Source: Podarcis gaigeae (taxonomy: Eukaryota). From it: a stretch of DNA of 64,000 nucleotides. The notes under the pieces are model-generated. The model had not been told where the DNA came from, made no database searches, and saw nothing but the letters and a program-made list of their open reading frames with translations. Positions 1-64,000 of the stretch are shown here, piece after piece. The position numbers were made by a program, and so were the translations under genes. The DNA lies in the NCBI GenBank assembly GCA_964106915.2, contig OZ066924.1; one strand, 5' to 3'. The stretch's first letter is position 1, and the number at the start of each line of letters is the position of its first letter.

Positions 1-289
1 ATGTGCTTGGCCCTACACTTGTGTGGGGAATTAAAACACCCCAAAAGGGCTATTGCCATTTCCACATGTGTTTTCTATTCCTTATGCAGCACTGTTGCAT
101 TCAAGCTAGTCTGGGGTTTCATCATTAATGAGTGAACTGGACACTTCTAATGCAAGTCAGCATATATGAGACCACATTGTTGGTTCATCTTGCCTAGTGT
201 TGTCTACTGTAACTAACAGAAGCAGCTCTCAAAGATATGAGCCCCTGGGATTCTCCTCAGCCTTAGTACCTTAACTGGATATTGCAATT

Positions 290-2453
290 TTTTTTTATAT
301 ATAATATTTTTTATTAGTTTTATGAAATACAGAAAAAAGAAAAGAGCATATTATAAAAATAGAGAAAGAAAGTTACAAATTTTCTTATTCTTTTTTCCAA
401 ATCTACTGGACTTCCCCGCGTCCTCCCAACCCTGCATTCTCTGTGATACATAACATCAGCAATTTGTTAACTTGTTTCAATACTTGTTGTATCTTTCATT
501 TTATCATGTTACCCAATTTCAAATATATTATGACCCAAATCATGTACGTTTTCATTTTAACACAATAAAGTTGTTTCATTATTCTATCTCTGACTTCTTG
601 TACCTTAATTTCCATTTCTTTAATTTAACATTACTGAAGCTAGAATTTCCTAAAAGGTGCGTTTTTTAACATTCATACAACTTATAATGTTTTTCCAAAT
701 AGTCTTTAAATTTTTTCCAGTCCTCCTCGATTGTTTCTTCTCCCAAGTCTCGGATTCTGCCAGTCATTTCGGCCAGTTCCATATAGTCCATCAACTGCGT
801 TTGCCATTCCCCCAGTGTGGGTAAATCTTGTGACTTCCAATATTTTGCAATCAAAATCCTTGCTGCTGTGGTGGCGTACATAAAAAAAGTTCTATCCTTC
901 TTAAACACCCTCTGGTCCACCATGCCCAGGAGGAAGGCCTCTGGTTTCTTAGGTAAGGTAAATCTAAGTACCTTTTTTAGTTCATTATGAATCATTTCCC
1001 AAAAGGCCTTCACCTTCGGGCAGGTCCACCAGAGGTGAAAGAATGTCCCTTCCGCCTCCTTACATTTCCAACATTTATTATCAGACAGGTGATATATCTT
1101 AGCAAGCTTGACTGGGGTCATGTACCACCGGTATATCATTTTCATAATGTTTTCCTTCAAGGCACTACATGCCGTAAATTTCATTCCGGTGTTCCATAAC
1201 CTTTCCCAGTCTTCAAACATAATGTTATGCCCCAAGTCCTGTGCCCACTTTATCATTGCGGATTTAACTGTCTCATCCTGAGTATTCCATTTAAGCAGCA
1301 GGTTATACATTCTCGAAAGTAGTTTACTTTTTGGTTCTAACAATTCTGTCTCTAGTTTCGATTTTTCCACCTGGAATCCAACCTTCTTATCTACTTTAAA
1401 GACCTCTTGAATTTGTGCATAATGCAACCAATCTCACACCTTGTTTTTTAGTTTTTCCAAGCTCTGCAACCTCCAATTGTCTCCAATCTTTTCAATAATT
1501 TCCCCATATTTAGGCCAATTGGCTTCCATATTAGGTCTCTTACGTGCCTTGGCCTCCACCAGTGAGAGCCACCTCGGAGTCTTACTCTCCAATAAGTCTT
1601 TATATTTTGTCCAGACCATTAAAATTGCTCTCCTGACAATGTGGTTTTTAAACAGTTTGTGCACTTTAACCTTGTCATACCACAAATATGCATGCCACCC
1701 AAAAGCATTGTCAAACCCTTCCAGATCTAGGACATCAGTGTTTTCCAGTAAGATCCAATCTTTCAACCAGCAGAAGGCTGCGGATTCATAATATAACCTC
1801 AAGTCTGGCAGGGCAAATCCCCCTCTTTCTTTCGCATCAGTTAATATCTTAAACTTTATTCGGGGCTTTTTGCCCTGCCAAACAAACTTAGAGATATCCT
1901 TCTGCCACCTTCCAAAGCATTCCACCTTGTCCACAATCTGTAGGGTCTGAAACAAAAATAACATTTTTGGCAATACGTTCATCTTTATAGCTGCTATTCG
2001 GCCCAACAAGGAAAGTTTCAATCTTGACCACGTTTCCAAATCTCTTTTGATTTCTGACCAACATTTCTCGTAGTTGTCTTTAAACAGATTCAAATTTTTG
2101 GAGGTCAGATACACCACTAGGTATTTTACTTTTTTAACCACATTTAATTCTGTTTCTTTCACGAACTCATCTGTTTCTGTAGTTGTCAATTTTTTTGCTA
2201 GAACCTTAGTTTTTTGCTTGTTCAACTTAAATCCCGCCACCCGACCAAAATCCGAAATTAATTCTAACACTCTTTTAGTACTAGAGACAGGCTCCTGCAA
2301 TGTTAATACCAGGTCATCTGCAAATGCTTTCAATTTATATTGTTTCACTCCGACCTCAATTCCCTGTACCAACCGGTCTTTCTAATCATGTTCAATAGCA
2401 CCTCCAGAACTGAAATAAACAATAGGGGGGATAGGGGGCACCCCTGCCGTGTC
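290..2453 (-). mobile_element. 5'-truncated L1-clade LINE (ORF2 C-terminal half plus 3'UTR and A-rich tail)
   Basis: 15-bp perfect TSD CTGGATATTGCAATT at 275-289 and 2454-2468. T-rich tail at the left end. Translation gives RT motifs (TRQGCPLSPLLF, KAFADDL, KVKYL) and a C-terminal CCHC knuckle CWKC..GTFFHLWWTC. Confidence 0.95.
666..2453 (-). pseudogene. Disrupted L1 ORF2 (reverse transcriptase to zinc knuckle)
   Basis: ORFs 1434-2372 and 666-1427 are in the same frame, separated by one TGA at 1434-1436 (probable CGA>TGA). A 1-bp frameshift near 2380 joins the upstream RQGCPLSPLLFISVLEVLLNMIR segment. Confidence 0.92.
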
Positions 2454-2624
2454 CTGGATATTGCAATTATTGAATGTAGGACCTTCACATGCACTGTACT
2501 ACTGAGACATGACTCTTCCCCTACTTTCAGACTTGGGGAAGGAATAATAAATGTTCTCTAATGCTCTGTAGATCACAGAGAGGCAAACACAAAGTCTTTG
2601 ACTGTACATAAGATTTTCTGGGAC

Positions 2625-2740
2625 ATTCCAGGTGTTATTCCACTATAACTTCCAAAATCCATGAGCATTGGTCATACTTCCTGGGACTGATGGGAGGTGG
2701 AGTCCAATATATCTCAAGAGTACCATGCTGGGGAAGGCTG
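2625..2740. mobile_element. Degraded URR1-like hAT MITE
   Basis: Decayed palindromic core (ccactataacttcc...gatgggaggtggagtcc) ending ggggaaggctg, similar to the MITEs at 12237, 32498 and 60645. Confidence 0.55.
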
Positions 2741-4900
2741 TTCTATACTACAAGTAACAGAAAATGTTGTTTAGTAAAAAGAAAAGACTTCTTGGATTTA
2801 TCAGAAAACTGGATTACTGCTCTCAAGATGCAATTTGTTGTTCCGATGAAGTGGTTGTTGAAGAACAGTAACTTTTTGTTTTGTTTTGTTTGGAGTCCAG
2901 TTCAAACACATTAGAGAAAACAGAGCATATTCTTCTACTCGTTCCATTATTTGCAGTTCCAACATTATCCAGAAACAGGTCTCTTTGTGCTCTCAGTATG
3001 AAAAATGGTTTGAATTCCTCTTAAATTAGAAAGGAAGGCATGAGAATAACAAGCCACAAATTATTATTATTTTTTTAAAACAAATTTGCATTCACATCCA
3101 CCATTGGGGGTGGAAACCATTTTTCCTTGAATGGACCACTGATTGAATGGTGTTTTTTTCTCCATCCTTGGAAGAGTGAAAGTTTTATATCCCTTCCGTG
3201 CAGTTCATTTTTTTTTTCAACAATGATGAAATTCTGCCATTCAGAACATTTTATATCATTCATTGTAACATTAGTACAGCATTCAAACTTATAAAGACAA
3301 TCACAGCTCAGTCATATTGAACATTCACCATTTGTCTCCTTAGAAATTATGAGGCATTTTCACTAGTGGTTATTCTGCAGAGGTTATTTCTACTATGGAG
3401 AGAAAATCATGCAGCTGAGGGACTTTATAAAAGAAAAAGAAGGAGTCTGCTTATTGCATAAAAGACTCTCCACTCCATCCCCCAAAGCCAGTATGAAACT
3501 GAGAAAGAAAATGAAAACCACAAAGCAATAATAAAAATAAATAATGTAAGAATCCAAAGGAGAAAAATAACAACCATGGCCTTGATATGAGTTGACCTTT
3601 CTCAAATGTTACAGCATAAAATGTTTAAATGCATTAAAGTATATCAAGACATTCATCTAAACAGTTGGGGACTATACATTTGGAAGTAAAGTTAAAAAGG
3701 GTAATGACTAGGAAAGTTACAGGGAATGTTTTGGAGCAAGAAGTGTGTTAATGCATACAGTTCTGTGCAAAATAACCATAAGGCATGGTTTTAGGATTCC
3801 CTTGAGATGTTTGAAGCACTTTGTTTGACCTCATGCAAATCTAATGGGGTAGAATGCTAGGTACAAGTCTGCAGATTTTTTTCCCCACAGAGCAGTGGGG
3901 GAAGTATATGTATATTCATTCAAATTCTAAAGAGAATGTCAAAATGGCTTTGTTCATCTAAGAAGAATCTCTACATCAAGGAAGCAAACTTTTTACAATG
4001 ACAACAACATCTATCTATCTAACAGCATTGTGAGGTCATAAAAATGGCCTGGGTTGAAAAGGTTGTGTGTCTGGATGTGCCCTGGGGCTTTTTAACACCC
4101 CCCCCTTACTACTGTGGCTTTTTGTATGAGCACATAACCCCCAGAGTGGTCCTGGAAAGTTGGAGGAGTGGGTGTGGTGGGAGGAGAAATCACACATATC
4201 ATAGTCCAAGCCTAGTCCAAAGTGAGTGGCTTGCAATTTTCATAAAGGCTTATGGTTTCGTATGCCAATCAGAATATGTTTATCAGGAGGGTTGGACATA
4301 TTTTTTCAGCCAGATTTTGGGTGGGATGGAAAAAGGTCAGCTCAGTGCAATGCATTTAATTGTTTTGTTCATCAGAGAGAGGTTCGAGTGCCTCATGTGA
4401 AAGCACCCAAGTCAAACAAGAATTCCCTCCAACACAAATTATTTCCTATCAGAAGCAGTTCAGCCATCAGAAGCAGATGAGGAAGAGTCACTGTGGTAGC
4501 TTCCTGGCAGGTGGGTCACTGTTGCTTACCAGAAGGCAGAGGTGCAAAGTGACAGACAGGTCGTCATGGTACAAACAGACTGACAGAGCCAATTGGGTTC
4601 CTTTGCCTCCCCATCTCCCTCCTCTTAAACAACAATGACCCACCTGTCAGGAAGTTGGCATCATGTTCGCTGAGCAGCTTCTTTTTCCTACTACAGAGAT
4701 GAGTTTCAAAGGCCAGAATGATCATGTTTCAAATATCTGCCAAACAGTTCTTAAGAGCCCAGCTAAATAGATGGGCTCAGGGTGTAGTCCTGTTTAGCTA
4801 ACTTTCATCTGCAACTGTCATCTGTAAAGTGCTGTCCCACAGGGAGAAAAAGGTGTCATACTCCAGGCCTAAAATATGATTGCATCTGATCTGGTTCCTG

Positions 4901-5221
4901 AAGATGATGATGAAGAAGAAGAAGAAGAAGAGGAGGAGGAGGAGGAGGAGGAGGAGGAGGAGGAGGAGGAGGAGGAGGAGGAGGAGGAGGAGTTTGGATT
5001 TGATATCCCGCTTTATCACTACCCTAAGGAGTCTCAAAGCAGCTAACTTTCTCCTTTCCCTTCCTCCCCCTCAACAAACACTCTGTGTGAGGCTGGGAGA
5101 CTTCAGAGAAGTGTGACTAGCCCAAGGTCACCCAGCAGCTGCATGTGGAGGAGTGGGGACGCGAACCCGGTTCACCAGATTACGAGTCCACTGCTTTTAA
5201 CCACTATACCACACTGGCTCT
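4901..5221 (-). mobile_element. Squam3-type (Ther1/MIR-related) tRNA-derived SINE with compound (CCT)/(CTT)/(CAT) tail
   Basis: tRNA-like head on the minus strand (gagccagtgtggtatagtggttaaaagc...gggttcgcgtcc). Near-identical to copies at 12627, 49105 and 53587. Trinucleotide tail at 4901-4991. Confidence 0.88.
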
Positions 5222-5324
5222 CTTAAGCATTCTTAACACATGCAGCCACAACAAAACATGGTTTAAACATGGTTTAAAATAGAGAAACCATAGAAAAGTA
5301 CTAAGATTGGGAAAATTTAACAAA

Positions 5325-5840
5325 TTGGTTTCTCTTACTTTATCATTTTTCCAATTTTAAGTTCAGCTCATATTTCCACATCAGTTTGCAATTATTTTTT
5401 TAAAGTCATCATGAAAATTCACCAGCATTCTGGTGTGTATTTCTGCTAATATACACATTAGTTTCTATGCAGCTTTATCTCCTATACACAATTGTGCAAG
5501 AAACTTTCCTTAGTTTAATTAATTTTTGACTCCTATTTTCTCAACAATATGTGTATTGTTCAAGACTGTATTTTCTAAAAGGTCTAGAGCAAGGTTATAA
5601 AGACAATACCAAAAAGAAAATCAGTTATAATTAACCATAAAATCAGAAAAACTGACTTAAAATGCTTCCTCAATTAAGGAAAAGTTTATGCAATGAGCCT
5701 GAAATTTAACAGGGCAGGAGTTTGTCTTAACTTTCCATTTTGATGCACTTTCTCGCATTTATATATATACATGGTTGGAAAATTGGACTGAAAAATCTGG
5801 AGAAACATGAATTTTGAAGGTTAACTTAGTTTTTGTTTGT
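5325..5840 (+). repeat. Old AT-rich dispersed repeat (unclassified, probably a non-autonomous DNA element)
   Basis: Motif tttttccaat(c/t)ttaa(g/a)tt..ttccacatcagtttg recurs near 16755, 52270, 57130 and 62700, and inverted near 8460-8690 and 45200-45545. Confidence 0.55.
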
Positions 5841-7302
5841 GTACCATTTCAAGAAGAGGAAATGAGGCAGGGACTGAACCAATACAGCCTTTGTGAGTCT
5901 CCAGATAAAATAATAGCAACACTTGAAAAGGCCTCTTTTCCTTTAACTTGGGACCTTCAACTCTGTGTCAGATGCTGGACATCCTTCCTTGGTTGACTTG
6001 GTTGAATCCAGAAAGCAATTCTGAATTGAATTAGAGTTTGCTGTGACAGACAAAACATACTTTACAGTAGGCAAATTGAATTTCTCTGACTGAGTGACTT
6101 TGCTGTGGCGCAACTCCTCGCAAGAAGATTTTCACATTATTGAGAGCTGGTAGGGTTTCCTTGCAAATAGCCACAAGCAGTGCACCCAGGGACACGACAA
6201 CAGGTTCCTTTGTCTGCCGCCGAGCCCTGCCTTTGCAGACAAACACTCTGCTGCCCCTCACATAAAATAAAATGAAAGAAGTACAAACCTCTATATGAAC
6301 TTCTCTTTGAGAAAAATGCTCCCTTGCCCCCCCAAACCTCAGTCTCAACTGGGTCTTGCTCAGCTAGTTTAGTATCTAGTATTACAGAATGCAATGTGTT
6401 TTTAATGGAGTGCAAAGACAGGAATGTTTTCTTATCTTAAAACCAGTTATGAATGGAGGCATGGCACCGGTTACCTTGATTCAATTATGGTTAGAAGCTC
6501 CATGCCAACTGCAGCAATTTTGTCCCTAACATGGAAAGGCACACAAGAAGCTCTCCGGTTTACATTTCCGACAGATTGGCAAAGCAACATCCCTGTTATC
6601 GTGGATATTGCCCTGCAGCTGGCACAAAACAAAGTCTCCAAATGCTTTCATTCTTGTGCTGGACGAGTGTAGCACATCTGTGTCATAAACCTAACATCTG
6701 TATCATATAGAGCAAAAAAAAAAAAAATGCATTTGCTTGGGCAGTGCTTAAGGAACTGGCAGCACATACAAGAAATAACTTCACACTTATTGAGTCTCAA
6801 ACTTTACCCAAGAGGATGGAGATTTTCTGATTTAATATTTAAGAAGAAAAAACGAAAACAGGACTGTTTTGCTTTCTTGGCTGTAGTCTCCTTTGGACAC
6901 AAAGGCAACGAAGCAAAACATTTGTCCATTTGCCTGGACATCTATTTTATACAGTCTTAAGACATCCTTAGAAAGCTTTATTTGGCTACCAAGCAAAGCA
7001 GTGATCCTTGTGAAATGTTCGAAATATGGGCATCCCTGGACACAGTTATGGCCTAATTACACACGACAATAAACGCAGTACTGGCAATATAAGGGTTTTA
7101 GTTGATTTAATGGTAGAGAGCTAGAACCCAAATTTAAACTGTGTGGGGCATAGAGAAAGTGGGTGGAGAAATTTTATTCTCCCATTCTCTCTCATGGACA
7201 CCCAGTGTGTAATTAAACTATAGAATTCACACCCACAGGTGATGACAGTGATGGCCACCTACCTGGATGGCTTCAAAAGAGGATTAGACAAATTAATTCT
7301 AG

Positions 7303-7430
7303 TTCACAGAACTGTAGAGTTGGAAGGGACCACGAGGGTCATCTAGTTCAATGCCCTGCAATGTAGGAATTGTTTGCCCAATGTGGGGCCTGAACCCATG
7401 GCCCCGAGATTAAGAATCTCTGACCTATGC
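7303..7430 (-). mobile_element. Short SINE with tRNA-Lys-like head and CR1-like tail
   Basis: gtggggcctgaacccatggccccgagattaagaatctc is the reverse complement of a tRNA-Lys(CTT)-like segment. agaactgtagagttggaagggacc..ggtcatctagttcaa is a CR1-type 3' end. Confidence 0.65.
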
Positions 7431-7432
7431 CA

Positions 7433-7880
7433 GTTGTTGTTTAGTCGTTTAGTCGTGTCCGACTCTTCATGACCCCAGTTTGGTCAAACTCATGCTGGTA
7501 GCTTTGAGAACATTGTCCAACCATCTCGTCCTCTGTCGTCCCCTTCTCCTTGTGCCCTCCATCTTTCCCAACATCAGGGTCTTTTCCAGGGAGTCTTCTC
7601 TTCTCATGAGGTGGCCAAAGTATTGGAGCCTCAGCTTCAGGATCTGTCCTTCCAGTGAGCACTCAGGGCTGATTTCCTTCAGAATGGATAGGTTTGATCT
7701 TCTTGCAGTCCGTGGAACTCTCAAGAGTCTCCTCCATCACCATAATTCAAAAGCATCAATTCTTCGGTGATCAGCCTTCTTTATGGTCCAGCTCTCACTT
7801 CCATACATCACTACTGGGGGAACCATAGCTTTAACTATATGGACCTTTGTTGGCAAGGTGATGTCTATGCTTTTTAAGAT
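7433..7880 (-). mobile_element. BovB (RTE clade) LINE 3' fragment
   Basis: Translation LKEISPECSLEGQILKLRLQYFGHLMRREDSLEKTLMLGK..RRRGRQRTRWLD. 3' end agagtcggacacgactaaacgactaaacaacaac. A ~45-bp internal deletion relative to the copy at 40369. Confidence 0.93.
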
Positions 7881-8738
7881 AGGCTATAAATAATTATTAT
7901 CCATGATTGATTTGCTGTACCTCAAAGCAACAATGCATCTGAATACCAGTTGCTGGAAACGACAGAAGGGGAGAGTGCGCTTGTGCTTGGTGCTGCTTGT
8001 GGGTGTCCCACGGGCCACTGGAAACACAGGACATTGGATGAAGTGGGCCGTTGGCCTGATCTAGCAGTCTCTTCTTATGTTCTTAATAAGGACCACAGCG
8101 CTCTTGGAATTGTGGTTTAAGTTTTCCTGCCTCAACAGCAATCTCAAAGAAAATCATCTGTTGTTGTTGGCATCTGTCTGTCTCGGGAGACAATGGAAGA
8201 CAATGATAATATGTCCTTAATGCTGGCATCAAACCAGTCAGGGATCTGTTGCTCTCTTTTTCCAAAACAGGACATAGTTCAAAACCACAACTTTGCTGCA
8301 ATTAGTGATAGGAGAAAATATCATATTGGTACTAGCGATTTGCACCCATACCAGCAGGAGAGAGGTTAAGCTTTTGGTGTACCAACATCAAAGACATGTC
8401 TGGGAATATAAAAGCCTGCTCAGCTCCTGCTTCTTCATTCAGCTCCACAGCCCCACAATCATCGGGGAGAAATTCAGATCAGTTCACATTTACAAAATTC
8501 ACAATTTCCAAAACAATGCATCAATGAAAGAACCACCCCAGATTCTTCTCTGATTTTTTTCAGTACAGTACTCCAGCCAAGGAGTACACACAAAATTTAT
8601 ATATTAGGATAAAGTGTGACTATGCATGAATATAATAGTGAACATTGCTTTGCAAAAAGTGTATGTTGGGATAAATTTACGCTGAAATTTTTGTTTATGT
8701 TGCCCTCCCATCAGTTGTCAAGGAAATAAGTAACTATA

Positions 8739-8947
8739 CAGTGGTACCTTGGGTTACAGGCGCTTCAGGTTACAGACTCCACTAACCAAGAAATATTACC
8801 TCGGGTTAAGAACTTTGCTTCAGGATGAAGCAAAAAGGATTAAGAACAGAGGCCCCGTTAGCTAAAGTGGTACCTCAGGTTAAGAACAGTTTCAGGTTAA
8901 GAGCAGACCTCCAGAACAAATTATGTTCTTAACCCGAGGTACCACTG
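8739..8947. mobile_element. Tc1/mariner (Tigger-like) MITE
   Basis: TIRs CAGTGGTACCTYGGGTTA (17/18 match), flanked by TA on both sides (8737-8738, 8948-8949). Confidence 0.9.
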
Positions 8948-9024
8948 TATAACCTTTAGAAGACATCTGAAGGCAGCACTATACAGGGAAGTTTTTAATA
9001 TATATTTTATTATCTTTTTATATA

Positions 9025-9566
9025 CCATACTTTCCCGCCTATAAGATGCCTATAGGATTGAGTCCATTTTGGGCGACTCAATTTTAAGAAAATGAGGGAG
9101 ATGGCCCAAAGTTGTTGAGCCTCTCTCCCCCCCCCCCCCCAGCTGCAGGCAGGAAACACTCCCTAGATCGTTTCCCACATGCAGCGGCATCAGGGGAAGT
9201 TGCGCTCCTGCCAGCCATCCAGTTGGCAGGAGCGCAACCTCCCCCAATGCCGTCGCATGTTGGAAATGACCCAAGGAGCGCCTGTCGTGCGCAGCATCAT
9301 CGAGGGAAGTTGCACTCCCACCAATGAGCTGGCTGGTGGCGCACAGCTTCTCTCCACACACCCCCCCAGCTGCAGGCAGGAAACACCCTCAGATCACTCC
9401 CTGCTCACTCTGGCATTGGGGGAAGCGGTGCTCCTACCAGCCGAATGGCTGGCGGCGCACTGCTTCTTCCCTCCCCCCCCATGCCACTATCCATGTATTG
9501 GACGACCCCGGTTTTTTGACGTGAATTTTGACTCAAAAAGCCTCGTCCATACACAGAAAAATACAG
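9025..9566. mobile_element. Tc1/mariner (pogo/Tigger-like) non-autonomous element with GC-rich, internally repeated hairpin units
   Basis: TA-flanked degenerate TIRs (ccatactttcccgcctataag / catacacagaaaaatacag). Ends match the shorter element at 33344-33515. Three related internal units near 9195, 9304 and 9420. Confidence 0.75.
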
Positions 9567-9571
9567 TATGT

Positions 9572-9618
9572 TGAAAGCCACCCAGGGTGGCTGGGGAAAC
9601 CCAGTTAGATAGGCAGGG

Positions 9619-9650
<32 letters not shown>

Positions 9651-9693
9651 CTTCTTCTTCTTCTTCTTCTTCTTCTTCTTCTTCTTCTTCTTC
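9572..9693 (+). mobile_element. L2-type LINE extreme 3' end with (CTT)n tail
   Basis: aagccacccagggtggctggggaaacccagttagataggcaggg followed by ~24 CTT units (9621-9693). The same 3' sequence occurs inverted at 41897-41955. Confidence 0.7.
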
Positions 9694-10298
9694 TCTTTAC
9701 TTCGACTGTCCTGGCAAAAAAAGCTTTTGTCTATCCTTGAATAGCGGGCAACGCTTGACCTTCTTCCCCTTCTATGCACCTCTTCATTTCACCTCCAGCT
9801 TTATTTATTGAGAGATCCATTTACAAATAATTGCTCAAGTTCCTTTCTTGACTTCACTTCTCATCTTCATCACCTCCTCCTTGGAACCCTACTGACATCA
9901 CCTGGGACTGAAGTGCACCTGACCCTCTCCAAATTAGACCTACTGTCTTCCCCCTGCCCCTGACGCATGCTTATTTTTCAATGAGTCTGTCCTGTCAGTT
10001 TCATTCTATTCTCGCACTCCTTGATTTCCTTGATTACAATTTTCTCCTTGAAATTAACATTCACACCCAGTTCACTGTTCCCCAAGTCCTTGTTGCATGT
10101 ATAAACAGTTATCAGTGGAAGCAAATTCATGTGCCCGAAAAGTAACAACGATGGTGACTGTCAGTTTTGTCGGTTCCTTTGTGTTTGTTTTGCTGTCAAC
10201 AGTGCAATTTGGCAGTGCAGATGAGAAGTGAGAAACAGAGTGGGGAAATAAAACATGCAGACTAGCATTGACATATAGTTGAATATGAAAATTGATAA

Positions 10299-10349
<51 letters not shown>

Positions 10350-10351
<2 letters not shown>

Positions 10352-10558
10352 TTTCGTAGATTTTCACGGGTACAGGAATGCAGGTTTTGGTGTCCTCGGG
10401 TGTCTTCCCGTGTAAAAGTTGGGGTGTCTAGGCGACGTTTCGACGAGGTCTCACTCGTCATCTTAGCACCAGCCTGAAGATGACGAGTGAGACCTCGTCG
10501 AAACGTCGCCTAGACACCCCAACTTTTACACGGGAAGACACCCGAGGACACCAAAACC

Positions 10559-10563
<5 letters not shown>
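10350..10563. mobile_element. Penelope-like element (PLE) terminal remnant: inverted pseudo-LTR pair
   Basis: Perfect 87-bp inverted repeat 10378-10464 / 10477-10563 with a 12-nt spacer. Left arm extends to a PLE-type 3' end (cccgtgaaaatctacgaaagc on the minus strand). Embedded in (TA)n at 10303-10349 and 10563-10606. Confidence 0.8.
10472..10509 (+). ncRNA. Minimal type I hammerhead ribozyme-like motif
   Basis: CUGAAGA (10474-10480), U, helix II GACGAG/CUCGUC with UGAGAC loop (10482-10499), GAAA (10500-10503), C, GUC triplet (10505-10507). Helix I has only 2 clear base pairs. Confidence 0.6.
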
Positions 10564-10611
<48 letters not shown>

Positions 10612-11046
10612 TTTATTGATTTTAACATATAAATTATAAAATGTACCACAAAACTTATCACTTATACAATCTTTTTTAGACTTCCATCAGCACCTCTGAT
10701 GATCCACCGTTTTAACCACTTCTTATGCATTTCTTAACTTTATATTGCCTTTACATCTCTTAACAAATCATCCTTCCCCTTCTCCATTTTTGCAATACTT
10801 CCAATAATACTCTCCACAGAACTTGTTGCAAACCTACAAACGTCGTCTGATCTTCACAAATACTTTTCAAATAGTCCGTAAATTTACTCCAGTCTTCCGT
10901 GAATTTCTGGTCCCGCCGGTTTCGAATCCTTCCTGTTAGTTTATCTAATTCTGCATAGTCCATTAACTTCATCCTCCATTCTTCAATTGTCGGTAATTCT
11001 TCTTGCTTCCAGAAAATTGGTAATAAAAATAATAAATGGACTCTTA

Positions 11047-11086
11047 GTAGAGCATGAGACTCTTAATCCCAGGGTCATGGGTTCAA
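11047..11086 (+). pseudogene. tRNA-Lys(CTT)-derived fragment (tRNA pseudogene or SINE head)
   Basis: gtagagcatgagactcttaatcccagggtcatgggttcaa matches the D-arm to T-loop of vertebrate tRNA-Lys(CTT). No acceptor stems. Confidence 0.75.
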
Positions 11087-11191
11087 AGAAGACAGGGAGC
11101 TCTCATTTGGCCCATGGGCCTGTTTTCCATCACTGACATGAAGGAAAAGTAGGTAGAATGCTGTTGCCAGCTGAGGGCTGGAACAGGTTTT

Positions 11192-11445
11192 TTTCCTTCC
11201 TTCCTTCCTTCCTTCCTTCCTTCCTTCCTTCCTTCCTTCCTTATTTCTTTTCCACCTCACTTTTTTCTCCAAGGACCTCAAGATGGCATGCATGGTTCTC
11301 CTCCTCATGTAATCCCCATTACAACCTGTGATTAGGCTGAGAGGCACTAACTGGCCCATGGCCACCCAGTGATCTTAATGGCCCAATGGCAATTTGAACC
11401 CTGGACACCCAACTCCTAGTTTGCCACTCCAAACACTACACCTCC
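11192..11445 (-). mobile_element. Old MIR/Ther1-like SINE with (GGAA)n tail
   Basis: (TTCC)n at 11192-11241, then acaacctgtgattaggctgagag..ggcccatggccacccagtga..atttgaaccctgg..aacactacac, a diverged relative of the Squam3 copies. Confidence 0.65.
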
Positions 11446-12119
11446 TTAACCAGGAATGTTATCAAGGCAGCCAGTTCCCACACAGCTTATAATTGTGTTG
11501 CAGATCTCCTCTTGCTAATATTAAGAAAATAGTGCCCCACCTCCTTATTCTGGATATGAATATTTTAAAAAATAAATAGCGGAGGTTCTTTCCCATCGTT
11601 ATTTTACGCAGGTTAGCAAGAAAAAATGCAGAAGTTCAGATAGATGAGAAACTGGTTTGGTTTGGATCAGTAGCCCTGCTTCTTGCTTATCTGAGCTGAA
11701 CATCTGAACTCTGAGGGTCACGCAATAATAATTTAAATCGACAGTCCTTTTGGTCAGGCTAAGAGCTGTATTGAATGACTGAATTCTGATCCTTGGAGGA
11801 AAGGAAACAAAGTATAACAAAAAATACAAAATAAAAATCCATGGCTTTTCATATGCACTTTTTTTCTATGACTTCGGCACAGGCATAAATTAAGAGAATA
11901 ATAACAAGCAGCTGCAATAACATGAGAGGAGTTATGTGTCAATGTGTGCTGTTAACCCATACTGTGTTTCAGCTTTTAATATATGAGCAGCCGTAATGGA
12001 TCAGACCATGGTTCACCTAGTCCGGGATCCTTTCCCAAACACTGGATTATGTGAGATACTTCAGATGAGGTGTATATACCCTTATTTAGTGAACTGTGGT
12101 TGGCACAAGGGCTTTGGGG

Positions 12120-12430
12120 AGAGGCCATACAACAGATGCTCTGCATGAAGAAGGTTCAGGACTCAGCCCCTGCTGTCTCGAAGTAGGCCTGGGAGGCTCT
12201 GAAAATGCTGGAGAGCCACTGTCAATCCATACAGACCAGCGGTTCTCAACCTGTGGGTCCCCAGATGTTGTTGGACTACAACTCCCATCATCCCTGAGCT
12301 CTGGCCTTGCTAGCTAGGGGTGATGGGAGTTGTAGTTCAACAACATCTGGGTCCCACAGGTTGAGAAAGGCTGATATTGACTATGCTGCGTTAGATGGGC
12401 CAGTGATTGATGTGTCAAAGGCAGCTTAAT
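12120..12430 (+). mobile_element. Old tRNA-derived SINE interrupted by a hAT MITE
   Basis: ctgcatgaagaaggttcaggactcagcccc..ctggagagccactgtcaatc [MITE] tattgactatgctgcgttagatgggccagtg..aaggcagctt. Confidence 0.55.
12237..12373. mobile_element. URR1-like hAT MITE with SPIN-like terminus
   Basis: 137-bp palindrome. Starts CAGCGGTTCTCAACCTGTGGGTC and ends AGGTTGAGAAAGGCTG. Imperfect 8-bp TSD atacagac/atattgac. Confidence 0.88.
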
Positions 12431-12626
12431 ATGTTCAGCTTCTGCAAATTGGTCCCCAACATGTAAAGCTTCATTATTTCAATTCAGTAGAGGCATACCC
12501 ATGATAGTGTCAGGGACTGGGCAGTGGAAGAATGGTGGAGAATGCCTCCCCAGCCAATGCCTTCCAGAGAAGAAGACAACAGTTCAGAATTACAATAGGG
12601 TTTGAGGCAGATGAGGAGACAAGCTA

Positions 12627-12873
12627 GGAAGAGAAGAAGAAGAGTTTGGATTTGATATCCTGCATTATCACTACCCAAAGGAGTCTCTAAACGGCTAACA
12701 TTCTCCTTTCCCTTCCTCCCCCACAACAAACACTCTGTGAGGTGAGTGGGGCTGAGAGACTTCAGAGACTAGCCCAAGGTCACCCAGCAGCTGCATGTGG
12801 AGGAGCGGGGAAGCGAACCCAATTCACCAGATTATGAGTCCACCGCTCTTAACCACTACACCACACTGGCTCT
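12627..12873 (-). mobile_element. Squam3-type SINE
   Basis: High identity to copies at 4901 and 53587. (CTT)n tail. Confidence 0.88.
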
Positions 12874-13095
12874 CCAGGAAATAATGGGACAGGAGGAGGA
12901 GGAAGAAGAAGCACCAGGGGGTCAATAGCTGACGGACTCAGTGTCTTTAGAAAGCATTCCAGGCCCCCCTCCCAGAACCCAGCAAGCCTTGAATGTAGGA
13001 GAGCAAAGAGCTCAAAGGCAGAGGGCACTTTTTCAGCACCTGTAGTGATGACTCAAGAGAAAGTGGGAGAGGGGGTGTAGATTCACTTGGGACAA

Positions 13096-13107
13096 GATAG
13101 ATAGATG

Positions 13108-13146
<39 letters not shown>

Positions 13147-13549
13147 TATTACGGTCGGAGACCAGCTTATAAAACACACTTTTTATAAAACAAACATTTA
13201 AAACAATGTACAACAATAAATTTAAAATTTATAAATGTGATACTTTTCAAATAGTCCATAATTTTAAGATAAGCTACTGCAGAGCGATGACCCAGAGTCA
13301 TCCATGGAACCGAGTTTGGGGATTTTCCTAACAAACTAGTTTGGGTCGGGGGATGGTCTGCAGCTACAGATCTGTACACAGAATCTGGCGACCATCCGGG
13401 TCGTTTTATGATCTTTGCCTAACAGGAAAAGGTCAGATTTTTGCTTTTCTGGGAGATCAGCAAGCCTCACCAGCAGGGGATCAATGGTCTCACTACGTGC
13501 CTCTTCATAAAAGGGACATCTAAATAACAAGTGCTCTGGGCTTCCTATA
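13096..13549 (-). mobile_element. RTE-X-like LINE 3' fragment with (TATC)n tail
   Basis: TSD TCACTYGGGACAA (12/13) at 13083-13095 and 13550-13562. Translation EHLLFRCPFYEEAR..VARFC. 3' end gctggtctccgaccgtaataa then (GATA)n at 13096-13146. Confidence 0.78.
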
Positions 13550-13639
13550 TCACTCGGGACAATGCCATTATTCCAAGAGGCTGCATTCCCAAGCCTCTCT
13601 CTGTGAATATTGAATAAAAAGCAGATGGTAAGGACTTTC

Positions 13640-13800
13640 CCTTGTCTTATCCATTCCTGGCAACCTTCCGTGGGGGTTGGTTCCTCTGCCGCCTGACAGA
13701 TAGGCATAGCTAACTGCCCTCAACCCTTCAGAGTGGTGATCCTGCACATTTCTGTGTGTTGGGAGTAGGGGAGGACAAATTTCAGAAAAAGATGAGCTTT
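13640..13800 (-). mobile_element. Possible DIRS-like retrotransposon terminal fragment
   Basis: gccgcctgacagataggcatagctaactgccctcaaccc shares ctaactgcc with the DIRS-like region at 35442-35450. Confidence 0.4.
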
Positions 13801-13876
13801 CATGGGCTTTGGAGACAGGACATGTATGCTAGAGAGGCGCAGGAACCTTTTAAGGACCTTGCAAGTGTGTCCCCTA

Positions 13877-14014
13877 TCATGCCCTCCAACATTTCTCCAA
13901 CGAAAATAGGGACGTCCTAAGGACAAGAGGGACATTCCAGGATCAAATCAGAAACCGGAATGGCTTATGTAAATCCAGGACTGTCCCTGCAAAATAGGGA
14001 CACTTGGAGCATCT
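13877..14014. mobile_element. Small DNA-transposon MITE with GGGAC subterminal repeats
   Basis: Imperfect TIRs catgccctccaa / ttggagcatctg and repeated aaaatagggac motifs. Confidence 0.55.
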
Positions 14015-15222
14015 GCCCTCTTGTCCTATTACACAATCTCTATTCTATATCCTACGCCTCTACCCTTCATGAACATACACGTCTGCTCTTACAATACAAA
14101 CAAATCCTCAGCAAACATTCGGAGTCTGCGCATCTCTCTTTCTGCTGTAAAAGATATTAGTTTTCAGACTGCGGCTTTCCAGATGCCACACAAGCTGAAC
14201 GGAGGGGAGGGCTTGGATGCTGGGAACAATATGCATATCCGCCTGCAGCGCTGTCTGCTCTTCCGCTACTCTCCTAATATTCTTATTTGTCTTGATTGTC
14301 TTTGTTGTTGAAGGGTAGAATTCTAGATTTACAGTTTCAGGCAATTGTTTCCCTTTGTTGGTTTACGCTTCCCCTTAAATTTGCCTCTCCTCACCCGCCG
14401 CTCATATTTTTTGAACGCAGATTTTAGTCGCATCATGTAGTAATCAATTTTCTTCATGCCAGCTTAACTTTCAGTGGCCGATGAGCATTTTATCATATTA
14501 AGTGGAGCTCCTGTCTTACATATGACAATGTTTCCTTCATTCATCTCTTACATTTTCTTTCTCCCTTGTTAGTGGCTTTGCTATCTCTATATCAATGTTC
14601 TGGCTGGCTGCAATTACAAGTTTTCCCAGCTGGGAACTTGCAGGGGTTTTTTCTCCTCCCTCCCCCTTGGGCTCTGTGACATGCTGATCTGTTTTGAAAT
14701 GAAGTCCCAATTGTTTCACCTCTGTATTTTGCATCTTGTTACGACACTATATTAGCGATGGCGGGAAGGGGATTTCTCCCCTTGTTCTTGTAAATGGGAT
14801 ATAATCACTGCAAGCTGAGATGAAAAATCTGGTGCAGCTAAAATTGTAGCAGGTAGAAGGATCACCTGCAAAGAGATGCTACCCACGGTTCAGGAGACTT
14901 GGCTCAATTGTCTAGCAACAGCATCGTTCTGCTGTGCATTCAAGATGGGATGTGGGCCATACTGTTATATTCAGATTAAGGTAATAGCTCCTTTTCAGCC
15001 CTGACTTTCAAATCAGCTACTTTTCTTTCTTTTCAAAGAGACAGCTCTTCTGAAAGAGCAAGACCAGCTTTATGAATACATCCACCAAAGTTACCTGTCC
15101 ATAAAATTTATTTAGATAAAATAAGCCCTCTTCTCACCACATCTGGGTCTCACAACTGTTTACAAAATTTTAGACATACCAAATTTTAAACACAAATGGT
15201 TAAATCATTAAATTGGCATATT

Positions 15223-15596
15223 AAGGTAAAGGTAAAGGTACCCCTGCCCGTACGGGCCAGTCTTGCCAGACTCTGGGGTTGTGCGCCCATCTCACTCAAG
15301 AGGCCAGGGGTCAGCGCTGTCCGGAGACACTTCCGGGTCACGTGGCCAGCGTGACATCGCTGCTCTGGCCAGAGCCAGAGCCAGAGCCAGAGCCGCACAC
15401 GGAAACGCCGTTTACCTTCCCGCTAGTAAGCAGTCCCTATTTATCTACTTGCACCCAGGGGTGCTTTCGAACTGCTAGGTTGGCAGGCGCTGGGACCGAA
15501 CGACGGGAGCGCACCCCGCCGCAGGGATTCGAACCGCTGACCTTTCGATCGGCAAGTCCTAGGCGCTGAGGCTTTTACCCACAGCGCCACCTGCGT
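15223..15596 (-). mobile_element. Sauria SINE (Squam1), young CpG-rich subfamily
   Basis: Minus-strand A box (tggcgctgtgg), B box (ggttcgaatcc) and (ACCTTT)n tail. Short TSD atatta. Internal (CCAGAG)x4 expansion. Confidence 0.93.
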
Positions 15597-15989
15597 ATAT
15601 TAGCACTCATATATTCCTGCCCAGCAACTATGATCCTCAGATGGGACACTGTCCAGAGTACTACAGGACACCAAAATGTGATTAGTGTGTACTAAAAACA
15701 CAAACAGTTTTTTTAGCATTGCAGCTTCTGCCTCTGGAATCAGTTATCAGCTGAAATTAAAGAAACTTCCAGCATCATAATATTGAGGTCGAAGAAGGCT
15801 TTCCCTGAAATGTCATCAATTTATGGCAATTTAAATGGGATGAAAAATCTCTTTGACACCAATGACAGCTTTGTTCCCATTGACGATAATAGGTAGGGAG
15901 GGAGTACTGAGTGGGACGTCACCTAGGGCAAAGGGTCAAGTTCCACCTGCTCTGTGTCACAGTGACCACCTGTCGTACACATACACCCT

Positions 15990-16304
15990 GACCCTTGACC
16001 ATTAGGTCCAGTCGTGGCTGACTCTGGGGTTGCGGCGCTCATCTCGCTTTATTGGCCGAGGGACCCGGTGTACACTAAGCCACTTCTGGCGAACCAGAGC
16101 AGCACACGGAAACACCGTTTACCTTCCCGCCAGAGCGGTACCTATTTATCTACTTGCACTTTGACGTGCTTTCGAACTGCTAGGTTGGCAGGAGCAGGGA
16201 CCAAGCAATGGGAGCTCACCCAGTCACGGGGATTTGAACCACCAACCTTCTGATCGGCAAGTCCTAGGCACTGTGGTTTAACCCACAGTGCCACACACGT
16301 CCCT
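15990..16304 (-). mobile_element. Sauria SINE, tail-less with internal deletion
   Basis: Homologous to 19138-19476. Lacks the ACCTTT tail and the cagcttccgggtcatgtggcc segment. Confidence 0.9.
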
Positions 16305-17055
16305 TACACTTACACATACACACCCCCCCCAACTATTTCTTATGGAAAACTCTTGCATGCCAGGACAATTTCAGGACAAAAATCATGTCTGGTTTGACAC
16401 TAAAAGTAGCAGAAGTGTTGTTCGGTAGGAGTCAGTGATATAAGATAAATTATATTGTTTTAGTGTTCCTTTCAACAAGGGCATGGTCTCAGAAGGCCTA
16501 TTCTGTGATTCAGACCTACTGTACAATGATCCAAGTCTCTGCAAACAGGAAAGACAAACTGCATGCCATTTGTTGTATAAATGCATTGTTATTGCCCACC
16601 TCAGGTCTCTGGGCTGTGAAGATTGCCAAGGGCAGAATGCTTACCCAGGTTTGGAAAGATGTCTCTGAAGGCTTTCAGAGTATTTTGCAATACTTGAGTT
16701 TGTTTTAAATACACAGCTTGAGCACAGGGATGGACAGATATTTGCTCAGTTCCCTGTTTTTCCACTCTTAAGTTTAGTTTTTCTTATTTCTGAATCAGTT
16801 TGCAACTTTTAGAAAAAACCTGCACAAAAATGTATAAGAATTTTTGTGTGCATTTCTCCTTATATCTTCATATTTGTATGCTGTTTTGCCTAATATACAC
16901 AATTTTGGAAGCAACATGATGCAGGTTTTTTTAGGTTTTTTAGTATTTAGCTATTTTGTATTTTCATATGTATACACATGTTTGTGTGCACTTTCCCTTA
17001 TTATAATTTATATTTATTCATCACTGTGGCATTTGCCCATTCTTTTGGAAATTTC

Positions 17056-17437
17056 TGTACAGGGGGAGAGAAAGGGTTAATAGGTAGACCAATAGAAAAG
17101 CCCAGAGGTGGAGCCTACCTGTTTTTAACAGGCTTAGCCAGAGGTTTAGACAGTTGGGAAAAAGCAGTTGGAAATAGAGAGACAGTTAGTGCAGTTGGTT
17201 CTTGTGTGAAGGGAGGTAAAAGAGTTAGAGACAGGATAAAATAAGACTAAGAGGGTAAAGAGTAACAGCGTTTTGAATGTATTTAAAGTTTATTTGTGTT
17301 TGCAATAAACTACAATCTTCATTGTTAACTTGAGAACCTGACTGAGACTAAGTGTTTTACCTGGTTGGTAGCAGCGGATTAGTGGTGTACGGGTCAATAG
17401 TCCGTGAAACGACAGGGGGCTCTGTACGAATGCCACA
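17056..17437 (+). mobile_element. Probable solo LTR
   Basis: TGT...ACA termini, AATAAA near 17304, purine-rich U3-like region. TSD is degenerate (atttc/atcac). Confidence 0.55.
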
Positions 17438-19137
17438 ATCACCATTATCAGGAAAAGGTGAACTCAAAGTGATTTACAAAAACAAACATTAAAAACATCT
17501 TAAAATGTTTTGTTGCGTCATATATATCTTGTTGTATGTCATTTCTTCTTTTCGCCTACATTCCAAAATTCCAAAATAACAATAATTGCAAATGCAAATT
17601 TTGATTGACAGCTGGGTTTCAGTTCACATACTGACTGAGAAAATGCAAATTGTTACTTATTTTATTCATTAGATTTCTATTCCGCCCTTCCTCACAAAGC
17701 AGCCTGGGGCAGCAAACACCAAAATCAAAATTAGCTGCACATTTAAGCAGCTGTATTAAAATGCAAACTATGCAAATTCCTCACCCCTCCATAGTTCATC
17801 ATAGATAGAGGCACAGCTCACCACCCCAACAAACAGTCAAACATCACTGCTCCCACATCAGAACCTCAGAAAGACCTAGACAGAATCCAAATGCTGGTAG
17901 TTTTCAGAGCTACCAAACAGTTCTATATCTTTTCTTCCAGAAACTGGTTGAGCATTCACCCTGATTTGTTTGCGGGGAGCTCAGATGGCACATGCTATAT
18001 ATTGAGCATTAATTCTGATTAATAGATCAAACAAATGTTATATCATACTCTCTGGTGCATTTTCCCATCACTTATCACAAATGGTCTGATTTTTGTGGGA
18101 AGCAGGAGCTCCAAATAACCATTCATTGTGTAACGTGAATTTGCTGACATGTGTTTGAATTATACTCCCAAACAGTTGACAGTCTAGAAGAATTCAAGGT
18201 CCCAGTAAAAAAGCCAGCAAACAAACAAACAAAATCATTGCAACTAATATTGCCTTTTCCCATTGCAGTTACTTTGCAGTAGAAGTGTGAGTCATCTTTT
18301 CCAGTCAACCCCTACCTACTCTTCATGGGCCATTACTTGCCCATACAAAGGATGTGCTTAGAGCAATCAGAGGGCATTTATGGTTATTCTAACCCCATCT
18401 TCTCTACAAACTCTTCCAGACCTTACCATAGCTTATTATGGCCTTTTGGCTGAAATCGAATGTAAACTTACTGGCGAAAATGGCCCATTAAATTCAGTGT
18501 GAATTTAAATTATGAATACATCTACATAGATTGAGTTCCATGCTTTTAGTGAATTAAAAATAAACCCCAGATTTCCCAACCACAATAAACCATGTAAGAA
18601 AATTATATGTATTCATAGTCTGTTTTTTAAAAATATAAATGGAACTTGGAGCATAGACTGGTGCACTGGAAACGGAGTAATAGGAAACATAAGTGAAAAT
18701 GATCATGGAATCATGTTGGAGTTATTGAATTTATAAATGAATGGCTGTTCTGCATGGGATCTCATTATTGTTCTCTGTATTGGCTCTGCTCCCACATTTT
18801 GTCCCCTTCAGATTTAGCTTTTAAATTGAAAAAATACCATAGATCATTCTAGAGCTGGTGCATGGAAGACTACTTTGCTGCAGTTTTTCATTCATTTTCT
18901 CTTTCTCTCTCTTTGACAGATTCCTGCGGAACACAAGTACATTCTGTCACAATTGCTGAAAAATGCAGAAAAGAATAGCAATGCACTTGTGAAGTTGTGG
19001 CACTTTGTGTTGCGTTCTGCATGAACAGGGAGTGCAGTCCTGTCAAGTTTTGCATGCAGACTGAACAGGCTAAACAAGTTGTGTATACTACCTTGGCATG
19101 TGTAAAAGGGTATTTGGCTTTGTCTAAGGCTTCCATT

Positions 19138-19476
19138 AGGGATGCAGGTGGCACTGTGGGTTAAACCACAGAGCCTAGGACATGCTGATCAGAAGGTCAG
19201 CAGTTCGAATCCCCACTGCTCAGTCCCTGCTCCTGCCAACCTAGCAGTTCGAAAGCATGTCAAATGCAAGTAGATAAATAGGTACCACTCCAGCAGGAAG
19301 GTAAATGGCATTTCCATGTGCTGCTCTGGTTCGCCAGAAGCGGCTTAGTCATGCTGGCCACACGACCCGGAAGCTGTACGCTGGCTCCCTCGGCCAATAA
19401 AGCGAGATGAGCTCCACAACCCCAGAGTCGGTCACGACTGGACCTAATGGTCAGGGGTCCCTTTACCTTTACCTTT
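19138..19476 (+). mobile_element. Sauria SINE
   Basis: 13-bp perfect TSD TAAGGCTTCCATT (19125-19137, 19477-19489). tRNA-like head and ACCTTT tail. Confidence 0.95.
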
Positions 19477-22142
19477 TAAGGCTTCCATTGTATGAGCATC
19501 TCACATAAGGAAAATAGTGCAGTTATTCTGCATTCAGAACAGATCTTGGGTGCCAGCTACTGTGTGTAACTAGTAATGTTTCTTGCACAATATCATCGAG
19601 CACTTTGACCTATTCATCTCTCCTCAAACTTCCTGCTTGGTCCCTTTTACCCCTTCCTACTCTGAGTGTTTTCTGAATCCCAGCCACTAGAATGATAAAG
19701 CTTATCTTGACACTGAGAAGAAGAGTAATATATGATGTCATATATCTGCAGCCTGTCATTCCATATGTTGATAGCATTATTCCTATAAGGACATGCATTT
19801 TGGGGTAGGACGAGCTCATGTCAAGAGCTCTTGCAAATGTGGAGCTGGCATTGCTAAGAAGATGTTGTCGTTGTTTAAGCATCTATTCCAAACCTGACAG
19901 AGTCTGACAAGTGAATATCTAACTAATGCCTCTCGCGCTAGCCACTTCAATGGCAAATTGTGTGATTAGATCTTGTGCCCCTGCCTGAGTATTGCAATTA
20001 AAACGTTTGTGGCATATGAGAAAGTGCTTCGCAGTGCTTTCAGACACCCACTCAACACTTATGGTCAAGGTGACCTGATGAAGATGACAACTATTTTGTA
20101 ACTGTGTCTCTGAGCCAATTTCGTGGAACTTTCCAGTGCTACATTCTGTGTGAGTGATAATGATTAAGAAAATTGAACTACTGGAGAGTATCATGTAAAT
20201 ATGAATTTGTCCCTGTACTCTATCCCTTCATAATCGAAGTACTGTGATCTAGGTCATTTTGACCAAACCTGTTTTAGGCTTTTAATGGAGAATCGAAAGA
20301 CCGTCAGCATGTGTACCTCAAAAACAGGCATTTGGTAGGACCACTCTCAACAGCTGAACAAGCCTACTGTGCTTGATATAGATTATCAGAAGTAGAATGT
20401 GCCTTTTTTAATGTCCTCTGAATTTTTTTCTCCCCCCAAAAATTAGTGATTTCAGATTTCATCTCATATAAGTATGACTCACCTTAATTTATCTGGGTTA
20501 ACAGGTGAGATACAACACAAAGCATCTTGATGAAAAAATATAGTAGAGAAATTATATTAGATTCAGCTCCTATAAAGGCCATTTACAGTAAACACAGCAG
20601 TGGGCTCAGAGTTAAATTAAAATTGATTACATGTGCACTGGTTCCTCAAAGCTTCAGGGACTGTAAAATTAAAAATTCAAAGGTTGCTATTTTGGTTTAC
20701 TTGTGAGATTGGTACTTGATTTAGGCACCCAGCATGCCAGTGATGGGAAAACACAATGGGGGATGGAAATGGAGATATTAGATTTCCAAGGCATACCTGT
20801 TATGAGAATAAATAGCCATAAAGCAGCAAATGATTTCTTTTATTTAGGCTATGAATATATAATCATAACTCTAGATGTCTAAAATCTGTTTCCTCTAACT
20901 CAATATTATATACAATGTGTTTACAAGCAATTTAGTTTTTTTTAGCATGGATAAATTAACTATAGATGAATCCTACCAAAGCCTTTGTTTGTGTCTGTCC
21001 AAGGCATTTGGAAATACCAGAAGAAAATAAATGTCCCCACAAGCAACTCTGTCCAGTGCTGACTCCTTTGTTCCTATTCTACCTAGATAGTAGGTCCCAT
21101 TCGTGCTTATAAATATGATGCAGATGTTCAAACTTTGAACACATGTGTTTTGGACACAATCATTGAAACATTGTGACTTAAAGGAAAATGGCAGGCAGGA
21201 GGCTAAGAGACCAGCTTCTCCATACTAAGAACTGGAGGCTGAAAATCTGTGGCCAATATTACAACGTAATGAATAGAGAGATTCAAGATAAAGAGAAATG
21301 TAGGAAACTGATCTTCCATCCCCTCAATTTACTGGTCCTCAAGAGATGAAGACAGGAACAGATACAGACATGTAAAAGCTTATTATATCTGTCATTTCAT
21401 GCCTGCAGTTTTTGTTTCCTGTTTTCTCAATTACATTACCCCTCTAACATTTCACAACATATCACAGACAGAATAATATCCTGTTCTCTTTAGAGTACAA
21501 CCATAGTTTATTCCTTTATTTTCCTTATGCCTATAATATCACTTTTGGTCATCGTAGATACATATATTGTGCATCAGTTTTGTTTGGATTTCTACCTTCT
21601 CTCCAGCATCCTCTCTCCTATGGCATACTGACAGGTCTGGATAAATTTGTGCTTTTCCCCCTCTTAAATCTCCTCATATTAACTGTCCATTGAAAGGTTA
21701 CTCTGTGGGACTTTGAGAAGTGTTTATCAAATGGTAATAGTGTAATGGATCGAAACAGGAGAACTGTAAAATTGGCAGCCTAATTGGTGACACAGTTGTA
21801 GTTAGTTATGTGGCCTTGCTGTCTATTTTCCTATTCTTCCTCAGACTGTGTTAACAAGCAGGAAATGTAGTAGCACTTTTTAATAATGCAGAAATAGCAG
21901 TTAAATCATAAATTTATCAGCCACCTGAAAAGAAGCACTCCTGTTCAGAGTTCCAGCTAGTCTTTCCCTCAAAGCAGGCAGAACATTCTGCTCCACCCCC
22001 TTCTGTTTTTCATATCTATTACTTCACATTCCACGACTACTGAGCATGCTCAGTCCTCATTTGAGCCAGGTTCAACTGCTCCCTTACAGTTAACTATGGT
22101 TTTTGGGTTTGTTTGTTCTACTTAAACTATTGAACTTAAACT

Positions 22143-22398
22143 ATTGAACTACCCACAAGATGTAGCGGTGACCACTAACCTGGATAGCTTGAAAAGAAGC
22201 TTAAATAAATTCATGGAAGACAAGCTATCAATGGCTATGTTCTATATGCCTCTAAATACCAGGTTCATAAGTGGGCTGAGTATTATTGCATTCATTCCCA
22301 AGTTGTGGGCTTCCCAAAAGTTTTTGGTTGACTACTTTGAGAACAGGATACTGGGCATGATAGGCCTTTCACCTCATTTTTCAGGGCTCTTCTTATGT
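22143..22398 (+). mobile_element. CR1 LINE 3' end, degraded
   Basis: accactaacctggatagcttgaaaagaagcttaaataaattcatggaagacaag...gggctcttcttatgt. Confidence 0.7.
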
Positions 22399-22816
22399 GT
22401 GTCCCATTCCCCCAGTTTTTGCTCCCTTGAATTTTGTTTTTTATTGTATTTTATTTTTAAATACTTATTTTAAAGACTCCCACCCACCCAGGAATGCTGA
22501 TCCTTTTCCTCTTGTTTTTCAGTGTCTCCATTTTGTCTGGAATTTACCCTTTGAGTTCCTTACTTAGAAGGAGTGATAAATTGTATAACGTTAATGGAAA
22601 TAGTAAAACTGGTAATGAATGTTCAAAATAAAACAAGTTTCAGTTACGAACATTCGGTGACAACATGAGTTCGGCTCTGCATACCTGTACTTTGCTTCAA
22701 ATATTTGAGCAAGACCTCAGATCCTTGGATACTCTTGGAAGAATGTTACAAAAAAGCATTATTTGCAAGTAACAGTTCAATGCCACTGGAACTTGACTAA
22801 GCACCCTTTGTGTCTC

Positions 22817-24205
22817 AGAACATAATAAGATCCCTACTCGATAAGAACAAATGCTGTTCTAGTCTATCATCATGTTTTCCTCAGTGACCAACCAGATGCC
22901 TGTGGAAAGCCTGTAAGCAGGACGACATGAGAGCAATATGCATTATTCAGTGGTTTCCTCCCAGCAACCAGTATGGACAGGCCTAGTGCTTCTGCTCTTG
23001 GAGGTAGTATATAATCATCATGAATAGTAGCCACTTATATTTTTCATCCTCCATTAAATTATCTAACCGCCTTGTAAAGCCATCTAAGTAGATAGCAGTC
23101 ACTGTCAGAATCTCTGTTCGACCGATAAGGCTCATCTTCGGAATCGCCTCCCGACGATTAATTGACGACCTGATCCTTTGATAAGGCCTCAGGCACATTA
23201 TCCCAGCAGAGCATCAAAACAGCATGCAGAAGGATGAGATAGTATGAGCTACATTGCTATGCGTTATTTTCTAGCTATGCAGAAAACAAAGAAATATACA
23301 TTGTCTCCCTGTGAGAGCAGAGAGCAACTGAACAAAGGAACAAAGGAAACAGGAAACCACTAACGTCACATCTCGTCTCCTCTCCTATGAGACTTCCAAG
23401 AGTCTGGACTGTCTCTGGAATGTAAACAGAGTCCTGTGACTCCATGCAGCTGCTCAGTGATAAGAACAGAAACTAACAGTCACCACATTCTGTGGAAACA
23501 AATCTCACAGGATTTGGGTGAATGAAGACATTCCTCCTTTTGTCTGTCTTCACTGGATGACCCCAGGTTCTAGTACTATGGGTTGGGAGAGAGATAATAT
23601 CTATCTCTGTTCTCTTTCTCCAGATCATGCATACTTAACCTTGTAAACCAGAAGTATGCACTGTATTCCGAATGTGGTTGCACCATACTTTTGTATAAAG
23701 GAAGTACAACACTGAGAGTTTGAATCCCTTACATGATGATCTTCTAACATAGAATCCACCTCCTTCACAGCTACCACACAATGAGTCAATGTTTTCATTG
23801 TGTTGTCTACCACAGTCCCTTTCCTAGTTCATCACTGCCAGCTCAGACTCCACAAGAGTATATAAGTTAAGTTAGGCGTGTTTTGGTTTGGTTTTGCCCT
23901 GGTGTAGTTCACTCACTTTATCCTTACATTGAATTGGACTTGCAATTTTAATGTCTGTTTAAGCAGTTTGGAGAGATTGGTTTGGAGCTGTTTGTAATAC
24001 ATTTTCATTTTTTGCACCACCCCTAATAATTTGGTATAATCCACAACCTTGGCCAACTTACTGTTCACCCTCAACCCCAGATCATTGATGAAGATGCTGA
24101 AAAGAAATGCAGATCTTTAGGGGAAACCCCATTCTTCACATCCCTCCATTGCGAGAGTTGTTCATTTGCTCCTGTTCTCTGATTCCTGTTCTTTAACAAG
24201 TTAAC
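22817..24205 (-). mobile_element. CR1 LINE fragment (3'UTR plus ORF2 end), interrupted by a solo LTR
   Basis: CR1-type 3' end at 22817. Decayed ORF2 pieces NEQLSQWRDVKNGV and CVVAVKEVDSML on the minus strand. Contiguous across the LTR. Confidence 0.78.
23103..23478. mobile_element. Solo LTR (376 bp)
   Basis: TGTCAG...CTAACA termini. Perfect 5-bp TSD GTCAC (23098-23102, 23479-23483). Splits the CR1. Confidence 0.85.
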
Positions 24206-24846
24206 AGATCCATAAGACGAGCTATTAGGCATGACAGAATGATAGCCATTATGCTCCTGAAGCCACCTATAACCTTTCTGGAAAAAGGATGTAGGGTAAT
24301 TAAGTAAGTCTCCAATTACCTCAGTGCTTGCTTGAGAGTGGATGTGCTTGCAATTAATGATGGCCTTCAGAAGAAAGAAAACATGCTTACCCACTGCTTT
24401 GAGCAGAAAGGCAGCATCTGCTTGTTTTGTCAGGTTGCTGAGGCACAGCAGGCAATGTCCAACAAGGTTTATTGCATAAAGATTTACATGAATAGCCACA
24501 GTGCTGATCTAATAACTGTTAGGCTCTGCTGGTCTTCCTTACTACCTGGCTTCTAAATTCCAACTCTAAAGAATGTTTCACTGTGGCACTGCAATTTGCA
24601 GAAACTATACTCTTAACACCAGAAGAATACCACTTCTCAGGCCTGTGCAGAGATTGTCTGAGGCCCAGGGTGGGAGTCTTGTTAAAATAAAGTTTTAAAC
24701 TCAAACAAAAAAGCAGCCAGTCCCTTCGAGACCCAGGGCAAGATTCCCTGGCTGCAATGACCTGCCACCACAACCATCAAGTTCATTTATGTGCCATTCT
24801 TTCATATTATGCTCATATATAGTCCATATATTTATCATCAATAGAT

Positions 24847-25227
24847 GGATGTGGGTGGTGCTGTGGTCTAAACCACTGAGCCTTTTCAGCTGCTGATTGT
24901 AAGTTCAGCAGTTCGAATCTGCACAACGGGGTGAGCTCCCATTGCTTTGTCCCAGCTCCTGCCAACCGAGCAGTTCGAAAGCATACCAGCACAAGTAGAT
25001 AAATAGGTACTGCTGTGGCAGAAGGTAAATAGCATTTCCTTGCACTCTGGCTTCTGTTATGGTGCCCGTTGCAGCAGAAGCAGTTTAGTCATGCTAGCCA
25101 CACGACCTGGAAAAGCTGTCTGCAGTCAAATGTCAGCTCCCTCGACCTGAAAGCAGAGATGAATGCTGTGCCCCATAGTAGAAATTGACTGGACTTAACC
25201 ATCCAGGGGTCTTTTATGTTTACCTTT
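24847..25227 (+). mobile_element. Sauria SINE (older, CpG-decayed)
   Basis: Head ggatgtgggtggtgctgtggtctaaacc, B box gttcgaatc, tail tttaccttt. Confidence 0.9.
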
Positions 25228-25543
25228 CCCCCCTAATATATATGTAAAACGGGTACAACAGACACAATCTTAGAAGGGAAGGGTCAGCCACATTAAACAC
25301 AATACAGCATTTAACACTTGGATTTCACTGTTTGGTTATCCCTTTTGAATTTTTATTTTATTTTATATACTCTATCTTGGGGCCTGTGGTCCTCATCCTG
25401 CACCCCACCTCCAAATCACAAATACACCTCTTTTACTGTTTAAGGAATCTCAGAACAGGAAGGATGTCAATCATGGGCAGAGGTTATTCTGTTCACTACA
25501 TGAACCTCAAAAAGGCTGGGGCCACCAATATGATTACTTTAAT

Positions 25544-25996
25544 ACTACTACTACTACTACTACTACTAATAATAATAATAATAATATTTTTTATTTATAT
25601 CCCACCCTCCCCAGCCGAAGCCGGGCTCAGGGCAGCTAACAACAATAAAATAGTACAACATTCTAAAATCATTTAATTATAAAATTAATTCAAATCAAAT
25701 TGATGGCAACCATTAGGCTAAAGTTCTGTGAAGATTGCCAAAGGAGGGAGTCAGGCTATGCCCTGACCAAAGGCCTGGTGGAACAGCTCTGTCTTGCAGG
25801 CCCTGCGGAAAGATGTCAAGTCCCGCAGGGCCCTAGTCTCTTGTGACAGAGCATTCCACCAGATTGGAGCCACAGCCGAAAAAGCCCTGGCTCTAGTTGA
25901 GGCCAGCCTAACCTCTCTGTGTCCTGGGACCTTCAGGATGTTTTTGTTTGAAGACCGTAAGTTCCTCTGTGGGACATACCAGGAGAGGCGGTCCCT
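25544..25996 (-). mobile_element. L2 LINE 3' fragment with (TAT)/(TAG) microsatellite tail
   Basis: Minus-strand translation RDRLSWYVPQRNLRSS..RARAFSAVAPIWWNALS..FRRACKTELF is a typical L2 ORF2 C-terminus. Confidence 0.85.
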
Positions 25997-26331
25997 CCCT
26001 TTAAGTCATTATGCACACCTTCAGGCACATAACTAAATTTGATTAGATGTGTGGCTTTCCCACTCCATTCAATTCTACAATGTGATTCCCAATTGGGTGG
26101 GATTGCCTACATGACCAATAAAGAAGGCATCATAGGAATAAGGGGAAATGGCAACAGAAACAGAGAGCAGTCTTTCAGTTATCTCCTGGTGTATTTATTT
26201 ATATTTCATTCATTTAAATATATATGTTGCCTTTCTAGACAAAGTCTTCTCAATATAAGCAACCAGTCAATGTAGTGAAAAACAGAATCACTTCTGCATA
26301 ATTTTCCCAACAAGATCAACATAGCTATCGT

Positions 26332-26670
26332 AAAGGTAAAGGGACCTCTGACTGTTAGGTCCAGTCGCAGACGACTTTGGGGTTGCGGCACTCATCTCGC
26401 TTTACTGGCCGAGGGAGCCGGCGTTTGTTTGCAGATAGCTTCCAGGTCATGTGGCCAGCATGACTAAGCCACACTAGAGCAGCACACGGAAACACTGTTT
26501 ACCTTCTCGCCGGAGCAGTACCTATTTATCTACTTGCACTTTGACGTGCTTTCGAACTGCTAGGTGGACAGGATTAGGGACTGAGCAACGGGAGCTCACC
26601 CCGTCGCGGGGATTCTGATTGACAAGCCCTAGGCTCTGTGGTTTAAACCACAGTGCCACCCACATCCCTT
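26332..26670 (-). mobile_element. Sauria SINE
   Basis: TSD ATAGCTATCRT (26321-26331, 26671-26681). Small deletion through the B-box region. Confidence 0.93.
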
Positions 26671-27472
26671 ATAGCTATCATGGACTGCCCTAAAGCAGCA
26701 AGATGATTCCAATGGCCAGTTTAGTTATTAATTTCTGTGTTTTGGGTTGGATGCAAATTTTACTGAATTATTCACCCATCCCAAGTGTTAAAGGATACAC
26801 CAGAAAAAGAAATTATCACGTACCCAGTATTAGAAATGCCTGTCCTAACAGGAATAAAGTAGATTTACAGGGATAGTGTGCCCAAAAGCAAAACTACCAT
26901 GAATTTTAGTGGTGCAGGATTTCACCCATTGTGTATAACACTGATTACTCGGGGCCAGGCCAGTCTCTTTTCTCATATAGATGGAAAGATTATGTTTGCA
27001 AATGCTCTGCTTGGATCTCCTGAAGCTTTCGTTTATCCACTGCAGGCAAAGATAAGGCATTTCCCAAACTGCACAGCCCCTTTTCACACTTATGTATAGT
27101 CTGCCCTGAAGTGTGTTGCTTTTCCTTAAAGCCTTTGAAATTACGGTTAGCATTTTCCTGTTTTGGATTTCATGAGCATGCCTTGTTACAAGGTAGACAA
27201 TACAATGCAATTCAGTTAAGCCTGCAAAGAAGGGAAATATGCTAACTCAGATTTCAGATATGAACTGCATATTACACCTCACTATCAATAATGTATAATC
27301 TAATAAAGCCAAGGTAATTCACTGATATTTTTGTTCTTCTTTCACACACACCCCTCTTTTTCCACTCTAACACATTTTTTTTAAAAAATGTATAGGTTGG
27401 TTGGTCATTTAGCCTTATTTGCCTGCAGAATATAAATCTGTGGCAAGAGCAAAAAATAGCATATGGGCTACT

Positions 27473-27619
27473 CAATGCTATTTTTCTAGAAAAAGAGGGG
27501 CCAGGACTCACCAAACTCACCATGAACATCTCTCTTGTTCTCTTAGAATTGCAAAGACGTCCACCTGAGAGGTGCCAGAACTGAGTTCCAGTGAGTTCCA
27601 GTTGGAAGAAAAAGCCCTG
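27473..27619. mobile_element. hAT-like MITE
   Basis: Imperfect TIRs caatgctatttttct / agaaaaagccctg and an internal gagttcca repeat. No TSD seen. Confidence 0.55.
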
Positions 27620-28086
27620 GATATCATTCTCATAAAAACAGAGAGCGCACAAAAATAGAGTAATAGACTGACACGAAACTCTTTGGGTTCCCTAAACCAA
27701 TATGTGGCATTTCATTTATGCTGTGGTTCAACTCAGGGAGCAATAAGATCATCCTGAGTCACCCAAATTCACTTCATAATTTGCTTCCAGGACAAAGGAC
27801 TTGCACACCTCTACTATATCAGTGCCTTGTTGAGATACTGATTCATAAAAGCTTCTCTCTACTGTTAAAAGGGATGACCACCTCTAATAGTTACTTGTTC
27901 ATTTCATCTCAGAGTAATGTTTTGGTAACAAAGTAACAACAGAGCCCCTCAAAATAAAGTGTACCCTTCACTGTCAGCATTGCCAATTAAAAGTTGTCCC
28001 CTGGTATAGAAAATGACCCCCCACCAATTAATCTTCTACAGCTTCTACGGAATGAAATAACCTTTGCCAACCTGCTGCCCTCCAGA

Positions 28087-28890
28087 ATGGTAGAATAAAT
28101 CTTTATTTGTATCGGCCATAGGCCATAGCAATAAAACAACAATACGATATTCAAAGAATCAAAATAGAAAGTCAAAAACCTCGCAACCTTTGCAGTCATC
28201 TGCTTCTCTTGATCTGCCAGGAGAAAAGACACTGTGGCAGTGGTTGAGCGACCCAGAATGGACAATAAAAGAGGGGTCATAATCTCATTCCTCAACTCTT
28301 TATAAAGAGTGCAAGCCAGAAGGGCATGTGCCACCGATTTGGTACTGCCATCTCCACAGGGACATAAGTGTTTTTCGTGTGGCATCTGTTGGAATCGTCC
28401 TTCAAGTACAGCTGGGGGCAATACATTCAATCTTGCGAGAGTAAAATTGTGTCTATATTTTAGAATTGCTAGGTTATGCAGATAGGGTGCCAGACCATCG
28501 GAATGGGAAGATGGGAAATAGTCATACCATGGGCAAAATTTCCTTATTGTGGCCAAGTTGTTCTGACGCTTGATATCATTTAGGCGCTGACAAATTAGAC
28601 TGTTTGCTTTACTAAACCCAAAGTGAGTAGCTGTTGTGGTGATAAACCACAAGAGTGAAGTTTTTGATAGACAATTTTAGTCCCGGCACTCTTGTGACAA
28701 TTTTGCAGCACTAGGGATATTAGACCGGGGGGATTTGAATTTAGGCGAAGCCAGTAGTTAAGTGTCCTATGCCAGATCTGTAATTCTATTGAGGGAAAAT
28801 TAGCCTCTAGGTGCAATGATGTCTTTGGGACACAGGGTGGTAATTTGCCTTAAGAACTTTGATTGGACAGCTTCCGTAGATTCCGCAGAT
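28087..28890 (-). mobile_element. RTE-X-like LINE 3' fragment inserted into an old URR1-like MITE
   Basis: TSD CTGSTGCCCTCCAGA (14/15) at 28072-28086 and 28891-28905. Translation FTLARLNVLP..EGRF..CPCGDG..AHALLAC..Y..LR (zinc knuckle). Confidence 0.82.
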
Positions 28891-31705
28891 CTGGTGCCCT
28901 CCAGATATTTTCCATTATAAGCTCCATTCACTCCTAACCAGTGTTGGTGAAATCTGGATTAAAGCTTGCAGCACTGTAGGACATTCAGTGGCAGATAGGT
29001 TTGGTATAGCTGTGTCCAAACCATACACAGAATTTCAAAAATTCATTTGGTTTCCAAAAATGGCACAAATTCAGATTAATTTCAATGCATACTAACTGGT
29101 TTGTGGGTTGTTGTTTTTTTGGTCTGATTAATTTCTTCACCACTGACTGTGTAAGACAGGCATTCTAAAAGCCAAAGCATATCACTTTCCTGGGCTTCTA
29201 TGGGTGTTTTGTAATGCATAACTGGGAGTGTCAGAAAAAAAGCAGATAACTTTCCTTCTGTGGCATGAAAAATACTGTTTGTGTGTTTTTAAAGAAAATT
29301 AGCAGCAGTCCTCCATGCCAAATCATAATAATAAAACTTTTAAACTTCCACTGGCATCCTATGCAGTCTGCCGTTTGGCATGGGGCAGAGTGCTTTTTTG
29401 AAAAACAAAACAAAACACATTGCTTTCTACCATTCCTGGGGAGGCAAAGGAAATGTTGTGGGGCTTTTTGGCACTTGGTCAAAGTTATTGCTATGACTGA
29501 GGAACAAAAGTCTAGCGTTACCCATACGAGTTCAGCAGAGGTGGTGACAACTCTGCTGAACTACACAGACTTCAAAGGCTCTAACACTACAATTCAGGGA
29601 ACAGATATGTAAGAAAATAAAAATCAAGACTAAGCTGCACCCAGAATTTAAATGAAAGCCAAACCAAAACCTATTCAATTTAAAATTAAATTACCTCAAA
29701 CTTCCTAATAGTTTCCAAAAGTTAGATATGGGCATGTTAACAGTATGCAAGATAAGCTGTTCTCACGGTTTATTTTTAACATGGGTGGAAACCAGAAGGT
29801 ATTCGCAGTCTAACTAGGAAGCCTACATTTTTGAGAGATGGCCAATCTGATTTCTCAATCAAACAGGTTCAGCAAGATAAATTTATGTAAGCTTAAGATA
29901 ACCATCCAAACTTAAGGACGCCTATCCAAAATGAATGGAAGCATGAAGGCTTTTTTAGGTTCACACATCAGTAGTTAGGAGACTATCTTGTTTCGGTTGA
30001 TTTTATAGTAAATTGCTTTTCCTGTGCATCAGATATTTCTAACTTGGCCAGAGCAACTGAAATAGTTGAAAATCAAAGATGGGTTTTTAACCATGTTCTG
30101 CTAAGGTAAGAATCTTCCAAGTCATGATGATTGCAAAGCTTTAGCATGAATGCAGATATGTCTGAAATAATATGTTCATTAAAATTCTAACTATAAAATG
30201 TCATCATTTCAGTGGCAAATTTGGATTATTATCATGCTCTGAAGTACAATAAACCATCCATTTGCAGAGCAAACCAAAGCAGATTGGGGCACAATTAAAT
30301 GCAGAGGAGCCCCAAAATCTAAGCTCTGCTTCTCCCTCCCCCCTTCCATCAGTTGATGGTATTTTATTGATTTTACCTCCCATTGTGACCAGTTGAAGAA
30401 AAAATAAGTTCCCAGATCTGGTGCGTTTTTCTCTCAGTTCTGGAGGCATGTCAGGGAAATAAGGAGACTTTGATCCACCACCATTACTATTAATAATTAC
30501 AATTCCACATATCTAAAAAAAAATGTGCTTAAGAAAAATAAATATGCATAAGTAAAATAAAAATAATTAATGTTGCATCTGCAGTACCGAGGCTTCAAAT
30601 ATATTTTTATTTGACCAAAACTGCCAATTTGCTGTTGATTTGGATAGTTAATGGTACAAATTACTTTTTTAGAAAATTAGCTTCTTCTGAAAAGGTTTTC
30701 CAGATAAAGAAGTCTTATTTATGGAAGGACATTATTAAAAAATACAAGTTACAAAAATTCCTGCATTTTAATAAAATTGTGCTTATGCTGGTATTTTTGT
30801 CCAGACCTTTGTTAGCTGCATTGACCAACAACCCTCTCCATTCATTTACATTTTAATTATCTTTTCTAAAGTCACTAAGTGCATCCCCTGTGAGAATTAC
30901 ATGGTGTCCTTGCTGCACTGTTTGACACATGATTAACAAGAGTGATCTTTAATTTGCTTTTTCAAACTGCTTCCTTCAAATACAATTTTACCCGAAATAT
31001 CAACATGGGTGAAAAGATTAAAAGAAAACTATGAATAAAGCAATTAACTCTGACATGAAATTAAAGAAATGCCACTCTATGAAGTCCATTGCTATACTGA
31101 ACAGAAAAAAAATAAACTGGAAATAAAACATACAGTGGACCTACCTCATAATACACTAATAAAATTCTTATGACATTTTTTCTTTATTGAAAGTGAATAG
31201 AAAGTATTTTATTGGGGAAACACAATATTTTAGTTGTACTGAAAATATTATTTGGGTAAATAGAGAAAAGTTAGAAAGATTATACATTGCATCATCAAAT
31301 CTCTCTTTATTAAGCCTGATATAGTCTGGGTAACACACCAGTTATTTCCCGGAAGCAATAATCTTTCTTTTGGAAGACAGTAAAAACAGATAATGTCCAT
31401 ACAACATTTCTCAGAAATATTGCATGCAATGTCTCTGTATCATTTGCATTGTGCACCACATTAGAATTAGCCAGTTTAAGTTGTATAAAGCCATAAAGTC
31501 CACTGTTGATCTTTGAGTAGCACCATTCTTTTTCTTTAAGCCCAGATCTAATAAACCTGCTTTACTTGGTCCTGAATGCTGTTGGATCCAATAGGATCTT
31601 CCTGCTCTCTTTCTGCCTTACTCGTGTGAAGGGCATTAATGTGTTCAAAAGGGCATTCATGTGTTCAGGGCAGGGCCATGTTGCTGGCCCTGCCCTGAAC
31701 ACTTA

Positions 31706-32071
31706 AAAAAATAAAATAAGGTAAAGGACCTCTGACAATTAAGTCCAGTTGCGAACGACTCTGGGGTTGCGGCGCTCATCTCGCTTTACTGGTCGAGGGA
31801 ACCGACGTTTGTCCGCAGACAGTTTTCCGGGTCATGTGGTCAGCATGACTAAGCCACTTCTGGCGAACCAGAGCAGCACACGGAAATGCCATTTACCTTC
31901 CCGCTGGAGCAGTACCTATTTATCTACTTGCACTTTGACGTGCTTTCAAACTGCTAGGTTGGCAGAAGCTGGGACCAAACAACAGGAACTCACCCCATCG
32001 CAGGGATTCAAGCCACCGATCTTCTCATTGGCAAGCCCTAGGCTCTGTGGTTTACACTACAGCACCACCCT
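31706..32071 (-). mobile_element. Sauria SINE
   Basis: 15-bp perfect TSD TGCCCTGAACACTTA (31691-31705, 32072-32086). Confidence 0.93.
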
Positions 32072-32497
32072 TGCCCTGAACACTTAGCTCCACCCTAATA
32101 CTTGCATGTTGAGCATTGCTCTCAAAAGAGGACAGTCTATACAAGAACAGCATCAGTCCCAGTTAGGAAGAGCGTGTGTGCATTGGCAGCTTCTCATATA
32201 GGCTTCCATCTTCAGATGTCCAACCTCTACACATCAGAGCTGGAGCAGCCAGTGCCCATGACATTGAGGTTAATGGTTCTCAGAATTATGGCATTGAGGG
32301 TTGAGTCAGCAGCATGGCTGTACTCATTGTTGTATTTGGCTAACATGTCAAGTGAACTCCAGTGGATAGTCTAAGTATAGTAGCCTTAAACAGGATGCCA
32401 GTACTGCTGATATATGATGAGATAAAGAAGATGTTTAAAATGAACAAAGCCCCCCACAAAACCTGAGGTGTTTCTGTTAGGTATTATAGGTGCAGAA

Positions 32498-32633
32498 CAG
32501 GCATAGGCAAACTCGGCCCTCCAGATGTTTTGGGACTACAACTCCCATCATCCCTAGCTAACAGGACCACTGGTGAGGGATGATGGGAACTGTAGTCCCA
32601 AAACATCTGGAGGGCCGAGTTTGCCTATGCCTG
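32498..32633. mobile_element. URR1-like hAT MITE, young
   Basis: 136-bp near-perfect palindrome with TIR CAGGCATAGGCAAACTCGGCCCTCCAGATGTTTTGGGACTACA. Perfect 8-bp TSD GTGCAGAA. Confidence 0.95.
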
Positions 32634-33343
32634 GTGCAGAAGTTCTCCAAAAATGTTAAAGCTGTTTATGCATGTAACAACAGAAGCTAGGATTCTTTAT
32701 GCGCAAGAAGTGTGAATCACTTCAGGATGTCTCATGCAAAGTGATTCATAAATGTAATTATTATTAATAATAAATATCTTTGCTGCAGTAAAATATCTGT
32801 CCCATATTCAGGCTCAGGTATTTCAGTGAGAGTCCACCATTCAGGTTTTACACCAGCATTTAGGTTTTATAACAGATGGGTGGATACACACCTCATTTGT
32901 CAAGCTTTTACTTTCTGTTTCCTATAATATGTGAATCCTTCCAGTGTTCTCAGGTAAACGAGGTTTATTATTCTAGTCAATCTATTGTTCTGTGACTCAG
33001 GGAAACCGATCAATACCATTTTCAGAGCAATTACAATACCTACATAATCCATACAGTAACAATGAAATTTGCTATAATGAAGTGTCTGTAATCCTGAATT
33101 AAATTGCAGATAGAAAAGGAACAAAAAAAGGGGATTGCCAGAATAATTATGAAGATTAAAGGAGTGAAATCCTTCATTCTGTTATCAGTTGTGAACAACT
33201 GGCAATTAAATGATCATTTTAAACTGTTTTAACTGAAGTTTACCTGGAACTGCATTGTTAAAACTTCAAATGTTGCTACATGCAAGACATCTGATGAAGC
33301 AGAGCAAATGCTGTTTTGCAATGCCTGAAATTTAGAATATATA

Positions 33344-33515
33344 CCGTATTTTTCCGGCTATAAGATGCCCCCATGTATAAGATGCCTCCCTATTTTGGGG
33401 GACAGATTTAAGAAAATGGCGGGGGGGGGGGAGTTTTCCATGTATAATACACCCCCCAATTTTTGACTTTATTTTTTTTGGAAAAAAACCTAGTCTTATA
33501 CACGGAAAAATACAG
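33344..33515. mobile_element. Tc1/mariner (pogo/Tigger-like) MITE
   Basis: TIRs ccgtatttttccggctataaga / tcttatacacggaaaaatacag, flanked by TA. Confidence 0.85.
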
Positions 33516-34395
33516 TATATTTTTGGATAACAGTGGATTTGACAACTATGCTTTTAAAGGAAAAGCTCAGGAGAAATGTGGCTGTTACACCTATTTTCTT
33601 TTAATTGTCGAATGATTCTGTGTACATTGCAGCAGCCTTTGGCTACGTACAATAAAACTGACTGACTGTTACACCTCACCGGGGCTATGCACCACTTCCC
33701 GCTGCAGGTGGGGGATTGCATGTATGAATGTTGCCCCATGTAAGCCTCTGCAAATAAAAATAAACAAATAAAAAAAATTTACATTGAAATGCATGTGGCA
33801 CATAAGTTTCTCTGTGCGTAGAAAACCTATATAGAAATGTACCCCTCCGTGCTTTTTTAAAAATATTTTATTTATGTGTCATCTTGGCTTCTTTTTTTTG
33901 GTAAATCACCTTAGAACCTCCTCTGAAGGGCAGCACATAAATATTTGAAAGAAAATAAATAAATAAAACCAATATTAGGCTTGAAACTTTCCCTCTGACA
34001 TGTAACGTTTCCACAGGTAGTGCACTTTTGATGTGAGTATTCAGTCATGACTGAGATTTTTTTTTTCTTCCGGAAAAGTTATAAACTTCAGAAGGCAAAT
34101 ACAGTCTCCAGCCAAATAACCCATTCTTTATCCGAGAATGGTCCAGATATGCAGAATTCGATGCTATCTGCACTATACATATCATACCCCTTTAAACATA
34201 CATTTATTATTGATATCATAAAATTTACACACCACTTGATCGTAAATCAACAACAACCCTTAAAGCGGTTTACAAAATGGCTCCCTTCACAAAGAATCCT
34301 GTCATTTGCTAAGGGTGCTGTGCATTTTTTGGATAACCCTATTCTTCTCACAGGCTGTAACTACAGCTCCTGAGTAGTTTAAGAAAGGCCAGAGT

Positions 34396-34691
34396 TGTGT
34401 TTGACAGATAGGAACTAGAAGCTAGAAGCCAGAAGCAGGCTGTAGGCTGAAGCCTAATAGTAAGAGCCATGCATGATTTCTGCTGGAATCAAGAGAAGCA
34501 AGACCTTCTGGGGTGTTAATGCTGTGAGCCCTTCCATTGTAGGGTCAGGTTGTATATATGTGTAAATAAACCATATAACATAAAGACACAACAGTCTCTG
34601 CTGTCCCTCATTCTGATGAAACCAAACCGTGTGTAAGCGCATGGAACTCCTGGGATCTCGCACTGTTTGAAGATTGGGGTGTCAGGCAACA
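34396..34691 (+). mobile_element. Possible LTR remnant
   Basis: TG...CA bounded segment with short purine repeats, tatatatgtgtaAATAAA and a U5-like tail. No clear TSD. Confidence 0.4.
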
Positions 34692-35059
34692 ATATTCATC
34701 CTTCCTTATACTGAGCATACTGAGCCAAAACAGCCCTCTTCTGAGTGGCGTTGAGCTTGCTCTCTGAAGTTTCATTAAAAGTCACTTGCTAATATGTTCC
34801 ACTCACACCACAGATTTCCCCACCCCTGCTTCTTTGTGCAGCTGCCTCTGCCACTGAAAAATGTGCTATTCTCCAGAACAGTGTGAGATGGGACATGAGA
34901 CTGCAGAAGGAGAGGGAAAATGGCAGATTGTTTGGGCAGGGGGAAAGCACCTTGAATGTGTGGTGGTGCCTTTTAGGAGGAGAGATGGGATCTTTCCATC
35001 AACTCTGCTGAAAGGCCAGTTTCAACAAGCCTCTATCTCAACTGCTCTCTCTCAGTTGT

Positions 35060-35880
35060 GCTGTGAGCCCCAAAACCCATCCCCCATGGAAATAAAGACA
35101 CAGTCGAGACAGAATTTAGTTTAAATGTTAATGGACATATTTTGGCCACAACTTTATTAAAATACACAAATGTGACTGGTATTGGCTTAGGCATTGGTAT
35201 CAAACTATATCTGACTTCCCGCAGGAAGCCTGGAAGAGTAAACAACCAGCAGGAGGATCTCCGTCAGTGTATATTGACTGGTGCTCACCCCTGGGGTTCC
35301 AGGGGTCCTGGCATGGCTCTAGCCCCTCTCCAGGCTTCGGACGAAATCCAGACCCCCAGATTCCTTTAACGGAATACCCTATTCATTGGAGGGGAAGGTG
35401 ATGGCCGCACCTCCCCTCCCCACATTCCCCTAAACCAATGCCTAACTGCCAAACCCTACAAAGTTGTGATGATTGCTAAGAGGTAGGCAAAAACCAAGTG
35501 GCACAGCCAATCTGCCACATTATGAAAAGTTTCTACCCAGCCCCCATTCCAAAATAGGTGACCAACCAAAGTCCAAAGCAAGGCCAAACACGACCTAATT
35601 AACGGGTGAGTGGGTGTTCGGCAGCATGAAGCAAAAGGAGGTCCCTACGTCACACTGCCAAATGAATACCCCTAGCCCCCAACCTTGCCACGCTGCTGAT
35701 TGGCTAAAGGCCATTGGCATAGCTGTGGCACCACTGGCTTGGAGCAGATTGGGGTGCCCACAAGCTGGTGGGCCCACAAGCCGGTTGGGGAGGAGTTTCA
35801 GGGCCGAGCACAACATGGACCCTCTGTTAGGAGGATCCAACTTGCCATTTGATCAGGAGAGATGGAACAGGAAAGACTGA
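35060..35880 (-). mobile_element. DIRS-like (tyrosine-recombinase retrotransposon) terminal region
   Basis: Minus-strand aataaagttgtggcc...tgtgtctttatttcc terminal signature and a 12-bp internal inverted complement (35187-35198 / 35434-35445). GC-richer than the flanks. Confidence 0.5.
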
Positions 35881-37005
35881 GCTGTTGGGCTTCTCCATTG
35901 GTTTTCTTAAGAGACCAACAGCCATGTTTGGATCCTCTTCTCTAAATCTTTTCATTACAGCTGGTCACTACAATATATCTGTAACTAGTGCTCAAGATTG
36001 CTTTTTCTCTCCTCCATCTCAGTCCTTTTCCTTTGTTGTCATGACTGTAATATTGTCAGTGTGTGGACTGTCTTATCACTGACATTTGTAGAACAACAGG
36101 ATATAACAACATTTCCCCTTGTGTAAGATCCCTTTGGACCTCTTTTTTCATTTTTTTGTTAGGTTCCTTGGAGACTTTTAGTCAAAGGTGATGTATGGAT
36201 ATCCAATTCAGTAAAGGTAGATACAATATTCAGCTGTCATTTCAAAAATTTTAACACTGAGGAAATTATGCTATTTTTTCTTTCATCTAAGACAACTAAA
36301 GTGTGTCATTGGCATTCTATTAATAGATAGCAAGAGGGGTGTCATATGGGGATATGGAATATGCAAAAGTAATTTATCATAAAATCGTGTATTAATGCAA
36401 ATACACAAGCTGCACAGAGCTACAAAAAAACTTGATTACAATTAGCATATAATAATTGCATCATAGTCTAGGTTTCATTACTATCTAGTATCTAAACCAG
36501 AATAAGCAAAGTGAGTGAAATAAACAGCCTTTTGTGGGTCTAAGTTGAATGTGTTTAATCAGGGTGAGTTTTAAATAGAACCCAAAGCCTAGTCATTTCA
36601 TACAGTATAATGGATTTCTTAATATCTTTACAGTGAAACAATATAGCTTAGTTACAATTATGAGTTTCAGCAGCCTCACTTGGACCACAATTCAGAGAAG
36701 CATCAAACACACAATTAGGTTTAAGTGTTTATTAAATTCTTTGGACTATTCACAGGTTTAAATATAGGACATCATTCATTCAATTTGCTTTTACAGAACA
36801 TGGGAAATGACCACATCATCAAATGTTTTAATTTAAGTTGGTTTGTAGGACTGACATGTTTTGGATCTATTTTGATTTTTTTATTCAGATAATGATATCG
36901 TCAGCTAACTACCCACACTATGTTAAGATCCAAATATTTTGGGTGACAGGGAAGGAAGGGAGAACATATATGGGGATCAGCCCATTGAACTCATTCTACA
37001 TCTGA

Positions 37006-37390
37006 GTAAAGGTAAAAGGTAAAGGACCCCTGGACAGTTAAGTCCAGTCAAAGGTGACTGAGGTTTCGGCGCTCATCTCACTTTCAAGCCGAGGGAGCCA
37101 GCGTTTGTCCACAGACAGCTTATCGGGTCATGTAGCCAACATGACTAAACCACTTCTGGCACAACAAAATACCATGATGGAAAACAAAACACATGGAAAC
37201 ACCATTTACCTTCCCACCACAGCAGTACCTGTTTATCTACTAGCACTGGTGTGCTTTCAAACCGCTAGGTTGACAGGATCTGGGATAGAGCAATGGGAGC
37301 TCACCCCGTCACGGGGATTCAAACTGCCGACCTTCGGATGGGCAAGCCCAAGAGGCTCAGTGGTTTAGACCACAGTGCACCAGCATCCCT
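37006..37390 (-). mobile_element. Sauria SINE (older)
   Basis: aaaggtaaaaggtaaagg tail, with body and tRNA head homologous to the other copies. Confidence 0.9.
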
Positions 37391-40368
37391 GGTTACACTA
37401 TAATTTGTGTAATAATAATTGCAGCCTAGTTCTTAAGCAGTGTAAAAAAAAAAAAATCAGTATATTTTTAATGTATTTTGATAGAAAGTGAGCATTATAT
37501 ATATTTGTACATTTAAATTTGTATAAAATGTGTATTTTGAAAAAGGGGTTTTATCTTTGCAAATTTAAAAAATGCATCGTTTAATGTGGGAATAACATAT
37601 ATAGACTATGAAAGTGACATAGATAGGAAACAGACAGATTCACCCATCACTATGTTTACTCACTGAATGAAAGTATCCCATAATATCAAAATCCTGACCA
37701 TGAACGAACAAACACAGAGGTGGATGTTTGAAATGAAACTACACCATAATGACCATCACTTTCAGCTACATGATAAGAAATACAGACATAACACACATCA
37801 GAAGGAGAAAGAAAATAATTCAGAAGAGTCATAGCTGAGGAAAGAGCAAAGCAATGCAGAAGTTTAGGATTGATGTATCTGTTTTATCTTGCTGCAGCTG
37901 AAGTGGGTGAACTAATCGACTCTGGACTGCTGTATAATAGAATGACTAAATATGTTTATGGACACATCAATTATCTGCAGATAGTGTACATGAAAGGCGG
38001 AAAACTTCAAAAAAGGTGATTGCTGCAAAAATATAAATTTGCTGACAGAGAGCCTGGAATCTTAGAAGGAACAAACTTGGAAAGCAAATGAAGAAAAGAA
38101 TATTATATCAAACAGATGAGCCTTCCTGAGAGTTTTCCCGTGATAGAGTCAAGGACCCCCATATCTAAGGTCCCCAGAAAAGAGACAAAGTGCTTTCTTT
38201 AGCTTCATGGTGGGGGGGGGGGGGATAGGATTGACACACTCTTGTATTCCTGATAAAATATGAAATTGAGCCAACACTGTTTCTTCAAGCCGCCGCCATC
38301 ACCGCCAAAAAATTAGCATGTGTTTAGCACACTTAGAGCGAAATGATTCTAAATCAAAAAGGCATTCCTTTTGAACTGTCATACTAATGTGGAAAAAATT
38401 ACTTCCCTGTCACTTTTCCTTGATAAGTAATTGAATCTTTTCTAGGTTTCATTTTACCCTGGTGTATTCGCCTCCAAAAATTCACAGATTCTAGACTTGA
38501 GTTATAAAAAGCCATATAGCATTTAAGTGTATACTGTATACCTGTGTTTCATTAACAAGTAATCCCTGAGTTGTCTATAAATAACGCTGAGTCAATAAGC
38601 GGTTAACAGCGCCGAAACTGAAAATACTATTGCATTGGATTGGCACGGCACTTATTTAAGGAGGGAAATATAAAGGTTGCTTGATGAGTACCAAGAGGCT
38701 TTTCTGCTCTAACAAGAGGTGTGATATCAGTTAAACTGTTTGCTCCTTGACAAGCTGGGGGAAGGGCGTGTGTGTTTCAAACAGAGCTTGACACCATTTT
38801 AACCCAGCCTGGAAATTAGCTTGAGAATTTTTATTAGCTCCCATTAAAAAAAACAAAAACAAAAAAAACCCAAAACAGCACATTCCAGCCAGCACTTTCA
38901 AACCTTAAAATGTCAGCCTTTACAAATCACCCAGGTCTCTGACTCCTGGCTGCATACATGCTACAGACCCGCATCATCTCCAAATCTTGTATTAAACATT
39001 CCTTTACAAATCTATTCGTCCCCATGGGTCCTGTGCAGGCAGCCTACAGGATTCTGCAGTGCTATCTCTCCAGCTTATTTCACTTTTGTAACTTGCCTAA
39101 TCCTGATCTCTCTTGTGGGCCAGCACATTGGACAGGCTACATGCATATGATAGACTTCACTGTGTCAGACATAGGCCCCAAACATAGGCAGTATGAGGGT
39201 GGAGCTGGCATGGGATTTGATCTGATGTTGGGAATGGGCCTCCTCCTTGTGTCCCCCTCCAAGCGAAGCTACTTACATGGAAAATATACCAACTGAATTG
39301 GATGAAGGCGTGCCTTTCTCCATTCGTCAGATTCATGTGTGCAATCTGTATTTCTTCCACTCCCTTTGAGTCTTCTTATTGTATTCCAGGCCTCTAAGAA
39401 TCCATGAAGCATTAATACACTACTTCTCACAAGGTTGAGGAGGCTTATCTGGGTTTTTTTTGGTGATCTCCAACTATATCTATTTTGTTTCAACTCTGGC
39501 AGAAGGATCAGCGTAGACATGGAATATGGTGAGAATAGGTGCCCAGAAGGCTATCTTGGTGGACAAGGCTGGATCCTGGAGCAGAAGAAGAATGGGAAGT
39601 GGAGATATTGTACAACCAACCAAGAGCATTTTATGGGTCTTATATGGGCAACCAAACTCACAATCACCCTGCTCATGCAGGAAAAATGGGTTACAATTTA
39701 TCAGTCACAAGTCAGGTACAGCTTATTGTGTTGCTATAGCTGAAGGTGTTACTATCACAGCAAGAAGACTATGTAGGATCATCTGTTTAGCGTGGCTAGA
39801 ACTACTTCCTCCATACTGGTCTGTTGTGCAAGGCTGAGGACGACTTAAACCCATTTGCAGAGTTCCCAAAAAAATAGACCAGAGGCAATTGTACTTCATC
39901 CAGCAGAGCTTTACTTGCTGAAGGCAAATGAGCATAAATGGTCACAAATCTAATACATTCAGGATTGGCACAGTCCATAAGAAATCCAGTTGCAGCAGAC
40001 TTATAATAAACTAACTTACAAAAACTTAATATAATAGTTAGCATGACCTTGACAGAAAGGCTAACAGAACCAGTTTAAACCAGCTGTACTCAGCTTCCCA
40101 GAAGGTATAACCCAAACATCAGAAACCTTCTGCCTGTTTCTTTCACATAGAAAGAAACCTTTCCAGAACACTCTTGAATTAAGCAGAATAGGAAAGATCT
40201 CCACACATCAGATCAATACTTTCTGTACTAAGAAATGTAAACTGACATGGTCTTAGGTGATGTTTGTATGTCATGTTCTTTTAATAGTGTTTGCAGATGC
40301 ACTGGAATAATCTCTAATTAGTAAGCAGTATCCAGAATTCAAATATGACCTTTGAAATAGGTTCTATA

Positions 40369-40591
40369 AGAAGAGAAGACTCCCTGGAAAAGACCCTGAT
40401 GTTGGGAAAGATTGAGGGCACAAGGAGAAGGGGGATGACAGAGGACGAGATGGTTGGACAGCGTTCTCGAAGCAACTAACATGAGTTTGACCAAACTGTG
40501 GGAGGCAGTGGAAGACAGGAGTGCCTGGCATGCTTTAGTCCATGGGGTCACGAAGAGTCGGACACGACTAAACGACTAAACAACAACAACA
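40369..40591 (+). mobile_element. BovB LINE 3' fragment
   Basis: agagaagactccctggaaaagaccctgatgttggg...ggggtcacgaagagtcggacacgactaaacgactaaa(caa)n. Confidence 0.93.
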
Positions 40592-40615
40592 ATAATGTGT
40601 GTTGGGTTGGTGTCA

Positions 40616-41020
40616 TGAAGAAGATTTATTGCTCAGATAAATCTTAGCGTCCAGCACGCCCTGGCTGCGTGGCTTCTGCTGGGTCCCGGCACTTCAAGGA
40701 TCACGTTCCAAGTCTCTGAGCAAACGTAGAGATCAGCAGCGGTAAGGGAAAATGCTGCAAAACTCAGTGCTTTCTTCCAGTGTGCTTAAATAAAGTCCAC
40801 TCAGGATATTAGCAGCTAGAAGCAGTTTTTTATTTACAGCAAACTATCCATTGTCGAACAGCATCGTGAAAACACGTCCACTCTCCTCAAAAGTGAAAGC
40901 AGAGAGGCAGAACAAAGGGTTTAGACTCTCGGATATGAGGCAGAATCTCCCCCCCTCCCCATAGTAGACAGGGCGTGCACTCTGAGCTGTTTAACCCTGT
41001 AAACTCAGGTTCCTCTCACA
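40616..41020. mobile_element. Solo LTR (405 bp)
   Basis: TG...CA termini with 5-bp TSD TGTCA (40611-40615, 41021-41025). Shares agcagagag..gaacaaagg with the LTR at 23103. Confidence 0.75.
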
Positions 41021-41844
41021 TGTCACACCAGGTTTCACGTTCTAGTACATTTTCAAAGTTAAGCTTTTAATATCGAATATAGGAATATGGAAGTTTTTAC
41101 ATGCTACAATTACAGCATCTAGGAAATAAATTGTGCAAAGCTTTATAAAGATTAATTGTATTTGTGATCAGAACCAGTGGGGGTTTGGGTGTAAAATAGT
41201 AAAGTTTTGATTATTGTTTGGGAAGAACGTGTTACGGTTAAACCTAATCAGGAATCTAGTATCTATTTCAAATACAAAAAAATCCTGCAAATTTTAGAAC
41301 AATTACCTTGATACAGCAGGAAAATTAGCAGTAGTTTAGATAATATATGAACCAATTGGGGTTGTGAAAAAGCAATAAATTTTCTCTATAGCAGTAAGGG
41401 TTTGAATTTTAATGTTCACTAAACTTTTAAACAACTCCGATGTCTCATAATGGAAGATCTACTGTTTCTTTTTCTTCCTTTAGCACTTTTTAAAGTGTCC
41501 TACCCCCTTTGTAATATTTATGTGTCTGAAGTAAGTCTGCACATATTGTTTTCAGACTGAGAGCTGCACCTCACTTTCAGGGGCACCATGCTTGTGGCGG
41601 CTGTGGCCAGAGGCAGAGGAAGATGGAGCAGCGGATGTGACTCTTAGCTTTGTATGGCAGACCACTTTACAGCTCTGCAAAAGTCCCAAGTTTCCACACA
41701 AACATATCTCCCCTTCCTTCATCCATGCCACCTTAAAGTCCAAGGACACATTCCAGTCAGACAAAAACACTGATGAAGGCCAGCCTATGCAGTGCGGGGC
41801 AGGGTGGAGGCTGATACACTTGCCCCAGGTCTCAGATGGCTAAA

Positions 41845-41845
<1 letters not shown>

Positions 41846-41896
<51 letters not shown>

Positions 41897-42030
41897 TTAT
41901 TTTTTATAGACCACCTATCTGGCGGAGTTTCCCCAACCACTCTGGGCAGCTCCCAACAGAATATTACACCATAAAACTTCAAACATTGAAAATTTCCCTA
42001 AACAGGGCTGCCTTAAGATGTCTAAGCAAG
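41846..42030 (-). mobile_element. L2-type LINE 3' end with (ATT)n tail
   Basis: (AAT)n at 41847-41896, then ccacctatctggcggagtttccccaaccactctgggcagc..ccctaaacagggctgcctt. Confidence 0.72.
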
Positions 42031-42616
42031 TGTTTCCAAATGTTTTTTGGAAGCCAAACAAATGTCCAATGCGCTTGTCAGCTATTGTTTCCAGGGCGCC
42101 TGCACCAATCAGAAGCCGCAACTTGGATTTTGAACATTTCGGAAGTCAAACGGACTTCTGGAACGGATTAAGTTTGGCGCCTTTGGTTTTGCTATTTATT
42201 TTGTGTTTTTGTTTTTGAAGGTATTTTTGTTTAATTTGTTTTTGTGACTGTGTGGAACCCAGTTCAGCTACTGCTTGTGTGACTGCGGAAAGCGATAAAA
42301 GCCCCCCATCCAAACAATGACCATCATAAGTGCAGGTAAGAAAAAATAATAATCTTTATTTTTATCATCTACAATACTTTCTTATTTATTTTATTGTACA
42401 GTACATTGATGATTGCTTTTATTTTATGGATCCATGGTCTCATCAGATAGTAAAATTCATGTTAAATTACTGTTTTAGGGGTTGTTTTTTGAAGCATGGA
42501 ATGGATTAATCCATTTTGCATTACTTTCTATGGGAAAGAGCGCCTTGGTTTTGAAGTGCTTTGGTTTTGGAACGGACTTCCGGAACGGATTAAGTTTGAG
42601 AAGCAAGGTACCATTG
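42030..42616. mobile_element. Tigger-like non-autonomous element, left end missing
   Basis: Right end aaggtaccattg+TA, the same TIR type as 8739-8947. Repeated aacggacttcyggaacggattaagttt. Confidence 0.75.
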
Positions 42617-45613
42617 TATTATTTATTATTTATTATTTGTTATTTATATTTATTATTAATAGTTTGGCAGGTGCCTGGCAATGCTGAACCCTGTGCCAGC
42701 TCTATCTGGCTAGGCAACTAGTTTACCTTTACTTATAAGGTACGAAGTATTGTATGATATAGGATCAACTTTCAATGAGCAGCATGAAGCAGAGGAATTA
42801 TAGAAGCAGAAGAAGCTGGTACTGGGATGGGGGTTGTTGTAGGAATAGATCCTTTCCTTAGATTGCTTCTGAGAGCTGAAGACATGTCCATGGGTTAATT
42901 TTCCTTCACCATTGCCTGCATCATCAACATCATCATCATCATCAGTGATTATCATAATGTCATGGACTATTAGCAGCGATTAATATCTGGAGAATATTGC
43001 CAGTTTGTATAGCCTGCCATTGTGCATATGGTTATTCTAATTGCCATTTGTGGCAAGGAAAGCAATCCGTAAAATATTTCATTGCTCCAGATATAAGGAC
43101 ACAGCTTATTATAATCTTTATTGCTCAATCAGAATAGTTTTAAGCTAAGAATGGCTTTTAAAGAGAGCTCAGATGAGATCTTTAGTTCAAATAATGATTT
43201 GTCTTTTTGTGATTTAGGTTTGCTGGATGCCATACGGGAAATACGGTGGACTGACTAAAGAACTTGACAGGGGGAAAGCATGCATTAGGCTCTCCTGCTG
43301 TTGTTTGGCTTTTGAAAGGAATGGTGCGTAGAATGAAGCATTAACTTTTTGGTCCATTTATTTAGTAGATTTATTACTAAGCATAAACCATTTATTTTTA
43401 AATAGATACTAGAGCTCAAAGAGCTCAGTTTCTTTCTGGCAAAACATACTACTTAGCATAGCTTTATGAGGACAAGAAATGCTAGCACAGCATGGGATAG
43501 GCATTCTTCTAAATGCAGGTTAAAATATGCTAATAACTGCAAATGCTATTCTACTATTTGTGCATCTACAGAATTATGTTCTGCATTTATATAGAATAAT
43601 TAGAAGATGTTTATAACTAAAAATAAAAATGCAAGGATTTTTTTGTCTTTTAAGAATAAGGTCAACCATGATCAGAGTTTGGTGTCTTAATTCCACATTT
43701 TTAATTGAACACAAACTAATATTAAGGACCCTGGAGCAAGTTATTATTATGGTGCTGCATTGTCTCACTTGGCACACAAATTAGCCAAAATATCATTGGA
43801 TGAATAATGAGAGGCAATTAAGTGTATTGCTTTGTTTCAAAATAATATAAATATGAAGGCACCAAGTCCCTTTAAACTTGTAAAAGTGAGATTATTTCTG
43901 TCATGTTTTTCAAAATTACTTTTTCCGTGTGGCAAGCTGAAGGAGAGAGAGAAAAAACTGGTTTAATTCAAATGAGGTCACAGCTGCTACTGAGAGGGGT
44001 CATGATTTACTGGTGTGGGCACACTGGGATGTTAGTACAAGTTTTTCAGAGTAGCCGGGGCTGGCCCAAGACACTTTGCTGCCTGAGGCAAAACAACAAA
44101 TGGTGCCCCTCTTCACAAGTTGAAATACATAGTACCGAAGGCCATTCAAATTATTTTGGTACTTGAGGCAAAAAGTGTAGCAAAACCCTTGCTTGCTCTC
44201 AATCTTGGTAGTAAAAAAAATACATCAATAATAAACAAGTAGCACTTTGCTGCTCTTTTGTGACACCCAGAATCTGTTGTCTGACACAATGGCTGCATTC
44301 TGCCTACTGAGGGCAGGCTTCAATGGGCCTCCATCTCAGAATTTCTTATATGAGCCCTAGAGCATTCATTCACATCAGGGTATTCTGGGTAATCTGATGG
44401 GGACCACTTGCCAATAATGGACACAGCCAAAGGCAAAAGTGGGCAGAAGAATAGATATCAATTTTATCTCTGACAGTTGTCTAGTTTATACACCCATTTA
44501 CATGCTACTCTCTGTCCTCTATCAAGCCAGGCAAGAAGCTTTATCAAAATTATATGACCCATTCCAGCCAGAGGGCAAAGAAGGAGAATGTTTGGCATGG
44601 ATAAAGTCATATAGTGAGGTCTCAAAGACCACATTTGCCCTCCAAACCTGGGACTCCCCATCCCTGCCCTTGGAAGTCAGGGATGTTTATTCAATCCATA
44701 GTTTTTTTCTAGAGCTATCCCTTACAACAATGGCCCAATTTCCTGTACTTGCCTCACCACTTGGCTCCTCTCTCCTTTTTATCAGTCGTCCTCCTTGTCT
44801 CTTCTCCTTTTGCTCTTCTCCTAGCTCTGCTGTGTCAAGTGCTCAAGTTCAGGGCTCTTCCTTCTTCCACTGAACTGTCTTGCTCCTCTGCATCCATAAA
44901 GCGATTGCTTCTGGGCTGGTGCCAGGGTCTGAAGACCAGTGCTATTGTTGAAGCCCCAAAGCAGTGCTTGTGGTTGTTGCAGCAGTTCCTCCTCCATGCT
45001 TTCTCTGCCACCACTACCTGCTACTAGGCTCGTGGATGCACAGTTGTGGCATATTTGAATGGAAGTGAAGCTTGGCTCCCATTCATGGTGGCAGCATCAG
45101 GAGGGCACCATATTGGCTACTGTTGTCTTTTCCCACTGTCACTCCCCACTAGGGAGTCAAATTCAATTTGGTTCTTATTTAAAGGCAAATCAACACTTTC
45201 GGGGGGGGGGGGATGAGATAAATAAACGCAACCATCCTTTTAATCTCTCGTTTATCCAAAATTTTGTCATGCAGTTCTCAAACCAAGCAATGTTTTTTAA
45301 AATGCATATGTTAGAGTAAGGCATGCATCAGTATTAATATAATAATGAAGATAGCATAGAAAATGCATAATGTTAAGGTCAAAACTGCACACACACAAAA
45401 TGTATTTGTTAGGAGTACTTTTGAATTTTCACGAGGATTCTTTTTTTAAAAAAAATAACACCCTCCCTCTCAAATTGCTGTAGAAACATGGAGAAATGAA
45501 TTTAGGATTGGAAAAAAACGAGAAACTGAGAAAACCATCATTGACCAATCCTTCCAACCCTGCTCCTTGCAAACTAGCATTCAGTGGCATACTTTCTCTG
45601 AATCTAAAGATGC

Positions 45614-46247
45614 CACGGCCATCTTTAGCATATGCGCCGCCGGGATGCAAAGATCCGCCCAGCGCCCCCAAATTTTATTATGCTTATGTCAGACACCACA
45701 CTTACGCCTTATCTCTTGTTGAAGGGAGGTAAAAGAAACAAACTTTTTTATTTGCTCATTTATTTACAATACACGTATACTTAAGTATACAACACCACCA
45801 CACTTAAACTTATAAGTATTGTTTAGGCACCTACTTTGGTGAAACATCAGTCGTGCCAAAGGTGCCTCTGACTCCGCTGCCACATTGCAGCTCAATACAA
45901 TACGTAACACAATATTTTGATGTAAGAGTTAATTTCGCATGCGCGGCGCCGTTGAGAATGACAAGCACCGTCATTCAGTCTGACAAGCACCGCCGCTGGC
46001 GTGGCGCATCTTTGGTAAATGAGCACACAAAGTTGAAAGTCCTTTAGTGAAACAGTAGATATACATTTCAGTAATAACTAGGTATATATGTATTTTGTTT
46101 CTCTAGCTTGATCAAAATTATTTATTATTTCATAACAGGTGGACAGTTAAGAGCTTAGGCGGCTTCAGCGGCGGGCGCCTGGTGCCCCCCAGATTTCGGT
46201 GCCCGGGTGCCCTGCACCCCTTGCTCCCCTGGGTAAAGACGGCCCTG
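45614..46247. mobile_element. Non-autonomous hAT transposon (634 bp)
   Basis: TIRs cacggccatcttta / taaagacggccctg. Perfect 8-bp TSD AAAGATGC (45606-45613, 46248-46255). CpG-rich subterminal regions. Confidence 0.9.
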
Positions 46248-47457
46248 AAAGATGCAGCAATTACGATGTGAAAAATGTGTGTGGCTTTTGTTTCTCAGGA
46301 CTATCTTCTCCGACATGCTTAGTACATAAGAATTGAGTGCTCTACTATTAATCTTCCCCACTCCATTGCGAGATTCAGTGATTCCTATCAGGTACTGAAG
46401 GAACACCACCCACTAGGAGTCACATTTGCATGCTCTGCTGAAAAAGGTCTGCCTTGTTATGAGTGCTTGAGTACCTGCTGTGAAGCAGAGGTGAGGAGAC
46501 TTTAACCACCTGCATGTGTTCAGACTCTAAAAAGGCTTGAGAGACAGTTGTTGTGCATACTATCAAAATAATTGAAACAATAAGGAGGCTCTCTAGACAA
46601 TGACCTCTTGTTGCAATGTCACTGATTTCTAGTCTCAGAAAACGAGTAAGAGCAATTCACTTACCTCCAGAAGCCTTTCCCCTGCCTAAGTGTCCATTAT
46701 CTATACCTATGTTAGAAACGGCATTTTAAATATTCAAAAAGTCATCTTTCTTTCTTTCTTTTTTTACGTTAACATGGTATATTTGAGCTTCGCTCACACA
46801 TTAGGCCAGATCATGCCATTGCTTTGCTGCCAGGCCCCTCATGAAGTCTGAAAGGAAAGTTGTTTTTTGTGTTGGCAAATAATCCAGACAGCACCAGTTC
46901 ACCCAGAGAGACAGTGACGTGTTGCTGGGTCCAGATCTTGCAAAAGGTCTATTTATCCTGCCCTCAGATTAACACCAGACCCTGACTTGGCTTGAGCAAT
47001 GCCTGATTTTGGCTAAACTGCTGTTGGAAAAATAATGTTTTGAAAGTGACTGGTGCCAGTTCGAATTTGCATGCGTGTCCGAGTCCTTTCATTCCAAGGA
47101 ACAATCTGCATATGAACATCCTCCAAACAACAGCTTCTGATTCCAGAATGAAAATAGCAATGGATATATGCAGAGGCAGTTCTTAAGATCCCAACACTTG
47201 TTCCCCCTGAAGGTTCTTCATAGATAATGTGCCATATATTACAAGTTCAAGAAAAAAGATATGAGCAGCTGGGGCTCCCAGCCCTCCTGGTTTCATTTCC
47301 ATGCATATATGTTTCCTTGGCATAGATTAGGGTGGAAATGATAGTTCAAACCCTCCCCACACACCTATCAAGTGATAACCAATTAAAAAACACAACCGAG
47401 TTCGCTATTTCCTCTTATTCATTTGCTGCTTTATTTATACTTCTCCAATGCAGTGAT

Positions 47458-47826
47458 GGGACGTGGGTGGCACTGTGGGTAAAACCTCAGTGCCTAGGAC
47501 TTGCTGACCGTATGGTCGGCGGTTCGAATCCCCGCGGTGGGGTGAGCTCCCGTCGTTCGGTCCCAGCTCCTGCCCACCTAGCAGTTCGAAAGCACTGTTA
47601 AGTGCAAGTAGATAAATAGGTACCGCTTTATAGCGGGAAGGTAAACGGCGTTTCTGTGTGCTGTGCTGGTGCCGGCTCGCCAGAGCAGCTTCGTCACGCT
47701 GGCCACGTGACCCGGAAGTGTCTCCGGACAGCGCTGGCCCCCGGCCTCTTAAGCGAGATGGGCACACAACCCCAGAGTTTGTCACGACTGGCCCGTACGG
47801 GCAGGGGTACCTTTACCTTTACCTTT
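47458..47826 (+). mobile_element. Sauria SINE, young CpG-rich subfamily
   Basis: 11-bp perfect TSD AATGCAGTGAT (47447-47457, 47827-47837). B box ggttcgaatcc and (ACCTTT)x3 tail. Confidence 0.95.
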
Positions 47827-49104
47827 AATGCAGTGATATTGCTGCTTGCGATTTTATCATAATGGAACAAATTTTGAAAAATAAAGCAAAGTCCCGCTAA
47901 AGCACTCAGCTTTTTCGAATCTGTCCAGAACAACCTTTGCCAGTAATTTTAAGGAGAAAAGTACTCTCCTACTTTTGCTCAATATTTTGAAATGAACAGA
48001 TCAGTTTCACATGATGACGGCTTTATTATTTCTCTTCCATTCATTTATTTCTATATGGCATTTCTCATGTTTATTTTTTTATTACTCATTCTAGCTGTCT
48101 TTTTCCAGTGTTTTTCGGAAATATTTATGTGGGCTGCTTCTGTGACTAATTTGGACAAAGAACATTTTTATTGGACCTCATAATTATTTTTTAAAGCAAT
48201 TGCACTGTTATTAAGGAAGATCAAAGAAGGGTCTATTTCGTTTGTTGTCAGTGTTCCATTGACATTTAGAATTAGTCTTTCCAAAAGTAAAATGCATTTG
48301 AAATTAAAGAAATAACTTCCCTGGTTTGTTTATGGTTCTTTTTTCTCTGGTGTGGTTCTTTTCCCTTGTAACAAGTTTCCTTTAAGGCTGAGGGCATTCA
48401 AGGTTTCTTATCGGTTCTCCTTTAAACATTATGAGCCAAATAGCATCTTAAAAGCCTTCATCAGCATTAGGAGCAATAAACGGTTACAGCTTCTTGTGGA
48501 GAGATCTACGAGGGATAGCCTGAGATGGAGACAGAATTTCTCTTACAGATGCATAAAGCACAGTTGGGAGTGTCAACTGTCTCTGTTATTAGAATGAGTT
48601 GTGTTTTTCTCCTCACTATGAAGCTGAAATGGGAAATGGACTGAAAAGGAAGAGAGTAATATTGTTGATTAATTCATGCCCTTAAGGTGCAGTGCAAAGG
48701 CAGCTATTTGGACTAGGCAGCGAATGAAATAAGGATATGGATAAATGCTCTTTTGGATAGGCATAAGTACCCAGCATAGTGGATGAGGGAGAATGCTCAA
48801 GGAGCACAGGACTTATAGCAGGGATCGCCAATGAGATGCCTGCGGGCACATATGTGCTCCCAGAGGCCTTCCTTGGTGCCCACAGTGTTCCCTCCTCTGC
48901 TGAAATTAGTCTTGAAAGAAGCATTCTATTGCAGCCAATAGAATAGGTTGCAGTGAGCATGGGGTTGCTGTATGTATTTATATGTGACACTACATGTAGC
49001 ATCAAATTGTGTGTTCAGCCTGTCTAAAGGTTGAAGTAGTTCTGATCAGTGTTCCATATCTGCAGTTAGTGGCTGGTTAGAGGGACTATAGTCTAGAGTA
49101 GAAG

Positions 49105-49370
49105 GGAGCCAGCCTGGTGTAGTGGTTAAGAACGGTGGACTGGTAATCAGGTGAACCCAGTTGACTTCCCCATTCCTCCACATGCAGCTGCTGGGTGACC
49201 TTGGGCTAGTCACACTTCTCTGAAGTGTCTCAGCCTCACTCACCTCACAGAGTGTTTGTTGTGGGAGCAGAAGGGAAAGGAGAATGTTAGCCGCTTTGAG
49301 ACTCCTTGGGGTAGTGATAAAGCAGGATATCAAGTCCAAACTCCTCCTCCTCCTCCTCCTCCTCCTCCTT
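49105..49370 (+). mobile_element. Squam3-type SINE with (CCT)n tail
   Basis: Head gggagccagcctggtgtagtggttaagaac. Homologous to the copies at 4901, 12627 and 53587. Confidence 0.88.
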
Positions 49371-51014
49371 GTGTAGTGTTCACATCAAGCAAGCATACTC
49401 ACATCAAGCATACAACCAGGCCCCTCAAAGGCACCCTGCGGATTTCCTTCATATTTTTTCTTGTCACCATTCTTGAGACTCCGCTTTTATAGGAGTAAAT
49501 CAGAGCAAGATGCACTGCTTTCAGATTAGCATCCAGCTTCACAGGCATGATAATAGTGAGGCTCTTCAACTGCAATGGAGTTCTGAGTTGGAAACTCAAC
49601 CATTTATTTCACTCTTGACTTTTGGGTTGTGACACTAATTTGTTACAAGTTCATCCTTTTATTTCTGCCACAATAGCAGAGCTGCACTCCATTCTCTTCA
49701 GACATTTCTCTCAATCTTCAAAGTTTTCTGTCTACTCCTGCAGCTTTTCAACTTAACCTCTAAGGATCAGTGTTGTTTTCAGTAGGTACAGATTCTTCTT
49801 CACGTTAGATGTCAGTCTGTCTATGATCAATGAGTCTGATTAATGGTTCTGCTAACATCAGGAGTATTGGTGAGAGTATCAGCTAGCAAAACCAAAAGCC
49901 CAATTTGCTCCTTTAAGGAAACAAAGAAAGTCATTCTCTTAAGTTCTGAAAGAACATAAAATGCATATGTCAATGACGTTAGAATCGTGTTGAGAAGATT
50001 GGACATGGATTTGGTCCATAAAAGTTCAAATCCTTCGGTTCATAGTATCTGCAGCAGTCATCATGGGGGCATAATGCCAAACTATGGTTGACTATTCTGT
50101 CTGAACTGAGCCTTTGGATTTGAACAGCAAAACATATTTTTACTTCCTCACCATTTCTTATTATATTAGTGGAAAATATATGGAAATTGGCCTCTCCTTT
50201 TTAACATTTTAGCATTTATGATGCTAAAAGCAGGTATTGTACAAAAGATACTGTTTGCATATCTTACAATCTAGGTTAGATGTTTCTGTGAAAGAACCTT
50301 CCCATCACATAAACCTAGCTGAAAATTTGGAATTCTGTAATGTATCTGTTTAGCAGGTCTCGCTAGAATAAGTGCAACAGCCATATAAATTGTAGCAAAT
50401 CTATGTGAAATACATGAAGGAATCTTAAATTACTGTAGAACCCTCTCTCTTTCTTGCCATTGGCTATTTAAATATTTCTTCTCCAGCTCCAAAGGGGAGA
50501 TGAATAAACCGATGATAGCAAGACTGTGCCTGCAGCTGTATGTCTACAGAGACTTACTTGAACTTCTGCAAATGCACAAGGCAAGTACTTAAAATAACAT
50601 TAACCCCTGCCCCAACACATTGGCATGTCAAAATCTGCATGAATCCTTTACTAGAAGATCCCTAGGAAGCAACAATTGATGGCTACATATTATTTCTTTC
50701 CCTCCAAGATTCATTTACCTAGAAGAATTGTGTTTTACCCACTTTTATAATCAGCACGGGATCTAAAGCAGAAAAGATTAAAATACGCAGTGATAAATGC
50801 ACCTTTCTACCCTGCTGATATTATTAACATGTTATTAGCATTGTGTAGGGTAAGCATATTAGATGCAGCAGGCATGTAAGCTCCCACTTACTTCAGAGAG
50901 AGAGATAACCTGCTCTAACACTTGGTATTTCTGATTCCCATGTTGATCTCTTACAGGGTTTTACTTAATTGTTCACAATATTTTTATATTGGGGACAATT
51001 AAGTAAACCCCTTT

Positions 51015-51212
51015 ACTTATTTACGCTTTCCATTTCTAAGTTGGGAATAGAGTAGTTGTTTTGGAAGATGATCATCAGGCATCTGCACAACATGGCCAGT
51101 CCAACAAAGTTGATGTTGAAGAATCATTGCTTTGACATTGGTGATCTTCGCTTCTTCCAGTACACTGACATTAGTTCCCCTGTCTTTCCAAGTGATGTGT
51201 AAAATTTGTTCC
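51015..51212 (-). mobile_element. RTE-clade LINE fragment
   Basis: Translation QILHITWKDR.TNVSVLEEA..QLCWTGHVVQMPDDHLPKQLLYSQL. Confidence 0.85.
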
Positions 51213-51999
51213 CCTCCAGTAAAAACTACTGGAGGGGCACAGAGTTCCATCACTGCTTACACACTTGTGCAGAGCTGCCTCTGCCTCCACTGCCCAACCC
51301 AGTCATTTTCTGGTTGCATCGTGTATGGCCATCTGCACCTTCACACATTCCTGCTAATCTGTCTTGTTATCTGTGCAGTTCAACTTTACCCTCCCCACTT
51401 TCATACACTGCAATTGATGCTATGTTGCAGATCAGCTTGCCTTCCTTAGGCAGTTTATCTTCTGATAGTTGCATGCTCACAAGACCCCTAGCATATGCTC
51501 AATGCAAGCATGTGATCAAAGTGACCTACCTTAAAATAATATCAATTATAAAGCAGAAATTAATGGGTCCATTTCAGAGTGCAAAATTTTTTGGGAGAGT
51601 GAGAAATTCTACCAAATAGCTGACATAACCTTTGTTGAAATTATAGGCTGCATTATGAAAAGTGGCACCAGATTTCCAATGAATCAGCATAAGAAATGTG
51701 AAACCGGGCCATATTAAATGTTGGATGAAATTCAGGATAGGGGAATTACTACATTTTAAAATACTTGGATGGAAATATGAAATTGAAAAGCTTTTCTGAT
51801 TAAGTGTGAAAGATATTTGGTCTATAAAAGTTCTTAATAAACCCGAAATGTAATTTTTGTATTATTAGATTAAAGACAGAATGAAACTCTAACTGACCCA
51901 TTATTTTCTTATATAATTGGAAAGGAATGTGCATGAATGATACTATCTGATATATCAAATATTAATGTGGGAAACAGGAAAACTAAAATCCATTCAGCC

Positions 52000-52000
<1 letters not shown>

Positions 52001-52041
<41 letters not shown>
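52001..52041. repeat. (TAA)n microsatellite
   Basis: About 13 perfect TAA units. Confidence 0.97.
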
Positions 52042-52042
<1 letters not shown>

Positions 52043-53586
52043 GTTTGATGAGTTACATCAGAGAGAAAAAGACACACCTGCTTTTCTGTAAAAATCCAGA
52101 ATGTCTTGCCCACATTGGAAAGAGTGATCTGCTTTTAAAAAAAATAAAATGACCACAGAACGAGATGTTGAGAACATCTGGCTGTGTTATATGTAAATGG
52201 TTCCCATTCCATGTAAAATAAAATAAAAGGAACAGGTGCTAGAGGTGGAGAAGTCTGTCAGTTTTGGTTTCTCTTAGTTTTTCATTCTTCCAATCTTAAA
52301 TTTGGATCTCCGTGTTGCCATATCCTCCCAATGTCCACGTTTTCGCATGCAATGTTCTCTAATATACACATTTTTTGAAAAACAATTTTCTTTAATGTAA
52401 TGCAGTTTTGTATGTTATTTTCAACAATACCTGCATTTTTATGTACACTATACACTAGAATGCCCATTTTTGTGCACTTTACTTAGCTGGGGAATGGTAT
52501 TGCAAAGATCTGAGAAGTGCAAATTGTAATAAGATGGCTGTGTTTCGTTTGTGTTTTGTCTCAGAAAGTGCAAATTAGTTTGTCTTTAAAGGAAAGCAGA
52601 ACCGAATTCGCTCCCTTTTCTTAGACAGTCATCATTTCTATAACACAGACTTAAACTAATTTAATAGATTTTTCATCTCTCTAAAGAATCCTGAAAATTG
52701 CAGTTTGGTGAGATTACTAGAATGTGTAAAAAAAACCCCACAAACCTCCGTACCCCTTGCCAAACTCCAATTCCAATGATTCTTTGGGGAAAACAGTAAA
52801 GTATTACTAGAGGAAACTGAATAGAAAGCCATTTGGAAAAGTGTCTCAACACAAATGTCCCCCTCCCCTTTTTTTGGCATGAAACAAAAAGCAAGTCTGG
52901 ATTTATAGAAAGTAATATTCCTGAAGATATTTGTAGATAACAAATCTATGTGTAAATAACAACCTTGTTCTAAATTCCCAGTACAGACTGCATCTTCCTG
53001 AGAACTTTTGGTACATTCCCAAGGCATTATTTAATATGCTGACTGTCAAAGTTAAGCATGCATTCTTGGAATCCAGTGCATAAATTGTATAAAATGTAAA
53101 TTCCAATAAATCTATGCGCATAACTACAGCTAGAGGCTAGTTTAGATCCTGGTACAATGTGACTGGCTGCAGCAGATGTCTTGGTGCTCTAAGCAGACAC
53201 CTTTATCATTTAAGGGTTGTCATTGTGTAATTTTCCAGCCAAATGTGTTCATACAGTCATGATGTTCACATGGATAATGGAGAACTTCCTATTGCAGGGG
53301 TTGGGAACCTGTAGCCCAACAAATGCTGCTAGACTCCAGCTACGGAACATTGGGAATGCTTCCTGAGCTGATGGTTGTTGGAGTCTGGAGCTTCTCTAAC
53401 TCTGACTATGGATGCAGTCTATAAGTAGTGAAAGAAATAGTCATTGTACCTTTGAACTAGCAAAGCAGCCCAAAAGAGATTAGAGATGGACCAATGCCAT
53501 GGTTCACATTTATTTACCATGGGTTTTTTAAATACCAAAATTAATAAAACCCTACAGACACCATACCACCAGCAGATGATACACTG

Positions 53587-53844
53587 AAGAAGAAGAGGAG
53601 GAGGAAGAAGAGAAGTTTGGATTTGATATCCCGCTTTACACTACTGTAAGGAGTTTCAAAGCGGATAGCAATCTCCTTTCCCTTCCTCCCCCACAACAAA
53701 CACTCTGTGAGGTGAGTGAGGCTGAGAGACTTCAGAGAAGTGTGACTAGCTCAAGGTCACCCAGCAGCTGCATGTGGAGGAGCGGGGACGCAAACCCGGT
53801 TCACCAGATTACGAGTCTACCGCTCTTAACCACTATAGCGCACT
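53587..53844 (-). mobile_element. Squam3-type SINE
   Basis: Homologous to the other three copies. Mixed CTT/CCT tail. Confidence 0.88.
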
Positions 53845-56800
53845 AGTGTACACTAACTACTGGTGTTTGATTACCTGAAGTATGAAATTCTCAACTCTTT
53901 GACTTAATGTATCTTCATCCTAGCATAAATAATTGCAAAACGTAGCACAATGCGCCATTAACCTCATATTTTAATGATGCCACATTTTATGTATCTCCTT
54001 TGCTTCCCCCTTCACTTTGTGCATTTCTTTGATCAATCATACAGGCAAAGAGATTGATTGGCTATGCAAACTGGGGCTGGAGAAGAGAACAGTGATAGAG
54101 GAATGGAAAAATGTATCGACCCGTATCTGTGTGGGTAGACTAACAAAATATTTTAATTACTGTGGGTACATTTTTATTTTCCTTTTCATGGAAGTAACTG
54201 TGGCAAACATCCAAGACCTAGAGGCAATAGATGTTTGCTACTCTGGGACTTATTCTCACAGCCTGATCAATCCCTTCAGTCTCTCTCTGTACTCTTCCTG
54301 GCCCCCTGATTGATCAAATTATATCAGGCAAAGAAGAACAGATTGTTGTATATATGATACGCAAACATATCTGCATGATATGCTCAAAAGGCACATTAGC
54401 CCAAATAAATAATCTCTTGTGTCAAGTGTTGTAATTACCACTGCAGATGGTAATTTATCCTACAATTTACCTCAGGGTGAAATTCACCCCTTTATAGGGG
54501 GCCCGATCAAAGGCAGCAGAGAACATAAGCATCACTTAAGGGCTTAAGAATGAGGGTGAATAAGAATATGGACTATGTAGGGTACAGTCCTAATCACATT
54601 TACTAGGGTATAAGTGGGATTTATTTTCAGATAAACATGCACTGAACTGCATTGCCAAGGCATTTTCCCCCAGAGTTTCACTAAGAGACAGAAATTGGTA
54701 TGTTGCCCTTGAAAAATATTGATTCATGATGAATTTGAGTTGGGTTGTATTCTCACTTTTAGATAATCATATGCAGTAAAATATAAATCCACTATATCAG
54801 CTTGTCTTAGGTATTTTTATTAGTGTACCCTGAAGGCACAAACTATTTGCAGAACACCAAAGAAACATAAAAGAGAGGACCTGCAAGACTGCAGTTAGGG
54901 TGCACTCCATTAACAGTTCCGCATTCTAGGCACACCTACACATACACACAAAGCTCTCATGTGACCTCCATTGACTTCTACTGGAGGCAGCACTGCATGG
55001 CCAAAGTTATCACCAACAAAATTGATGTGGAAGCCTTTGCATATGTGGGAGCTACATGTATACTGGAACACCTTTTTGGGTGAGAAGCCCCTGGGTTAGG
55101 CAGATTGCAAAGTCTTCTACTGCACTATTGAGGTGTGGCCACGCCAGATATGATGGTTTGCATGACAATCATGTGGGCAACCCAGTAGCAATAATATGCA
55201 ATAGCCTTATAGTTTTCAGCGATTCTAGAGAGCATACCAGGAATCTGTTATTCATCTATCCACATGACAACCTTAATGGGAAAAGGGGAAATGGGAGTTA
55301 TATTCTGTACAGTGGACACATCTGTTTTGATAACAAAATTAAGGCCTACACCGTAAACAAGGTGAATAGAATAAGGCAGACCATCTGTGTTGCTTATTGC
55401 TTTCCCCCTCATTATTTCAATATACCACATCATGCTGCTTCAGCTAAGTCCCTCATATTCTGTATTAATCTAAACTGGGAGGTCTTACTTCTCTAGCCAC
55501 ATGGAAATTAGAGAACAGAAAAGGATTTCCGTTTTAGTTGGTTTAGTACTTTTTGAGGTAAAACAGATATGAGGTCTCTTAGCACTACATAACAATCAGA
55601 ACTGAATTTTAAACAATCTCGGGATCTTCGTCTCAGACCCTTGAAATCCAACTTTTCAAATTCTAGCTCTCCCCCTCTGACAGTTCCATTTCTAATCCCT
55701 ATTATATCTCTGTTTATGCAGAAAACATACAAAAAGCTCTGTCACAAAAGTGACACTTTTACAGATTATCAAAGCAAATCTTTCAATTCCATGAGCTGTA
55801 ACAACCCCTGGGTAAATTGCTTTTAACCGTGTGTGAACCAAGTGCAAAAGGCTCCGATTTTTTTTTCTCAGAGAGAGAGCTGAATCCTTTGAAGGCAGAG
55901 GTGGGGCAACTTTTCCAGCCCCAAGGCCACCATCCTTTTTATCCCCACCAAATTTGGCAGATAAATCTGTTTAAACTGAATTAATTCTCCATTCCTAATA
56001 ACAATCTCTGATAATAGCTATGAAAGCAGGGAGGGGAGGTTAATTAGCTGAGCCATCACATTCCTTTAGAGTTAGAGATTCTCTGAGCATATCACTTATG
56101 TTACCTTCTCTGAAACTTCTTCTTCTTCTAAAGAAAGTTATGATCATTTTGCTTTTGAGACAGATCAGACATGGTAAGGAATGTGACGCATGGTGTTCAT
56201 CAAAAACTGCTAAGTAATACAAAAGTTGCTTGTTAGGAAAGATAGTTATTATAAAGAAGTGCATACCAGTTTAGCGAACACTTATCTTCCTTATATCTCT
56301 TGCCTCTCAACTGCTCAGAGGATCAACAACCTGACTGGCTGGTAACCATCTGTTTCCTGTTGGCTAGAACACTTGGGAAATTTGTTAGTTGATTGGTTTC
56401 TCTCCTGCATTCCTATAGACTGTCCCAATTTAGACAGCGTTTACAACCTCTCTAGCACCCTCCTTATGCCTATAATTAGTACTGTCACGCTCCATTTGCC
56501 TCTGCCCACTGACTCCTATACACCATGTTTAATTTGCACTCTGGTGCATAACAGAATGCACACAGCCGCTCTCCTATTGCCGAGTCGAATGTGTGGTTGA
56601 AAGCCTTGTATTTATACTGAGAACAGAAGGGTAAGGCAGAGGAATTTGTCAGAGTAAAAATGAAGAAAATACTATGAAGACTCAGTAGCAGAAAGAGCTA
56701 GTAGGAAAGCTAATTGTCAGGTGGAAGTGGAAAAATAGATGATCATGCACTAAAGAGCAGAGTGCCTTATGAAATATTTAGCGCATCAAATAATAGCATG

Positions 56801-57845
56801 CCTTTGAAAACCTTTAGTGTTTCCAAAGATAGGAACACCTATGCGATATTCAATATTTTGACTTTCTGGAAATGATGTCAAATCTTTCAGGTTTCTCACA
56901 AAACCTGAAGCAAGTCAGGTATCGTTTCAAGTGCATTGAACCCTGATATTCACTAGGGCTGATTCAAGACCCTTAAGAATGAATCAACAATGATTTCGTT
57001 TTAAGATGAGCAACACAATTTGTTGAAAACAGTCAAAGGATTTGCAGACAGCACTTGCTGTAGAAACTAATTCTCAAAAACGTGAGTTCCTATTGGGGAT
57101 GGATGTCTGTCAAATTCTCTCAGATTCTCATTTTTCCAATCTTAATTGCGGTTCTTTGCATTTATCCATCAGTTGACAATGTACATTTTTAAAATCCGCA
57201 TGGAGATTTGCCAGGATTTTGTGCAAATTTCAACACAGTTTTTTTGCATGTAGCTTTGACTGATATATTCATCTTTGCAAACAAATTCCCCAAAGCTAAT
57301 GCAAAAAAGCCAGAACTGCCATTTACTTCACACTATCCCTCTTACCCCATTTAAACTTGATTTTTTTTAAATTTAACCCCCATAATATGCTTATCCTGCT
57401 GGCATGTCCAGGCAAGACTGAGCTAGATGGACCATTTATCCTATCTTACTCACTAGAATGTATATTATTTACCTTAATGTTTATACTTAATATTCCTGTG
57501 ATCTTTACATATTCCATAGATAACCAACTAATAGGCCTCTAGGCCCTATAGAGCCTCACCTACCTTTCCCAACTAACCACCAACTTGGTGGCAGGGAAAA
57601 TATAGTTGTTCCTGCAGCATGTTATGGACTAAGAGAAAATGATATGAAAATGATATATTAATGGTAAATACTGAGTAAATTGGCAAAGATGTATAAATCT
57701 AAATCAAATAAGTGTTAGAAATGTAAAGAGAAAGAAGGTTCTTTTTATCATATGTAGTGGTCTTGTAGTAAGATTAAAGCTTATTGGGATATGATATATA
57801 ATGAAATGAAAAGGATGTTTAAAATAATGTTTGTAAAAACAAACA

Positions 57846-58220
57846 AACCCAGAAACTTTTCTGTTGGGAATTATAGGGACAGAACTACCTAAACTGTATA
57901 GAAACTTATTCATGTATGCTACTACAGCGGCAAGAATGTTACTCGCCCCAAAATGGAAAGAAGCAGAAATCCCAGCAAAGGAAGAATGGATACAAAAACT
58001 TATGGAATATGCAGAAATGGCAAAACTTAGCCGAAAACTAAGAAATCAAGATAATAAACTTTTTATAAAAGAATGGAAATGGTTTATTGAATATTTACAG
58101 ATAAACTGTAAACCAATAAGAACATTGGCAGGATCATTGTAATAACCTTCAGTTTCATAAGAGTATATATTTAAAGTAGATGAATAAATGAGCAAATTAA
58201 GTTAATTTGGATATGCAGAA
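57846..58220 (+). mobile_element. L1 3' fragment (ORF2 C-terminus and start of 3'UTR)
   Basis: KPETFLLG..FMYATTAARMLLA.KWK..EW..LMEYAEMA is homologous to the ORF at 666-1427. Confidence 0.9.
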
Positions 58221-60644
58221 AAAATTGATGCCACTAATAACCCCAATAGCTACTTGGGGACAATGATATTTTCCATATCGGGAGCACTAGCTGGTAAGTT
58301 TCACTCGCCAACCCCACCTGCCTGCTAGCCCTTTTCCCTTTATGCTCGACCAAACCCTCTCCCTTTACACCTCACCCATACACTCGCTTATCCCCACGCT
58401 GCTCATTCAAACTTTCCATCACCTCCCAGCTTATCCAAGCCCCTCTTTTCCCACTCCACCCTCTCTCCTCAAAGTTCACTCTGACCCCTTTTAACGGAGA
58501 GGAGATGCACTTCAGAGAGTCTCTGAAGCTCCTCCCATCCTCCTTTGAACATTGCTCCAGTGATGTTTAATAGATGGGGGGAAGCACTTCGGAAAGTGCT
58601 TTACCAAACCATTTTTTGAAGCACCTCCCACCTTCCTTTATACAACTTGCCTGGGACACCTGCCCCCCTTGCTGCTAGCTTGCTCACCTGCCTGCTGTTT
58701 TGTCATCATGCTGTTGTTCCCAAGACTGCCTATTAGCACCCACACAGACTGCAACATGATGAAAACGTCACTGTTTTATTATATATTAAGATATTCCACA
58801 AATCTTCTTGAAGGAGCTCAGGGTAGCAAACATATAAGTGATAAAACAAAAATTTATTCAATTTTGTTTTTTAAAAAATCTAAAAACAATTAAACCTCTA
58901 AAAAATGCTTCATCTTACGCCTAATAATTTTATGGTTGTCAACAAGAGCATGTTTTTGTCATCAAATGCCTTTGTGCGTGTGAGAGTGAGACAGAATGTG
59001 TGTTGTACGTCTATGGTGGAATCTAGACACACATAAAAAAGATGTGAAAATGCTTTTTTTAAAAGTGTTTTGAAAAATATATGGAATATGCCATAAGCTC
59101 ACCTTCACCATCTAGTGTCACATTTGTATAATGCAGTTAAAACACACTTAAAACATCATATTTGCAGCTGTATAGCTGAGTCCTATATCTTAAAAAGATA
59201 CTGGGGCATTTGACGGGAAAATATGTGGAGGAGGACAATAGTATCTGAGTGTGACTGTGTATGGATTAGTGTGAATGTGAGTGCATTTGTCAAAATATGT
59301 GTGCAAGTGTGAAACTGGGTGTGTATTAATGCCCCTGCTCACTATTACCACCAGTGCTGTCCACATTCACTAGCATGCATCTCCTCAGTACCCAGCCAAT
59401 ACTCTATGTATACCTCGAGGGCAAAAACATTTCCCCATCCCTGACTTACGTACTATGTTCTTAATATCCTATTGATCCTTGATCCAAGGGTGTGTGTGCT
59501 TACAGATAGACACATAGTCTCAACTGTGCTCAGTGATCCTTATTCAGTTCACAGGAAGTGTATGGCAGATACTGTCAGCTGCTGTTACAACAAGAAATCA
59601 TGATTTTATATGTACTATCAGTGCAGAATGGGAGGGAATATTGAGGATTTTACAAAGTTTGCAAGGGACACTTTGGTAAAATTATGATTATTATAGAATA
59701 GAGAGCAAAACTAAAAACCAATCCCACATTTTCCAACTTTTCAATTTCTTTTTCAAACTACTGAAATTATTTCCTTGGCTATAATGCACTCTGAATTTTG
59801 GTTCCACTGACATGCATTCCTCTTAGAGAATTCTAAGTAGTCTGAAAAACCTCGCTTCTTCCTCTCTGCTTCACCTCGACATAAATCATTTCATTTTTAG
59901 ATCCATTATGCAAAAGTCAAAAAAGTGTCTCCATTTTTAATAAGTTAGATGAACTGCAATTCAGTTTTATGAAAAGTAATGGAGTGAGAGGCTCTTCAGC
60001 CTTGTTAATTGGGTTAAGTCAATTCAGCCTTCCATCCAAGCCAAGATATTCATTAGGAGAAATGCCACCCAACGTTACAGAGCAGCGAAGTCAAAGAGGA
60101 TAACTTTCACATTGGTGCTGAATAATAACATCTAATCTACATTAAAATCATCATTTAAAATTAGAAATAAGATGTGTGTAAGAGCCAATAAGTGCAGCAC
60201 TCGGTGCATCTGAATTAATGTCCTATCTCAAGGTCCATAGACAAACATAACTGAGCATCATGATGAATCAAGCTGTTTCACTCAGGGTTTAGGAACTCCA
60301 AGTGGGAACGCATTTCATAGGCCCATTGCATTGTTGCAGGTATAGACTGCGGTCTACTATTGGTCAGCAGTAACTGGTTGTTAGGATTTTTATGAAAAAC
60401 TGTTGACCCCAGTCTCATCCAGCAAGGCATTTCACGTGTTTTACGCAAGAGTGCATCCAGATTACTTAACACAGATTAATTATGGTTTAACTATTAAGCA
60501 ATAGTTAGCACGTGGCCCTGTTTTGTAGATGCAAAACACATTGCTCAGCCATGGGGGTTCTAACAAAATCAACACAGATCACACAAGAAGACTGAAACCA
60601 TTCACCAGTTATTTTTTGTGGGCTAGATTGAGGTTGCTTTAAAG

Positions 60645-60780
60645 CAGTGCTGTCCAAACCTGGGTGTCCAGCTGCTTTTGAACTACAACTACCATCATCC
60701 CTAGCTGGCAAGACCAGTGGTCAGGGATGATAGGAACTGTAGTCCGAAAACAGCTGGACACCCAAGTTTGAGAAACACTG
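60645..60780. mobile_element. URR1-like hAT MITE
   Basis: 136-bp palindrome with termini cagtgctgtccaaac / gtttgagaaacactg. Imperfect TSD ctttaaag/ttttcaag. Confidence 0.88.
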
Positions 60781-61068
60781 TTTTCAAGGCTGCTCCATGA
60801 GGAAAGCCAGCCATGTTGGAGAGGCAAAATCTGAGTTGGGCAGTTTCCTAGCTCACATTCATAGTGGTGTGGCATCTCTGTGCTGCAGAGTTGGTCTGCC
60901 AACAGGCCTGGTGCATAAAGCCTCTCTCCCCACAGAGCACATCCTTGGGGATCCTGCCATAATCCATTCTGTGTACTTGACCAAGCCAGTGTGGACGTCT
61001 CCGAGTCAGGGGTGTGAACATGCTGGGAATCTGGGCTTGGGAGCGCACACCTTGGTTTGAGACTGTCC

Positions 61069-61437
61069 TGTCAGTGTTTGAAAAAGAAAAGGTTCTGACC
61101 TCCTTTGCCTCCTTTGCCTGGTCCTCGGACCCTAGTCGGCACAAAAAGTCCTTGAGAAAGAGTACTTTGCAGAATGCTGCTTTTATTCTAAAAATCATCT
61201 TCTCCAACCACGACCGACAGCTTTACACATACTAACGCAACCAGCTCGCAACCATCTTTCAACCAACCCACCACACGAACAATCAATGACCACTAGACAC
61301 ACAGACACACACACATTTGGGTGAAAGGTTGCATGAGTCATTCATGCAGGCTTTGCCAATTCATTGTAAGCTGCTGACTCATGCTGACTCAGTCCCTTTT
61401 GTATTAAAGAAACAGTGGCTAATTTTAAGCCGTGACA
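61069..61437. mobile_element. Solo LTR (369 bp)
   Basis: TGTCA...TGACA termini. Perfect 5-bp TSD TGTCC (61064-61068, 61438-61442). Splits the RTE reading frame. Confidence 0.87.
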
Positions 61438-64000
61438 TGTCCTGCCACCTGATGCCCCAAATCTTCCTGATGCGGTGCATTCCATAAAGCAGCATACTCA
61501 GCACACAAGCAGATCTTCATCTTGGCATTGGTTGTTAGCATCACATTCTCCCATATCCTTTTGGAGAGGCGATCCATTGCAATAGCTGCCTTGACAATAA
61601 ACACATCCAGCTTAGCATCAAGGAAAAGTTTGCTGGTTATGGTGGAACCCAGGTAGACAAAATCATCTACCATCTCAAGTGTGTGGTTACTGTGTGAAAT
61701 GCTGGTGGCATCCTAATCTTTGTTAGGCTGATAGTAAGGCCGAACTTCCTGCAGGCTTAGTGGTAGTAGTAGTAGTAGAAATAGTTGCTGTTGTCTGGAG
61801 TGGTGAGAAAATGAAAAAATTACATGGATACACATTCAGCTGCATGTTGTTACAATATTTCTTCAGCTCACAAAGATGGAAATGAAGTTAGCATACACAG
61901 AGATGGTAGAGATGGGGCTTGCAGGTGTGTCCCTCCCCATTTTAAGCCAACAGTTGTTCACCCCAATGGTTGGATAGGGCTAATAGTAAAGCAGTTCCCT
62001 TTTAAAAATCCCAGATACAAGAACTGGGTTCTTGGTTGAAGAAAATATTAAGCCAATTGGTTTCCTATTTTAGGAAACTTTATGAAATCATTTACATTGT
62101 CAACTCTGTATGTAATGTGATTGTAATATCTAGTCATTCTACTCTGCTGCTAGAGATTCAGTCTTGTGCCTCTCCACTTTGCAAGTTATACTACTTAGCA
62201 AAAGAAAAAGTATAAAGAAGATGTCTTGGCTCACTGAAAATTTCAAGGGAAGAAAAGATTCCACTTTTAAAATAACCTCAGTTGAATATGTGAAATGAGG
62301 TTCTTCAGAATTTATTTTTAGCAACGCTTGTTTGGTTTTTCCGGCCAGTGTTTAATATGTAATGCTGGTCAGAGAAATAAGAGGTATGGGCATGGATTAG
62401 AACCTTTTAAAGTGATTAGGAAACACTTCAGCCTTTGATAAGTGAGCTGCACTAGGTTCGACCTCTTGCATGGTAATAATAAACAATACCTGCTAACAGT
62501 TTCCAGGGAGGTTTATCAAAAGCTGCTGTTTTTACTAGACAAAATCAGGAGCCAAAAGCTTAAAAAATACTCAGTGCAACTTGAAATTGCTTTTATGCAG
62601 AGCAGAAGTTGTATGGAACCTGTTTCCAAGGCCACTAAACAAATTACCCTGCAAGTGGTTTGGGATGGACAAATCTTGTCAATTTCAGTTTCTCGTTTTT
62701 CCAGTCTTAAATTTGGTTTAGCACATTTCCATATCAGTTTGATCTTTTTTTTAAAAAAAAGTTAGCATTTTAGTTCTCCTACCATACACATTTTGTAGGA
62801 TCTGATGCCTTTTGACATGCTATTTTCACCAATATGTACATTTTGTGTACACTTGCCCTCAATGCAAGCAATGTATATGGATTTCAAATAACAGCTACAT
62901 TTGGGTGGGTGTTGTTGTTTTGAATTAGATAGGTTCACATTTTAATGTGAACCAAATAGAATTACTTCCCAAACCCTACTGAGGGTAGAATATGAGTTAG
63001 CGAGACAGCCACACACCCATCTCTGGATCCCATCTCATGTGAGTTTCTCACTAAAGAGGAATTTCAGCACGGGCCTCCTGTATCCTCACATACTTCCTGT
63101 CCAATAAAGAAGTAATCTCCAACTGGAAAATGCTTGCACATATTTATATGCATCACATTGCAGTTTTGTTTGTTTAGTTATTTATTGCTGCACCTACACC
63201 AATGGGAAAGGTGATACATTCAAACCTGACTCATGTTTTTTGGAAACTTGGTTTTAAAAAATCACAATAAGGAAACATTGTGATGAGTGTGCTAGTTCTG
63301 CTCCCCCCCCCCCTTCTCCCTGGACTTTCCACAATGGAGAGTAACCATCTGAATCGAGGTGCTTGCTTCTGTACAGAACTACCTCCCTGTGTGATGTAAA
63401 ATCCTGATATTCCAGGTTACTGCATTGCTTAGAGAGGTTACAGGAGTAGAAGCAGATTCACAAATACATCCCTGTGATTTATGCTGTTGCTTTACTCAGC
63501 TTTCCTAGTGCCTAAATATGGTTTCATTAGAAACCCAATCAGCATACCTGGTATTTGTTCAAAGTTTTCAGAAATATGAAACAACAACAACAAACAAACA
63601 AAACCAATCCTAAATGGGGCAGATAGTCCTTGAAGTACAGTGACTCTAGGCTATGGCAAGCTTTATGAAGATCAAGCTCAGCACTTTGAATTATGTTTGG
63701 ATGCAGATGAGAAGTCATTGCAGCTGTTTTAAGACTAGAGTGATGTGTTCTGCCAGCTTATCTGTTGGGTAGGAAGGTGGGTTAAGAAGCTGGAGAAAAC
63801 ATGCTGCTCCGAGTAGCAACAGTGATATCAAGGCTGTGCTAATCAGCCCTGTCCCTGATTGTGATCCTCTGCGTTCAGGCATTCAGATCTAAGTAATCAT
63901 AAAACTCTGAGAGCCATCTTTCAAGCACTTCCCCTCTTGGGAAAACAACACAAAACAAAACTGGGATGATCAATGAGCCTACAGCAGTCACTTAAGGGAA

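Follow-up and report, generated by a model that had tools for sequence, protein, structure and literature searches.

A palindrome of two hammerhead-bearing ends of a young Penelope-like element, probably primed from both ends of a (TA)n target

Two inverted ends of one element in a (TA)n tract

In the 64-kb stretch of Podarcis gaigeae DNA that we analysed (the window; contig OZ066924.1), two inverted 87-nt arms (10378-10464 and 10477-10563) that are 100% complementary and 12 nt apart lie between two (TA)n tracts (Table 1). An initial annotation had described a perfect 87-bp palindrome with CpG-rich arms, and both descriptions held: the arms were recovered without a mismatch, and an arm contains seven CpG dinucleotides at an observed-to-expected ratio of 1.19, compared with 0.28 for the whole window. 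Folding of the strand gave -186.3 kcal/mol (z-score -29), which none of 200 shuffled sequences equalled, and the 18-nt helix-II word of the hammerhead motif occurred twice, against 0.01 occurrences expected by chance.

Both arms are identical, with no mismatch, to a full-length copy (L031) of a Penelope-like element (PLE). Numbered from the A of the element's ORF ATG as +1, the left arm and the tail beside it together make up -2 to +112. The tail had escaped the initial annotation, as had the origin of the 12-nt spacer, which is element sequence of the right arm. The arms meet at a blunt junction, between 10464 and 10465, without microhomology. We regard the identity of the element, the coordinates of the arms, the presence of one tailed and one untailed end, and the blunt junction as practically certain. 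The locus as a whole is probably a 5'-truncated insertion comprising two head-to-head copies of the hammerhead-bearing end of the element. Most copies that we fetched sit within (TA)n and one (L046) sits within (GATA)n, which suggests that the flanking microsatellite is the target and not part of the element.

Table 1 Features of the palindromic locus, in window coordinates
Feature	Position	Strand	Element position	Remark
(TA)n microsatellite, left part of target	10303-10349			Read from sequence
PLE tail, 28 nt	10350-10377	-	+85 to +112	Left arm only; identical to full-length copy L031
Left (tailed) arm	10378-10464	-	-2 to +84	Core truncated, without C3-U4-G5
Right (untailed) arm	10465-10563	+	-14 to +84	Includes 12-nt spacer 10465-10476
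Minimal type I hammerhead	10472-10509	+		Features as in the available text of PMC4209133
Helix I, 2 bp	10472-10473/10508-10509	+
Core box CUGAAGA	10474-10480	+
ORF start ATG	10480-10482	+		Inside hammerhead core
Extra U	10481	+
Helix II, 6 bp	10482-10487/10494-10499	+
Core box GAAA	10500-10503	+
C17 of GUC, preceded by ACGU	10507	+		Cut predicted after C10507
(TA)n microsatellite, right part of target	10564-10606			Read from sequence

The initial annotation had assigned the arm to a PLE pseudo-LTR (pLTR), and the arm does map to an element with reverse transcriptase (RT) and GIY-YIG domains. Copy L031 is a 2,965-bp unit flanked by direct pLTR repeats, with an open frame of 1,000 residues. A Pfam profile search of this frame matched RVT_1 (E 7e-16) and GIY-YIG (E 7e-4; 20.2 bits, under Pfam's 22.6-bit cut-off), and the GIY..C..C..YIG signature and downstream histidines of the CCHH motif were seen by eye; a PDB search matched just four distant RTs. 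The element has the RT ORF, GIY-YIG domain, partial-tandem pLTRs, inverted 5'-truncated copy and one-sided tail of endonuclease-bearing (EN+) PLEs. According to the available text of PMC8557442, a CX2-5CxxC finger in the linker separates Neptune and Nematis from Penelope and Poseidon. By eye, we found no such finger between RT and endonuclease in the L031 frame; by this linker criterion, the element probably belongs to the Penelope/Poseidon clade. Neptune, our first guess from the (TA)n target, was dropped on the same ground.

Within L031 1012-4014, the hammerhead has a double coding role: its sequence provides the start codon of the ORF and, in another frame, the last codons and stop of the ORF of the upstream unit, which ends within the motif. 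On contig C17, loci L095-L097 contain tandems of at least three near-identical 2,965-bp full units, some of them head to head, and are candidate source loci.

Elsewhere in the window, two older imperfect inverted repeats (9159-9278, 55 nt, 82%; 12260-12351, 36 nt, 94%) are probably MITE-type repeats. The minus strand of 666-2381 encodes the 3' portion of a LINE ORF2, spread over two frames (RVT_1, E 5e-6), which we take to be L1-like.

The hammerhead motif

The + strand motif was the only match when the window was scanned for minimal hammerheads, and both core boxes, the 6-bp helix II and the GUC triplet named in the initial annotation were all located within it. An Rfam check returned no hammerhead family among 24 matches at E<=10; these matches were driven by the hairpin and by TA, every one of them under its gathering score. 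With the minimal hammerheads (min-HHRs) of metazoan PLEs, as given in the available text of PMC4209133, the motif shares the core boxes, the extra nucleotide at 9/10.1, G10.1-C11.1, a long helix II and ACGU, as well as palindromic positions 15-16 and an NUH site. Its helix I has 2 bp, like a D. virilis variant in the same part of that source, in contrast to the 4-5 bp of the commonest min-HHRs described there. The shortness of helix I, which had been raised as a caveat, is also a property of the full-length element, where the next positions are A-C, C-U and C-A mismatches and where the predicted pair probability of helix I is 0.02 with native flanks included and the hairpin left out. An extension of helix I over a CACCA bulge was weighed and ruled out, as the native upstream sequence is unpaired. 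On these sequence features, the hammerhead is the element's own minimal pLTR ribozyme motif.

The initial annotation had read the locus as one intact and one broken core, the latter missing its core G on the opposite strand. The right core is indeed intact and the left one incomplete, but the cause is truncation and no G has been deleted: the left arm simply stops within the core, and the minus-strand 'CU' is the reverse complement of the first two bases of the right arm, so the left core lacks CUG. As the two cores are in opposite orientation, a transcript contains one sense core and cannot form a dimer in cis. Opposite-strand min-HHR pairs 100-700 bp apart are noted in the part of PMC4209133 available to us. 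Non-LTR retrozymes, in the accessible portion of bioRxiv 10.64898/2026.07.22.740005, are likewise PLE-derived hammerhead units, and are recognized by at least two hammerhead units in tandem in the same orientation; with one sense core per strand and no such tandem, the locus is not a non-LTR retrozyme.

End pairing and inner-end coupling in a young family

The locus is one of many. A 27-nt core word matched exactly at 7,037 sites of the 1.5-Gb genome, with none for a control, and a looser core pattern had 6,760 matches, of which 99 of the first 100 listed were identical, bearing out the expectation that copies share a conserved core. A search for covariation turned up no other family with the core pattern in the genome (one match, against one for a control). 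Over overlapping loci, mismatch to L031 was 0.15%, and therefore the family represents a young burst; with no mismatch at this locus, the claim of a recent insertion fits. The special status that the initial annotation had given the locus did not survive, because 121 loci resemble it in having two arms that end no more than 30 nt from each other's ATG, and the genome has thousands of each end type: 3,585 terminate at +84, and another 4,293 extend into the tail, up to 192 of them reading through to the ORF, which gives about 3,600-4,100 per type. Taken alone, the locus is unremarkable debris of a single very young PLE burst. Such a burst, with thousands of insertions and several multi-unit full-length tandems, provides a natural record of how inverted ends and tails form. 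Close variants of the element are present in organisms A, B, D and E (runs X1, X15, X17, X20 and X21-X24); among the changes listed for these organisms, none was fixed between about -13 and +118 and none was fixed in the core, whereas both flanks differ.

To describe how ends combine, we listed 181 ends on contig C1 (0-24.6 Mb), 146 of which form 73 divergent pairs. A tailed end faced an untailed one in 66 of the 73 (50% expected, p 1.7e-13), leaving seven pairs that violate the one-tail rule; in an overlapping mapped set, 68 of 75 pairs were mixed. Inner ends were also coupled: 28 of 68 pairs had them <=35 nt apart (mean 5.6 and maximum 16 under permutation). Once pairs with two short arms were removed, 13 of 51 were still close (permutation mean 2.6), and the rank correlation of inner ends was 0.20 (p 0.15). 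In close pairs of this first set the untailed arm was longer in 20, shorter in 5 and equal in 3, with a median difference of about 10 nt (12 nt at this locus); the 40 far pairs among the 68 showed no length bias (20:20).

Because the 35-nt cut-off had been picked post hoc on the first set, we fetched 18 new loci, chosen by their untailed end, as a held-out set, from which 15 junctions at 14 loci were scored after excluding three loci with wider or composite junctions and one without a partner. All 15 junctions had a tailed partner. Nine of the 15 were close (mean expected 1.5), including pairs at about -980, -1050, -880 and -500, and the untailed arm was the longer in every one (9:0), giving 29 of 37 pooled close pairs with a longer untailed arm, 5 with a shorter one and 3 with equal arms.

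The junctions themselves, sampled at about 90 sites mostly on contig C1, vary between loci across 0-2.7 kb. Among 68 that were typed, 39 had 1-7 nt of microhomology, 3 had overlaps of 13-15 nt, 6 were blunt and 20 carried added bases. Arms tend to end near the hammerhead, with 28 of 136 ending at -45 to +5 compared with 4 at -96 to -46. The distribution of inner ends has its peak precisely at -4, within CUGAAGA; a script placed 10 of 30 short arms there, and a count by eye over 50 listed junctions gave 33 of 100. A second cluster lies at -35 to -41, with a TATA-like TATTTATA about 30 nt upstream of it. In two short tandem arrays, both of those tested, the junctions were unique to their own locus on both strands, with three matches each.

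Origin of the inverted arms

The explanation that accounts best for the whole, and which is probably correct, is a young 5'-truncated PLE insertion with head-to-head arms primed from both target ends. The element's RT-endonuclease would cut the (TA)n tract and prime cDNA from both ends of the target. For the steps of synthesis we lean, with somewhat better than even confidence, towards staggered starts on one RNA, one cDNA beginning at +84 and its partner at +112 to +119, with both running towards the 5' end of that RNA (at this locus reaching -14 and -2) and their 3' ends then being joined and filled in. Whether a dimer of the RT-endonuclease loads both active sites on that RNA, at +84 and about +113, with the enzyme at +84 about 10-20 nt ahead, is in our view an evenly balanced proposition; if true, a single step would account for the inverted pLTR, the tail on one side only and the coupling of the inner ends. 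The absence of length bias in the 40 far pairs, the correlation of only 0.20 and the 7 of 73 rule-breaking pairs count against the preferred explanation, and fold-back of an untailed cDNA would also yield shared junctions and a longer untailed arm. RNAs trimmed to about -4 to -20 at one end and +150-180 at the other would give short palindromes like the one here, and if trimmed RNAs were copied end to end or as circles they could give rise to new tandem hammerhead arrays, that is, to retrozymes. In L1 twin priming, too, both target ends prime and microhomology joins the products, but each arm covers a different stretch of the RNA; at the present locus the same 3' end is repeated in the two arms, offset by the tail.

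Under fold-back, a cDNA primed at +84 would snap back and copy itself while on the other target end a short cDNA begun at +112 supplied only the tail. The bias in arm length is what this would produce, as the untailed arm should be longer by the length of the loop (29 of 37 close pairs; 12 nt here); identical junctions on both arms, seen in the two tandem arrays, and the 3 of 68 junctions with 13-15-nt overlaps also fit, and self-priming at palindromic junctions is proposed in the accessible part of PMC3846280. Yet fold-back of an untailed cDNA cannot yield a longer tailed arm, which 25 of 68 first-set pairs have, often by hundreds of bases. Moreover, of 50 short junctions listed, 15 are by eye perfect palindromes without a loop, some long pairs (L163, L157 and L046) differ by just 1-5 nt, and the blunt join at this locus offers no microhomology to prime a snap-back. 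We consider fold-back unlikely. We give a still smaller chance, and consider it quite improbable, that each protomer used its own RNA and that short arms coincide only since a 5' end near the hammerhead is common to many RNAs. The hot spot of arm ends, the exact -4 end in a third of short arms by script and the lack of a significant rank correlation in longer pairs are as expected from two RNAs, but close pairs also occur away from the hot spot, at five times the expected number in the first set (13 of 51) and again in the held-out set, and the array junctions are locus-unique on both strands. A palindromic MITE moving as a unit, or an assembly artefact, has almost no chance of being correct: terminal symmetry is perfect and a few short junctions recur at several loci, but the arms are made unequal by the tail and match a retroelement 3' end, inner junctions differ between loci, and loose ends of inverted junctions are present in contigs of other runs.

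It is very improbable that the locus is a working ribozyme element that cuts host transcripts at C10507, whether on its own as a monomer or aided by the PLE protein. In its favour, the right core is intact, the hammerhead of PAc (a Poseidon element of Anolis carolinensis) cleaves when its protein is present (PMC11167929), and D. virilis PLE hammerheads in the available text of PMC4209133 also have a 2-bp helix I. Against it, a single min-HHR showed no cleavage in that same text, helix I is hardly predicted to pair even without the hairpin, and none of 136 arms ended at +29, the cut site. The initial annotation's caveat that the hairpin would compete with ribozyme folding proved apt, as forcing helices I and II costs a predicted 55.8 kcal/mol against the hairpin and helix II is predicted to form in a transcript of the locus with a probability of about 3e-21. 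Because read-through RNA folds into the 87-bp hairpin, the ribozyme is predicted to be a silent passenger at this locus. In four fragmented libraries of organism B, RNA starts and ends showed no pile-up at the cut site, a result without bearing on cleavage.

The preferred reading, priming from both target ends, is in line with the behaviour of PAc. In vitro, PAc cuts and extends both strands, uses two RT start sites that bound the tail, one of them at +111-118, and inserts without needing its hammerhead; it is also predicted to dimerize (PMC11167929). PAc and the present element share a single ORF for RT and GIY-YIG that begins at stem II of the hammerhead in the pLTR, an AT-rich target and two 3' end points bounding a tail, one of them at about +112-119. 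The main text of PMC11167929 reports no tailed/untailed pairing and no coupling of inner ends. EN+ PLEs have the same layout in the available parts of PMC8557442 and PMC3846280, with an inverted 5'-truncated copy, a one-sided tail of 30-40 bp and microsatellite targets, so that these features are, as far as those parts go, already known as typical. The same parts describe the tail as 'often' one-sided and attribute it to resolution by the endonuclease, or the inversion to self-priming on an antisense template; the part of PMC8557442 at hand names how PLEs form inverted ends and tails as unresolved. Compared with those descriptions, one-sidedness is counted here (66 of 73) and comes with a length bias. 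What our analysis adds to the known layout is therefore quantitative, namely one-tail pairing, coupled inner ends and the length bias of the untailed arm, and the pairing and coupling counts give predictions for the PAc in vitro system. Our literature search, which extended to sources other than subscription Penelope papers and the figures of the PAc supplement, found no paper with counts of tail pairing or inner-end coupling.

Among RNA data sets on record, none was listed that contains this stretch. In raw RNA reads of the related organism B (L031 860-1156; runs X21-X24), nearly all A>G changes came from reads of one orientation and T>C changes from those of the opposite one, with strand-specific changes at 30 of 33 places in X23 and 34 of 34 in X24, both core boxes included. 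At core A +23, in the GAAA box, the counts were 33/87 versus 0/40 in X23 and 46/103 versus 0/70 in X24. In this other species, and for a multi-copy family read at the RNA level rather than against matched DNA, the pattern suggests ADAR-like A-to-I editing of such hairpins. By its predicted fold, the 87-bp hairpin of RNA from our locus is likely to be an ADAR substrate, and the burst spreads many long perfect inverted repeats, likely ADAR substrates, across the genome. Three organism B reads with two different starts carry a back-joint from +180 to -26, which may come from a genomic array.

Short tandem arrays of the hammerhead-bearing end, with units of 167-177 nt, were seen at L091 (1032-2405, contig C17), L092 (921-1523), L093 and L094, and single or short repeats of this end at L078, L080 and L085. 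The units span about -4 to -21 to about +146 to +183, each with its own junction; these arrays are retrozyme-like and could in principle form dimers. L092 begins near +27, a single case. At L093, an arm end at +29 had been considered as a trace of cleavage and was rejected: a TIR element interrupts the arm there and the arm continues to about +20, so it gives no evidence of cleavage at +29. This TIR element (1249-2871), which we presume to be hAT-like, is 1.6 kb long with an 8-bp duplication, is nested in the PLE arm and is younger than its host copy, and carries a captured fragment of a CDK5 activator (PF03261, E 1e-8).
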